This document shows positions 1-64,000 of a stretch of 64,000 bases of DNA, in pieces. The first letter of the stretch is position 1. Each line of letters begins with the position of its first letter. The notes under the pieces are model-generated. The model saw only the letters and a program-made list of their open reading frames with translations. It was not told the origin of the DNA and did not search any database. This stretch comes from Protoeuglena noctilucae (taxonomy: Eukaryota). Location of the stretch: NCBI GenBank assembly GCA_958009085.1, contig OY253671.1, positions 1,302,001-1,366,000 on the forward strand. The letters run 5' to 3'. The translations under genes were made by a program, and so were the position numbers.

Positions 1-56
1 ATGTGTCGCCCGTGAGTGGCGGGTACGCCGTCCCCCTGGCGGCGGAAGGTTCGAAG

Positions 57-3000
57 ATGGCCGACTTCACGGCGTGGGAGGTGCAGGAAGGGGTGCGCTT
101 CGTCTGGAATGCGTGGCCTGCATCCCGGTGAGCGACGCACTGATCCCCGGCTCGAGAGGCTGCGATTGGGCCCGCGCACGGATCGCGCGTCCGGTGCATG
201 ACCTACTCGCCGTTTCGCTGTCCCGCGCAGGGCGGCAGCCCAGCAGCTGGCGGTCCCCCTGGGCGTCTTCGTGAGCCCGCTACGCTGCCCGGATGACATC
301 CAGCAGGGTGCGGCGCGCTCCGCCGGCCATGCTACCGCGCTCTTCATGCGTATGCGGATCTCGCTTGCCATTGCAGACCCGGCTCTCTGCTTGCGCGGGC
401 CCGGCAGGCCCAATGACCCGGTCTGCGTCCCCCGCAGTGGCGTACGAGCCCGTGCGCTGCCGACAATGCGGCGGGTGCCTCAACCCGTACTGTCTGGACA
501 AGATAGACTTCAAGGCCAAGGTCTGGGTGTGCGTCTTCTGCGAGAGCCGGAATGTCTTCCCCGGGTGCGTGCACACTCGCGAGGCACTGTGGCATTCCCA
601 CATCGCCGGGCTCGCGAGCGGCACCCTGCGCCGACACTCGCGCCCGCAGGACCTACCAGCAGATCTCCCCCGAGACGCTGCCGCCGGAGCTCTTCTCCAA
701 CAACACCCTGATGGACTACGCGCTGGGGTCGGTCCCCTCCGGGCCCGCCGCGTACGTCTTCGTGCTGGACGGGTGCCTCTCTCGAGCCGAGATGGCGGCC
801 ATGGTTCGAGGGGTCCAGCACGCGCTGTCCATGGTCCCCGACGGCGCGCTCATCAGCCTCCTCACCTTCAGCAGCCATGTCGTGGTGCACGAGCTCGGCC
901 CCGGTCTGCGCCCGCGCTCCTGGTGCCTCCGGGGGGAGCCCGCGTTGGAGGCGCACGACCTTCTGGCGCTTCTGGGCCTCCGGGGCGGCTCGCGGGCATC
1001 CGCGAACGGCACCCTGACGGCCGCGGGGACGTCCGGTGAGCGCTGTTGGTGGGACCCCGGTTGCATCTCATGGCTGGCACGGCGCGTGGCTTTGCAAGGC
1101 TGTCATCGCACCGCCCGCAGCTGTGGGGAGGTTCCTGGTACCTGCGACCGAGTGCGCCAGCGCCGTCCAGGACATCCTCGGTGAGATGCGTCGCGTGGGT
1201 TGCACCCGCGAGGGGTATGCCTGGCCGATCGTGGCCGCCGTGCCGAGCCTGACATATTGCGCCTATGATCGACACCACCTCTGCAGATAGCCTTGGGGAG
1301 CTCCCGGCGCCGCCAAAGACGAAGCGTCACGAGCGCTGCACAGGGAACGCGTTAGCCACCGCTTTGGCTCTCTTGGAGGTCTCCGTGCCCCGCTCCGGTG
1401 AGCCCTTGAGTGTGCAGCGCCCCTAAGTGTCGTTGTATGTCCCCGCACAGCCGTCTCGCACAGCCCTCGCTGTGACCTGTGGCTGAGCTCTGCGGTCGTG
1501 CACCACACATGCAGGCGCCCGCATCATGCTCTTCACGGGGGGCCCGTGCACGTCCGGGCCCGGCAAGGTGGTAGGCCTGGACCTGGAAGAGACGATGCGG
1601 TCGCATATGGATTTGGAGAAGAGGAACCCCAACACGGTCCACCACCGCCTGGCCCTGACGTTCTATGAGGGGCTGGGCGCGCGGATGGTCGAGCACGGCT
1701 ACTGCCTGGACCTGTTCGCGTGCTCCCTCGACCAAGTCGGCCTCTGGTGCGTGCGCCGGGGTGACGCGTGCCGCAGGGCCCCGTTCGCGCCCTGCCCTCT
1801 GCCCCGGACGCCATGCCGCGCCCGCCCCGCCCCCGCAGCGAGATGAAGAGCTTGGTGGGGCCGACGGGCGGGCGAGTCGTGCTAGCGGATGAGTTCCAAA
1901 GCGACGCGTTTCGGGAGTCCCTGGCGCGCCTCATGGAGCTGGGGCTGCCGGTGGTGCTCGAGTCTGACGAGGGCATACCCGAGGAGGTGCCGGGGGTCGT
2001 GCACCAGGGTCACAACGCCACGATTGAGGTCTTCTGCCAGCCGGGGGTCAGGGTCGCGGGCGCGCTGGGGCCTTGCGCGTCCCTGGGGCGGGCGGGGCGC
2101 GTGGTGGCGGAGACACCGCTCGGCATGGGGGGCACGTCGGCATGGGTGAGCGGCCGCGCGATGGGGATGTGCATAACAGGCTCTGTGAGCGGTGGCCGGC
2201 ATCGTTCGCTACCCCCTTGTGCTCGCAGAAGATGGGCGCGTTGGACCTGAGCTCCAGCGTGTGTGTCTTTTTCGACCTGGACGTCGGGGGCCGGGGCCAG
2301 CCCATGTACGACCACGCCTCTGCCTTAGTGGTGCAGTTCCAGACGCGCTACCGCATACCCGACGGCCAGGAGCGCCTGCGGGTGCAGACGGTCGCAAGGA
2401 CGTGGGTCGCGGCCACTGCCACCGAAATCCGACAGGGCTTCGACCAGGAGGCCGCCGCGGTGGCCATCGCACGGTGCGCGCGCGTTGCCGCTCTCCGCAC
2501 CTCCTTTGCTTCCCCCTGCAAGTGTCATCGCCAGCACACCGTGCGCGTGCGGGTCATCTGTTTTCCATCAGGTCGCTATCGGGCCACCTTTTGACCAGGC
2601 CGCCCACCCCGCTCTTGCCCGCAGCCTCGCGGTGTGGAAGTTGGAGACGGGGGAGCGCGCCGTCGACGTGCTCGCGTGGCTGGACCGGACCGCGGTGGAC
2701 CTGTGTACCAAGTACGGCACCTACACCCCCCGCGTCCAGAGCTCCTTCTCCCTGTCTGAGGAGTTCCGCCTCTTCCCGCAGATGGTCTTCCACCTCAGGC
2801 GAGCCAAGGGCTGGGAGCCAGCGCGGGGCAGGCACAGGGCACTTCTGTGCTAAGCAATCCGCATCCGGCGCCACTCCGGCCCTCTCTGCAGGAGGTCGCA
2901 GTTCATGCAGGTGTTCAACAACACGCCGGACGAGACGGTCTTCTACCGCGTCGCCCTGCTGCGCGAGCCCGTGTCTGCGGCCATCGTCATGATCCAGCCC

Positions 3001-3706
3001 ACGCTCTTCACCTACGGCTTCCAGGGCCCCCCCAAGCCCATGGTCCTGGACGCCTCGGCCCTCAAGCACGACCACATCCTCCTCCTTGACACCTGGTTTA
3101 TGGTCATCATCCACTGCGGCTCCCAGGTCGCATCGGTGAGTGGCACAGCGATGGCTGCAGGCGACGCGCCTTCACACGCCCGACACACAGCCGCAGGTGC
3201 TTCCCTAGTCGACGCATCGCTACTGCAGACACGCAACATGCCATGCCCTGCATGTGTGTGTCATGGTCACCCACCGTGGTTCGTTGTGCCTGGCGCACAC
3301 GCAGTGGCGCACGGCCGGGTATCAAGACCAGCCAGAGCACCACGCTTTCCGGCAGCTCCTGGAAGCGCCCATGGAGGACGCGCGGCAGCTTCTCGAGGCG
3401 AGGGCGGCGCAGCATGCTGCGGACCCCATCTGCGCGCACAGCGCCTTGAGCCCTCTGCAGGGCCCGTCTGGGCTTGAGCCCGCCCCTCTCCGCCCTTCGC
3501 AGGACACGGAGCGCATCCCCGTGCCGAAGCTCCTCGAGTGCGACCAGGGCACGTCCCAGTCGCGGTTCGTGCTGGCCAAGCTGAACCCGTCCATGACGCA
3601 CATGAACAGCGCCTTCACCAAGCCGGGCGAGGTCATATTCACCGAAGACATCTCCATCGAGAAATTTATGGAAGGACTCTCCCGACTGGCCGTGAACGCC
3701 AAGTGA
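57..3706 (+). CDS. SEC23: COPII coat subunit Sec23 (multi-exon)
   Basis: Spliced translation starts MADFTAWEVQEGVRFVWNAWP. It contains the Zn finger CRQC..LNPYC..WVCVFCESRN, trunk YVFVLD and MLFTGGPCTSGPG, GFDQEAAAV, FHLRRSQFMQVFNNTPDET, and the C-terminal CDQGTSQSRFVLAKLNPS / IFTEDISIEKFM. TGA ends at 3706. Confidence 0.95.
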
Positions 3707-3957
3707 CCCTCTGTCTCAAGCGCGAGCGTGGCACGACCGGCACCAGTCCCGTCATCTTACGCCCCGTCCGTTTCCCACCTCACATCTTCGACCACTCAGC
3801 GATCCGTGACCCTCAGTGCAGCGCTAGTTCAGCCTCCCCTCCTCAGCAGGCAATTGAAAAGGCAGCTATTGCACAGCACTAGCCAAGCGCACGGGCCGCA
3901 ATGCGTGTGTTGATGCGGGAGTGGGGAACGATAGAGACTCACATGCCAGCCAACAAC

Positions 3958-6373
3958 TCACTTACGTTCCTTGATTATGAGGCGGATGGGTCCATCTGGT
4001 CCCATAGTGATGGTGATGCGCAGCTTGGGCTCGCCCTGCCCCTCTGCCAGCTCCCACTGGTACCTGCAGCAGTGCAGGGGCACAATGCACACGTGAGTCC
4101 CGATGCTCTAGCGCAGCCCTGTGCGACCAACCCCAGCCGCCCAGACAGCTACCGAGCTCACTTGCGGACCATCTCCACCAGCGCCAGCTTGGCCTCCAGC
4201 AGCGCGAACTTGCGCCCCACGCACATCCGCGGCCCGCCGCCAAACGGGGCGTACGCGTCGGGGTGCGAGGGCTCGGGCTTGTCTCCCAGGAAGCGCTCAG
4301 GCCTGCAGAGGGCCGGACGAGAAGGAACCGTCACGCCACAGGGCCACTGACATGCTCGCCTGCAGCTACGCCATGCAAGCTGTTCTGCACTAACCAACCC
4401 ATCCCACCCTCACCGGAAGGTCTCGGGCTCGGTCCAGTAGTCCGGGTCGCGTTGCATGGCGTAGTTGGAGATGAAGACGTTGGTGTGCGGAGGGAGGGTC
4501 AGGTCCCCGACGCATATCTCGTCCTTTCCCGTGCGCCGCGACACGGTCGGCGCGGGCGGGTAGAGCCGGAGCGACTCCTTGCACACCGCGTCCAGGTACT
4601 CCAGCGACTCCACCGCGTCCGCCTCGGGCAGGCTCCCCTCGCGCCCGAACCGCTCCCGCACCAGCGCCGCCAGCCGGTCCTGCACGTCCGTGTGCCGCCC
4701 CAGCAGGTAGCACGTGAAGCTCAGCATCGACGCGGTCGTGTCGTACCCGGCTGCGGGGGCGGGAGTTAAAGGGTAAAGGTGCTCTGATCTGACTGGGCGC
4801 GCCATCGCAGCACTTTGGTAGTCTCTCCGCCACCCTCACCGAGCATGAAGGTGCGCACTTGAGCGATTAACTGGGCCTCGTTCAGCGGCGTTCCCTTGTA
4901 ATGCATATCGCGAACCTTGTCCGCGAACGACCCCGGCTTGGGCTTGAGGGAATGGAAGCTCGTCTCGCCGTCGACAGCGCGGTTGCGGCTCCCCTTTGCG
5001 TCCCGCAAGATGGCCAACGAAGCTTTGCACAGGAGCTGCCGTGCATGCTCGAATGCCTGCCTGCGCGGGGTCGCACGGACAGCCCAGCACTCTTCACCCG
5101 CTACATGAGAGCGCCATGCACGGTGCCTTTCTCTGACAGCCGCGGCCACATTCACTCACTGCTTGTTGCTCCAGAGGCGATCGAGCGTCCAGAAGACTCG
5201 GCACAGCTCAGGGACGCAGAAAGCAAGGACGTCCATTAATGTCGTGTCAGTGGGGCGTACGCCCGTGTTGGCAAAGAATATCCTCGCCGCCTTCACCAGC
5301 TCCGTCAGGTGCGTCACCTTCTCTGTGCTCTGCGAGGCATGCAACGGGGCAGAGCCATGCTAGCAGCAGCGTGGGCTCTCGGCGCCGACGCAGCACAATG
5401 GGAGGCCTCCCCAACATGCACCTGCGTGTCGAACTCGACCCCAAACGCCGTCGTCCCCACCACGTCGAACGTCAGATTCCCCATCAGCGCCGCCGCGTCC
5501 AGCTCCGCCCCCGTCTCCGCGTGCCGCTGCAGCACCCCCGACAGACGCCCGATGGCGTTGCGCATCGTCACCGAGTACTCCATGAGGCCCTCGGAGTGGT
5601 TGATCCATGCGGACCAGTTCGCGCGCAAGGTCTTCCAAAAAGCGTTGCCAGGGCAGTTGACGAGGTTGCCGTGGTTGATGGCGTCCTCCAGGCCCACATC
5701 CGCCGTCGGCAGCAAGGTCCGAGGGACATAGGATCCCAGCACGAGGCGGTCCGTCGTCGTCATAACGGGCCTGGGATCAGGGTTATGTTATCTGCGTTGG
5801 GACCCCAGCGAGGGCCGGGCATCACTTGGTGGCAAGGTCTGCTTCGCCAGCTCACTTGAACAAGCGGGCGTCCTGGACGACAACCACGGGATGACAACCC
5901 ATCATGATACGGAACACGCGCCCGTACGTAGGCTGCCAGATGTGCATGATGCTGCCCTGTATTCCACCCGCCTGCAGGCAGCATCAGTCCAAGCGATTTA
6001 GATCGCCTAGAAACTTGGAAGGGGTGCTGATGTCAAGTCCTAGCTAACATATGCTCGATGAGGCATGCATAAGCGAGCGCGCGCGCCGTGCGTGCCGCGC
6101 AAAGCGAAAGGTGGAATCCTGAAAAGACAAAGCATCGGTCTTGCTCGCCCCAGGCACCTTCATTACGTCGGCCATGTTCCCAATCACAGGCATCAGCGGC
6201 GGTCCCCGAAACTTCCTCAGGCTGTAGCGGCGGACGGGCCTCAACGCGAGCCACACAACCGCCACCGTCAAGGCCACGATAAGGGCGCCCAGCCAATGCA
6301 GGGGCGAGTGCATCGCCACGTGAAGCAGCGCGAGGGCACGGTGGCCCAGGTGACCGGCCGAGAGAGCGGACAT
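3958..6373 (-). CDS. Cytochrome P450, copy 1 (probably CYP711/MAX1-like clan)
   Basis: N-terminal TM anchor followed by GPPLMPVIGN; I-helix TFMLAGYDTT; ExxR (ESLR); PETFRPERF; heme motif FGGGPRMCVG. Exons join in frame at canonical sites. The clan assignment is an inference. Confidence 0.92.
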
Positions 6374-6671
6374 TTCCGGATCGAGACGTCCAGCTGGCCA
6401 TCCGACCAGTCCTAGAAACGCACGGGCACAGGAAACGAGAAAGAACGTGGCCAAGGTGCGCGTTGACCGTCGAGTAATCTATTTGCGACCGTCCCTGCAA
6501 TCAGCACTGCTTTGAATCCGCAGAAATTCTTGCAACCGTTTTGCCCTAGTCATACGCGGCAATGCCTGGGCACTTGTACGCGTTGCCAAGCGCTTCTGAC
6601 GCATGGTAGGTCCGCTCTCTCCTCAGCAGGCCACTGCTCGACATCTCAGCAAATGCCTGCGCTCGCGCCGA

Positions 6672-9028
6672 TCATGCGTGAAAGAGCTTGAGATTGATGG
6701 GTCCGTCTGGGCCCATGGTGATGCCCACGCGGAGCTTGGGCTCGCCCTGTCCCTCCGTCAGCTCCCAGCGGTACCTGCAGCAATGCAGGGGCACACGTGA
6801 GTCCCAATGCCCGGATGTGGCAACCACAGGGTGGGAGCCCCACCCGCCCAGACAGCTACCGAGCTCACTTGCGGACCATCTCCACCAGCGCCAGCTTGGC
6901 CTCCAGCAGCGCGAACTTGCGCCCCACGCACATCCGCGGCCCGCCGCCAAACGGGGCGTACGCGTCGGGGTGCGAGGGCTCGGGCTTGTCTCCCAGGAAG
7001 CGCTCAGGCCTGCAGGAGATCCAAGGCATGCATGCTTTCGTACACCGCCATCTGTGCTATGCCTGTCTAACAGTCAGGCAGACCATGGGAGTCATCCTGG
7101 GCACCCCGGTGCCTCACCGGAACGTCTCGGGCTCGGACCAGAACCGCTCGTCGCAGTGCAGGGCAAAGACGGGAATGAAGACGCCCGTGTGCGGTGGCAC
7201 GAAGTGCTCCCCGAGCCAGAGCCCCTCCGTCCCGGTGCGCCGCGGCACGACGGGTGCGGGCGGGTAGAGCCGGAGCGACTCCTTGCACACCGCGTCCAGG
7301 TACTCCAGCGACTCCACCGCGTCCGCCTCGGGCAGGCTCCCCTCGCGCCCGAACCGCTCCCGCACCAGCGCCGCCAGCCGGTCCTGCACGTCCGTGTGCC
7401 GCCCCAGCAGGTAGCACGTGAAGCTGAGGAGGTTGGCCGTGGTGTCGTACCCCGCTGCAAACGAACGCAGGCACTGAGTGTCACGGAGGGCCCGTAAGAG
7501 CTGTCACTGCGCGCTCGCCCGGGCTCGCCCCTCACCCAGCATGAACGTGCGCAGCTGCGCGATCAGTTGCCTCTCGTTGAGGGGCTGGCCCTTGTGACGC
7601 ATGGCCTTGACCTTGGACACGAAAGACCCCGGCTTGGGCGTCAACGATGCAAAGGTCTTGCCAAGACCCTTTCCCTCCGCTCCCGCTGGCCCCGCCGTTT
7701 TGCCCCCCGCCACCCCCGCCACGCTGCTGGCGTTCTCCAGCAGCGTCAGCGCCAGCTCCCGCAGCATCCTGCGCGCTTTCAGGAACGCGTCCCTGCGACA
7801 CGGTATTGTTTAGAGGGTTAGGGACGCATTGCGTGCTTGGACTGCCCCTGTAAGCGTGGGGCAGCGCAAGCGAGCGGTGCCGCGTGCTCACTGCCCGTGG
7901 TCCTTCAGACGAGCGAGGGCCCAGAAGATTCGAGAGAGCTCGGGGATGCAGAAGGCGGCCAGCGCCCACACGTTGTTGTCAGCCCCCCGGATGCCGGTGC
8001 GGACGAAGAAGGCCCGGGCCGCCTCGACCAGGTCGGGCGCATGTGCGACCTTGTCGACGCCCTGCGAGGTAACAGAAAGAGTTGCCACAGAGGTCGCTGC
8101 CTCCTAGGAGAGCATCAGTCAACGCATGGGATGGGCCCCGACGGATGAAGGCGCACCTGCGTGTCGAACTCGACCCCAAACGCCGTCGTCCCCACCACGT
8201 CGAACGTCAGATTCCCCATCAGCGCCGCCGCGTCCAGCTCCGCCCCCGTCTCCGCGTGCCGCTGCAGCACCCCCGACAGACGCCCGATGGCGTTGCGCAT
8301 CGTCACCGAGTACTCCATGAGGCCCTCGGAGTGGTTGAGCCAGGATGACCAGCCGGCACGCACGCTCTTCCAGTACGCGTCCCCGGGGCAGTTGACGATG
8401 CTGGCGCGAATGATGCCCTCCTCCAGAGTCTCCTCGCTCGTCATGATCAAGGACCGCGGCGGGCGCCCGATCATCAGCCGGTCCATGTGCGCCAGCACGA
8501 TCCTGCAGTCAGAGAGGAGGCCCGTGGGCGCGGTATGGGGCACCTCACGCCGCGGCACAGCGGCCAACACGTCCTGTTGGCCCCGCCACTCACTTAACGT
8601 GAGCCGGATTGCAGGTGACGACCACGGGGTATGGCCCAGCGAACACCCGGAAGACGTCGCCGTACTTGGGCTTCCAAATCTGGTGCACTGCGATCGGCAG
8701 CCCGCGCGTCTGCGGCAACGACTTCAGGTGCCGGCGTGAGTGTCTTGGCGGCACAAGGGAGCCTTCGCGTGGAGAATCGCGATGCTTAGCGAATCAACGC
8801 ATGCGAAACGGATGCGGGTTGCGGGATTGCCTTCATGATCTCCCTCAGACACCCGATGATGGGCTCGAAGCGCGGGCCCGCGAAATGCCTTAACCGAAAG
8901 CGATCTACGGGCCTGAGCGCGACGTAGACGAGCCCGAGAAGGGCCGCGAGGCCCACAAGAGCGAGAACATGCCCTCTGGTGACCCTCGCGAGGGGGGCCT
9001 CCACCGACCTTGCCCACTCCGGCAACAT
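6672..9028 (-). CDS. Cytochrome P450, copy 2 (tandem paralogue)
   Basis: MLPEWARS... TM anchor, GPRFEPIIG, AGYDTT, ESLR, FGGGPRMCVG. Exon structure matches copy 1. The first intron is GC-AG (8710-8830). Confidence 0.92.
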
Positions 9029-9447
9029 CCCGCTCTCCTCGGGCAGCGCGCCGATGGCTCTGGGGCGCAGCTGGACCCCTGCGAGTCCGAGGATGCCGGA
9101 TTCCGCTGTCGACTTCGGGGGGCAAGACGCGGGGTCCTGACTAGGGTCGTGTCAGAGCTGCTCCTCCCTCTGTCTCAGGGAATCTCCCATAGCGAGGGGC
9201 TTTATTTGCACGTGTGAGCTCGGAGGACTTGCGCTGGCAGAGGCTGCGAAGGCGGAGTTTCGCGTGCAACGAACAACATACGTGGACAGCCCTGAGCACC
9301 GTTCAAAGCGGGCTGGCAGTGTCCCCGGCGCTTCAGAGCCATGTTGCGGCAAGAGGGCGCGGCGGAACAGGCTATTCCCGCGTGGGAATGGGGCGCAGTG
9401 CAGGGGGACCCGGGTCTGCTCAAATACCCGGAGACGGCGAGGGAGGA

Positions 9448-12400
9448 ATGGATGACCAGGCGAGATTGAGTCGTTCGGCAGGGCCAGCAGACGTTGCTGG
9501 GTCCCGCCCGCGCGACGCACCGGCCGGCGCGACGGGGAGGCCAGCACTCCTGCGTGAACTTTGCAACACGCACGAGACCCCAGGCGTGCACGCGTTCGAA
9601 CCCCGCAGACGTGTCCGCGAGCGCATGATCTTCTACGAGCTGTTGCGCATCTCACTGGCACGTGCCATGGACGACAAGCTCATGCACGAGGCCCTCGCAG
9701 CGCACGACCCGGCCGCGCCTGCGTGGGACTCTGCCAAGGGCGCAGGGCAGGTGATGCTGCGGGAGAGGACACGTAGATGCGAAAGCAAGGACGGGCTTTG
9801 GGTCCGGACTTGCTGTGTGATGCAGACGGACGCGAACATGCCAAACTGTGCAGGTCATCCGGCAATGCGCGATTCGGGAGGAGCGCCGCGTCGGGAGAGA
9901 AGCGCAGTTGTGCGTCGAGATATCCACAGTCGCCTTCGAGTCCTTCGATGAGGGAGAGGCGAGCTGCCAGGCCGCCAAACACCCTTGTGGCGATTGCAGT
10001 GCCCATGTGATGCCCACCATCGCCCTCTCCCGCATCCCCAGGTCCTCGCGGCGTACTGGGGAGCTCTGGAGGCCATATCCCGCACCGCTGCGTCCGCGCC
10101 CCAGCGTTCGCAGGCGGCTGGGCCCAGCCGCGGCGCCCCTCGGCGCCGGCCCTCCCAGAACGCCCGCGCCTACGCGGTCGGCCTGCGCGCGCCCGCCCCC
10201 AAGTCCCGGCCGGTCCCCACCGCCGCGTCGCAGCAGGGCCGCGCGTACCTGACCGCGCTGCCCTTTGACGGCACCGACGGGGCCCAGGCGCGGGGGACCC
10301 CCGGGCCCTCGTTCGCCAGTGCGGCCAACGAGGGCATCGCGCGCCCGCTGTCTGCGCACACGCGCCCGGGGCACGTGCAGGCCGCGCGGAAGGTCCTCGT
10401 GCAGGAGCACGCCGCGACCGACCAGGCGCACGCCCGGGCGGCCGCCTCCGCGTCTGCTCCCGAGGACGCCTCCGCGCGCGTGCGCCGCGCCGTGCACGCC
10501 GCGATGGACCGCGCTCGCGCTTTCTCGAACGCCCCTCGCGCCGAGGCTCCCGCGACGCCCCTGTCGCCCCGGGCGGCAGCCGGGCGCGAGGCCGCGGACC
10601 GCCCGATGCCAGGGGTGGCCCCCGCCGCTGCTCGGGAGGTCTGGCGCACGGAAGACACCCCCACCCTCGAAGGCAGCGACCCGCGTGACGACGGCGAGGA
10701 TTTCGACGGCGACCTGCTGCCTCCCATAGCGTCCATGTCTCCGCGTCAGGGGCCCCGGTCCCGGGCCCCATCCACCTCTCTCTTCGCGGAACCTCCGCCA
10801 GTCGAGGAGGACACGGGAGGCGGGAAGGCCGTCGCGGAGTCTTCCTCGGGAAACCTGGTCTCCGGAGACGCAGTGCGGTCGTCCATCTCGGCCGTCGTCG
10901 GGCTGCGGCCTGACACGGTGGCTGAGGCGGCGTCTGGCGCAGCGCGCGCGCTGTACGGGGACCTGCTGCAGCGCCTGAATCGGGGTCTGCTGCCGGGGAA
11001 GCTGGCGCGGAGAGGCCGGGGGCCAGGGGCCACCCGGGCCCGCCCTGCCAAGGACCTCTTCGGGGCTGCAGCGGGGACGGCGAGCTGGGCGGACGGCGCG
11101 GGACAGGGGGCGTTTGAGCGGGAGCTGTTGCGTACGGCGCTCAGCATGCGGTGAGGAGGGGGTTGCTGGGCATCGCTTTCCACGCTGCTGGGTGCCCTGG
11201 GTGCCGTTTCTAGCCACCCCGCGTTGGTGACCCATGACCAGTGGCAGTGACCCCGGCGCTCCGCAGGACCACCCTCCAGTCGCATCTGGTCGACGAGGGC
11301 GTGGAGGCGGGCCGGTCCATCCTGTTGGCGCACATCGCCGAGCAGCAAGCGAGGTTCAGGCGAGGGCGACGAGCGGTGTCGCCGCAAAGGGCTGGGGGTT
11401 TCTCTGGAAGGCATGGTCATCGCGATGTTTACGGGCTGGCGCGCTTGCAGGGAGGACATGGACGCGTGCTGCGTGTCGCTGGGGCTGTCGCCAGAGCGCG
11501 TCGCTACGGTGGATGGGCTGTGGGAGATGGCGCGGCTGGCGGAGGCGTCCCAGGCGTCCCCTCGGCCTGCAGAAGCGGCGCATGCGAACGGGCATACGAG
11601 GACGGTGCCCGCTGCAGCCCATCACAGGCCGCGGGGGGCTCTTGGGGGGTTCATGTTTGGGTACCTTGGAATGACGCGGGAGGACCTCGTGCGAGCACAC
11701 CGGCTGCTGCAGGGCCGCGCGGCGCGCGTCATCCAGCGGCGGGCGCGGGAGTTTCTGGCGCGCGTGCGGGTGCAGCGCGCGCTGGTGCAGGCAGAGAGGG
11801 CTCAGAAGGACCGGGTGGCGGTGCAGGTGCAGGTGCGTGTCGAGACGCACGGCGACGCTTCTGTGCAACGCTTCCTGTTCTCACCTCGGGTGGGCGCTGG
11901 GCGATGCGTATGGTCTCTTGCAGTTGAGAAACGCCCATGCACCTTCCAGGCGGGACTGCTGACCATGGCTCGGCCCATCCCTCGCAGGCGGCCGTGCGCG
12001 CGTGGCTCGCGCGGCGCCAGACGGTGCTGCTGCGGCTGCGTCGGAGCGTTGCCGCGGCCGTGATCCAGCGTGCCGTGCGCCGGTGGCTGCTGCGGCGTCC
12101 GGAGTTGGAGCAGCGCCGAGCGATCAAGGAGCAGGCCAAGGTCGACTGCGAGGAGTTCATCGCATTCCTCCGATATAACACCTCGCGTGTCGAGCAGTGG
12201 TCCCGCCTCGACCCCGCCAGGCACCGGGCAGCCGTCATGATGCAGGTGCGTGCGGAGCGTGGGTCGCAAAAGTGTGCCATGCGTATCTCTCTGGTTCTGC
12301 CGCAAAAGGGACCCGGCCGCGTCGCGCCCGCGCAACCGCACGCGCCGCCCTCGCCGCAGTCCGTCTGGAAGGGCCACCAGGTGCGCAAGGCCGTGGCGCG

Positions 12401-13162
12401 GATGCGGCCGGCAGCCGTGTGCATCCAGCGTCACTTCCGAGGCTGGCACGTGCGCCGCGCCGGGGGAGCCCTCGCGCAGCAGCAGCGCCTGGCGCAGTTC
12501 CGGCGGCAGCGGGAGCTCGGCGCGCTCTTCGCCCAGCACCGGGACCGCGTCGCGGCTGGGTTCGCGGTGTCGCGCGCCATCGCGCGGACGTGGGCCGAGG
12601 CCCAGGAGGAGCGCGCGGCGCTGGACGACCTCGCGGAGCGTAGCCGGGCCAAGATCGAGGAGCGATGGCGGCAGGCGAGGGACCGGCTGGGACTGGGGGC
12701 GGGAGTGTCTTGGCGGGCCGTGCCTTTGCGGGCCGTGGCGCGAGCGCTTTTGTTGGCGCTTCCCCGCAGTTCTACGACGCGGTGGTGCAGGAGGCGATGA
12801 AGATTCCCCTTCCGCGCGGGTGGATGCCCCAGCTGGACGCACGCAACAGCCGGATCGTCTACGTCAATGTCAGGTGAGACTCTGCTGCCGGGGTCGCCTG
12901 CGCGTCTGCCCCAGGCTTAGCGCGCCGCGAATCCCAATCCCGACCCGCCTTCAGGGAGGCCCGCATGACGGAGGTGCACCCATGCATGGCTCCTGCGATG
13001 GACCACCTGGCTCGTCAGCGGCAGCTGGCGGTGGAGGAGCTGCAGCGGAGCCAGGAGACGCTGCTGCTGCAGAAGGAGGCCCTGGCGGCTGCCCACCAGC
13101 AGCGGCAGGCGGAGCTGGCGGCGCTCCTGGCGCGTAAGAGGGGCGCGGTGGGGATCCGCTGA
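9448..13162 (+). CDS. IQ-motif (calmodulin-binding) and WW-domain coiled-coil protein; start uncertain
   Basis: About five IQ-like motifs: IQRRAREFLAR, VQAAVRAWLAR, IQRAVRRWLLR, MQSVWKGHQVR, IQRHFRGWHVR. WW-like PLPRGWMPQLDARNSRIVYVNVR..MTEVHP near the C-terminus, then a coiled coil. TGTAA at 13388. Confidence 0.7.
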
Positions 13163-13416
13163 TGGTAGCCCACCATGCTAGACAAGTGACACATTCGTAT
13201 CGTGAGCAAGAGCAGTGCAGAGATTCAAATAACGAACTTTTCGATAGATTGGTGTGATGGTTTAAATAACGAAAGCTCTAGGCGACTTCTTCCCCTGACG
13301 CCGCGATGGGCGGCCCCGTGCGCCTGCGTGAGACGGACGACGGTCACGTGTTGTGCGGGCTGCCATGCGCCGAATGCCAACAAAGCATGTAATCAGTCCC
13401 GTCTCGCCAGTCAAGC

Positions 13417-14621
13417 TCACCGGTAGTCCCTGACCATCTCAAAGCGCTCGAAGCGGTTGTTGCCGAGCGGAAGGCCCCCAGTGATGATATTGTAGACCCT
13501 GGGTCGCGTCGTCGGCCTACCACATGCCCCGCTCCTCTGCTCGTTCACTGCGCGGAGGGGAGGCTGGCGCCGACGTGTGCTCGCCCTTGCTGGCCACGTC
13601 GGTCGTCCACGCGACTGCCCCGCCGCCGCTCACCGTTGCGTGGGCCGGCCTTGGCTGAGAACTCCAGCCCAGAGGTCGTGGACAGCTCTCGGTAGCCGTA
13701 CTCGAGCAACGCGTCCCCCTGGGGTACCTTCGCATCTGCGAAACATGGCACCGGGCCGACGCTTGGCTTCCGACCCCAGCTGCCTTCGCACAGTGGTCGA
13801 TGGTGTGTACGGTGACGCTCACCCCTGTTGCGCCCGGTCAGCTGGCTGCGGATGTTCTGCTCCCGAACGCGGGCCTCGAAGTCAATCTGCACGTGCCGAG
13901 AGTGGGGTGCATCACGCCTGGATGGTACCACGCAAAGGGGACCCATCGGCAGCACCGCCATGCGCCTCGTCCGTCCTGTGCCTCGCCTTTTGCACCCTCT
14001 TATACGGCACGGCACCCTCGATCGCCTCTCTGCTGAAGTCTTGCCGCGACTGGGACAGGAACGAGTTGCCGTCTGTCCCTTTAGGCAGGCCCTGACCGCG
14101 GTAAGGGGCCTTGGCCGGCTCCTTGCGGTAGTCGTGAGCCTTGAAGCACCGTCGGCTCTCGGACACGCCGGACAGGGTGGCCCTGTGGCATGAGGAGGGC
14201 GGTCGTGCTGCTGATGGGACGGCACAGGGGTGAGCAGCACATGCACCGCCCGCACCGCATGTCACCCGTACAGGTCGGGTGCAGCCATGGACCAGTCAGT
14301 TTGCAGGACAAAGGAGCCGGAGCCATTGGGCTTGGAGTTTAGCGGAAGGCCTGCCCGGGTGGGCGACAAAGGAGCCGGAGCCATTGGGCTTGGAGTTTAG
14401 CGGAAGGCCTGCCCGGGTGGGCGGGTGCGCGGGGTCGACCCGTGGCCGCGGTCGGTCCACTCTGCGGGGAAATGTGCGATGGCTCGCGCGCCCTGTCACA
14501 GCAGTGGGAAGCGCCGCAGCGCCCTGAGCATCATCTCTTACTGATGTGCGTCATGGGCGAGGTCCGCGTACGCCTTCTTGTGGAAATCGGGGCGAATATC
14601 GGTGTCGACCAGCTTCCGCAT
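13417..14621 (-). CDS. Hypothetical protein, possibly flagellar/microtubule-associated; exon 2 carries a 58-bp duplication; 3' end uncertain (may extend to 13278)
   Basis: Exons splice into MRKLVDTDIRPDFHKKAY...SFVLQTDW...RCFKAHDYRKEP...SFLSQSRQDF...YNIITGG, but only if one copy of the 58-bp repeat is removed. YNIITG-type and SxSxxDF-type motifs resemble axonemal proteins (inference). Confidence 0.5.
14307..14422. repeat. Perfect 58-bp tandem duplication (2 copies)
   Basis: gacaaaggagccggagccattgggcttggagtttagcggaaggcctgcccgggtgggc occurs at 14307 and 14365. Confidence 0.95.
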
Positions 14622-15044
14622 CCGGCCCGGCGCGGGCACTCCGCCCCACCCGCGGCTGTCGCGGCAGGAGGATTGCGAGGAAGGCAGGGCTGAGGGATAC
14701 GCTATGTTTGCTTCACTCCAGCTCGCACTCGTGGGCGCTCATGCACGCAGCATGTGAACGCCCTCCAGCGTCGGGTCTCGCACGCCACAGCACAAACGAA
14801 GGGCGCAGCGCCTTGAGGGTTTGTACAAGACACAGACGCGCTGGCCCAATGACGGCCGCGTCGACTCGCGGATGACACAGAGAGTCGGGCACACGGGACT
14901 GACTTGACTCCGACGGCCAGAAGCCTCCCCCTCGGCCACTTTTTTGTGGAAAACATCGCTGTCGTTGGCCCTCGCCACGGACGGCACCTGAGCTTCCGCC
15001 GGAGACAGGCTGGTCGGCGACGAACTCGTCTGGGGCCCAGCGAA

Positions 15045-17565
15045 ATGAGCGGCAAGTCCAACCAACGCGGCAAAGTGCCTCATGTGGAACCGCCCGTCAA
15101 GCGCGAGAAGGCGCTGTCGGTGGGCGAGCAGCTCATGTCGAGCGTCTCGCGGGCGGGGGAGATTGTCCGCACCAACTCGGAGAAGGCCAGGGAATTCATG
15201 AGCAAGCTGAAGACGAAGGCGCCGCTGCACCCTCCCTTCGCGTCCATCACCACGTCCGTGTCGGCGCTCCTCCACCGGGCGGCGAGCCACCTCACCGCCT
15301 CGAGCAGCGCCGGCCTCGCCGGCCCAGCGGCATCGCAGGTGACGACACGCCTCGAATCGCTCTCGTCACCGCGCCCCCCACGCGACGCGCGGGGAGGCGG
15401 CGCCGGATAGCCACAAGCCTGCTCCCCGGCTCGCGTGCCGTTGTCGGCACGATGCGCGCATGTGGGGTGTCCATTCTCTGGCATTGCGCTTTTTGACTTC
15501 ATGGGCACCCATGCATCCTCCTCGCAGGGCCGCGGGGGGGCGGGTAGCGCGACGGCTAGCCGCCCACTGCTCTTCGCCTCCATTAGTCTGGCAGGGGAGA
15601 AGGGCGGCGCCGAGCTGACGCATGAGATGGAAAAGAAGGTCATGAAGCTGATGGAGGAGCTCACGCCGGAGGAGCGCACGCAGGTGAGGCTCGCGGTCAC
15701 GATGGTGCCGTGTTCGGGTGCGGAGGGCCGGCGCAGACTCCGCGGTCCTCTGGCGCCCATGCCTGGCGACCCGGGCTCTGTTGGGGCGATATGGCTTTGC
15801 GGGGACGGCACTCGGCGTTCGAGCGCGGGTCCGCTGCGCCCCTTCCTTCGCTTCTCCGGCCAGCACCGCGCAGTTGCCGTGACGCACCGCCGCGCCTCGG
15901 TTCCCCGCAGCTGCTGGATCTCGTCGAGTATCGAGTTGCCCAGGACACCCCGTTTGACGTCAAGTGGGCCAAGCGGTTTACGGAGCCCAACGGGGACCAT
16001 CCGTTCAAGGACTGCAAGACGTGGGCCGAGTTTTACGAGGCGCGGGAGAAGATGGAGGAGCGCATTCGGCGTGGGTCGGGGCAGAGGACGTTCGCGGGCG
16101 ATAAGGACGCCTACTGGGTGCGGCAAGAGTGAGTGCGGGCGGAAGTGAGCCGGCTCGACGCTCGTCAACGACCCTGCCCGGTCTCTCACCGGCCATCCCC
16201 TATCTTACGCGCCGCAGCCCGCGCTACGCTCTACCGGGGGCAACGGAGGTGGAGCTGCCTCAAGACCTGGAGACCGAGTTGGAACTGCTCATGGTCGGGG
16301 CGGGCACGGTGGATGGCCCGGTGCATCCATGGCTGGCGAGCCTCTATCCGCGCCTGAAGGCCCCGCACGTGGAGGTCGGCATCTACGCCAGGCCCAAGGT
16401 GCGCAGCTACGCTGCTGGGTGCAAGCGCTTGGCTCGTCGCATGGATTGCTGCAGTTCCATTATCCGGGGCTTGCGACCTCTGTGCGCTCACCTCTCGGAT
16501 GCAGGAGATGCAGGACATTTTCAAATCCAAGTACGGCATCACTTCCAAGCGCGCCAAGGTGTCTCCGGGCCCGGAGCTGCCCCAGGAGCTGCTCAACGCG
16601 GCCCCGGCCGTGGAGCTCACGCTATGCGCGTCGGCGGTCCGGGACCTCTCGCTGGCGGAGCTCAAGGAGAAGATCGAGCCGCTGGTGAGCTTGGCGGCTG
16701 TTTCCTTCGATCGCCGACTGCTCCGCATGCACGGGAGCACGGCGCCAGCGTCGATCGCGTTGCTCTCCGCAGATGAAGGAGGCGCTGAAGAAGGACGGCG
16801 CGACCAAGGCGGACATGCGCGCGGCGGACGCCTTCCTTGCGCAGTTCGATCCGAACCTGGTCACGGCCCAGTGGCTGGACAAGCGTGGCACGATTGCCAA
16901 GGGCACCAAGCTCTTTATCTCCACGAGTCCCGAGGGCAACGTCGTGACGGAGGTGAGCTGGGCGGAGAGGGCGGCAGAGCTGCGATGGCGCAGGCCCCGC
17001 TTGTGTGTTGGATAGTGAAGGGTGTGTTTGCGGTTTGACCTGGATGCAGGTCATGTCCCAGGGGCGCCTGGTGGACAAGGGCATGACGTCCTTTGGGGAG
17101 TTTCCGAGCAAAAAGGTCGCAAGGGCGGTGTTTGGGGTCATTCTGGGGGAGCAGAGCTTGTCAGAGCAGTGCAAGCAGTCGGCGCTGTCGGGCGTCTTGA
17201 CCATCACCAACTCGGGGCTGGGCAAGGACGCGAGGAAAGCCGCGGCGCGGAAGGCGGTCGAGGAGAGCATCCCGGCGGTGAGGCGGAGCAGTGACGCGTG
17301 GCGGAGCACGGAGCGAGGCACGTGCGCCCCCTTGCCAGTGTGGCGACCTTTTCGCACGGACTGCGTGCAGATCGAGGACACGGCGTCGCAGATGCTCGAG
17401 CGCCGGCGCCAGGAGGAGTTGGACGCGCAGGAGGGCAAGGAGGGGGGCAAGAAGAGCAAGGCGTCTTTGGGGAAGGGCGGGAAGGGCGCCAAGGCGAAGG
17501 GAAGCGCCGAGGCTCCATCCGATGCATCGAAGGAGGGGCGACGGGTTGTGAAGACTGCCGCTTGA
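15045..17565 (+). CDS. Chalcone-isomerase-fold (fatty-acid-binding protein-like) protein with long N-terminal extension
   Basis: LMVGAGT..HVEVGIYA, VELTLCASAVRDL, IAKGTKLFISTSPEG and FPSKKVARAVFGVILGEQSLSEQCKQS follow the CHI/FAP fold pattern. Lys-rich tail. Confidence 0.65.
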
Positions 17566-17901
17566 GGGCGCCCGGAGCGAGAGCCAACTGACTTGGCTTC
17601 CTGCGCCGCTGTCAGTTCGATAGCTACGCCAGCGCTTGCGGCGGCCAGCGGATTCATGTACTAGCGCAGTCCATTATTAGGCAGAGTGGCTGACGGATTT
17701 TGAAGCGCCAGTGTGTTTCTGTTTCAGTAGGTGCAAGGGAGGGAAAGGTCGTTTAAGGCCCGGCGGCCGCCGCGTGGTTGTTGAGTCTCCACTGCATCAT
17801 CACCCGCTTGTTTCCGTCATCTTCCACCCGGAGCCTAACGGGTGACGTGGACAGGACGCGCCAGCGGGCGCGGCCCTGCGCTGGAGGCTGTCCGCAGGAG
17901 C

Positions 17902-20466
17902 ATGGAGCTCGCCAACGTCACAAGCGATAGCCAGGGTCACAAACGCGACAGCAATGTTTTGAACACATCTGAGCAGGTCAGGGTGTGGGCCGGCGGCCGC
18001 CTGTGACGCGAGGAGCGCGCGCGGGGAAGAACTGGCGTCCCGCCCTCGCAGACCAAGGACGGCCAGCGCTCCAAGCGACAGAAGCAGGACGTGAAGCTCG
18101 CGCGACAGCTGCAGGAGAAGCACCGCATGGGCGCAGTCACCGCGCAGGAGTACCGGGCGGCCGTGGGGGAGGATGCATCGCCGTCTGCCACGGTCAAGTC
18201 CGACGTGGGGCTCTCCTATGCGGACGTCCAGCGCCTTCTCCAGTTCATCTTCGCCAAGGTACGTCGCGGAGTTCGAATGTCGTTGTTACGGGCTCGCTAT
18301 TTGCCGAGAGGTGCGTCGGGAGCGTCGTAGCACAGTGCGCGCAGGGCCCTCCTCCGACGAACCGCTGGGCCGTGCAGCACGCCCCGCTGATCCGGAACGC
18401 CGTCGTGGTCATGTGCTGCGGCGTGTCCATGGCGCTGTACGAGGAGAAGCCCTGGATCATGCAACAGACAGCCGAGTGCATGGGCAAGCCAGTAGAAATG
18501 CTCACTCGCAAGTCGCCATGCACAGGTGCGCACCAGAGGGGGGTTCTAGCTCGCCCACCGGCGCGCGACCCCGTGGCTACCCTGCCTGACGGCGCCCGCC
18601 GCCCCGCCCTGCAGTCTCGTCGGATTGGTTCACGCACGCGCTCTTCAACGTCTCGCCCACGCGGGAGCAGAGCAAGGACGTGAAGGCTCGCCTGGAGCGC
18701 ATGCGGTTCCCGAAACCCATCGACTTCTACGTCGCCTCACTCGACCAGCTAAGGAAGAACCAGTTCCCACTGCCCAACGAGGACGGCACGCTCCCTGAGG
18801 GGTTCCTGTGCACAGAGAGCACGGGAGGGGCCAAGGCCGGCGCGCGGGCGAAGAAGGGCCCGGGGTCCTCCGGGCCCACGCACCGCATCGTGGCGTGCGA
18901 CTGTGAGATGGTGCGATGCGCGTCGGGCCTGGCCCTGGCGCGCCTCACGCTGATGGGGGAGAAGGGGCAGGTGCTGCTGGACGAGTTCGTGCGGCCAGAC
19001 GAGCCGATTCTGGACTACAACACCCGATGGTCGGGGATCACGGGTGAGTGGGGTTGGCGGGGAGGAAACTAGGAGGCATGGGGTACACGGTGACTTACCC
19101 AAGAAGAGTTCACTGCACTTGCAGCGAAGGAGATGGCAGCGGCCAAGATGGGCCTCGAGGAGGCAAGGAAGCGAGTGATGGCGATCGTGTCGGCAGAGAC
19201 AGGCAAGTGGGGCACGCGTGTGCTCAGCATGTGCTATATGCGCCGATACGATCCGACGCTCGTGCAGTGTCGCTCCTTACTCCTCTAGCGCGCCTGCCGC
19301 TGTCCTCTGGAGGGCAGTCGTGCCTGCTTGGGATGCGTAACCGCTTGCTGCCCGAACGTGCCCTGCAGTGCTGGTGGGGCACTCCCTCGAAAACGACCTC
19401 AGGTGCATGCGCATCGTCCACACGCGCGTGATCGACACGTCCCTGCTCTACCCGCACCGGGAGAAGGACCGCAAGAACGCGTTGCGGACCCTCACCTCGC
19501 GTTTCCTGCGTCGCAACATCCAGCAGTCGGACAAGGGACACTCGAGCGTCGAAGACGCGCGGGCCGCCCTCGACCTGGCCCTCAAAAAGGTGCCCCGCTG
19601 CGTTGGGGCGCTTCCTCGTGGCTGCTGTCGTGTGGCACGTCGCATATAGCCCACCCCTTGCTCAGAGAGCGTGACAGGAAACCTTGAGACGACTGACATG
19701 CGTCCGACTGACCCGCAGATCGAGTATGGTCCCGACTACGGCATGCCTGGGATGGACGACAGCAAGCTGAGCCTCGCGACGCTTTTGGAGGAGGGCGGGG
19801 CGGAGCTCACGATCATCGACAGCGCGGAGAACCTTTCGCGGTACCGGGGGAAGTTCCTCGCGGAGAGCCGGGCGAAGGGCGTGGAGTGCACGGACGACAA
19901 GTTAGTGGGGCGGGCCATTCGGGAGGCGTTGGGCGACGCGGGGGCGTTGGACCGGGCGCCGCAGGTGGTGTGGGCGCAGATCGGTCGGGTGTTCGAGACG
20001 CACGTGCAGCAGTCGGAGGAGCGGGTGGATATGGAGGCCGGCACGGTGGCGCCGCTGGGGCAGGAGAGGCATGACAAGCTGTGCCGGCGGGTGGCACGGG
20101 TGGATGCCCGCCTGGCCAAGGTGTGGGAGAACGCGCCGGCGGGGACGCTGGTGCTGGTCATGACGTGCGCGGGGAACACGCCGCTGGTCAGCCGGATGGC
20201 GCGGATAAGGGAGACGACCAAGGGCAAGGTGGGCCGACACAGCCGGTGGGCTGACTCGATGAGCGAGCTCTTAAAACCCTTGCCTCCCTGCGCAGCTTCT
20301 ATCGGTTTTCGACAAAAGCGCCGTGGGACCTCTGAGAGCCCCTCCTTTGTTGCAGGGGATGGATGGCCACGTGCCCTTCGCTTGGTCCATGGATTTGGAA
20401 GCGATGCTGGACGCCGAGAACGCGGCGGCGCAGCGGGGGATGCTGTTCTGTCGAGTGAAGCAGTGA
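17902..20466 (+). CDS. DEDDh 3'-5' RNA exonuclease (REXO1/SDN5-like)
   Basis: ExoI IVACDCEMV, DYNTRWSGIT, ExoII LVGHSLENDL, IDTSLLY, ExoIII GHSSVEDARAALDL. C-terminal W..E...A.RGMLFCRVK. Confidence 0.9.
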
Positions 20467-20655
20467 CGCGGGCCAGTGTGGGCAGAGCTCTGATTGTTCT
20501 GGCAAGCGCAGGTCTCCCGTGTCGGCCGCGTTCTTGTTCCTAAGCCGTTGTGAAACACAGCGATGCGAGATCAGCTCCTGTCGGTTGCAAACAACCTTAG
20601 CATACCTCGGGACCGACATCGCCGCACACGCGACGACGCCGGGGGCTGCTGCACG

Positions 20656-23600
20656 ATGACTGTGGCGGGCCGCAAGCCCCGCACGCTCCACTGCGTGACG
20701 CCGGTGCCTTCGGACATCGACATCGCGCAATCGGTGCCGCCCACGCACATCCGCGAAATCGCCGAGTCGCTGGGCCTGCAGGACGAGGATTACGAGCTGC
20801 ACGGGCGCTACAAGGCTAAGGCGAGCCACGGCGTGGTGAACTCTGGAACAAACCATTTCCAGCGCTTTGCTTTACTACATCCACCGAGCTGGGCGTATCT
20901 GTCGTGCGCTCGCTTGCTTGCGCGCCACGCACAATGCACCTCAATGGCTCACACGCCCGCCCGCCCGCGCGACAACTGCGGGGGACGGATGCAGCGATGG
21001 CCTAGTCACTGCGTTACTTTCAGCGCACGTTATCATGTATGTGCACTGCGTCGGGCTTGGCTTGCGCGATGGTGGCACGTGCGCACGGTGGGAGCTTCCG
21101 CAGACCTGAGATCCGCGCCCCGCTCCTCAAGCGCCTCGCTTCGACATGCACGACGTCTTGCAGATGTTACTTATGCTAATTACTGTGGATCGCGACCGTA
21201 TCTGGTATCGATTACTGATGCAGCGCTGAGCGCCGGACCAGGATTGCCTCGCGCGCAAGGCGCTCTCGCCCCGCGTCGACGCGGCCCGCCCCGCCCTCCC
21301 GGCTCGCAGGTGTACGCGAACCTTACCAAGAAGCTCGAGGGTCGCCCCATCGGCAAGTATGTGGTCGTCGCGGGCATCAACCCGACCCCCCTGGGGGAGG
21401 GCAAGTCTACCACGACGGTTGGGCTGGCCCAAGCCCTCGGCGCGCACCTGGACAAGAAGTGCATCGCTTGCATCCGGCAGCCGTCGCAGGTGAAGCGCGC
21501 GTGGAGCGGGTGGGCCGGCCCAGTCCTAAGATGGCACGCCATGAGCGCACCGCACATGCATGAGACCCGGCGCCTTGGCAAACTCACCCGAGCATCCCAT
21601 CCTCGGTCGGCCGCAGGGCCCCACGTTCGGCATCAAGGGCGGCGCCGCGGGTGGTGGGTACTCCCAAGTCATCCCGATGGAGGAGATGAACCTTCACTTG
21701 ACCGGTGACATCCACGCCATCACGGCCGCCAACAACCTCCTCGCCGCCGCCATCGACGTCCGCATGTTCCACGAGCGGGCCCAGACGGACGATGCGCTGT
21801 TCAGGCAAGGGCCGGGGCCGGGCCCGGCTCACAGCATCGGGCGCTGAGGGGTGCAAGGGTCCGGATGGGGCGTAAGTCACGTCGCCACCCTCTGCTTCCC
21901 AACCCCAGGCGCCTGTGCCCCGCCGAGAAGAACGGCGCGCGCAAGTTCGCCCCCGTGATGCTGCGCCGCCTGGCCAAGCTGGGCATCAGCAAGACGGACC
22001 CGAACGACCTGACGCCTGAGGAGGTGTCGCGTTTCGTGCGGCTGGACATTGACCCGAGCACCATCACCTGGCGCCGCGTGATGGACACCAACGACCGGTG
22101 AGGGAGGCATCTGTCGCAGCGTGGGAGTGCTTAGACGCCGACACGCGTGGGTTGCACCGGCATGGGCTGCTCAGCACACAGACCTGGCCCGGTGTCGTGC
22201 CCCTCAGCTTCCTCCGCGGGGTGACGGTGGGGCAGGGGTCCGAGGAGCGCGGGCAGGACCGCGAGACGGGCTTCGATATCACGGTGGCCAGCGAGATCAT
22301 GGCGGTGCTGGCCCTGGCGTCGGACCTGCGGGACATGCGCGAGCGGCTGGGGCGCATGGTGGTGGCTTCCAGCAAGTCCGGGGAGCCAATCACGGCGGAC
22401 GACCTCGGCGTCGGCGGGGCGCTGACCGTGCTGTGCAAGGACGCCATCCACCCCACGCTGATGCAGACCCTGGAGGAGACGCCCGTGCTCGTGCACGCGG
22501 GGCCCTTCGCCAACATCGGTGAGGCTGCAAACGGGAGCGAGCCTCGTGACAGCCGCAACCGATCCCGAATGGCAGTGTCCGAGCGCACGACGAATGAGCG
22601 TTTCAGTAAACGCTGCGTCACCCTCGCCTGCTCCCCCAGCGCACGGCAACTCGTCTGTGGTGGCGGACCACGTGGCGCTCAAGCTGGTGGGCCAGGACGG
22701 GTACGTGGTGACCGAGGCTGGGTTCGGCGCGGACATCGGCCTGGAGAAGTTCATGAACATCAAGTGCCGGGCGTCGGGGCTCAAGCCCGACGCGTGCGGT
22801 GAGGGGCAGAAGGCGCTGGGCAGGCGCGGGTCCAGTTGTGTCGACTGCCCTGCAAGCATGCGACCCGTCTTGCCCACTCGGGTGCTTCTCATGGTATTTA
22901 TCATGTCAAGAGCGCGCCGCAATGGGAGTCTGCGCCCCACGCAGTGATTGTGGCAACGGTGCGTGCTCTGAAGGTCCACGGGGGTGGGCCCCCGGTGGTG
23001 GCGGGGACGCCGCTGCCCCAGGAGTACAAGGAAGAGAACGTGGAGCTGGTGAAAAAGGTGAGGAATGGACACAGCAGTTGGGGGAGTGGCATTTAGATGG
23101 GGAAGCGTCGGGTGCCCCGACGTGCGGTGTGTGGGCTCGCCAGCACACCCCAGCTGGGAGCCAGAGCCTCGCTCCCGGATGCATCTTGCAGCGCGTGGCT
23201 GGCTGTGCGTCACCACATGCCCACCTTGCTCTTTTGCACTCCGCTGCAGGGCGTGGTGAACTTGGAGCGCCACATCCGCAACACGCGGTCGTTCGGGGTC
23301 CCGGTGGTGGTCGCCGTGAACCGCTTCGCGACCGACACGGACGCGGAGATTGAGGCCGTGATCGCGGCGGCGCGGGCGGCGGGCGCCTCGGACGCCGTCC
23401 TCTGCACCCACCACGCCGAGGGCGGCAAGGGCGCCGTGGCGCTGGGCAACGCGGTGATCAAGGCCTGCCAGGAGGGCACGGCGTTCCGGTTCACCTACGA
23501 GCTGGACCTGAGCATCAAGGACAAGATCGCCGCCATCGCCAAGGGGCTGTATGGCGCGGCCGACGTGTCGTACTCCGAGCAGGCGGAGAAGCAGATCGCG

Positions 23601-24003
23601 CTGTTCGAGGCGCAGGGGTACGGCAGCCTGCCCATCTGCATGGCCAAGACCCAGTACTCCTTCTCGCACGACGCCAGCGCCAAGGTGAGAGGCCGTGGGA
23701 CGGCGGGAGGAGCGGCCAGAGTGGCGAGCGTGGTGGCAGGGTGGATGCAATGTCTTCAGCACGCTGGTGGCTTGGTGTCACTCGGCGACAGAAGCAGCAA
23801 GCGAGCGATGCCTCTGCGCTGGTCTGCAGGGCGCCCCGTCCGGGTTCGTCCTTCCCATCCGCGACGTGCGGCGCTCTGCCGGGGCCGGGTTCGTCTTCCC
23901 GCTCGTGGGAACCATCATGACGATGCCGGGGCTGCCCACGCGTCCGTGCTTCTACGACATCGACATCGACTTCGAGACGGGCAAGGTCGTGGGTCTGTCT
24001 TGA
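20656..24003 (+). CDS. FTHFS: Formate--tetrahydrofolate ligase (10-formyl-THF synthetase)
   Basis: [88 protein letters not shown]. Confidence 0.97.
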
Positions 24004-24335
24004 GTCGACTTTGCAGTCGTCACGCAGGCTGCTAGCAGAGTGCCGCTGTGACAGTTCAAGGCCGAGTGTCAATGCCGGCCGTAGCACACGCATGCGACCT
24101 TAGCAGCGCGGCGTAGAGTGTTCGAACAACGCTGCTGGGTGCGAACTGTCAGCAAATGGCTGCAGCTGGGGGTGCGTGTGGCTGCGTGGGGGCGTAGCGA
24201 CAGCGGCGGCAAGCTCTGCGCAATCATACGCCTACATGGCTGCGCGGGGTGATACCAAAGGACCGACAGGTACGCGCGGGACAGGACAAAAACCCGGCAT
24301 GCGACCGCCCGAGATGGCGCAGCGTCCTTTGCGCC

Positions 24336-25868
24336 TCACGCCTTGCCGTACGTCCGCTTGAGGTACTCGATGATCTCTGAGCTCTCGAACATGCAGACCC
24401 CCTCGTTGGGGTCCTCGAGGAAGGGCGCTAAGAACATGCCCTGCTTCTCAAACAGCTCCTGGCGCTTGGGGCTCCCTCGGGCCGAAGTGCGCCACAGGTG
24501 TGGCAGCTGCATGGCCGACAGCTGCTCGCGCACCACCTTGGTGAAGGGGCTCGCGTCGTAGCCGTACAGCACCTGCAATGGAAATCAGGGCGAGTCTACT
24601 TACGGTCGCTGTCACAGGATACGTCACGGGCAAATTTGCACCCACATCTGCACAGGGCCAGAGACCTTGCGGATGCACTCCCGCCCTCGGCACCCAGGGC
24701 GGCCCTGCCAGGCTGAATGAGCCCTTGGGACCACCGGTACCCTTGCATGTAGTCATCTCACCAGGGGCTCCTTGGGCATGCGGCTCGGCTCGTACATGCT
24801 CCCCTTGCCCATGCGCGCCATCAGGCCGATGCCCACCGAGAGCGTCGTGAGGATGCCCATGCGCAGCATCAGCGGCACGTTGCCGGCGCCGTCCCCGTAC
24901 TTCTCCCACAGGTACCTGCGAGGGGGGTCGCCGACAATGATGCTGTTGGAACGCGAAGCGGCGGGCAAGAGGGCTGTGGTGGTGACCAGTGACAGTGACG
25001 ATGTCAGCACCAGAGAGGCAAGCACGAAGGAGGATGCCTCACTTGATGATTTCGTCGCTCTCGTACATCTTGGCGCCCGTGTTGGGATCGACCAGGTAGG
25101 GGAACATGGACTTGCCGCCCATGGAGACGACCTTGGGGCGGTAGTCGGGGCCGTTGCGGGGGCAGGGGTACATGATGACGTCCAGGTCGAGGATGTTGAT
25201 GGCCTCCCTCACCTGCGGGAATAGGCATGTGTCTGCAGTCGGAGACGCCTCCATGAGCCCATGCAAGCCTCAGCCCGCGTCGACCCGGGTGCAAGGTGGC
25301 ACCTTGCGGCAGAAGGGGCAGCCCTCGAACTCGTACAGCTCGAGGGGCTTGGCGGGGCGCGGGAAGGTCTCGGTCTTTCCCGACTCCACCACCATCTTGC
25401 CGCCCATGCGGAGGACCGAGTACCGCGACGGGTCGTCGTCCGCCAGCGACACCGTATACCCCGCCACGCCGACACCGGTCCCCAGGCGCGGCAGCACGGT
25501 GGCCGCGGCGGTGGAGATGTCGAGGAGCTTCCCGCTGGCAACGGCGAAGCGCCGGGGTGTCGAGCCCGTCAGCTTCAGCTCGATGCGCTTTGGGGCCTCG
25601 TCCGAAGCAGCGCCCTGCGGCTCCGCCGTCGCCGGCTTGCCCGGCTCCTGCGAGCTCGGAAGGGGCGATGATTGGAGACGTGGGCCCAGCACCCAAAGTC
25701 CCACAACCTGGCGAGGGTCCTAGATGATGGCCGGGACCGGCACTGCTCTCGACAATTCCCGACGATACAGCTAGATGCCTGGGACACCGTCGCTGGGATC
25801 TCAGCGTCTTTGCGCGGCCCACGACCTCCCGAGTAGTGGCCCACAGCGCTCAGCACCTGGCTCGCCAT
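24336..25868 (-). CDS. Thioredoxin-fold protein with two GST N-terminal-like domains (probably plastid-targeted)
   Basis: Domain 1: LELYEFEGCPFCRKVRE..YPCPR..FPYLVDPNTG..MYESDEIIKYL. Domain 2: LYGYDASPFTKVVRE..APFLEDPNEG..MFESSEIIEYL. Confidence 0.88.
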
Positions 25869-26234
25869 CCTACGCACAGCCAGCCTGCGTGAGGTTCCCG
25901 GCGATGCTTCTGGTTTCAGATATGCGCTGTTGCGCTTCGGCGAGAGCTTGAGCGCGCTGCTAGGGGCAGCCGAGCAGGCATGCATTGTCCCCTACAATAG
26001 ACAGGCGCGATACAGTCGCACAAACCTCTACAATGTTGCCCTTCCTCGTGACGGGCTGGGAGGGATCAGTCGCACGCGTGAGCTGGCTTTGGCAAGCGTG
26101 TGCTGCACAGTCGGACGCGGCGTCGCGAGCCTCCCGCAACCGTCTGCGACCAGATATATCGTTTTATGGCAACCGAATACACCAAGTGCGAGCGCGTCCT
26201 GAGGCACCCTTGATCCCTGGGGCCGATTTTCCCG

Positions 26235-29200
26235 ATGAAATGTCCAGGCCGCGCGATGCGGGTCGCGCGCGGCAAGCCTCTGCGCCATATTATCGTCGTT
26301 GCATTCGCATGGTGGGCCGTGTCCCTGTGCATCGCCTTGGCGTCAGGAATTAAGGGTGTGTGGGCTCGGTTTACCTCCTCGATCGCCCCAGCAGCTGATG
26401 GGAGTGACAAAGTGTCATTATATGCTTTCCACTGTGCCCTCCAGGCCCTGACGCCTTCGTCCCGACGGTCCTGACGCCGGAAGGGGTGGCACAGCACGCA
26501 CCAGCACCCGGGCCAGCCCCGTCGCCCCCCGCGACCGATGCGGTCGGCGTGAGTGAGGCCATCGCACGCGGCGATATCGACGGGATAGACAAGTGGCTGC
26601 TGGGCGGCGGGGACCCCAACGCGTGCGTCGACTGCGCGGCCGGGGGCGTCAGCACCGCCCTGCACCTGGTGGCGAGCGCGTGGCGAACCGCAGACGCGGT
26701 GCCCGCGGGAACGTGGGCCCAGATGGTGGACAAACTCGTCGCCGCGGGGGCTGACCCGAACCAGGCGGACTACTCTCTGCTGGACGGCGCGACCCCGCTC
26801 GCCTGGGCCGTGCTGGCGCACGCCTCGCCGGACGACAGCGGTCGGGGCGAGGAGGTCATCCGGGCCCTGTTGCGGCATGGTGCCGACCCCAACTTCCGCT
26901 GGACGGCCAGGGGCCTCTCCGGTGACGCCATCCTCAAGCGATGGTCGCCGCTGCATGCCGCGGCCGCGATGGTCGACTTGGTGGGCCCTGGCGTCCTGCA
27001 GGCGAGGGAACCACAAGTGGCTATCGTCAAAGACCGTGCAGAGAGGCTGCAGGACGTTTGTTGGTTCACGCGCTGGGAAGCAATGGCTTGCAGCACGTTG
27101 TCGCACGCAGGCCCTGCTGGAAGCGGGGGCTGACCCGTTTGCGGAAGACGGCGCCAGTCGAGCACCCGTGCACCTCCTCGCCCAGTGCTCCACGTCGAAT
27201 GCCACGTGCGGCGGCGGCAGCAGCGCCGGAAAGGCACTGCAGGAGTGGCTGCAGGCGCGCCCGTCCCTGGCCCTCGCGAAGGGACCTCTGGGGCAGCTAC
27301 CCTTGGATTTCGCCACTACGTGCGTCACGCCCGTGTCGTCCCCGCCTGAGGGGCGACCCTTCTGGCCCGAGGCTGACCTGTGCACGGATCGCACGCGTGA
27401 CCTCACCTGCACCCACGGCCCCTGCGACGCGTGCTGCGCCACCTACCTGTTCTTTTATGCCGAAGCCGTTACGGACGGAAAGGCGGCCGCGGAGGGGGCG
27501 CTGCGGAGGGCGGTGACACGCGGCGACGTGGCGGGTGTCCGGTGCGTGAACGGGGCTTGGTTACATATACATGTTTAAGTGAAACAAGCTAGGCTGTTCA
27601 TGTCCCCGCCTAACATGAGCAAAACGTGACATGCAATTCTCACAGAGATGCCGTGGCTGCTGGCGCTGACGTGGATGCCTGCCTGGAGTGCCCCCGGGGG
27701 TCCCGGGCCGCCATCCACATCGCGGCGTCGGGGTGGGCCACGGGGGACCCCTCCATGCGAGACGTGTGGCCCGAGATGATCCGAGTGAGTGGCATGGGTG
27801 GGCTTGTGCGTGAGTGAGATTCAGCACCGCCTGCTCGTGACGTGTGCCTGATGTGGAGTGTGGACTTTTACCAGGCACGACCCACAGCTGCTCCTGCTAC
27901 GGTCATTCCAGGTCCTCGTGCAAGAGCTGGGCGCTGACCCGGACCTCATGTCCTTCCGGACTTCCCTCGGGCACCAGCGGCAGCCAGCCCTGGCCTGGGC
28001 GCTGGAGAACCACCGGTGAGCTCGCCTTGCGACACAGCCCTTGCCGCTGAAAGCTCGTGGTCTTGGTCCTCCTTGGTCCTGTGTAGTTACGCTTGGGAAG
28101 AGGAGCCATGCCCACGCAGGGTGTCAGAAACCGAGGGCGACACGTGGAACGTGGGAGAGAGCCTCCCGACCATCACGGCCCTGCTGGACGTCGGGGCGGA
28201 CGTCAACAAGCCCTACCGCAAGCGTATGACCAGACCGGGCGTGCCCAACACCCCGGATGACCCCAGGACGCCTCCGGTGGAAGTCGAGGGGTGGACGGTG
28301 CTCCACGACGCAGCAAGCAAGGTGCCCACGGGCTCTGCGCCCACACTCATGCGCTGTCCAGTCTTTGCCGTTGCTATGCATGGCATCACCTGGCGCCGTG
28401 GAAGTCTTGCATATGTCGAGTCCACTGTCGTCTCACAGATACCCTACGCGGGTGGGGACGTGCTGGAGGCTTTGGTCGATGCGGGGGCGGACGTCAACGC
28501 CCGCAACGCGCGGGGTGAGACTCCCCTCTTCTTCGCCGCCTGGTGCGGCAACTACAACCTCCAGTGTGGCAAGTTCCGGTCCCGAGCCCCATGGCCAAGC
28601 CCCGCTGCCACCTCCGCCGAGACTGGACAAGGCAACAAGCACACGACAGAAGCGTCTCTGGCCACGCCGAGTGCGGTGGCGCCCGACATGGTGGTGGCCT
28701 TTGGCGGGGCATCCCCGGGTGATGCACCGCCAGGGCCGCAGAGTGCCACTCCAGCGAGCGCGTCTGGGGAGGCAGCGGCGACGAGCGCTGCCTCGGTGGA
28801 CCGGAAGCTCAGGCTGTCCCACAGCCAGGTCGGTGCGAATTGGTTCCCGGCAGCGACGCCTGGGCCAGCTTCGGCCAAGCGTGGACCGAAACGCAACGCC
28901 GTCGCCCATCTGCTGGCAGCGGGCGCCGACCCTGACGTCCGGTCTCGGGACGGTGTGACGGCATTGTACCTTGCCACTGCATGTGTGGTGAGATAGGAGG
29001 GTGCCAGCCGACTTTCTAAAAGCATCGCACGGGTGACACGCGCCGTGCTTCGTGCTCTGCAGAAGCCTTTGGACGGCCTCGAGTCAGGGCAGAGCGTCTG
29101 TCGCGGTGGCGCGCGCGACGTCGAGTGCCCCTGGGGAGTCCAACCTTGCTCAGATTGCTGCGAGACGTATTTTATCCTGGAAGCCGCCACTGGGCCCCAG

Positions 29201-30938
29201 GCCAAGCTGGTGTCCGCCCTGGCTCAGGTCGATGATGCCGCTGTGACGGCAGCCGTGCGTGCGGGCGCCGACGTGAACGCCTGCCTCTTCTGCGGGGACG
29301 CTGACCACGAGGTGACCTCTGCAGGAGCGGCTGGGCAGCCATGTGTGCATGCGCATATTGATAGCTGCCGTCGTGCCCACAATCCAGAGCTACGAGTCTG
29401 CGTATCAGCATGTGACCCATGTATGCTCGCCACTCCAACCAGGGACCCGTCTCCCCACCGCAGCTATGGGGCATGAGCGCGGTGCATGTGGCGTCGGTGG
29501 GGTGGCACCTGGTGGGGCGGCTGGGGTGGATGTCTGTGGAGGATGAGCGGAGCCGGTGGATGCAAGTCCTCGATACCCTGCTCAGCCTGGGTGCGGACCC
29601 CAACCAGCCCACCCACCACGGGGGCCCAAAGCACACAAAGCCGCACTCCGCGCGCCTGGTCCCATCTGGGACGCCCCCGCTGGCCGTCGCGCTGGCCCCG
29701 CACCTGCTGCCCTCCATGCGCGCCGTGGACTCTCGCGGCCGGAGTCTCTCCACCGTCTTGGCCCTGCTCCAGGCCGGGGCACTGCCGGGTATTCAGTACC
29801 CCCGCCACGTGCAACCCGTCAGGTGACCAGCATAGATGCCATCCGATGCGACTTGGTTGACTGCCGAGTCTCCTGGAACTATCATGCGCGTCTGACCCGC
29901 TCACACCTGCGCTCGTCACCCACTGGGCACATGCCCACATCGCCCCTCGCAGCCTCGACGGTCGGTGGAGCTCCGAGACTGCGGTCGTCCCTGACTGGAC
30001 ACCTTTGCACGAGGCTGTCATGGGAAGTGCCCTCGTCGGCCTCGGCGTGGCGCAGGCAAGCAGTCCCGGCGTTCCAGTGCTGATAGCTGACAGTTGATGG
30101 TTGTGCCGCTGGGGATGATGTGACCCTGAGTAACAACGTCCACGCCCTTTCACTCTCCTCCCAGGCGCTGGTGGAGGCGGGGGCAGACGCGAACGCCCCG
30201 GCAGGAGGGGGCATACGCCCCGTCCACCTCGCAGCGTCGTGCCTGTCTCCAGGCAACACCCACTGCGGCATGGATGCGCAGAGCCCCGCTGACGTCGCCG
30301 TGAGAAGCGCTCATGCGGCATGGGGTGCGACTAGGGACCTGGCTGCGACCCCGACTGGGGCCTCGGCTGACCCAGCTGTGACGCCTGGGCCAGGGTATAA
30401 CCTGAACGAGGCCACGCACTTCCTGTGGACGGGCAACGCGGTGCTGCGGGCTCAGCGGGGCCAGCACACCCCCACGGCCACCCCGGTCGCCACTCCAACG
30501 ATCGCCCTGGCCACCACCCCCACTGCCAGTCCCACCGCAGCTACCACAGCCACCCCGATGCCGATTGCGGCTCCTGCACCGACGGGTGGGCCCACCGCAG
30601 TTCTGGGACCCTCACCTTCCCCCCGCTCCTTGATGGGTACATCATCCATAAGTGATCCAGACAGCGAGGGGCTCGGGGCCGGGGATGCCGGTGCACTGCC
30701 TTGGCTTGTCCAGCCGAGGGCCCAGGGCAGGGGTGGCGCGGACGCCAGCCTTCCGGACGACAGCGGCCGCACTGCGCTGGACATCGCCGCAGCGTGCGCC
30801 GAGCCTGGAGGGATGGACGCGGGCAGGGCCCAGGCGCGTGCCGGGAAGCGCGCATGCGAGGCCATTGTAGGCGTTGGTTGGTCTGGCACGCAGGCGCACC
30901 TTTGCTGCGAGGCGGTGCACTTCTTGCAACGGGCGTAA
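26235..30938 (+). CDS. Ankyrin-repeat protein with N-terminal hydrophobic segment, three Cys-rich modules and Pro/Thr-rich linkers
   Basis: Many ankyrin motifs (TALHLVA, LVAAGADPN, TPLAWAV, SPLHAAA, GETPLFFAA, GRTALDIAA). Hydrophobic IIVVAFAWWAVSLCIALASG at the N-terminus. TAA ends at 30938, followed by TGTAA at 30953. Confidence 0.8.
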
Positions 30939-30952
30939 TGGCTGCTTTGGGT

Positions 30953-30957
30953 TGTAA
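30953..30957 (+). promoter_or_regulatory. TGTAA polyadenylation signal (chlorophyte type); also at 13388, 62067 and on the minus strand at 60188
   Basis: The pentamer lies shortly downstream of the stop codons of four genes. UGUAA is the established chlorophyte poly(A) signal. Confidence 0.6.
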
Positions 30958-31221
30958 TGTTTGACTTGCAAGGATGTCATGGCCTAATGGATGGTTTAGC
31001 GCATGACAGTTGCATTCCAGTTTCAAACTCTTTGAAGGGCGGCCAACGGGAGCCACCAGACTGCCGGCCAAGGCACCTCGCTGCGTGCTTGGTTAGCGAC
31101 AAACAGAGCGCAGGAGCGTCACAAGGTAAGGGAACGTCAGCGCGGTCACGAGAGTGGCCCTTAACCCTTGGCGTAAAGCCATGCATACCGAGCGAGAGCT
31201 GCTCAAGCGAAAGGGAGCTGC

Positions 31222-34200
31222 TCAAGCGAATGGGTCCTCGCCCTCCCCATCATCCCCCGCGCCCCCAGCCGCCGCGGCCTGTCGTGTGGCTGCCAAGCCC
31301 CCACGACCCCCACTGCGTGCGGCCTCAAGGGCGCTCGCGGAGAGCAGTGCGCCCGGCTCCGTTGCCCCGGTTGAGTCCCGCCAGACCCGGGGCGCACGCG
31401 CAGACACGGAGCCCTTCCCCGCGTGCCAGCTCTGCCTCGTCCCGTCGATCGCAATCCCATCTGCCGAGTGCAGGACCAGGGAGACACCACGCTTGTGGCC
31501 CTCCGTGGCGCTCCCTGCCCAGAGCTCCGCCCCCGCCTCGCCCCGGCCTAAAGGTGCGGGGTCGAGGCTGGCCTGGCGCAGAATGGTCCCAGAGGCCGGG
31601 ACGCTGCGCAGGGCTCCCGAGGGAGCGGCAAAGCGGGAAGACGGGCCCCGTCCCAGCGCCGCGCCCACGGTGCTCTGCAGCTCGCCCATTAACTCGGAGC
31701 TGCGGGGGGTGTGCAAGCGAGGCATGTTCGCTGCTGATGGGTCACATACAACCTAATCCTGGCTGTTGCTATCACGGGCATGGTCACAGCTGTATGTTGT
31801 GGGGAAGGCGAATGATAAGAGGAAGGCGACGTGAGTGGGGAGGTCACCTGAGGAAACTCGAAGCGCGGGTCCTTGCGCCACCGTCCGCAGCACTGTCGCT
31901 GCTGGCAATGGACAGCCCTGCGTGGCACATCAGCATACCCTCATTAGTCGGCACAACACCCTTGCCCGCTGCGACACTCGCAGCACGCCTGGCATGCACC
32001 AGACAGGCACCAGCCACGCACCAGACAGGCACCAACCACGCACTCTTTCATGCATCCCGTACATACAGTTACACTCTCACATGCATCTCCTGCCCGTGCT
32101 CCCTCACCCGAGTCCATTCGCGTCGGATGCACCGCAAGTCCCTCAGCCCCGCCACCCCCTTGCAGGTCCCTTGGGACGCGCTCGCTGTCTGGGGTTCCCT
32201 CCCTTCCCTCACCGCCACCCGCACCTTGTCCCCGCTCCGCTTGCCCTTGCCCTCTCAACTCCCCCATCGGCTGGCTAGGCAACGACGCCCCCGCATGCGC
32301 CCCCAGCCCGCCCTCCCCACCTCTCCCCGCATCCAAACTCCCCGCAACTCCCACTGCAGCCCCTCCCAACCCACCCCGCCCCATCCGACCCTCCGCAGCA
32401 CCCCCCGCCGACCCCGTCACTCCCACACCATCGCCCCTCCACACCAGCTGGGGCCCTCGGGGGGGCGTCCCCATTCCCACTCCACCCACGCTGTCCAGCG
32501 ACGTCCGTGCCGTAGCCGGCCCTCTGTCCTCCCCAGCACTCCGCATGGATATCATCGACGCTGCCCTTGACGAGGCAAGGGTGCTGGCCGGTGCAGGGGC
32601 GGCCCTGTCGTGCTCTGCGCCCGTCTCCCTGCCAGCCGCGAGCGGACCCAAGGGTGGTCCCTTGGCAACCGCGCTGGCACCTTCGTCCGCCCTGGGCGGG
32701 CGGGGGCCTGCCTGGGCGGCAGGCTTCTTGGGCGGCAGCTTGATGTCTGCGGGCAGGGGCGGTGCGGGAGGTGGACAAGTTGCGCACAGGCGCTGGCAGT
32801 GGGGGTCTATGGCGCTGTGTGTCAGAATGCGCACGCACCGTGCTCCCGGCAGAGCCGCTCCCGGTTCGCCGCAAAGTACTTGGCGGCAGTCTGGGGATCG
32901 AAGCGCTTCTTCCCGAACCGCACGCGCTCCAGGACCTTGCCAGCGGGGGTGACCCTGCGACCATGGACGTGGCAGGGAGACACTCAGCGACAGCCATGCA
33001 AGCACGTAGGACCGTTGCAAATCGACCCACCCCTTACATCCAAGCAACCGCACATGGCCAGCTGCGTTGCCGTGCATCAGCGCTAAAGCTGCCCCGCTGG
33101 TCCCTGCGCCTTGGCCAGCTTGACCCCACCCATCCGCCCCGCCGTCCTCACCTGACGCGGAAAAAGATCTCCGGCTCCACTTCGATCTCCTCCGTAGCAT
33201 CGCTGCTGTCTCCCGGCCTGGGCCCCTCGGCCCCGGACCCCTCGGTCCGGCCCACCCGGGGCGACGCGTGAGAGGAGTCCGTGGGGGTGGCACTCGAGAC
33301 GCCAGACCGCGCGGAGACGGGCGCCGTGCCGCCCTGGCTGCCGGGCTGGCGGAGGGGCAAGCGGAGGCGCGCGACGGGCGGGTGCCCTGCCTCCCCGTGA
33401 CCGTCCTGGACCGGCCCCGCGTGACCCACTGCAAGCGGTGAGAGGTGAGAGAAACGTAAGTCGCATTGCGTCGCGACGCCGGCGGCAATGCGCAGTCTCC
33501 CGCACACGCACAGCGCGTGCAGCCACAGGGCCACTCACGTGACCCGGCCGCGCCCGGCCCCTGCATGGCGTGGGCCAAAGCGCTGTCCACCTCCGATGCG
33601 GCGCGGCGCCCGTTCGGCGGGAATCGCAGCGAGGGCGGGTGCAGCATGGGCGTCTCCGCCACCTCCTGGAGCGCCGGCAGGGGCGCGAAGGGCAGCGCTG
33701 TTCCCGTCATCATGACCTCCGATCGCAGCGTGGAGGCCATGTGGGGGTCCGACTGCACAGGAAAGGACAGTGCTATGGATTATCTATAATCATTCCCACT
33801 CTGTCGGTGCACGATGGGCCACTGACCATGCGCATCACTGCCCAATAACTCCCGCACCGGCCACTGACCATGCGCATCACTGCCCAATAACTCCCGCACC
33901 GTCTCGCATCGCGCCTCACCCCATGCAATGCCACCAGTGTCTCGCCCCTCACCTCGTGCAGCGCTAACAGCGCCTTGTCCAGGAGGTACCCCAGCCGTCG
34001 GTTGCTCTCCAGCTTGGCGTCCATGTCGTTGTGCGAGGGGAAGAGGCCTAACGACCCCGTGGACAGCCGCAGCGTCGCCACCGACCTCGCACGCTTGTGT
34101 CCCGGGGAGCCCGAGCGCAGGGCAGCAGCCGTGGGAGACAGGGGGCCCTGCAACAGCACAGCGACAGGGCGGTTCCAGTGCTGTTGCAAGTGTTGGATGT

Positions 34201-37200
34201 GTTAACATGACCAGGCGGTTGTTGACCAGGTGCTTGTCGCAGCACCATGCGTCACCATGCCAATGCAACGATCGGCAGCATGCACCCAACCCCACAATCC
34301 GCCTGCCTTCCGACAGCATGCCTAGCCCTCAGCTCTCTCGCCTTGTCTGGGCTGGCCACCGCCTCGCCCCCGCTCCGCTGCAAGTACTGCAGCTCGTCCC
34401 GCAGCTGCCGGATCCGCGCCTCCCGCAGAGCCTCCGTCTGCGCCCGCAGGGGACTCGCAGCCTGCGCGCCCTCCCGCTCCTCCGCACCCTCCGGCAGCAC
34501 CGTCCCATCTGCGCCGATCCCCGACGTGTGCGCACGCAGCAGGCCCTTGCTCCCTGGTCCCGGCCCCGCCCCCGCAGCGCCGTCGGTCGCGTGCGCCCCC
34601 GTCCGGGCCCCCGTGGGTCGCGGGGGCTTGGAGGCCATCGACGCCATAGCACGCAGCACCGAGGGCGACAGCGAGGAGTCCGCCTTCACCGGCCGCCGGC
34701 CCCCCGTGGCGCCCAGCCCCTCGACCCCCGCCTCGCTGATGCCCGGCTCCTCGTCGAACACATCGTCCCCCACGTCCCCGATGCTCCCCGCCCCGTCCGA
34801 CGCGCTCGCCGCCGTGGACCCCGGCCCTCCATCGCCGCTCAGCCGCGTCCGGGAGTCCGTCTTGCGTGGGGTGCCCATGCTCACGGGGGCGCCCGTGATG
34901 TCCGCCACGTCCTGGGCGCAAAGGGAAGGGGGTGAGTAAGTAAAAGTGGCGTGCAGTCCACTGCTTTGGATCGGTTCTTACTTGCCATGCCGGGCACGCC
35001 ATTGGCTAACTGACCTACGTCAGGGGGCTAGCGATGGGGAGCAAGCGCGGCAAGCGACGCCCTGTCAGCACCCTGTCCCACTCACCAGCTGAGCGATCAT
35101 GAAGTGAGCCTTGGACCCGGTGCGCTGCCGGCCGAGCTGGTACGGCAGGTCCGCCCCAGGGAAGCTGGGCAGGACGAGCCCCGTGCCACTCGCGACGCCC
35201 TTGGCCTGCGTCGTGGCCTCGCTGGACCCCACGGAATGCGCCCCGGTGGGTTTCTTGCCGAACCACCCACCCGTGAACCATTTGGTGCGGCCCGTGGTGG
35301 ACGACTCGCGGGGGGAGTTGTGCGTGGGCTGGTCGCCCCCGGCCAGGCGCATCGCTCGCACCGCGTTGGCCACGTCTGCAGGCGCGGCGGGGTGGGGTGC
35401 GGGGTGGCTGGGAGGTGAGGGGTGAGGATGTGGGGTGTTGCATGCGGGGTAGCAGTTGTGCAAGCAACCGCGCTGTGTGTTTGTGGCGATGCTCTGGCTC
35501 ATCTACGCGTCGCTCCCCATGCCGCACCCACAACGCCCCCAGCCCGCCCCCATTCCCGCGGCCCCTCACTCAGCCGCGCTGGCTTCCCTGCCACCATGCG
35601 CGATGCCGCGTCGCTGGAGCTGGACATGCGTGACCCCTCTCGCTTGACCGCCAGCGTCTTGTTGCGCTTGAAGGCGATGTCCCGGCCAGACACCTCCATG
35701 GGCGGGGACAGCGGCAAGGCGGGGGTCCCCTGCTTGGAGTGCTCGATTACCACCATCGTGTGGTTGCCACCGCACGCCAGCTGCGAGGCCACGGGAGTGA
35801 GACGGCCGTCACGCAGCGCCAGGGGCGGGGGAATATCAAGCAGCTGCGTAAAGCCGGGGGCGGGCCGGCGCTGACAAGGCGAGCGGGCGCAGGTGCGCAG
35901 GTGAGGGTGACAGCGCCACGCCGTGCATTGGGATAGCAAAGGCAGGTGCCCTCACGTGCAGGACGTGGCTGGAGAGGAAGGTGGGGACGCCGTCGGGGTC
36001 GTCGGCCTGTAAAGGCGTGGGCGATAAGCCCAGCTGCCCCTCGGCCCCTCTGCCCCAGGCCACGATGCCAGCCGAGCGCAGGGCTGCGATCACGTGGCTG
36101 TCCCCGCAAGCGATCTGAAAGCACTTGGTTCCCGTGCGTAGAGCTCCCCGGGACACCTGAGACGGGTTGCAGAGCACAGTCAGTGAATGGCACAGGGTGG
36201 CACGCAGAGCGACACGTGCAGCCTACGCTGGGCCCATGCTGCCAGGCGGTGTGTGTGCATGTTTGAGCCATGGCTTACCTTGACGGGCATCGCAAAGGAG
36301 TTCTTCCCGCCCACGGATCCCCACTGGTAGACGTAGCCGTCCGACGAAAGCGCCACTGCGGATGCAGGCGATGGGTCGGCGGCACTCACTGGCAACCGCG
36401 CTCGCAAGCAACGGGGTGCAGCGGGTGAGGCCGTGCAGACGCCCTTGCGGGGTTAACGTGGGGAATCAGACACATCATCGTCATGCATCAACGAAGCTTG
36501 TCATGCGACCTAGGCTCTGGCTTGCGCATGGGCGTGCGTTGCGTCACGTCGGCGCTCGCCTGTGAGGTGGTGCCCGCACGCGACCTGCCGGACGTGCTGC
36601 AGCCGCAGCTCCCCCTCGACGCGCTGTGGCAAGAAGGACGAGTCCCTTGTGCCGTTGCCCAAGGCGCCCTTGTCGTTCTGGCCCCAGCACACGAGGACAC
36701 CGCCACTCTGGGACACTGCAGAGGAGGGGAAGAGGAGGGCATATGGTGCGCATGGGTACCATTCTCATCCAGCATAGTATACTCTCCATCTGCTCAGTCA
36801 GAGGAAGGGACCAGAGCTGCGTGGTGCGCCCCGCCGTCGCCGATGCACAGACCAGCACAGCCCATCAGCGTGGCACCATCGTGCAACTCGCCTGTCGCGT
36901 GCATGGCGTCGTCCTCCTGCACAGCCTCGTCCCTCTCGTCCTCTAAGTCTGCAGCCAAGGATGCAAGGGTGTGATAACATACCAAGCGCAGCTCGGTTAC
37001 AACCTCGCCACCGCTGTCGCCCAGCCCTCCCCCTCTGCCCCTCATCTCTCACCGCTGTCGCCCAGCCGCTCCTCCTCCTCCTCGGCTAAGTCCCCGCCCC
37101 GGTGGTCCGGCGTGGCCCCAGAGCGACCCACCGCGGGGCCCAGGGCGCTGTCCAGGCGATCCACGGCCGGAGTGTGGAGGAGAATGGCAGCTGCGCAGGG

Positions 37201-39500
37201 CGACAAGGGTCATGATTTGTACTCTTTCTACGCCTGGGTGCGTGACCGTCGCCGCTGCCACCCCTCGGCACCCATCCGTCATGACAACCATCATAGGCCT
37301 AGGCCAATTGAACCAGCCACCCATGCTGCTGACTGGCCGCCCCTGCAATCCCTCTCCCGCGCGCTCACCCGTGTGGAAGTGGCCGCACGAGACGTCCATG
37401 ACGGTGCAGGCGGCGAGGTAGTCCACGAGACGAGGGGTGAGGCACGTCTCCTGGTTGCCGTGCCCCAGTCGCCCGCTGTAGCCGTCACCCCACGTGTACA
37501 GGGCGCCCGACCGGGTGACGGCCGCGCAGTGGAAGGGCCCGCACGACACCTTGCGCACGCGCTGGCGCTGGAACGGCCCCCGCACCGGCTGCGGCACCCA
37601 CCGCAGGTGCCCCGCGTCGGTCCCCAGGCACAGCGACGAGGGCGAGCCCCAGGTGTACAGGCGGCCGGACCGCGTCACCGCCGCGCTGTACCACGTGGAA
37701 CATGCCACCTGCGATCAAGGTGTTGCATTGAAACATTGGGTGTGATGATGGTGAGGTGTGATGACGCAGCCCACCACGCCCGCGCTCGTCAGGCTCCCCA
37801 CCTGCCGGACGCGCTCCAGCGCCAACCCCGCCACGTGCTTGGGTCCGTCCACGTCCATGTCGCCCCCGTGGCCCAGCACGCCCCCCACCCCGCACCCCCA
37901 CGTGTAGATGTCCCCGTCCCGCGTAATGAGCATGGCGTGGCGCGTGCTGCACGCCACCCGGTACACGTCGAGGTTGTTCGATCCCCGCACCACCTCTGGC
38001 ACGCTGCCCTCCTGCCAGTGACGGCTGCGCGGGCCCCCCACGCGACGGACCTTCTGCGGCCAGGGCAGACCTGCTCGAGTAAGGTGACCTGTTTGAAGGA
38101 GACCATGTAATTGAATGAGACAACGTATGTGAATGAAACAATGTGTGTGAATGAGATTGTGAGCCACTTCTGGGGCATCCAAACCACGAGGCCACCCCTA
38201 ACGGTCGGCTCGTTGCAAGCCGCATGAGACCCCGCCCTGCTCGCCTCCACGAGTGTGCCTGACATGCCAAAGATGAAGACGTCTCCTGGGTTGTGGCCGA
38301 CGGGACCCGGCGCGTACACCCGCTTGTCCTCCGGGCGCTCATGCCTGGGAGCAAATGGGTCCAGACCCGGTGAGGTGCGATGGCATTGCCCACAGCTCGC
38401 CACACCCAATAAAGCACAGTATGCCAGCGGCTCGCTGGAAGGACACAGCCACGTCCGTCTCCCTTACCCGAGTTCCATCTCGTCGACGCGCGATAAGTCA
38501 TCCATCGCGGAGCTGCGGGCCTCGGTCACTGACGCCGACGTGTCCAGGCTTGCCACGCTCGTCAGCCCCCGGTCGATGAGGGCCGACGAGGCCACGCGGG
38601 GAGTCTCCGCAGGAATCAGCCGCTTCTGCCGGGAGCGGAAGGGGAGAGCGCGTGAGAAACGTGGCCAGCCCGAGTCCCCCATTGCAACATGCACGCCATC
38701 GACGTACTCACCACCGCTAAGAGCCCGTAGTACCAGTTCTCGAAATCGATCTCTCCCTGCGCCGAGAGGTCCAGGGTCCTCTCCTTGACCGCGCCCTTCG
38801 GGCTCATCTCACGGTAGAGGATGGAGAAGCAAAAGCGCTCGTGCGCCGCGGCGACGTTGCGCTTGTTCCTCCGGAAAACCTCCGTGGACTGGCCCTTGAG
38901 GACGTTGAACATGTGCCTGCGCACGACGCCGGGCAGCTCGCTCCTGCTGCGCGCTCGTCGGCGCGCGGCCGGCAGGCCTAGTGAAACGCTCGGCAAGCGA
39001 ACAGGCCCCGCTGCAGCCCGCGCTCACTTGACCGGAATTTTCGTCGGGCGGCCGCTCTTGCTGATGTACTGCAGGTACTGCAGATCCTGGATCAGCGCGA
39101 GCGTCGTTTGGTGCGGCGCGCCCTGCCTCCCATACTTGATGAGCGACGTGCCCTTCACCATCCCCGTCCTGAACTCCGACGGAGGTCTGCGGGGCGGGAA
39201 CGCTACAGGACGATGAACATTCTACTGACGGGATGAGGCGAGAAGCGTCCTGAGGGCCGGGGCCACGCGCGGCCGCGGGGGCGCGATGCGCTTGGCGGTG
39301 CCCACGGTCCTTCGTCCCGCCCAGCAGGGCCGCAAACAGTATCCATGCATGCAGCCCCAGCCCTTAAGAGCTCCTCGACGGGACCGTGCCCCCACCACGC
39401 ACCGGCTCGTGCCGCCTGTGACGGCGTGGATGGCCGCGGCCCACTCCGTGTCCATCCCCGCGTTCGAAACGCGGGAGACGGTCGGCGCGTTCGACGTCAT
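31222..39500 (-). CDS. PRAF/RLD-family PH + RCC1 repeat + BRX domain protein
   Basis: N-terminal PH-like MVKGTSLIKYGRQG...FSILY..ERTLDL..ENWYYGL. RCC1 repeats (VACSTRHAMLITRDGDIYTWG, VSCGPFHCAAVTRSGALYTWGDG..GRLGHG). Coiled coil. BRX domain EIEVEPEIFF../VLERVRFGKKRFDPQTAAKYFAANRERL. Confidence 0.85.
33817..33900. repeat. Perfect 42-bp tandem duplication within a PRAF intron
   Basis: ggccactgaccatgcgcatcactgcccaataactcccgcacc, two adjacent copies. Confidence 0.95.
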
Positions 39501-39767
39501 CTTGGACCCACCCCGATCGTCCGGGTCCTCTTGCGCGGTGCGCGCCTCAGGAACTTTGGATGCGGGGCACAGCCCCAGCGTGCTCTCCAGCCATTTCAAG
39601 CTCTCTCAACGCAGCCGACCCACGCAGGCATGGGCGGGCGCTCCGACGACTAGAGGACGCCAGCCGATGGGTCTCGCGCGAAGAAGGGACGACGTCGGGC
39701 CGCTTCAGGGCAATCAGCGTGCGTCAGACACATCCCCGGGGCCACCTCCCGCCCTCCCCCCGACGCA

Positions 39768-42700
39768 CTACCAGCCCGTGAAGTGCGCGATCTCCTGGCG
39801 CGCCTTCCGCATCAGCTGCAGCCGCTTCTGGCACTCGAGGCGCCGCGTGGCCGTGGCCTCGTCCTCGGCCAGCAGCCGGCGGAGGTCGTCCTCGTCTTTG
39901 CCGTGCACCTCCTTGATCAGTCTGTCCAGGAGCCGCTCCTGCGAGGGCGGCGCCGCACGCCCGCGTCGGGACAAGCTGCGTGCGGGGCGATGCGTGCGTT
40001 CGCGGACCCAACGTCGCCCAGTGGAGCCCCGTCACCTTGGCTTTGACGACCTGGTGATGCACGATGGCCTTGGGGATGGTGGCCGCCAGCTGGTTGGCCA
40101 CTACCTTCAGGTACACCGACACGCGCTGGGCAATCGTCCACAGCTCCCTCTGGCGGGAATCCAAGTGGGCCGGCGGCTGCGTCGGCAGCACGTTGCCGTC
40201 TGCGGACTCACAGGGGGCGCAAGCAGGTCATGGCAGCGACAGTAGCAAGCCCGCGGCACGAGCGCGAGCGGCGCCTACGGTCGGCAGCAACCCCGCTGCC
40301 CCGGGAGCTCGCGCAGCTCACCGGGGCCGCGCATGCTTTGCATATCCTGCCCCGCCGTCATGTCCCGGAAAGGCTCCACCGTTGGGTAGGCCCCCTCCAT
40401 GTCCACCAGAATGGAGACGTACTTGGCTGCCTCAGACCGGAACTCCTGGAGGGACTTCTGCGCACAGAAGACAGCCACGCGACGCGTCCATGCGCGCCGC
40501 CCAGCCACCCTCGGCCCTTGCTTTGACTCACAAGCGTGGCCGGTCACGCGTCGTGCGTCACGACAGTAGCGAGGCTGCCGCTGGCCCTGCACTGTTGAGA
40601 ACCACCACTGCAATGGCCATGCCATGCCCGGCACTGACCTGGGCGACGGCCTCGAGCTCTGCCCTCAGATTGCGGTACTTGGCCAGCCCCTTGGCGAACT
40701 CGGCACGCACCGACCGTTGCACCAGCTCCGACAGCACCCCGTGCGTGCTCTCCACCGCGCGCTGGGCCGGGTGGTGCAGCTGCGTGCGGGGAGGCTCGAA
40801 ATGCGCGTCTGAGTACTACCACCAGATGCTTGGCAAGGCCCAACGCCGAAAAGCCGTGGTGGCACTCAGAAGGGATGCCTGCGACTGGCAAAGTGAGAGC
40901 GCAGCGCATGCCAGCTCGTTGGGGAAGTGCTCACCTCCTTTACTCTCAGCTTGATGAGCTCACGGTACCCTTGCTCGGGCGCAATCAAGTACCGCTGGTA
41001 GCCATCGGCCTGGGACGTGATCTCGTTCACGTAATCCAGGGCCAGGGTCTTGCTGGCCGTGTTCATGATCTCCTTCGCCAGTGGGCCCTGCGAATGCAGC
41101 ACCCGGCCATCTCCTGCCCGCATGACATCCCCCTGACACTCTCGCTCACGCACCAGCCTCTGCCCCACACCAGCGGTGTTGCCTCTGCCCCACCCACCTC
41201 AAAGATCTCGAGGATCTTCACCCCTCCGCCCTCCCCTCCGTCAATCCACTCCGCGTAGCCCCTCTGGAACGCCTGGCAGATCATGACCACCTCGTGCGCC
41301 ATGTCGCCCCGAGACTGCAATCACATTCCATGCACAGGGTAGCTGTCAGTGTGCAGCAAGCGCATCCACTGCACAGTTGCCACTCTGCATGACGCACCCC
41401 AAGTCACGTCGCCACTCTGCATGATGCATAGATCTGGCCCCGCTGGTCTTGCCCCGCTCACCTCGAGCGTGGGTCCTCCCAGGTCCTCAATCTGCTTCTC
41501 GAGCTTGCCGATGTTCTCGTCGATGGTGCGCTGGATGTTGGGGATCTCCCGCTGGATCGTCCGCTCCAGCACCTCGCTCAGCTTGCGCGACTGCGGCACG
41601 TGGGGCAGGACTCTCCAGGCCACATCACATCAGCCGGCCAGGGGCCTGCAATACACGTGACCCTCTCATCCGAACCCACCAGCGTCTCCGTCCCGATGTT
41701 CTCGAGGTCTCGGTACGCCGGGTTCTGCTGGAAGAACTCCCTCTCCCTTCGCCGCGCCTCATTCATGTCCATGCGGGCGTTGAGGTCCGCCTGGGCCCGG
41801 TTGACCACGGCGACCCATCCCATGCGCAGGCTCACTTCCTTGCCCTGCGGTAATGAGAAATGCGCACAGTCTCTGCTCCGCGCACTGTCTCTGCTCACTC
41901 TCATATGGCGGCGGACCCCAAGTCTCAAAGGGAAGGGAGGTGGCGTGCGGGTCCCACCATGAGCACGTTGCGTGCGGACGTGCCGCGGTCCATGATGTCC
42001 ACTTTCGTCAGCGCGCCGATCGTCCTCTCCCCCGCGGGGTCCACCCTCCTCGCGATGTTGAGGGCGTCTGAGGTGGCCAGGTCGGCGTTCGCAGGCGACA
42101 CGGCCAAGATGATGGTGTTCTGCCCCTGCGCCCACGGGGCCGGCGGGGCGTGCGTTTGCATCCACTGATCGCACAGAAAAAGCTTCTAGCTCCTTCCAGG
42201 ACGGCAACGGTCATCGTATGCAAATGGCGCGCTCCGACCCTGCAATAACAACCAGGGCGACGGACCTGGATGTACTGAAGCACCATGTCCTCGATCTCCT
42301 TAATGATGCTCTCGGGCTGCCCGTCGATCGCGATCTTGGTGAGCCCTGCGGGACCACGCGGGCAGCATGCGATGGGCCCATGACCATCGCAGCGACCAGC
42401 GTACACGCTGGGCTCACGAGCCTCACCTGGCATGTCGATGAGCGTGAGGTTGGGCACCTTGGGCGACGCGATCCTCAAGTGGATGGGCGCCGCGTCCACC
42501 ATCTTCTTCACCTTGGCGATGTGGCGCTGCGGCGGGGCGGCGAGACACCGATCGCACGTCGCACCAACCCCGTGCGCACCCCCCCGCAATCTCCGAGCGA
42601 TGTCACGTGATAATACCCATCGCGTCACCTGCGTCTCGTCCTCGATCTCCCGCATGATCTCATGGAAGTCATAGAACTGCTCCCCAGTCTTAAGGTGCTG

Positions 42701-43099
42701 GAACTCGCCATACTCGCGGGCGCCCGGGTCCGCCAGGTGCTCCAGCTGCAGGATCAGCGGCCGGCGCGTGACGATGCCCTGGCCGCGGGGCAGGAAGTCC
42801 CTGCGGGGCGAGGGCAAGCAGTCACGTCAGCGACGTCACGTTGAGCACGCTCGCGCTGCGGCGTCCGCTGCGGTGCGGGCTGCGCGCAGGTGCCATCGTG
42901 CGCTGATGTCTCGCCTGCCGACGATGGCCTCGAGAACCGAGGACTTGCCGCTGCTCTGCCCGCCCACGACGACGATGGCGGGGAGGAGGTCCCACAGGCC
43001 CGGGAGGCCGCCGCCCGTCGTCACCGCGTTCTCGTTGAACTTGGCACAGATCTGCTGTAGCTTGTTCACAAGCTGCAGCACCTTCGGAAGCGTCGACAT
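39768..43099 (-). CDS. DRP1: Dynamin-related protein, plant DRP1 (phragmoplastin) type: GTPase-middle-GED, no PH domain
   Basis: G1 [33 protein letters not shown]3 LIDMPGLTK, G4 TKVD, VVNRAQ. Middle domain [30 protein letters not shown]...EIAHFTGW. Confidence 0.93.
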
Positions 43100-43723
43100 G
43101 ACGCGGCGCCGCGCCGGCCCTGCGACTCGTGATGTGACGGGGCGGGAAGCGATGGGTGGGGCCGCCGAGCCATCCCCCGCGCACGTGCGGCACGTCTTAT
43201 GGATCATCACAGGCCCGACAACTTCCTGAGCGTCAGCAGCGGCGCATCGTGCATCACCTGCGCCGGGAAAACGCCCTTTCGAGCCGCCTGACAATCCCAG
43301 GTCCCGGTGGCACGCGCGCGTCGCTGGGGATGCGTTGTCTTAGCCGAAGCTTTTAAGTTGTCCCAGCGTGAGGACGGGCTATCGATACGGTTGCTCGCTG
43401 CGTCCCTCGCGCCAAGAGGGCGGGCTTCGTCGCCGGAGGACAGCAGCACCGGGTGGAAGAGGGCGTTGCGTTCGCAATGGCCACGTTCAGGTGCAATTGT
43501 TCGAACTTTGCGTCCGCTGTGGCTTCAAGGCGAAGGGTCGAGATGTGACGGGCGAGCGGGCAGTGCAACTGCTCGTGACGATCGAACTGCCGCATCGAAC
43601 CGTCCAGGCGACGCGCGCGTTTAGCTTCATAACGCTAGGACCTCGCGATCAGAACAATTCTGCTATCAGGCTTTTGTTACCGAGGCTGGATTTCAACTCT
43701 GTTCCTGGGCCCGAGGGCCCCCG

Positions 43724-46321
43724 ATGGAGACCATCCGCACCTTATTCAAGACCCGCATGGACCTGGACACTCAGCGGCCTGCGAGCCTCGCGGCCGTATC
43801 CTCTGCGGGGTCAGCTGCATTCTGCGGCTTGCGACACTGCTCCGACGGTAGACGCGTGCCTGATTTGCATTAAATGCCTGGCGTTCGCAGAGGAATCTCG
43901 TTAAGCGACGCGTCCAGCGTGCTCGCGACGCCGGAGGCGCGCCGAGACGATGACGAGCCTCGCATGTTCAGGGTCCCGGCGCACGAGCTTCTCCGCGAGA
44001 GGGCGTCCGTTACGGCGAGGCTGGAGCAGCTTCAGTCGTCCCTGTTAACGTCTGCAGAGGTGATGCAGCGTTCGTCCCGTCTCCGCCCGTCCCCAGGCTG
44101 CATATATGCATGCAACGCCCAGACCCAGCTTTGCAGGTGGCCGCGATCGTCACTCTCGTCTGCGCGAACGTGACCAAGAGCCTGGGCAGTGCCGACGCCG
44201 TTCCCGTCCGTTCCTCGCTCGACGTCGACGGCATGGCATCGGCGCTGGGAGCCGCGCTGCAACGCGTGACGCCCCAGACGGTCGCGGAAGCCCTCAGGAC
44301 GAGCGCTGGGTACCGCGGCGTGCTGCTCTGTCCGGAAGATGGGACGAGGGCCCTGCTGGTGGACGCCCTCGGCGCCCTGCGTCCTCCATGCTTGGATGTG
44401 GTGGACCGATGCTGCACAGCCCTCACCACCCTCCTCCGCCAGGTGAGGCCCACAAGCCTTGCTTATTCATCTCAGGTGACCTAAGCGCTTTGCTGTCATG
44501 TCTTCAGTCCCCAAACCGTCCCCGCAGTGCCTCGACCGCACCTTGACTGGGCTGCCTGACCCTAAGGCGGGCACGAAGGCCCTCAGCGAGGCACTGGACT
44601 CTGGCATCGCGCGGTTCATCGAGGGCGCCAAAGCTGAATGCGCTTCGTTCGGCAAGTACCACCCCCCTGTGCCCTGCCTGCACCACTTCCGCCACAGTTC
44701 CGAAGATAAGGCCACTGCGTCGTGCCCTTCGCAGTCTCGTCCCTGGTGGCCATGGAGGCAGATATGGTGCAGGGCCTTCGGTTCAGGCCCCTCCTCGACC
44801 TGGACCTGCAGACGTCGACCGGCCGCGCACGCACAACCGACAACCGCAGAGTCGCTGCCCGGCCCGAGCCCCGGCCTGCCGTCGACTTCCTGGGCACCCC
44901 GCCGAGCCCCCTCCAGGCAGCCCGGGCCCGCGCCCTGCGCATCCGGGAGCCAATGCCGCACCTCCAGGTGTCGGGTTACCTGGAGCGCCTGACGAGCAGC
45001 GGCAAGTGGGCGCGGCGGTGGGTGTACGTGGACGGGGCAGACCACGTGCTGGTCTACTCGCGGCACCCCAAGAGCCTCTTCCCGAGCGAGATTGTGCCCC
45101 TGATTGAGGCGCGCCTCGTCAACGGCGCCCTCATGCAGACGCGCGGGTGAGGCATGCATGGAGCAGTGCAGCAGTGGTGGCGTCGTTGACAGAGGCATGG
45201 TGCGGGTGCTCCAGATCTCTCACAGCCAGTTTGGCCTGGCCGTGTCGCCCATTGCAGGGAGGAGGTTTACCAGCCCGGTCACGACAGGCTGGCCTTCACG
45301 CTCGTGCACGAGAGGGACGGGGGGCGGCTGATCGTCAGCAAGGGCGGCCGGGGGCCCCACTCACTCGTGTTGCGAGCTGCGGTGAGAGCTTGGGTTCCGG
45401 CACGCCTTGCACGCATTTCTCCTGGGCCAACTTCAAGCGATGCAATTGCACCGTTCCGGCCTCGGCTGCAGGACCGTGAGACCAAGGAGCGCTGGGTGGC
45501 GGCCCTGCTGGCCATTCTCGGGCAGGTCTCGATCGACGACATCGACGCACTGACGGGACCGGTGGCATCCCGCGAATGGGCGTCGAATGCCGTGGCTGCG
45601 GCCCCAGAGCACGCGAGCCCAGCCGTCCTCTCCTCGCCCGATGACGCAAGCGAGCCGGGCACGGAGGAGGACGTGGGGCAGGACGGCAGCGCTGTGCCGG
45701 ACAGGCAAGTGGCGGATGGAAAGCTGACAGAGCTACTCTGGTGCACCAGGTCACTGCCGCGCCCTTTTCACTGGCCCAAGTCTCACCTCTTTCTCTGCGA
45801 CCCTTGCACCTGCAGAGTTCTGCTGGCAGAGATGTCGGATCCCTCAGACGCGCTGGGTGTCCTCCCGGATGGCTCTGTGGCAGCGCTGGTGCGGGGCATC
45901 CAGGGGTACTGCAAGGAAGTCGCTGCCAGGTGCGTGTGACCACGACTGAGTGCTCAACCCACCCTCGCTGGACACGAGCCCAGGTCTGTGTTGTTTTCAT
46001 CCGTGCTCTCCTCTGCTTGCAGACTGGCGGAGGAGACCCCCAAAGCCGCCTCTCACCTGCTCATCCAAGCGGTCGAAGAGAACCTGGCGCCCGCCCTGCA
46101 GCGCCACATCCTGCAGCCCGCCACCTTCCAGGCACTGGTGCGTGGTTGCCTGGGGCGCAGGCACCGTAGATGACGCTGAGAGCCAGCAGAGGCCTGACTG
46201 GTTCCAGCACCGCTGCGGTACGCAGGCCACGCAGGAGGTCCGTCAGCAAATGGACGCCCTGCGTCACAAGCTGGAAGAGCTGGACCGTGCCATGCAGACG
46301 GGAGACGCGGACATGCCCTGA
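43724..46321 (+). CDS. Dynamin stalk (middle)-PH-GED protein with no GTPase domain (DRP2-like architecture minus the G domain), about 590 aa
   Basis: Ten exons join in frame. Middle domain SAGYRGVLLCPEDGTRALL..LRPPCLDVVD and VSSLVAMEA. PH domain VSGYLERLTSSGKWARRWVYV..HSLVLRAADRETKERWVAAL. GED IQGYCKEVAARLAEETPKAASHLLI. No P-loop upstream. Confidence 0.8.
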
Positions 46322-46801
46322 CGGGCCCGACAAGTCGTGCTTCAAACCAAGAGACGTGACCACGTGACACAGGCTGCCGAGAGCTGCCGCCCTAGCGGAG
46401 GCGCTTGGCGCTCTACCAGCCGCCGCTGCGTTTGCCGGTCGCAGCGACCGAGCGCCCCGCGAAACCGTGCGGGGTGGCTGTTTGGGCACGCGAGCAGTGG
46501 GATACAGGGAGAGTGAAAGAAAAAGGCTGAGTGCGCTGAGTGTACGATCACGATGTGCAAGCAAGGCGCATGCAGCGATCGATGCAAAGACAAATGGACG
46601 GCACGATGGCGTGCCTAGATGTCATGGACAGAAGATGGATGCGGCGGCAACGTGCTACGGCTCGCGCTGGAGATGAGAACGACACGGTGGGAGTGACGAG
46701 CGAGGTGTGGGAGGTGGCTGGTGAGTGGCTGCCCATGCTGCCTGCATCCTGCACAGATTTCCATAAAGCCCGCCTAATGCATAACCATACCGTCGCCCCT
46801 A

Positions 46802-49800
46802 TCAGGCGCCCTGGTTGGAGCTCGCCCGCTGGCTGCTCCGTGAACTCTGCTTGCTGGACTTGCGCTCGCTGGGCGGCTCCTTGATTCCCAGGTTCTCGAG
46901 CTTGTAGATGCCGGGGGCAGCCTGGTTGCCCTTCTTGTCCCTCTTCGGGCCCAACCGGCTCGGCTCGGGCTCTTCCACCGCAGTCTCTGCGGGGGCGCGG
47001 CCCTTGCCCCGGGCGCTGGTCGCTGACCCCGGCCGCGACGCCTGCGCTCCCGAGGCCCTGGCCGGCGTGCTCCCTTTCCCCTTCCCCGGCGTCCCCGACC
47101 CCGACGCCTTGCCCGGCGCGCGACCCTTCTCCTTCTCCTTGCTCGGCGTCGTCCCCGACCCCTTGCCCTTCCCACCGCCCTTGCCACCCTTCCCCTTGCC
47201 ACCCTTGCCCTTCCCGCCCCTCTTCGCAGTCCCAGCCACGGACGGCGCGCCCATCACGCTCTCCGCCCCGTCCGCCACGCTTAGCACCTCGTCGCTCGAC
47301 TCTCCCGCGGTCCCTTGGCACAGGTCCAACCCCTCCTCGCTCCCGGAATCGTTGCCGATGCCCAGGGCTCCCGAAGCCTCCGGGCCCAGCAACAGAGCGC
47401 TCTCCTCCGCTGCAAGAGGCGCGCTGGTTTTGGGCGCCTCGGCCGCGCTCTGGCCCGACTCGGTCCCCAGCCGCAGCGTCTTTGCGTCTGCGCCGGCGGC
47501 AGGAGCGTTGTCGGCGGGAGCGCTGGGACCTCGAGGGTCGGGCGCCACCGTCGCGTTGGCAGGTGGGGCGTCTTGCTTAGGGGACGCCATGTTGAGCGTC
47601 TCTGGCGTCGACTTGAGGTACCGAGATGAGTTGGTGGCACCCGCTGTGGGGCTGCTCGGCGCGTTCGGTGGCCCCGTCGCCGCCATCGCCCCGAACAGGT
47701 CCCGCCGGAGCGACGCGTCCCGCCCGACCGCGCTGTGCTCCCCCGGGCTGCCGCCCTGCGCGCTGGCCAGCGTCCCTGCGCTGGTCCACACGCTCTGCCA
47801 GTGCCCGCCGTCCGTCACGGCGGACTCAGGCCGCCCGCGGGGGGCAGCCACGGGGCCGGGGTTGTCCACGGCCAGCGCCCGCTGCGAGTTCTTCTTCTTG
47901 CGCCGGTATCGCTTGCCGTTGACCACGATGAAGTCCGGCTTGGCGTCGGTCGCCGCCGTCGACACGTCCACCGCCGACGGCTCGGCGCTCTCGAGGCCAC
48001 CCGCCGTGGCGCGCCGGAGCCACTTGACCGCGCCGTCCCGCGTGGTGACCACGCGCACGAGGGGGTTGCTCGTGGACTGCCCCACGGCCTCCACGGACGT
48101 GCCAGGCGCCGCGGCCAGGACCACGTTGAGCGGGAGGCCCCGGGAGGAGGAGCCTTGGGAAAGGGAGGGGCCCACGGCAATGACGTCGGCGGAGCTGCAG
48201 GACAGGCGATGGCGGATGGAGAGGTTCGCTGGCTGGCAAATCGTGCTGCAACGCAAGTGGTTTACGCGCAACTACGCTCCAAGCTCCCCTGCCCCTCACC
48301 TGTGAGGAGTGCCTCCGTCGCCCGTGCCCGCAGCGCTCGCGGGGCCCCCAGTCGCTGACCCAGGCGACCCAGCTCGCACCCCAGACGAGAACCTGTCTGG
48401 CACCGGCGCCGCCCCTCCCGCGCCGTCGTTCGCGCCGATCATAGAGGCCTGCGACCCTGCCCTGCGTCCGGAGTCCCCCGACCCGTCCTCGTCGTCGTCT
48501 TCTGCCGCCATGGCGTCTCGGCCGAACCTGCTCCGTGCGGGCGGCCGCTGCCCGGGGCCTTGCGTGGATTTGCGTGACGCGGACGGTGGGCTCGCGGGGA
48601 GGGACCCCGGCGGCCGGGGCGGGGTGCCGAGTGGCGCCGGGCTGGGCAGACTCGACGCAGCCACCGCCTCCTGGCTCAGCACCGAGGTCGTGCGCGACAG
48701 GTGCGGGGCGCCCCGGGACGTCCCAGTGCTGGTGGTCGCCTCCAAGCCAGGGCCGAGGGTCTGGGCCCGGTTGCGGGCGGCCCTGCAGGACGGAAGAAGC
48801 GTGGGGCGCGTCGCACACAGAGGCACTTCGCTGTTTGCATGTCACGCTGCCGTAGGAACTGAGAGGGCGACGAGCAAGTCCACCACTTCAGCCCAAGCGA
48901 AAGCCTCACTTGTGCACTTGCGTGGCCAGCAGGGCAATGTCCTTGGCCTTCAGCTTTTTGCCCTCCTGCGCAGCGCGCAGCACCTCCCTCGCCCGCTCCT
49001 TCTCCCCAACCGGCTCCGCGGCTGGGGCCGCCTCCAGGGGCGGTGCCGGTTCGTCGTCATCCACCGTCACCGACGTGATCTGCCAAGCGTAAGGGAGCAA
49101 ATGAAATCATGCACTCGTGACAGGGGCTGCTAATGTTGCTTACTGACAACCGCGGTAAAGTTGACACCTGACGCAAGCCGGGCAGCGGCAGAGCCAGGGG
49201 AAGAGGACCGCGCTGACGCGCCCACCTGCCACACGCTGCGCCCACCTGTCTCATGGAGCGCGACCACCCGAGGCCCAGCCGCTGCACCATGCTGGGCCTG
49301 CGGACGAACACCTCCCGTTGGATCACGTGCCCCACCGCCGCCGCCTCTGCGGCCTTCTCGTCCCCACGGCCGTCCGCAACCTCTGCTTCCGGATCCGCCT
49401 CCTCAGCCCCCTGCTTCGCTTTCTGTCTAATCGGCACCTCCCCTGCCCCTGCTGCTGACGAGCCTCCCTGCCCCAGCATGCTGGCGGGGGCCTGACGCCC
49501 GCCCGGACGGTCGGCGCTGCGCCGCGCGATGACCCCTGGGGGCGGGGTCATGCGGTGCACGCTCTCGGTGATGGTCGGCAGGCCCTGCGACGCCCACATG
49601 CCTCGCGGCGGCGAGGCCACGCCGGGACCCTCCCCATCTGGCCCTGGGCCGAACCTCGACAGCCGTGACGCGGCCACCCCTGAGCCGGGCCCGTTGCCCA
49701 CCGACCCTCGCCGGATGCTGTCCGCGCGAACGGCCCTGGCTGCCGCCGCTGCGGCGCCGTGCCCGGCCAGGCCCGCCGGGGCCGTGGCAGCGACGCTCGG

Positions 49801-51729
49801 GGCGTTTGCGGTGCTGTTCTCTGCTGGCAGCAGCTGCTCCGGGGCGATGACGCGCCGGCTGCGGGACCCTGCCGCCGCATCGTACAGCTGCCGACGGCTG
49901 TCTGCGCCGCGGAACGACAGACTCTGCGCGAGGGGCAAGGTAGCCGTGTCGGTGCAGCTGTCAAGTCACGGGTGCAAGACCAGCGCCGGCGGACAGGCAG
50001 CACGCAACGCAGGGCATGCGCATGGGGGCTGGCGACTCGTCTAGCCATGACTCACCTTGGCGACCGAGGACTCCATGTTCCTGATCGAAGCCCTCACGAT
50101 GCGGAAGGCGTCCATGCCACCCGGCCCCGCACGGACCGCGGCAGCCTCCTGGGACTTCATCCCGGGGAGCTTGGCCTGCTCCTCCAGCGTGTTGGGGTCT
50201 CTGGACAGAGCAAGGCAGGGGTGGCGGTCCATGCCACGGCGTGCGGCGAGCAGAGCGGCGTGCGAGACGTGCTCGCCAGTGGCACTGGCGCTCACCGTGT
50301 CCAGGCCAGAGCGCGCCGCACTCGGTGGGTGAGGAAGGCGAGGGGCGGGACGATGAGGAGGTGGGCTGCGGTGCCCCCGGCCAGCCACCCCACGAGCGCT
50401 TTGCGGCTGTGGTGTTGATTGGTTGCGCCGAAGAGGCCCAGGAGCATCGTGAGGCGCCAGAAAGCGTACGCGAGGAGCAGCAGACAGTGCGCACCCAGCG
50501 CGACCGCTGCAGGCGGAGGAGAGGGCATGGTTGCAGGGCTGCACATGTGCATGTCCGCTCGAGGCATGGCAGCCAGTCAGGCCCCCCTCTGTCCGCACCT
50601 AGCCGCCACTGGACCTTGGCCAGGCTGATCTCGGCCTGCTTGCGTCCCAGCTGCACGTCCCGCCGCCACATGGTGCGCTCCCTGGCCACACGCAGGGCCA
50701 TGAGGACCCAGATGATGGCCAGGGCGTGGAGGGCCAGGACGCCCGCGAAGACGTAGGCGGAGGACTTGTGCAGGCCGAAAGGCGCCGTGGTGGAGAAGAG
50801 CGTGCTCGCGCCCCAGCACACGAGGGCCGCGGCGCACGTGGCGGGGTGGGCCAGGTGGAGCTGGAGCGTCAGGATGCGGCACCGCCACCACGCCGTCATG
50901 GCGTTGTTCACGTCGAGATGCTGCATCGCCTCCACCGCGCGAATCATCATCGCCGCCGCCTTGGCCTTCCGTGCTCGATCCGCCTCCTCAGCACCCTGCA
51001 CCCAAAGCCGAGGCTTATACACGTCTCATGCGCTGCATCTCTGGAGTACGCGCAGGCCGGGCGAGCGTCGACCCCATCCGCGCTCGCCTGCCCCGCCTGT
51101 CCTGCCTGCTCCTCCTCCACAATCTGCGCGGACGCTTGGATCGCCTTCTGCCACAGATTGCGCGCTGAGCGGTTCGTGCCGGTGCCCTGCCGCGCAAGGC
51201 TCTTGGACCAGCCGATCGTCACGGGCGCCGAGCCCGGCCCCGGACCCGCGGCGTTGCCAGATGCGACCCTGTCCGAGTCCCCTGCGACCCTGCCGTCGGG
51301 CCCTGGCCCGCTGGGACCGTCGCCGGACTCATCCGTGCTGCGACGCTCTTCGTTTTGGTCCCCTGACACCTTCGCGAGGTCCGGGATAGCGTTGGGGACG
51401 CCCGGGGTCCGCACGTCATCTGTGCACACAACAGGGTCGGGTCAATCGCGGGCAGCCTCGGCAAGGGCGGACGGGGCGCATATGACCAGATGGTGGGACA
51501 TGGAATACGAGGCGAGGTTCGCGTGCAGCTCGCGCGCCCTCATTGGGGTGCAGGCGCCTGGAAGGGGTCGCCCGAATGCGCACCGTCGTGCGGGCGCCTC
51601 ACCGTCGTCACCGTCTCTGTTGGGCCGTGGTTCGGTGCCGGGTGTTGCCAAATACGATTTGGTGTCCGCGCGGGCCTCCTCCGGCGCGTGGTCCCCGCTG
51701 CCCATGTCCGCACTGGGTTCGCGTGGCAT
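46802..51729 (-). CDS. Large hypothetical membrane protein (about 4 hydrophobic helices, long low-complexity cytoplasmic regions)
   Basis: Long same-strand ORFs with splice signals. Hydrophobic runs ATCAAALVCWGASTLF, AYVFAGVLALHALAIIWVLMAL, VALGAHCLLLLAYAFWRLTMLLGLFG, LVGWLAGGTAAHLLIVPPLAFL. Gly/Lys-rich C-terminus. No family recognised. Confidence 0.55.
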
Positions 51730-52304
51730 TTGACCGCTCCCCACGAACCTCTGGTGGGCCCCACCCCTCCCGGAGGCGTCTCAATGAGCCATGGTGCCCA
51801 GGCAAGGAGTTTTCCGCCAGCCAGAGGGCGCGGCACCCCAACCCCGCATGCAGTGCCGCAGCGACCTATTGGGGCTGGCCTCGGACGCCGGAAGGAAGCC
51901 CCGCCTATAGCTCCGCTGCCACGATGGAACTAGCTGTCTGGCGCAGCCTCTTCCTCAGCCGAGGTGCCCTGCAAGGCCGCGCTGCCACGCGCCATCGCTC
52001 ACAGACGCTCGCGAACATCAGTCGTGCTCTCTCGCGTTCCACCCAACATAGCAATCACATCTGGCGTCACAGCAGGCGCGAGTTGCCTCTTCCTGCCGCT
52101 GACGCTCGGGCCTGACACCCGTGTAAGCCGCTGTCATCGGCGAATCGGCAAGGGAGGCCAAGCCACATCTGCGACCTTCGAAGCAACGACAGGAGCGCGC
52201 GCAGGGCAGCGTTGTTTGGGCGCCGGGGTTCCTCCCCGCCCTGGATGGCAGACCTACGCGCGGGGCAGCGCTCTCTTTAGCAAGCGAGGGACGAGATGGG
52301 GCGG

Positions 52305-55300
52305 ATGAAGCGGGGAGGCGACGACGAGCTGGATGGCCTGGAGTCCGGCGGGGAGGAGGTGGAGGAGAAGGGCGCCAAGGTGGGTGCAGGGCCGCACGGC
52401 AGCGACGGCGTGGGATACCTGGACCTCGCGCATATTGCCACGGTGCATGTGGGACGGCGATGGCTATTCCGCCCGGCCTGGGCGGAGGGCTCGCGAGGGA
52501 GCGGATTCCGCAGCGGCGGCCGCGGCCCATCCGCGTCTGCCGGGCCACGACGGTCGCAGCGAGACCATCATCGGTGCCCCCGAAACCAAACGTGTGTCGT
52601 GCGTCGCCCGCACCACGCGCGCGCATCCCACAGCGCCCGTGGGGCCTGCACGGTCCGTCCAACGCGCGCACCGGCGGCCCATTGCCTCCCCTTCGCATCC
52701 GACCACGCGCGGCTGGCATCCTCTGTTGCCTCGCGATCGCCGCCAAGTCCCCACTCTTGCCCCGAACGGTGTGGCGCAGGCGAACGGCGCGGCCCAGGCT
52801 GAGGGCGACCGGAAGAAGGACAAGAAGAAGAAGGAGAAGAAGAAGGGCGCGTTCAATCCATTCGGCGCGGACGACGATGACGACTTAGACCCCATCAAGG
52901 CTGCCGCGAAGAAGGACGCGCACGCGCAGGAGCCGAAGGTGGGCACGCCAGCTGCACTTTATCGAGCAATGCCCCGCGCCCGCGACCTCCAGCGACGCAG
53001 CCGCGCATCTGGCGCATCTGCAGGCCGGTGTTAAGAAGGGTGGCGATGACGGGGACGACGTGCCGCGGGGCAAGGGCAAGGGCAAGGGGAAGACCTTGGC
53101 GAGCGCCTTTGCCGCGCTGGGCATGGAGGATGACGAGTCGGACGACGGTGGCAAACCGCGGGGAGTGAAGGGGAAGGGGAAAGGCGGCGCGAAAGGGTCG
53201 TTCGCGGACTTGCTGGAGGCCAGCGAGGGTGAGGAGGAGGGGGTCGCATCGAAGGCCAAGGGCGGGGCCAAGGCCAAGGGTGGCTTTGCGGCGCTGGACA
53301 GCGACGAGGAGGGGCAGGGGGAAGCGGCGGCTGGGAAGGGGGCTAACAAGGGTGGCAAAGGTGGCAAGAAGGCCAAGGGTGGGTTTGCAGCACTGGACGA
53401 CGACGATGAGGAGGTGGCTGAGGCTGAGCTACCTGCCAAGGCTGACAAGAAGGGTGGCAAGAAGGCGAGGAGTGGGTTCGCTGCTCTGGACGATGAGGAC
53501 GAGGAGGAAGCTGCCGAGGCTGAGGCACCAGCCAAGGCCGCCGACAAGGGCAAGGGTGGCAAGAAGGCCAAGGGTGGGTTTGCTGCGTTAGACGACGAGG
53601 ATGACGAAGCTGCGGAGGCCGAGCCACCCGCCAAGGTGGACAAGAGCAAGGGCGGCAAGAAGGCCAAGGGGGGCTTTGCAGCACTGGACGATGACGATGA
53701 GGAGGCGGCTGAGCCACCAGTCAAGGCCGACAAGAAGGGCGGCAAGAAGGGCAAGGGTGGGTTTGCCGATTTGGAGGAGGAGGAGCCCGAGACAGAGCCA
53801 CCAGCCAAGGCCGACAAGAAGGGTGGCAAGAAGGGCAAGAAGGCCAAGGGTGGGTTTGCGGCGCTGGACGATGAGGACGAGGAGGAGGCGGCTGAGGCCC
53901 AGCCGCCAGCCAAGGCTGACAAGAAGGCGGAGAAGAAAGGCAAGAAGGCCAAGGGGGGCTTTGCGGCGTTGGATGACGATGAGGACGAGTCAGCTGAGCA
54001 GACCGGGGGGTCCAAGGGAGCGAAGAGCGCCTTTGCTGAGCTCGCTGAGGAGGACGATGGGGGGGCCAAGGACGATAAGGGCAAGGTTGGGAAGAAGGAC
54101 AAGAAGGGCAAGGGCAAGGGCAAGGTGAGGAGTAGGACGGGGTAGGGTACCAGGGGTGGGAAGGGGGCCAAGGCGAGGGTGAGGGTATGAGGTGGCGTGC
54201 GGCGTGCTGGTGGGAGCCTGTTGCCGCTCCCTTGTAGCATCAGTGGATGTTTCTCTTACCCCGAGCACTTCCCAGGGTCCCCTGGCCCACCCGTGGCTGT
54301 CGACCCTCTACGTGCTCGGCAAAGCAGCCACCCGGGGCCGGTCCTTCGCTTTGCACCCCGCGCCACCACTGCGCGTGGGTGTCAGTTAGGCCCGGACACC
54401 CCACCGCATCTGCCCACGCGGCGACATGCACGGACTGCCACGTAGCGCTGCCCGTCTAATGTTACGTGCTGGGTGCTCTGCGCATGGGCGCTCCCGACGG
54501 CGAGCTTGTGCCGTGTCGCAGAAGGGCGGCGCCGACGACCACGACGACATCGACGCGCTGGTGGAGCAGCTGGACGGACCGGGCGCCTCAAAGAAGGGCG
54601 GGGACAAGGCAGGCGACAAGGCTGGCGACAGGGCAGGGAACAAGGGCGAGGATGTGGGGGAGGGTGCGGGTGGGTCGGAGGTGCCCTTGGAGGAGCGGGA
54701 CCCCGTGACGCTGTCCAAGGCGCAAAAGAAGAAGCTCTTGGCAAAGAAGAAAGCAGCAGAGGCGGCGGCGGGCGGGGGTGCGACGGCGGCGCCGGCGGAG
54801 GCAGAGGCGGAGGGTGATGGCGAGGACAAGAAGGGCAAGAGTGCGGCGCCGAAGGGTGTGGCGGCGAAGATCGCTGCGGAGATGGAGCGGCGTCGGAAGG
54901 AGGAGGAGGACAAGCGGAGGGCGGAGGAGGAGCGGAAGCGGCAGGAAGAGGAAGAGAAGAGGTGAGGGCCCTGGGTGGGGGATGAGAGAGGATGCTGTGC
55001 ATGATGGGAGTTGGCTGCGCAGGGATGTAGTGACATGCGCGAGCGTATGGCAACTTGGCAGGGCGCGTGCGAGGGGTCGGTGCGGACCAGGCTCGACCTG
55101 GCAATGCGCCTTAGCACGTGTGGCGTGTTCGCAACGTGCCCCCGCGCCGGCTCGCTCCCCGCAGACTAGAGGAGGAGCGTAAGCGGCTGGAGGAAGAGGA
55201 GCGGGAGCGGAAGCGCCAGGAGGCCAAGGAGCGGCGGGAGCAGCTGCGCCGGGAGGGCAAGCTGCTGACGGGGCGGGCGAAGGAGAAGGCCGACCGCATG

Positions 55301-58300
55301 GCGGCGCTGAGGGAGCAGATCCTGGGGCAGGTGGGGCAGGCAGGCGCGAAGGACGTGGGGCCGCGGAAGGTCGAGACGTTGAAGGAGCGGCAGAAGCGGC
55401 TGGCGGAGGAGAAGAGGCGCAGGGAGGAGGCGCAGAGGGCGGCAGAGGAGGGGGCCGCGGCAGAGGAGGGGGAAGGTGAGGGCCTGTTGCTTGGGTGGGC
55501 GCATGGGGGTCTGCGATGCAGCCGAGTTGGGTCCAGGTTGAGGTGCCGTGCGATGGTCAAGTCGTATCAAACCCCGCCCGCCCGCGTCTCTGTCCTCGCA
55601 GCGGCCGAGTCTCGCGCCACGTCAACGGCCGAGGCCGCAGCGCCCGCGAGCGCCGAGGCGGAGTCAGCGCCGTCGTCGCGGCACGCGAGCGCCCAGGAGG
55701 CCCCCGTGGCAGCGCCGGCAGCGGCGGTGGCAGAGGAGGAGGACGAGGAGTCGTCGTGGCGGCTGCGGGAGCCCCTGGCGGAGGACTGGGAGGAGCACAG
55801 CGTGTCTGGGGCTGCGACGTCATCCGCGTCGAGCAGCGGGACCGACTCCAGCAGCGGCAGCGACAGTGAGAGCGACAGTGGGTCGTCCGACAGCAGCGAC
55901 TCAGACAGCGACTCGGACAGCAGCTACACGTCGAGCAGCGACGACAGCGACGAGTCGTCCGACGACGAGGCGCAGCGGCGCATGGACGAGGCCAAGGTGG
56001 GTGGTACTGTACGCATGGAGTGGTGCATGTATGAATGGGGTGGTACATGTATGCATGGGATGGCGAATGTACGCATGGGTGGCAGCATGGACGAGGCCAA
56101 GGTGGGTGGCCATGTATGCATAGCCACGAGTGCACCCTGAGTGTCGCGTGGGCATGGATGGATGGATGGAGGCGCTGAAGACGACCAAGTGTGTGTGGCT
56201 CACATGTCGCCATCACCATGCCGCAATGCCTCTCACCCGCGCGGGATGCTTCGCTGCCCCAGGCTCGGCGCGAGGCAAGGCGCAAGGCAGCGATGGAGCG
56301 CCGCAACGCCGACGACCTCCGCTCCCCCATCTGCTGCATTCTCGGCCACGTCGACACGGGTAAGACCAAGATCCTCGACAACATCCGGCGCACCAACGTG
56401 CAGGTGAGAGGGGTCACTGCGGATGGGCTGTTGGGCAGGGGCAGGCTCCTGATGGGCAAAGCGATTTGCTGGTCACTGGCGTGCTGGTCGGCTGGCGAGT
56501 TGCAACCATGCAAATGTGATGAGGGATTGTAGGAGTGCTCGCGTGATGTCTTTTGGATCTGCTAACTCTTTGGGCGCCGTATGAAGATCACGCGTCACCC
56601 GCGCTCCCATCGCTGCTCCCCTGCAGGAGGGCGAGGCGGGTGGCATCACGCAGCAGATCGGCGCGACGTACGTGCCGGCGGAGGCCATCCAGAAGCGCAC
56701 GGAGGAGCTGCGTGCGGGGCGCGCCTTCAAGATGCGTGTGCCTGGGCTGCTCGTCATCGACACACCCGGCCACGAGGTGACGCTGGGCCTGGCTTGGAGA
56801 TGGGGATTGTGGTGGTAACTGATGAATGCAGTCGCGTGCGAGTTGCTGGGCCTCACTGTGACGAGCACAGATGCTGGCATGGGAGGGGCTCAGGCGAGCG
56901 GCTGCGGTTGTGCTCTGCTGTCAGCCTCCCTACATCCCCAATCGCCCCTTGCCTTTATGCCCCTCACTCCTGCTGTCCTTCCCCAACCTGCCCTGACGCC
57001 TCTCACTCTCATTCACCACCCACACCCCCCCAGTCCTTCTCCAACCTCCGCTCCCGCGGCAGCGGCCTGTGCGACATCGCGGTGCTGGTTGTGGACTTGA
57101 TGCATGGCCTGGAGCAGCAGACGCGCGAGTCAATCAAGCTCCTGCGCATGCGCAAGACGCCCTTCATCATCGCCCTCAACAAGGTCGACCGCCTGTACGG
57201 CTGGGAGGCCAAGAAGGACGCGCCCATCCGGGCGTCGTTCGGGGCACAGAAGCAGTTCGTCGAGGAGGAGTTCCGGAACAGGCGAGAGGGGGTGGGAGGG
57301 GCATTAACTGTAACTGTTGGTAGAACAACAGAATGCACAGTTGACGAGGCGACTTCTATGGTCGCCATGCCGGCCGCACCGCCAGGTCGCCGTAGGCTGA
57401 ACGCTGGGTACTAACCTCACCTGGGCCACCACGTCTTCGCCTGACGTCCTCTCCTCGAATTGACCACGCTCGCCCGCCGCAGGTACAACGAGATCTCGTT
57501 ACAGCTCAACGCCGAGGGCCTCAATGTGGCCCTTTACTGGGAGAACCCCGACCCCCGCCGCTACGCCAACGTGGTCCCCACCTCGGCCATCACGGGGGAG
57601 GGGCTGCCGGACCTCATGCAGCTGCTGGTCAAGCTCACGCAGGACTTCATGAGCGACAGGTGAGGGTGGGGGAGCTCATGTAACGGTAGATGAGGTCTAG
57701 CTGTGGGCAGTATGGCAACCGAGCCTGGCAGGGCGTGGGATGAGCCCTGGCGAGCCAGCGAGTGCCGAGGGCGTCATGGCGCGTATGACAGCCTTTGTGA
57801 CGCTCCACTGCCCCCCAACCCTCTCTCTGTCCCAGGCTGATGTTCTGCGAGGAGGTTCAGTGCACGGTGCTGGAGGTGAAGAAGCTGGAGGGCCTGGGGA
57901 GCACGGTGGACGTGGTGCTGGTGAACGGGAGGCTGAAGGAGGGCGACCGCATCGTCTGCTGCGGGCTCACGGGCGCCATCGCCACCAACATCCGCGCCCT
58001 CCTCACGCCCCAGGTGCGATGCGGCCATGCTGGGTGTTGCATGTACCCCATACCTGCGTTATTGCCCAGCTGAGTGTCACACCAGTGCACCATACCTGCG
58101 CTTACAGCAACTCGCATGCATGCCCTTTCCCTTCTCTCGCAGCCGCTGAAGGAGCTCCGCGTCAAGTCCCAGTACGTGCACCACAAGGAGATCCGTGCAG
58201 CACAGGGCGTCAAGATCGTGGCGCCTGGCCTGGAGGGGGCCATTGCGGGGACGGAGCTGTACGTGGTGGTGGGGGACGACGACGAGGCGGAGCTGATGCG

Positions 58301-60027
58301 GCAGGTGAGGGGCCATGGGAGGGGTGGAGGTGTGGCAGTGCACGGGGTGGTGGGGTGGGCGTGGCTGGGCGGTGGGGTGGGAGACAGGCGTGCGGTGCTG
58401 CAGGTTCGATTGCAGTATTCACTATGAGGTTCCATAAACACCCTTCACGGCTTCTGTGCGATTCTCTCCACGTCTCTGCCCCTGCAGGTCAACTCGGAGC
58501 GCGACACCATCCTCACCCGCATCGACCGGTCGGGCGAGGGCGTCTGCGTGCAGGTGACACCCCGCGCTGGGAGATGAACGAGGGCCTTGCAGTCGCGCAG
58601 CTCCATCGCTGTCCACCGCACCTTCCTGCGTTGCTTAGCCGCACTTGATGCACCTCACGCCTGTCAGTGTCGCTTCTACCGCAGGCGTCCACCCTGGGGT
58701 CCATGGAGGCGCTGCTCGACTTCCTGTCCAGCGACGACGTCAAGATCCCCGTTTCTGGCATCGCGCTGGGTCCCATCCACAAGAAGGACGTCATGAGGGC
58801 GTCCATCATGCTCGAGCGGCGCCCGGAGCTGGCCGTCATCCTCGCCTTCGACGTCCACGGTGACTGAACTGAGGATCAGGGATGTCAAGGATCACAGCCT
58901 GAGTTGGCTCGCAAACGGTCCATGTGTGGGTGTGTTGATGTCTCACAGTCAGACGGGATGGATCATGCGGGGAGGCACTTGCCTTGACAGGCCTGTGTCG
59001 TCTGTGACCTGACCCAGCTCCCAGTGCGCCCTTGGGCCCACAATCGGTCCCCTAACAACCCGGCCCCCGCAGTGACCCGCGAGGCCCAGGAGTACGCCGA
59101 CAGCCTCGGCGTCCGCATCTTTACGGCGGACATCATCTACCACCTCTTCGACCAGTTCAAGGCGTACATTGAGGGGGTGAAGGAGGAGCGCAGGGCGGCG
59201 GCCGCCGAGGAGGCGGTCTTCCCCTGCCGGCTCAAGATCCTCGAGCAATACATCTTCAACCAGAAGTGAGCGACGACCGGAGAGATTCCTGGGCACGTGT
59301 GGGCAAATCCACACGCACGCGTCACGTCGACCCCTGCCGCACGCGCCATGCTGCGTGTGTCGGGCGGAGACCACCGCAGGGTGCCTATCTGTCTGATCGC
59401 CCTACGTTTCGTGTTTCTGCGCAGGGATCCGATCGTGCTGGGCGTCGAGGTGGTGGACGGGGTGCTGCGCAAGGGGACGCCCATCTGCGTGCCGGCGCAG
59501 AACTTCGTGAGCCTGGGGAAAGTGGCGTCGATGGAGAAGGAAAAGAGGGAACTGTTCCAGGCCAGGAAGGGCGACCAGGTGGGGGCTGTGCGGGGCCAGG
59601 CTGCGAGCCGCTTCTGTACTTGAGCGAGCCCACCACAGCATATGCGCCTGCCCCATGCACCGCCGCTCCCGCCTGTCATCAGTGCCCTTAGACCTCCACG
59701 CGCCCCCTCTCACTCCTCTGGCCTCAGATCGCGGTCAAGATCGCCCCCACAAACGCCGCCGAGCAGGCCAAGATGTACGGCCGGCACTTCACCCACGTGG
59801 ACGAGCTGGTGTCGCGCATCTCCCGGAGGTCCATCGACCTCCTCAAGGAGAACTTCCGGTGCGTGGGCGTGGATATTGGGTAGTATAGCATGTGGAGGGC
59901 TTGGTTGGAATGGTCGGGGGTGCGGTCATCGCGCAATGGAGACTGTCCTCCCCCTTGCAGGGACCAGATGGAGCCTGACGACTGGAAGCTCGTCATGAAG
60001 CTCAAGAAGGTTTTCTTAATCGAATGA
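52305..60027 (+). CDS. EIF5B: Eukaryotic translation initiation factor 5B
   Basis: [83 protein letters not shown]-terminal [20 protein letters not shown]. Confidence 0.97.
53090..54056 (+). repeat. Coding tandem repeat in the eIF5B N-terminus ([20 protein letters not shown] unit, about 11 copies)
   Basis: Visible in ORF 53060..54145. Units are about 100-125 bp and imperfect at the DNA level. Confidence 0.9.
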
Positions 60028-60260
60028 GAGTGCGTCCCCGTCGCCTGCACGAAAGCATCAGTGCTGGGCAGCCCCCGTTGCTTGCATGGGTCTTGGTCGC
60101 TGGAGATGGCAGCTGCTGCGCTGTGTGCCATGTCGTGTGTGGAGCGCCACGATTGCCTGCCAGGCCTCCCGCACCTGCTGCGCAGCATTACACGTCGCGC
60201 TTGTTCAAAAGCAAAGCGTCGCATGGCACCGGTCGGGCTCAGAGCTGAGAGCAGCGATTG

Positions 60261-60983
60261 TCAGTCCACAATAAAGCGATTTGCGAAGCCGTCCTGCGTG
60301 AGCCGGCACGACTCCGTCCTCCCCAGCAGCGAGTACCTGTTGTTGGCAATGGCATCGTACACAGCGTCCATCAATGGCTGCGGAAATGCACGGGCTCTGC
60401 GGTTTGACAGCGCCGGGTGCATGTGGACTCGCACGGAGCCACACACAGCCGCCCCCCAGTCACCTTGGGAATGGTGGCCCTGGCCAGGCGGGCCAGCTGC
60501 GGGAAAGGCTCGTCCAGATGCTCCCCGATGGCCAGCACGGCGTCGCTCTGCAGCGGAGAGCGGAGAGCAACATGCTCTCCACGGATGTTGATGCCCGCGA
60601 GTCTCGCGCGACGAGGAGCTTTGACGCAGCCGAATCACCTTGATGGCGTGCTGACTGCCGTCGATGTACACGATCGAGCTGAGGTCGTCGGTGCGGCGCC
60701 CCGCGCGGCGCAAAAGCTCCGCCCCCGCACCGCTTTGCAGCGCTGCCATGCGAATGCGACCCCTAGAGTCCATCTCCAGCACCATGTTCACGCCTGTGTT
60801 GCAAAAATTGCACACGCCATCGTAGAGAAAGATGGGACGCCGGTCGTCGGCGAAGAAGCGCTCGCCGGGGCGGGCCTCCGTGGGCGGCGCCGTGCTGGAC
60901 GTCGCGCGCAGATGCAGACGCTCCCGTCGACCCCAGCGAAGCCGTTGCTTGTACGCGGCTGACAGTGCCGTGGGGCACTGCAT
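60261..60983 (-). CDS. DCC-family thiol-disulfide oxidoreductase (DUF393-like)
   Basis: PIFLYDGVCNFC (DxxCxxC), ALQS, SDAVL, DAVYDAIANNRYSLLGR..C. Transit-peptide-like N-terminus. TGTAA on the minus strand at 60188-60192. Confidence 0.92.
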   Translation of the reverse strand: MQCPTALSAAYKQRLRWGRRERLHLRATSSTAPPTEARPGERFFADDRRPIFLYDGVCNFCNTGVNMVLEMDSRGRIRMAALQSGAGAELLRRAGRRTDDLSSIVYIDGSQHAIKVIRLRQSSSSRETRGHQHPWRACCSPLSAAERRRAGHRGASGRAFPAAGPPGQGHHSQGDWGAAVCGSVRVHMHPALSNRRARAFPQPLMDAVYDAIANNRYSLLGRTESCRLTQDGFANRFIVD

Positions 60984-61219
60984 CTCAAGTCGAGGACGCT
61001 GGGATATCGGGCAGCGCCTTGGGTCTGTCGACGACGGGATCCGATGCGGTGTGAGAAGGATCAGTATCTGACCGAAACTCGGCGAATTCGCTCAGGCATT
61101 TCTCCTCTGACGTGCCAATGCCATTACGTCAGCTTTCCAGTTTTCCTTTCCCACCCCCCTGGGCGTGGCCCAAGCAGCAATCTTCTCTTCACTACCAAGC
61201 TGCAAGAGGAATCTTCACG

Positions 61220-62053
61220 ATGATCGGCGTCGGCGACTCGCTCCCCGGCGGAGTGACCTTCTTCGTCGACCCCTCGTCCCCGAGGGAGGCCACGGCGGAG
61301 GAGCTGTTCCGCGGGAAGAAGGTGATTGTGCAAATATTACATCGAGGGCGCCCGATAGCCTCGCCGAAAGCGAGACGAACCGCGCAGGAAAGGGCCCAAC
61401 CGTGGCTGGACCCGAGCCCATCCAGGTCATCCTCATCGGGATCCCCGGCGCCTTCACGCCCACGTGCGACCAGAAGCACATCCCCAGCTTCGTGCGGGAG
61501 TATGACCGCGTGAAGGCCATGGGATTCGACATGGTCGCCTGCGTCGCCACGAACGGCGAGTGCAAAACCCTCGTTCCCCGCGCTGGGCAGGGCGATACGC
61601 GCGCTGATGCTTGAACGTGCCTCGCGGGAAGGCCGATACGCGCACTCTCGTTGCGTCATCGCTGGGATTCATCGCTGGACGCGACTCTCGCCCTTCCCGC
61701 AGACATCCACGTGATGGGGAAGTTCGGGCAGCAGCAGGGCGCCAACGGGAAGATCGAGATGCTGAGCGACGTCTCGTTGGAGTACACCAAGGCGTGCGGC
61801 TTGGAGATGTTCGCCAAGATCATCGGCACGCGCTGCCGCCGCCACGTCCTGGTCTTGGATGACCTCAAGGCGAGGGCCCGGGCATTGCGAACGGTGCACT
61901 ATGCGGATGTGCACCCGACAGCTGCGGACACGAGCTTGATCGTTGCCCTGCCGCCCTGCGCAGGTCGTGTATGTGGACGCCGAGGAGGGAGGGGCGTGCA
62001 CGCGGAGCCTGGCGTCGGACGTCATCGACGCGCTCAAGGCCAAGGACATGTGA
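61220..62053 (+). CDS. Type II (PRX5-like) peroxiredoxin
   Basis: MIGVGDSLP, FRGKKVILIGIPGAFTPTC..KHIPSF, CVATND.HVM, MLSD, GTRCRR. TGTAA at 62067. Confidence 0.93.
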
Positions 62054-62172
62054 CTAGGGGCCCGGATGTAAAGCGAAGGGTCTGGGAGGCCGATGTTCGT
62101 TTGAATGGGGCGCCACACTCGCTGGCCGCCTGCCAGCGAAACTCTCTCTATGCGTGGGGACGAGGGGGGCGC

Positions 62173-63318
62173 CTACTCGAAGAAGAACTTGACGACGATG
62201 CACGATATGTTGTCGTTGCTTCCTCGCTGGTACGCCTGCTCCGCCAGGTCCTTGGCGGCGTCCTTCGCGGACTGCGCCTTCTCAATGATCCCCCGAGCAT
62301 CCTCGTTCGTGATCACGTCCCAGATGCCGTCCGTCGCCTGCGGACACGCGCCAAACCTCGCCCCGTCTCAGCCGCGCGGCACTCGCGCCCTTGCCCCCAG
62401 GCATCCCCAGCACCCTCTCCGCCCCTCACCAGCACGACAGCCACGTCCCCCGCCCCCAGCTTCTCGTGGCGGAGGTCCGGCCGCGCCACCACGAAGTCCT
62501 TCAGCAGTCGGTCCCCGAAGGCCCGCGACACCGCCAGCACGCCCCCCACGCGCCACGTGCCCGCCCAGATCACCACGCCCCCCATCTTCTCAATCCTCTC
62601 GCGCTCCTCCGGGATGTTGGGCTTGTGGTCGTTCGACAGCTGCACGCACTCGCCGTTGCGGAAGAGCACGGCGCGCGAGTCCCCCACGTGGCCCAGGTAC
62701 AGGTCCTGCTCCCGGATCACCATCGCCGCCGCCGTGCAGCCGTCGTCGCGGTCGTTGGCGCCCTGCGGGATTGGCACCGGGGCGCGACCCTCCCGTGCCT
62801 CGGATCGCACGGCATGGCGCAGCCCAGTTGCGGCACCAGCCTCTGCTGCGGTCCCACCTCGGACGCCAGGTACTGCTTGTCCGTCTCCAGGAACGACTCC
62901 TCGATGGCCTTCTCGGGGTAAGCGTTGAAGTCCTTGTGTTGCATGATGTTGTGCAAGAGGCGGTCGCGGACAAAGTGCGCCGCGTCGGGGCCCCCGTGGC
63001 CGTCGAACACCCCAAAGCACCCGACCTGCCGACCTGACGCGTCCCTCACGAAGTCGGCGTACGTGAAGTCCTCCATTTGCGACCGCTTCCCCCGCATGAG
63101 CGCGTACCCGTACTCCACCTTGCCGTCCTCGCGCTTCTTTTCGCCGCTGCGACGTGGTGCACGGCGGACAGCTTCACGTACCAATACTGACGCCGTATCG
63201 GGGCCCGGGACGCCCCGGCGCGGCGCGGCCGGCCAGGGGCCCTCCGTCGCCGGGGCGTGGCGCATGCCCCGCTACCGCGCTCTCACCACTCGACCTTGCT
63301 CCCCCCCGTGTCCCCCAT
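62173..63318 (-). CDS. Protein phosphatase 2C
   Basis: RGKRSQMEDF, FGVFDGHGG, DGCTA, HVGDSRAV, LSNDHKPN, GGVLAVSRAFGD, DGIWDV, GSNDNISCIVV. Confidence 0.95.
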
Positions 63319-64000
63319 GGCTTTCGCCACGTACATCCTAAGCACTCCCCTGGGAGGGCGTTCCAAGCCCCGGACTGCGGGCGCAGGGGCAGCACGTCGT
63401 CGTGGAGCAGCCTGGCAGGGCGCCGCGGCCACCCGGGGGCCCACGCGCCAACCGGCGTGCGACAGGAGCGGATCGAACCCCTAAAAAGCCCGCGGAGTGA
63501 CCAGCGGTGTCCTACGCGAGGACGGGGCACCTGCCCGGCCCCCCCCCCAGCCTGTTCGCGCTCTCGCGGCTACCCCGAGCCGCAGTGATCGTCGGCTGCT
63601 GTGCTCGCTTTCGTACGCCACGAGACGGTGTCCGCACGGAGCGAGGAGGCCCGGAAAACGCTCCTCTCGCGGAGGGTGGCCCGAAAGTCAAAAAAGCCGC
63701 CCGCGCGGGCCCGAAACGCGGTCCCCGTCGCAGCGGCCGCGTGAGATTTCCACGCGTGAGCCGGGGGGTACAACATCTACCGGTTTCCCCTCCTCAAAAA
63801 GCTCTCGAGGTCTCGGTCAGCCCCCCCGCGATTCGCCACCTGCACCAAGCCAAAACCCCAACCTCTCCGCCCTCGATCGGAAGATCGCGAGGGCCGAGCG
63901 CACCGCCCAACCCAACGCTGAGACAGCGCGAGAGTCCGAGCAATGGAGTTGCGGAATCGAGAGAAGAGCAAGCGAAAGGGAACCTCACGGACGGGAAAGT

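Follow-up and report, generated by a model that had tools for sequence, protein, structure and literature searches.

At 43874..46321 on the plus strand of a 64-kb window (the whole stretch of DNA analysed here) lies what is probably an intact gene for a dynamin-like protein without a GTPase domain, placed head-to-head with a dynamin gene of the DRP1 type (39768..43099, minus strand), in the arrangement and at the locations given by the original prediction. The explanation towards which we lean, if only slightly, is that this is a real, intact gene of dynamin descent that has lost its GTPase domain and whose product might partner DRP1. The GTPase engine is what defines a dynamin, and unrelated adaptor proteins are mostly credited with dynamin regulation. 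If our reading is true, a paralogue that lacks this engine but has a stalk and a lipid-binding foot would regulate or target dynamin as a homologous subunit already built into the system, and would make mixed dynamin polymers open to study as a natural experiment. It would also bear on the origin of DRP2, which is treated in passages of PMC11789081, and on the way in which DRP1 reaches membranes in green algae that have no DRP2; passages of PMC4154393 raise the question of vesicle formation in Chlorophyta, which lack DRP2. As read from sequence, the finding spans one gene in one genome, that of a poorly sampled marine green alga.

The minus-strand neighbour is an intact dynamin of the DRP1, or phragmoplastin, type and is closest to the DRP1 proteins of the green lineage. 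Its model, drawn from three-frame views and checked for an open frame, runs from an ATG at 43099 to a stop codon at 39770-39768 and encodes 626 aa—GTPase domain, stalk and GED—in 13 exons (from high to low coordinates: 43099-42915, 42800-42629, 42526-42427, 42345-42266, 42125-41958, 41844-41680, 41590-41462, 41314-41198, 41087-40935, 40779-40639, 40457-40322, 40199-40036 and 39938-39768). Eleven of its introns have GT donors and one a GC donor, with GCAG acceptors at all 12. Pfam searches on 12 minus-strand ORF pieces found Dynamin_N in three, Dynamin_M in two and GED in two; the motifs G1 (GGQSSGKS), G3 (DMPG) and G4 (TKVD) are present, and the protein is 52% identical to a dynamin-related GTPase of Chloropicon primus and 44–50% identical to other green-algal and plant DRP1 proteins. 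The spacing from stalk to GED is only about 25 residues and therefore leaves no PH domain, so that domains, motifs and spacing all agree with the original description of a PH-less DRP1. The label ‘split dynamin’ that came with that description is too strong, because this DRP1 has all its own parts and is complete by itself.

The plus-strand gene has nine coding exons (43874-44059, 44137-44442, 44528-44651, 44735-45146, 45258-45381, 45472-45749, 45816-45929, 46023-46137 and 46226-46321) and encodes 584 aa, or 596 aa if the last exon takes its alternative start at 46190; the acceptor at 46225 fits better and favours the shorter form. An intact spliced frame of about 590 aa had been predicted, and the frame is indeed open at either length. 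Donors are GT in seven introns and GC in one, and all eight acceptors are AG, each of them GCAG in the preferred model. Judged by codon usage, the best-scoring frame is the predicted one in nine of nine exons; GC3 is 0.83 (0.91 in DRP1), and the introns have a GC content of 0.61. The GC donor (GCAAGT) belongs to intron 3 (44652..44734, plus strand), where the chosen junction is the sole one that keeps the frame and restores the stretch SFVSSLVAMEA, which aligns with DRP1.

Translation probably starts at the ATG at 43874 rather than at 43724, because the 49-codon ORF that opens at the latter position (43724-43873, plus strand) hits a TAA (43871-43873) directly before that ATG, would need a 45-nt intron to be joined to the gene and has non-coding codon usage (GC3 0.70, codon score −0.5, intron-like). 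The distance between the two divergent start codons, previously put at about 625 bp, is corrected to 774 bp by this choice of start. This interval (43100..43873, assigned to neither strand) comprises the divergent intergenic region and the probable 5′ leaders of both genes, and holds the 49-codon ORF; throughout the 774 bp upstream of 43874, beyond which DRP1 begins, there is no sustained plus-strand coding signal, and that of the plus-strand gene sets in at about 43880, just past the stop codon.

The plus-strand protein is without a GTPase domain and without space for one, as had been proposed. G1, DxPG and [NT]KxD motifs are missing from the spliced protein and from every plus-strand frame of 43100-46400, Dynamin_N was absent from all plus-strand pieces submitted to Pfam, and the 1451 six-frame ORF pieces of the whole window include no GTPase-like piece on the plus strand, the 43.8 kb upstream of the gene included.

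What does remain of the protein bears a likeness to dynamins that goes beyond chance and points to dynamin descent. Against a DRP1-type profile built from 13 DRP1-like dynamins, the spliced protein scored 45.1 bits, whereas no shuffle out of 1000 exceeded 1.7 bits. The stalk, or middle-domain, homology (44263..44865, plus strand; residues 105-249 in exons 2-4, with the signatures GYRGVLLCPE and VSSLVAMEA) corresponds to profile positions 386-530 at 37.3 bits, and this main match, because it runs across three joined exons, supports the splice model too. For the same stalk, hhalign gave a probability of 94.3% (E 9.6e-8, 142 columns), and Pfam Dynamin_M was matched at positions 164-229 on exon 2 alone (E 0.012). 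BLASTP of the protein against a 148-protein set returned DRP1-like matches at 25–31% identity and collinear positions (best E 1.8e-7), while direct comparison of the two spliced models gave 26.7% identity over 105 aa (E 7e-6) and a second match, in the GED, of 35% over 37 aa (E 0.04). Three stalk pairings with the neighbouring DRP1, originally made by eye, were reproduced by hhalign, profile and BLASTP, and the middle-domain homology then anticipated holds for the C-terminal stalk residues only, about 145 in number. Twelve of the window’s 1451 ORF pieces matched the profile at E <1: eleven pieces of DRP1 and the exon at 44137-44442 on the plus strand (E 3.3e-6).

The likeness is nonetheless remote and visible only after exon joining, since tblastn with the plus-strand protein against the window did not match DRP1 at E up to 10; single-exon searches found no dynamin, and exon 2 had no match among solved dynamin structures. 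The N-terminal segment (43874..44262, plus strand; 104 residues) has no detectable dynamin homology: it scored −1.6 bits on a sub-profile covering DRP1 residues 196-345, with 1039 of 2000 shuffles equal or better, and drew no match from Pfam. By position it could be the first stalk helices. At the level of sequence, then, homology is established for the C-terminal part of the stalk, not for a full four-helix stalk.

Between stalk and GED comes a PH-like domain (44959..45525, plus strand; approximately residues 281-402), which introns 4 and 5 interrupt and which falls between profile positions 530 and 545, the canonical place for a PH domain. Its N-terminal half alone matched Pfam PH, at positions 3-56 (E 0.0057-0.0065; 17.4-17.6 bits, under the cut-off of 25.1), and in a PDB search returned two chains at E up to 10, both of them PH domains (centaurin-delta 1, E 0.11; ARAP3, E 0.25); the C-terminal half follows the usual pattern, ending ...ETKERWVAALLAIL, and is recognised by pattern only, without profile support. 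The GED homology (45889..46279, plus strand; approximately residues 502-571 in exons 7-9, including YCKEVAARLAEETPKA) matched the 13-dynamin profile at positions 545-591, or 545-618 with the 46226 exon, at 5.5-5.8 bits in a collinear place, and Pfam GED at positions 23-63 (E 0.05-0.09; 13-14 bits, under the cut-off of 21.4); the segment agrees with a GED in its position and in its PKA-containing signature. The protein ends ...LDRAMQTGDADMP right after the GED helix, 13 residues past the last helix, and so carries no proline-rich tail. The order of stalk, PH-like segment and GED thus appears to be the canonical one. A PH domain between middle domain and GED had been predicted, together with a Pfam result of Dynamin_M, PH and GED but no Dynamin_N: the PH-like segment is in place, Dynamin_M was found and Dynamin_N was absent, but PH and GED both fell below their Pfam cut-offs.

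The two genes are not a recent tandem duplicate, a candidate origin that intron positions and phylogeny speak against. Intron positions in the aligned stalk region differ between them (compared by eye from exon tables and alignment), and in a tree among DRP1s alone the plus-strand protein sat on a branch of 5.0 changes per column, without support and at no more than 24% identity, and was not sister to the window’s DRP1. The tree first envisaged was to have included DRP2, but a length-restricted search for DRP2-type proteins yielded 25 DRP1 fusions or mis-models, and our comparisons are accordingly with the DRP1 type only. The long non-sister branch and the differing introns also suit a real GTPase-less, dynamin-derived protein that acts independently of DRP1, its head-to-head position being a coincidence in a compact genome; so do the best BLASTP matches, which were to DRP1s from other species and not to the neighbour, and the frequency of divergent pairs in the window, remarked upon in the original prediction. 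Such a protein could be a membrane scaffold that self-assembles through its stalk, or a partner of another dynamin such as DRP3 or DRP5. Nothing speaks directly against this reading. The stalk likeness is only to the DRP1 type, the sole type compared. We regard independent action as unlikely, and as the first of the alternatives.

Next after it, and unlikely too, is a remnant in decay: a PH-bearing dynamin gene would have been stripped of its 5′ half, possibly by the rearrangement that set it against DRP1, leaving a pseudogene of recent origin or a transcript without function. No spliced RNA contigs were seen. Four metatranscriptome runs gave short contigs only, 100% identical and unspliced, two of which enter or traverse predicted introns 6 and 8 of the plus-strand gene; because they are unspliced even across DRP1’s own introns—one traverses introns 11 and 12 (39873-40518)—these contigs are uninformative on expression. 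The search for orthologues proposed at the outset also found none: phmmer, run with exon 2 on 1.84 billion representatives, returned nothing beyond the same sequence as an unspliced ORF call and one spurious repeat protein, and word-index, metagenome and viral scans were empty or spurious. Decay would likewise accommodate the N-terminal 104 residues without detectable homology, a GC3 below that of DRP1, and the upstream ORF, which stops just before the ATG at 43874 and by eye resembles a G4 strand. That resemblance, however, is at shuffle level (1234 of 2000 shuffles equal or better), and a remnant sits poorly with a frame open over nine exons, eight of eight standard introns and in-frame codon usage in every exon. 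Extreme divergence with an intact frame favours long-term constraint, since neutral decay ought to have disrupted the frame.

It is very improbable that the missing domain is a gene-model or assembly artefact, with GTPase exons lying elsewhere: on another contig, joined by trans-splicing, or further upstream in a gene that holds DRP1 inside an intron. The 5′ end is without transcript support, and the runs containing the full stretch (X5-X8) represent one sample, possibly the assembly’s own source; but no plus-strand GTPase-like piece occurs in the window’s 43.8 kb upstream of the gene, the coding signal starts immediately past the stop codon, and DNA-like RNA-library contigs from an independent marine study, in or near the intergenic region at 42983-43164 and 43368-43538, are identical to the assembly. 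Least credible of all is a chance likeness among helical proteins in a gene for an unrelated PH-domain protein, for although single-exon searches found no dynamin and a language-model look-up gave generic helical-repeat families only, at low recognition, no shuffle approached the profile score, hhalign reached 94%, exon 44137-44442 was the sole non-DRP1 scorer among the window’s ORF pieces, and family signature stretches occur in three collinear regions.

We return to the favoured reading of an intact, dynamin-derived gene with DRP1 as partner. An ancestral dynamin would have lost its whole GTPase domain and retained the C-terminal stalk, the GED and a PH-type domain, which stands where classical dynamins and plant DRP2 have theirs. 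Dynamins dimerise and polymerise via the stalk, with the PH ‘foot’ towards the membrane; in plants, DRP1 interacts with DRP2. The PH domain of the plus-strand protein would bind acidic lipids or phosphoinositides and the protein itself would join DRP1 stalks as a non-catalytic subunit, with the outcome that DRP1 would gain a membrane foot or that its polymer would be limited. Co-assembly of this kind, suggested by adjacency and by known dynamin behaviour, is a tentative proposal that we rate as possible rather than probable. Filament capping and a shared bidirectional promoter, also raised in the original prediction, are similarly conjectural. Highly doubtful is the fuller picture in which a chlorophyte would give DRP1 its membrane foot in trans, two genes doing what DRP1 and DRP2 do in land plants.

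A non-catalytic partner is the role played by MiD49/51, Mff, Mdv1, PDV1/2 and ELM1, non-dynamin adaptors that recruit or tune dynamin polymers and of which, to our knowledge, none derives from a dynamin stalk; the plus-strand protein, in contrast, would insert via homologous stalk contacts. We found no description of a GTPase-less stalk-PH-GED dynamin in the open-access papers and preprints searched. With the DRP1 or phragmoplastin family (plant DRP1A-E and green-algal DRP1) the protein shares a homologous C-terminal stalk and GED start at 23–31% identity, but members of that family lack a PH domain and possess the entire GTPase domain, whereas the plus-strand protein has a PH-like segment and no GTPase domain. 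Classical animal dynamin (GTPase, middle, PH, GED, PRD), whose PH domain is described in a passage of PMC4154393 as a membrane-facing foot, has the order of stalk, PH and GED that the plus-strand protein appears to share; unlike it, the plus-strand protein has neither GTPase domain nor PRD and is missing two of the three bundle-signalling helices.

Land-plant DRP2 (DRP2A/B) has a PH domain between stalk and GED, where the plus-strand protein has its PH-like segment, occurs beside a PH-less DRP1 and, as far as comparison with DRP1-type sequences can tell, has a stalk and GED of the same DRP1/DRP2 kind, but it possesses the GTPase domain and proline-rich tail that the plus-strand protein lacks. 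Passages of PMC4154393 and PMC11789081 describe DRP2 as confined to embryophytes and missing from green algae, or Chlorophyta, and report a yeast two-hybrid interaction between DRP1 and DRP2. A natural truncation in the dynamin superfamily, according to a passage of PMC11789081, is plant DRP4A (short Mx-like proteins); its truncation is the opposite one, retaining the GTPase domain with a shortened stalk, where the plus-strand protein retains stalk, PH-like domain and GED homology. Langley et al. (2025; PMC11789081) have DRP2 arise by recombination of a Middle-PH-GED module with a foreign GTPase domain, and the plus-strand protein could be a surviving relative of that module.

The minus-strand dynamin gene of the window, DRP1 (43099 to 39768), comprises 13 exons that join into an open frame of 626 aa, with splice sites read from three-frame views. 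It sits in a region of multi-exon genes with short introns and a GC content of 0.61–0.74, and its own 12 introns (81–181 nt) have GT donors in 11 cases, a GC donor in intron 1 and GCAG acceptors throughout (12/12). The GTPase motifs G1, G3 and G4 are present, and a PH domain is lacking, since only ~25 residues link the stalk to the GTPase effector domain (GED). Pfam searches of the 12 minus-strand ORF pieces of the gene found Dynamin_N in three, Dynamin_M in two and GED in two, with no dynamin match in the four pieces carrying the C-terminal stalk exons. As these exons are genuine, exon-by-exon Pfam searching is blind to that part of a dynamin, which bears on how the gene on the opposite strand is judged.

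A search for relatives of DRP1, with 512 candidates, returned 303 proteins at E up to 0.001; in the best 120 of the 303, the best named relatives were from Symbiochloris, Chloropicon primus, a pedinophyte and Chlamydomonas, together with plant DRP1A and proteins with ‘soybean 5A/12A’-type names. The closest full-length relative among the matches compared, from Chloropicon, is only 52% identical, and a phylogenetic tree places DRP1 among green-lineage DRP1s. Green-algal and plant relatives, the best of them so distant, point to a marine green alga whose lineage has been little sampled.

Head-to-head with DRP1 lies a dynamin-like gene on the plus strand (43874–46321), whose nine exons, on three-frame reading, join to encode 596 aa in a single open frame. 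All eight introns have standard ends; intron 3 (44652–44734) has the GC donor GCAAGT, the sole junction that keeps the frame, and yields ...ECASFVSSLVAMEA, which hhalign aligns with a 13-residue stretch of DRP1. With the DRP1 intron at 42801–42914 (−; donor GCGAGA), each gene thus has one GC-AG intron (2/20 modelled introns), so GC donors seem to be fairly common in this alga. Two acceptors are available to the last intron: 46189, preceded by CAGCAG, gives an intron of 52 nt, and 46225, preceded by ACGCAG, gives one of 88 nt and a protein of 584 aa. The latter is the better fit to the local consensus and intron sizes (66–111 nt) and lets the GED match described below reach profile position 618. 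Introns 5 (45382–45471) and 6 (45750–45815) are stop-free multiples of three, and their retention would add 30 or 22 residues in frame.

The original prediction began this gene at ATG 43724, which opens an ORF of 49 codons closed by TAA 43871–43873, directly before ATG 43874. Codon usage in that ORF is intron-like (GC3 0.70, codon score −0.5); the exons score from −0.19 to +0.60, each best in its own frame (9/9), and in a sliding scan the coding signal begins at ~43880, with nothing sustained across 43100–43870. Linking the ORF to exon 1 would take a 45-nt intron (43848–43892), which is unlikely given that the other introns measure 66–111 nt and that the ORF looks non-coding. Together these points make ATG 43874 the likely start and widen the interval between the two start codons from the ~625 bp first proposed to 774 bp. 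The TAAATG at the end of 43724–43876 (+) could mark an upstream ORF with termination-reinitiation, or be left over from a frame that was once longer.

Dynamin ancestry of the plus-strand protein was examined with, among other means, a profile of 13 DRP1-like dynamins (104 full-length DRP1 relatives, reduced to 12 by a redundancy filter, plus the DRP1 of the window). Pfam searches of single plus-strand pieces did match the three domains expected by the original prediction (Dynamin_M, E 0.012; PH, E 0.0065; GED, E 0.052), each below its curated cut-off, and the exact exons behaved alike. A tblastn search of the window with the spliced protein gave no DRP1 match at E up to 10; with exon 2, a PDB sequence search gave three matches at E up to 10, no dynamin among them, and the ESM Atlas returned only generic helical-repeat clusters at a low recognition score (1826). 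Against the profile, the spliced protein scored 45.1 bits; the best of 1,000 residue shuffles scored 1.7. The main match (37.3 bits) pairs profile positions 386–530 with residues 105–249 and, by crossing two splice junctions, supports the splice model; a second pairs positions 545–591 with residues 502–548, in the GED. In a control on 1,451 six-frame ORF pieces of the window, 12 reached E below 1, namely 11 pieces of DRP1 and plus-strand exon 2 (E 3.3e-6). An hhalign comparison (probability 94.3%, E 9.6e-8) covered 142 columns at 23% identity. BLASTP, in a set of 148 proteins, matched many DRP1s at collinear positions (best E 1.8e-7) and the neighbouring DRP1 in two segments (26.7% over 105 aa, E 7e-6; 35% over 37 aa, E 0.04). 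Three pairings with DRP1 that had been drawn by eye proved to be the exact cores of the profile and hhalign alignments.

The stalk match nonetheless appears limited to a segment and not a complete stalk. Against a section of the profile extending from G4 into the first stalk helices, residues 1–104, and likewise ORF 43724–43873, scored −1.6 to −2.2 bits, and adding either did not raise the full-profile score (44.7–44.8 vs 45.1). Residues 1–104 do no better than shuffles as the end of a GTPase domain with the first stalk helices, and the ORF is equally unsupported as a remnant of the G4 strand, with 1,039–1,271 of 2,000 shuffles scoring as well as the two regions. A MAFFT alignment hints at collinearity over residues 1–104, which we count as no evidence.

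Residues ~281–402 occupy the canonical PH site (between positions 530 and 545 of the profile) and probably form a PH-like domain. Pfam PH matches the N-terminal half only (17.4–17.6 bits vs a cut-off of 25.1), and a search of solved structures with that half retrieved, at E up to 10, just two chains, both PH domains (centaurin-delta 1 and ARAP3). The C-terminal half follows the usual pattern, with a Trp-containing helix at its end, without statistical support. Two probably disordered linkers flank the domain, a Pro/Arg-rich one before it (44866–44958 (+); EPRPAVDFLGTPPSPLQ) and an acidic, Ala/Asp/Ser-rich one of ~88 residues after it (45526–45855 (+)), whereas the connections around the PH domain of classical dynamins are much shorter.

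Neither the plus-strand protein nor any plus-strand frame of 43100–46400 contains a G1, DxPG or [NT]KxD motif, and the GTPase part of the profile (positions 1–300) has no match among the plus-strand ORF pieces of the whole window. Upstream of the gene lie 774 bp without coding signal, followed by DRP1 on the opposite strand. The observation behind the original prediction is confirmed, with the start corrected and the gene model refined, and the proposed architecture, part of a stalk with a PH-like domain and a probable GED but no GTPase domain, is supported.

Whether this is a living gene or a remnant was weighed on several grounds. In favour of a living gene, the frame is open across nine exons and GC3 is 0.83, compared with 0.61 for the GC of the introns. 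Divergence of the protein is extreme (tree branch 5.0, identity at most 24%), and a frame still unbroken at such a distance speaks for constraint. Open-sea samples contain the alga. The DNA is complete and without difference in four runs of one sample, and four marine metatranscriptome runs contain 8–16% of the sequence words. Metatranscriptome contigs over 39500–46800 comprise 16 short pieces with no joints. Fifteen are free of differences from the window apart from a single A>G at 45703, which changes Arg to Gly within the acidic linker; the sixteenth, part of a longer contig, is a 32-base stretch (39814–39845) that differs at two letters and has loose ends. None of the contigs is spliced, even over DRP1 introns 11 and 12 (39873–40518), so the libraries behave like DNA or pre-mRNA, and parts without contig cover prove nothing. 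One contig (45507–45803) reaches 54 nt into intron 6, in the same libraries that are unspliced over the DRP1 introns.

Single-exon searches of protein, metagenome and viral data found no orthologue. With exon 2, a word-index protein search gave no match among longer proteins, a viral-contig scan gave none, and phmmer against 1.84 billion representatives retrieved only a repeat protein and an ORF of 117 aa called without splicing on the same DNA, whose cluster holds two members, identical apart from the start and thus without variation. A metagenome match to exon 4, at one locus, was spurious, resembling 46 residues of the disordered linker and showing no dynamin signal. These misses weigh little against a living gene, because even DRP1 shares no more than 52% identity with its best relative and orthologues of a fast-evolving gene would escape single-exon searches.

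Judged by its sequence, the plus-strand gene is an old or fast-evolving paralogue and no fresh inverted duplicate of its neighbour. Intron positions, compared by eye from exon tables and alignment, differ in the aligned stalk region: DRP1 is cut between ...RVKE and LHHP and between ...AVAQ and KSLQ, and the plus-strand gene between ...LLRQ and CLDR and between ...CASF and VSS. In the tree, the two proteins do not form a pair. Nor are they one gene split in two, since DRP1 is complete by itself, and the label ‘split dynamin’ given in the original prediction overstates the case.

Dynamins dimerise and polymerise through the stalk, with the PH domain facing the membrane and the C-terminal GED helix packing against helices of the GTPase domain. 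A stalk segment, PH-like domain and GED without the engine would most simply make a non-catalytic subunit, which might insert into or bind a dynamin polymer, plausibly that of DRP1. There it could supply a lipid-binding foot; alternatively it may limit assembly, because it would be unable to form GTPase-GTPase contacts between turns. Both the binding to DRP1 and the function are what we infer by analogy. The excerpted text of PMC4154393 summarises the roles of dynamin stalk, PH and GED, and describes plant DRP1 as lacking a PH domain and interacting with the PH-bearing DRP2 in yeast two-hybrid assays.

DRP2 has its PH domain between middle domain and GED, the place of the PH-like segment in the plus-strand protein, to which it may be related. 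The excerpts of PMC11789081 give DRP2 as absent from green algae and propose that it arose when a DRP1/2-type Middle-PH-GED protein gained a divergent GTPase domain by recombination; those of PMC4154393 ask how Chlorophyta, lacking DRP2, form vesicles. Set against that proposal, as excerpted, a chlorophyte Middle-PH-GED protein that has no GTPase domain and adjoins DRP1 is suggestive. A length-restricted search for DRP2-type proteins, with a DRP1 stalk and GED as query, gave 25 matches, all DRP1 fusions or mis-models. Searches of open-access papers and preprints found no account of a dynamin paralogue that naturally lacks the GTPase domain.

Just downstream of DRP1, a minus-strand ORF (38709–38843 (−)) in which Pfam finds nothing weakly resembles the plus-strand PH-like domain in its C-terminal half (28% over 50 aa, E 1.3). 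Beyond the end of the plus-strand gene, an open frame as long as 489 aa (46802–48271 (−)) is low in complexity and rich in Ala, Gly, Ser and Pro, with a GKGKGGKGKGG run, and GC climbs to 0.73 around it.
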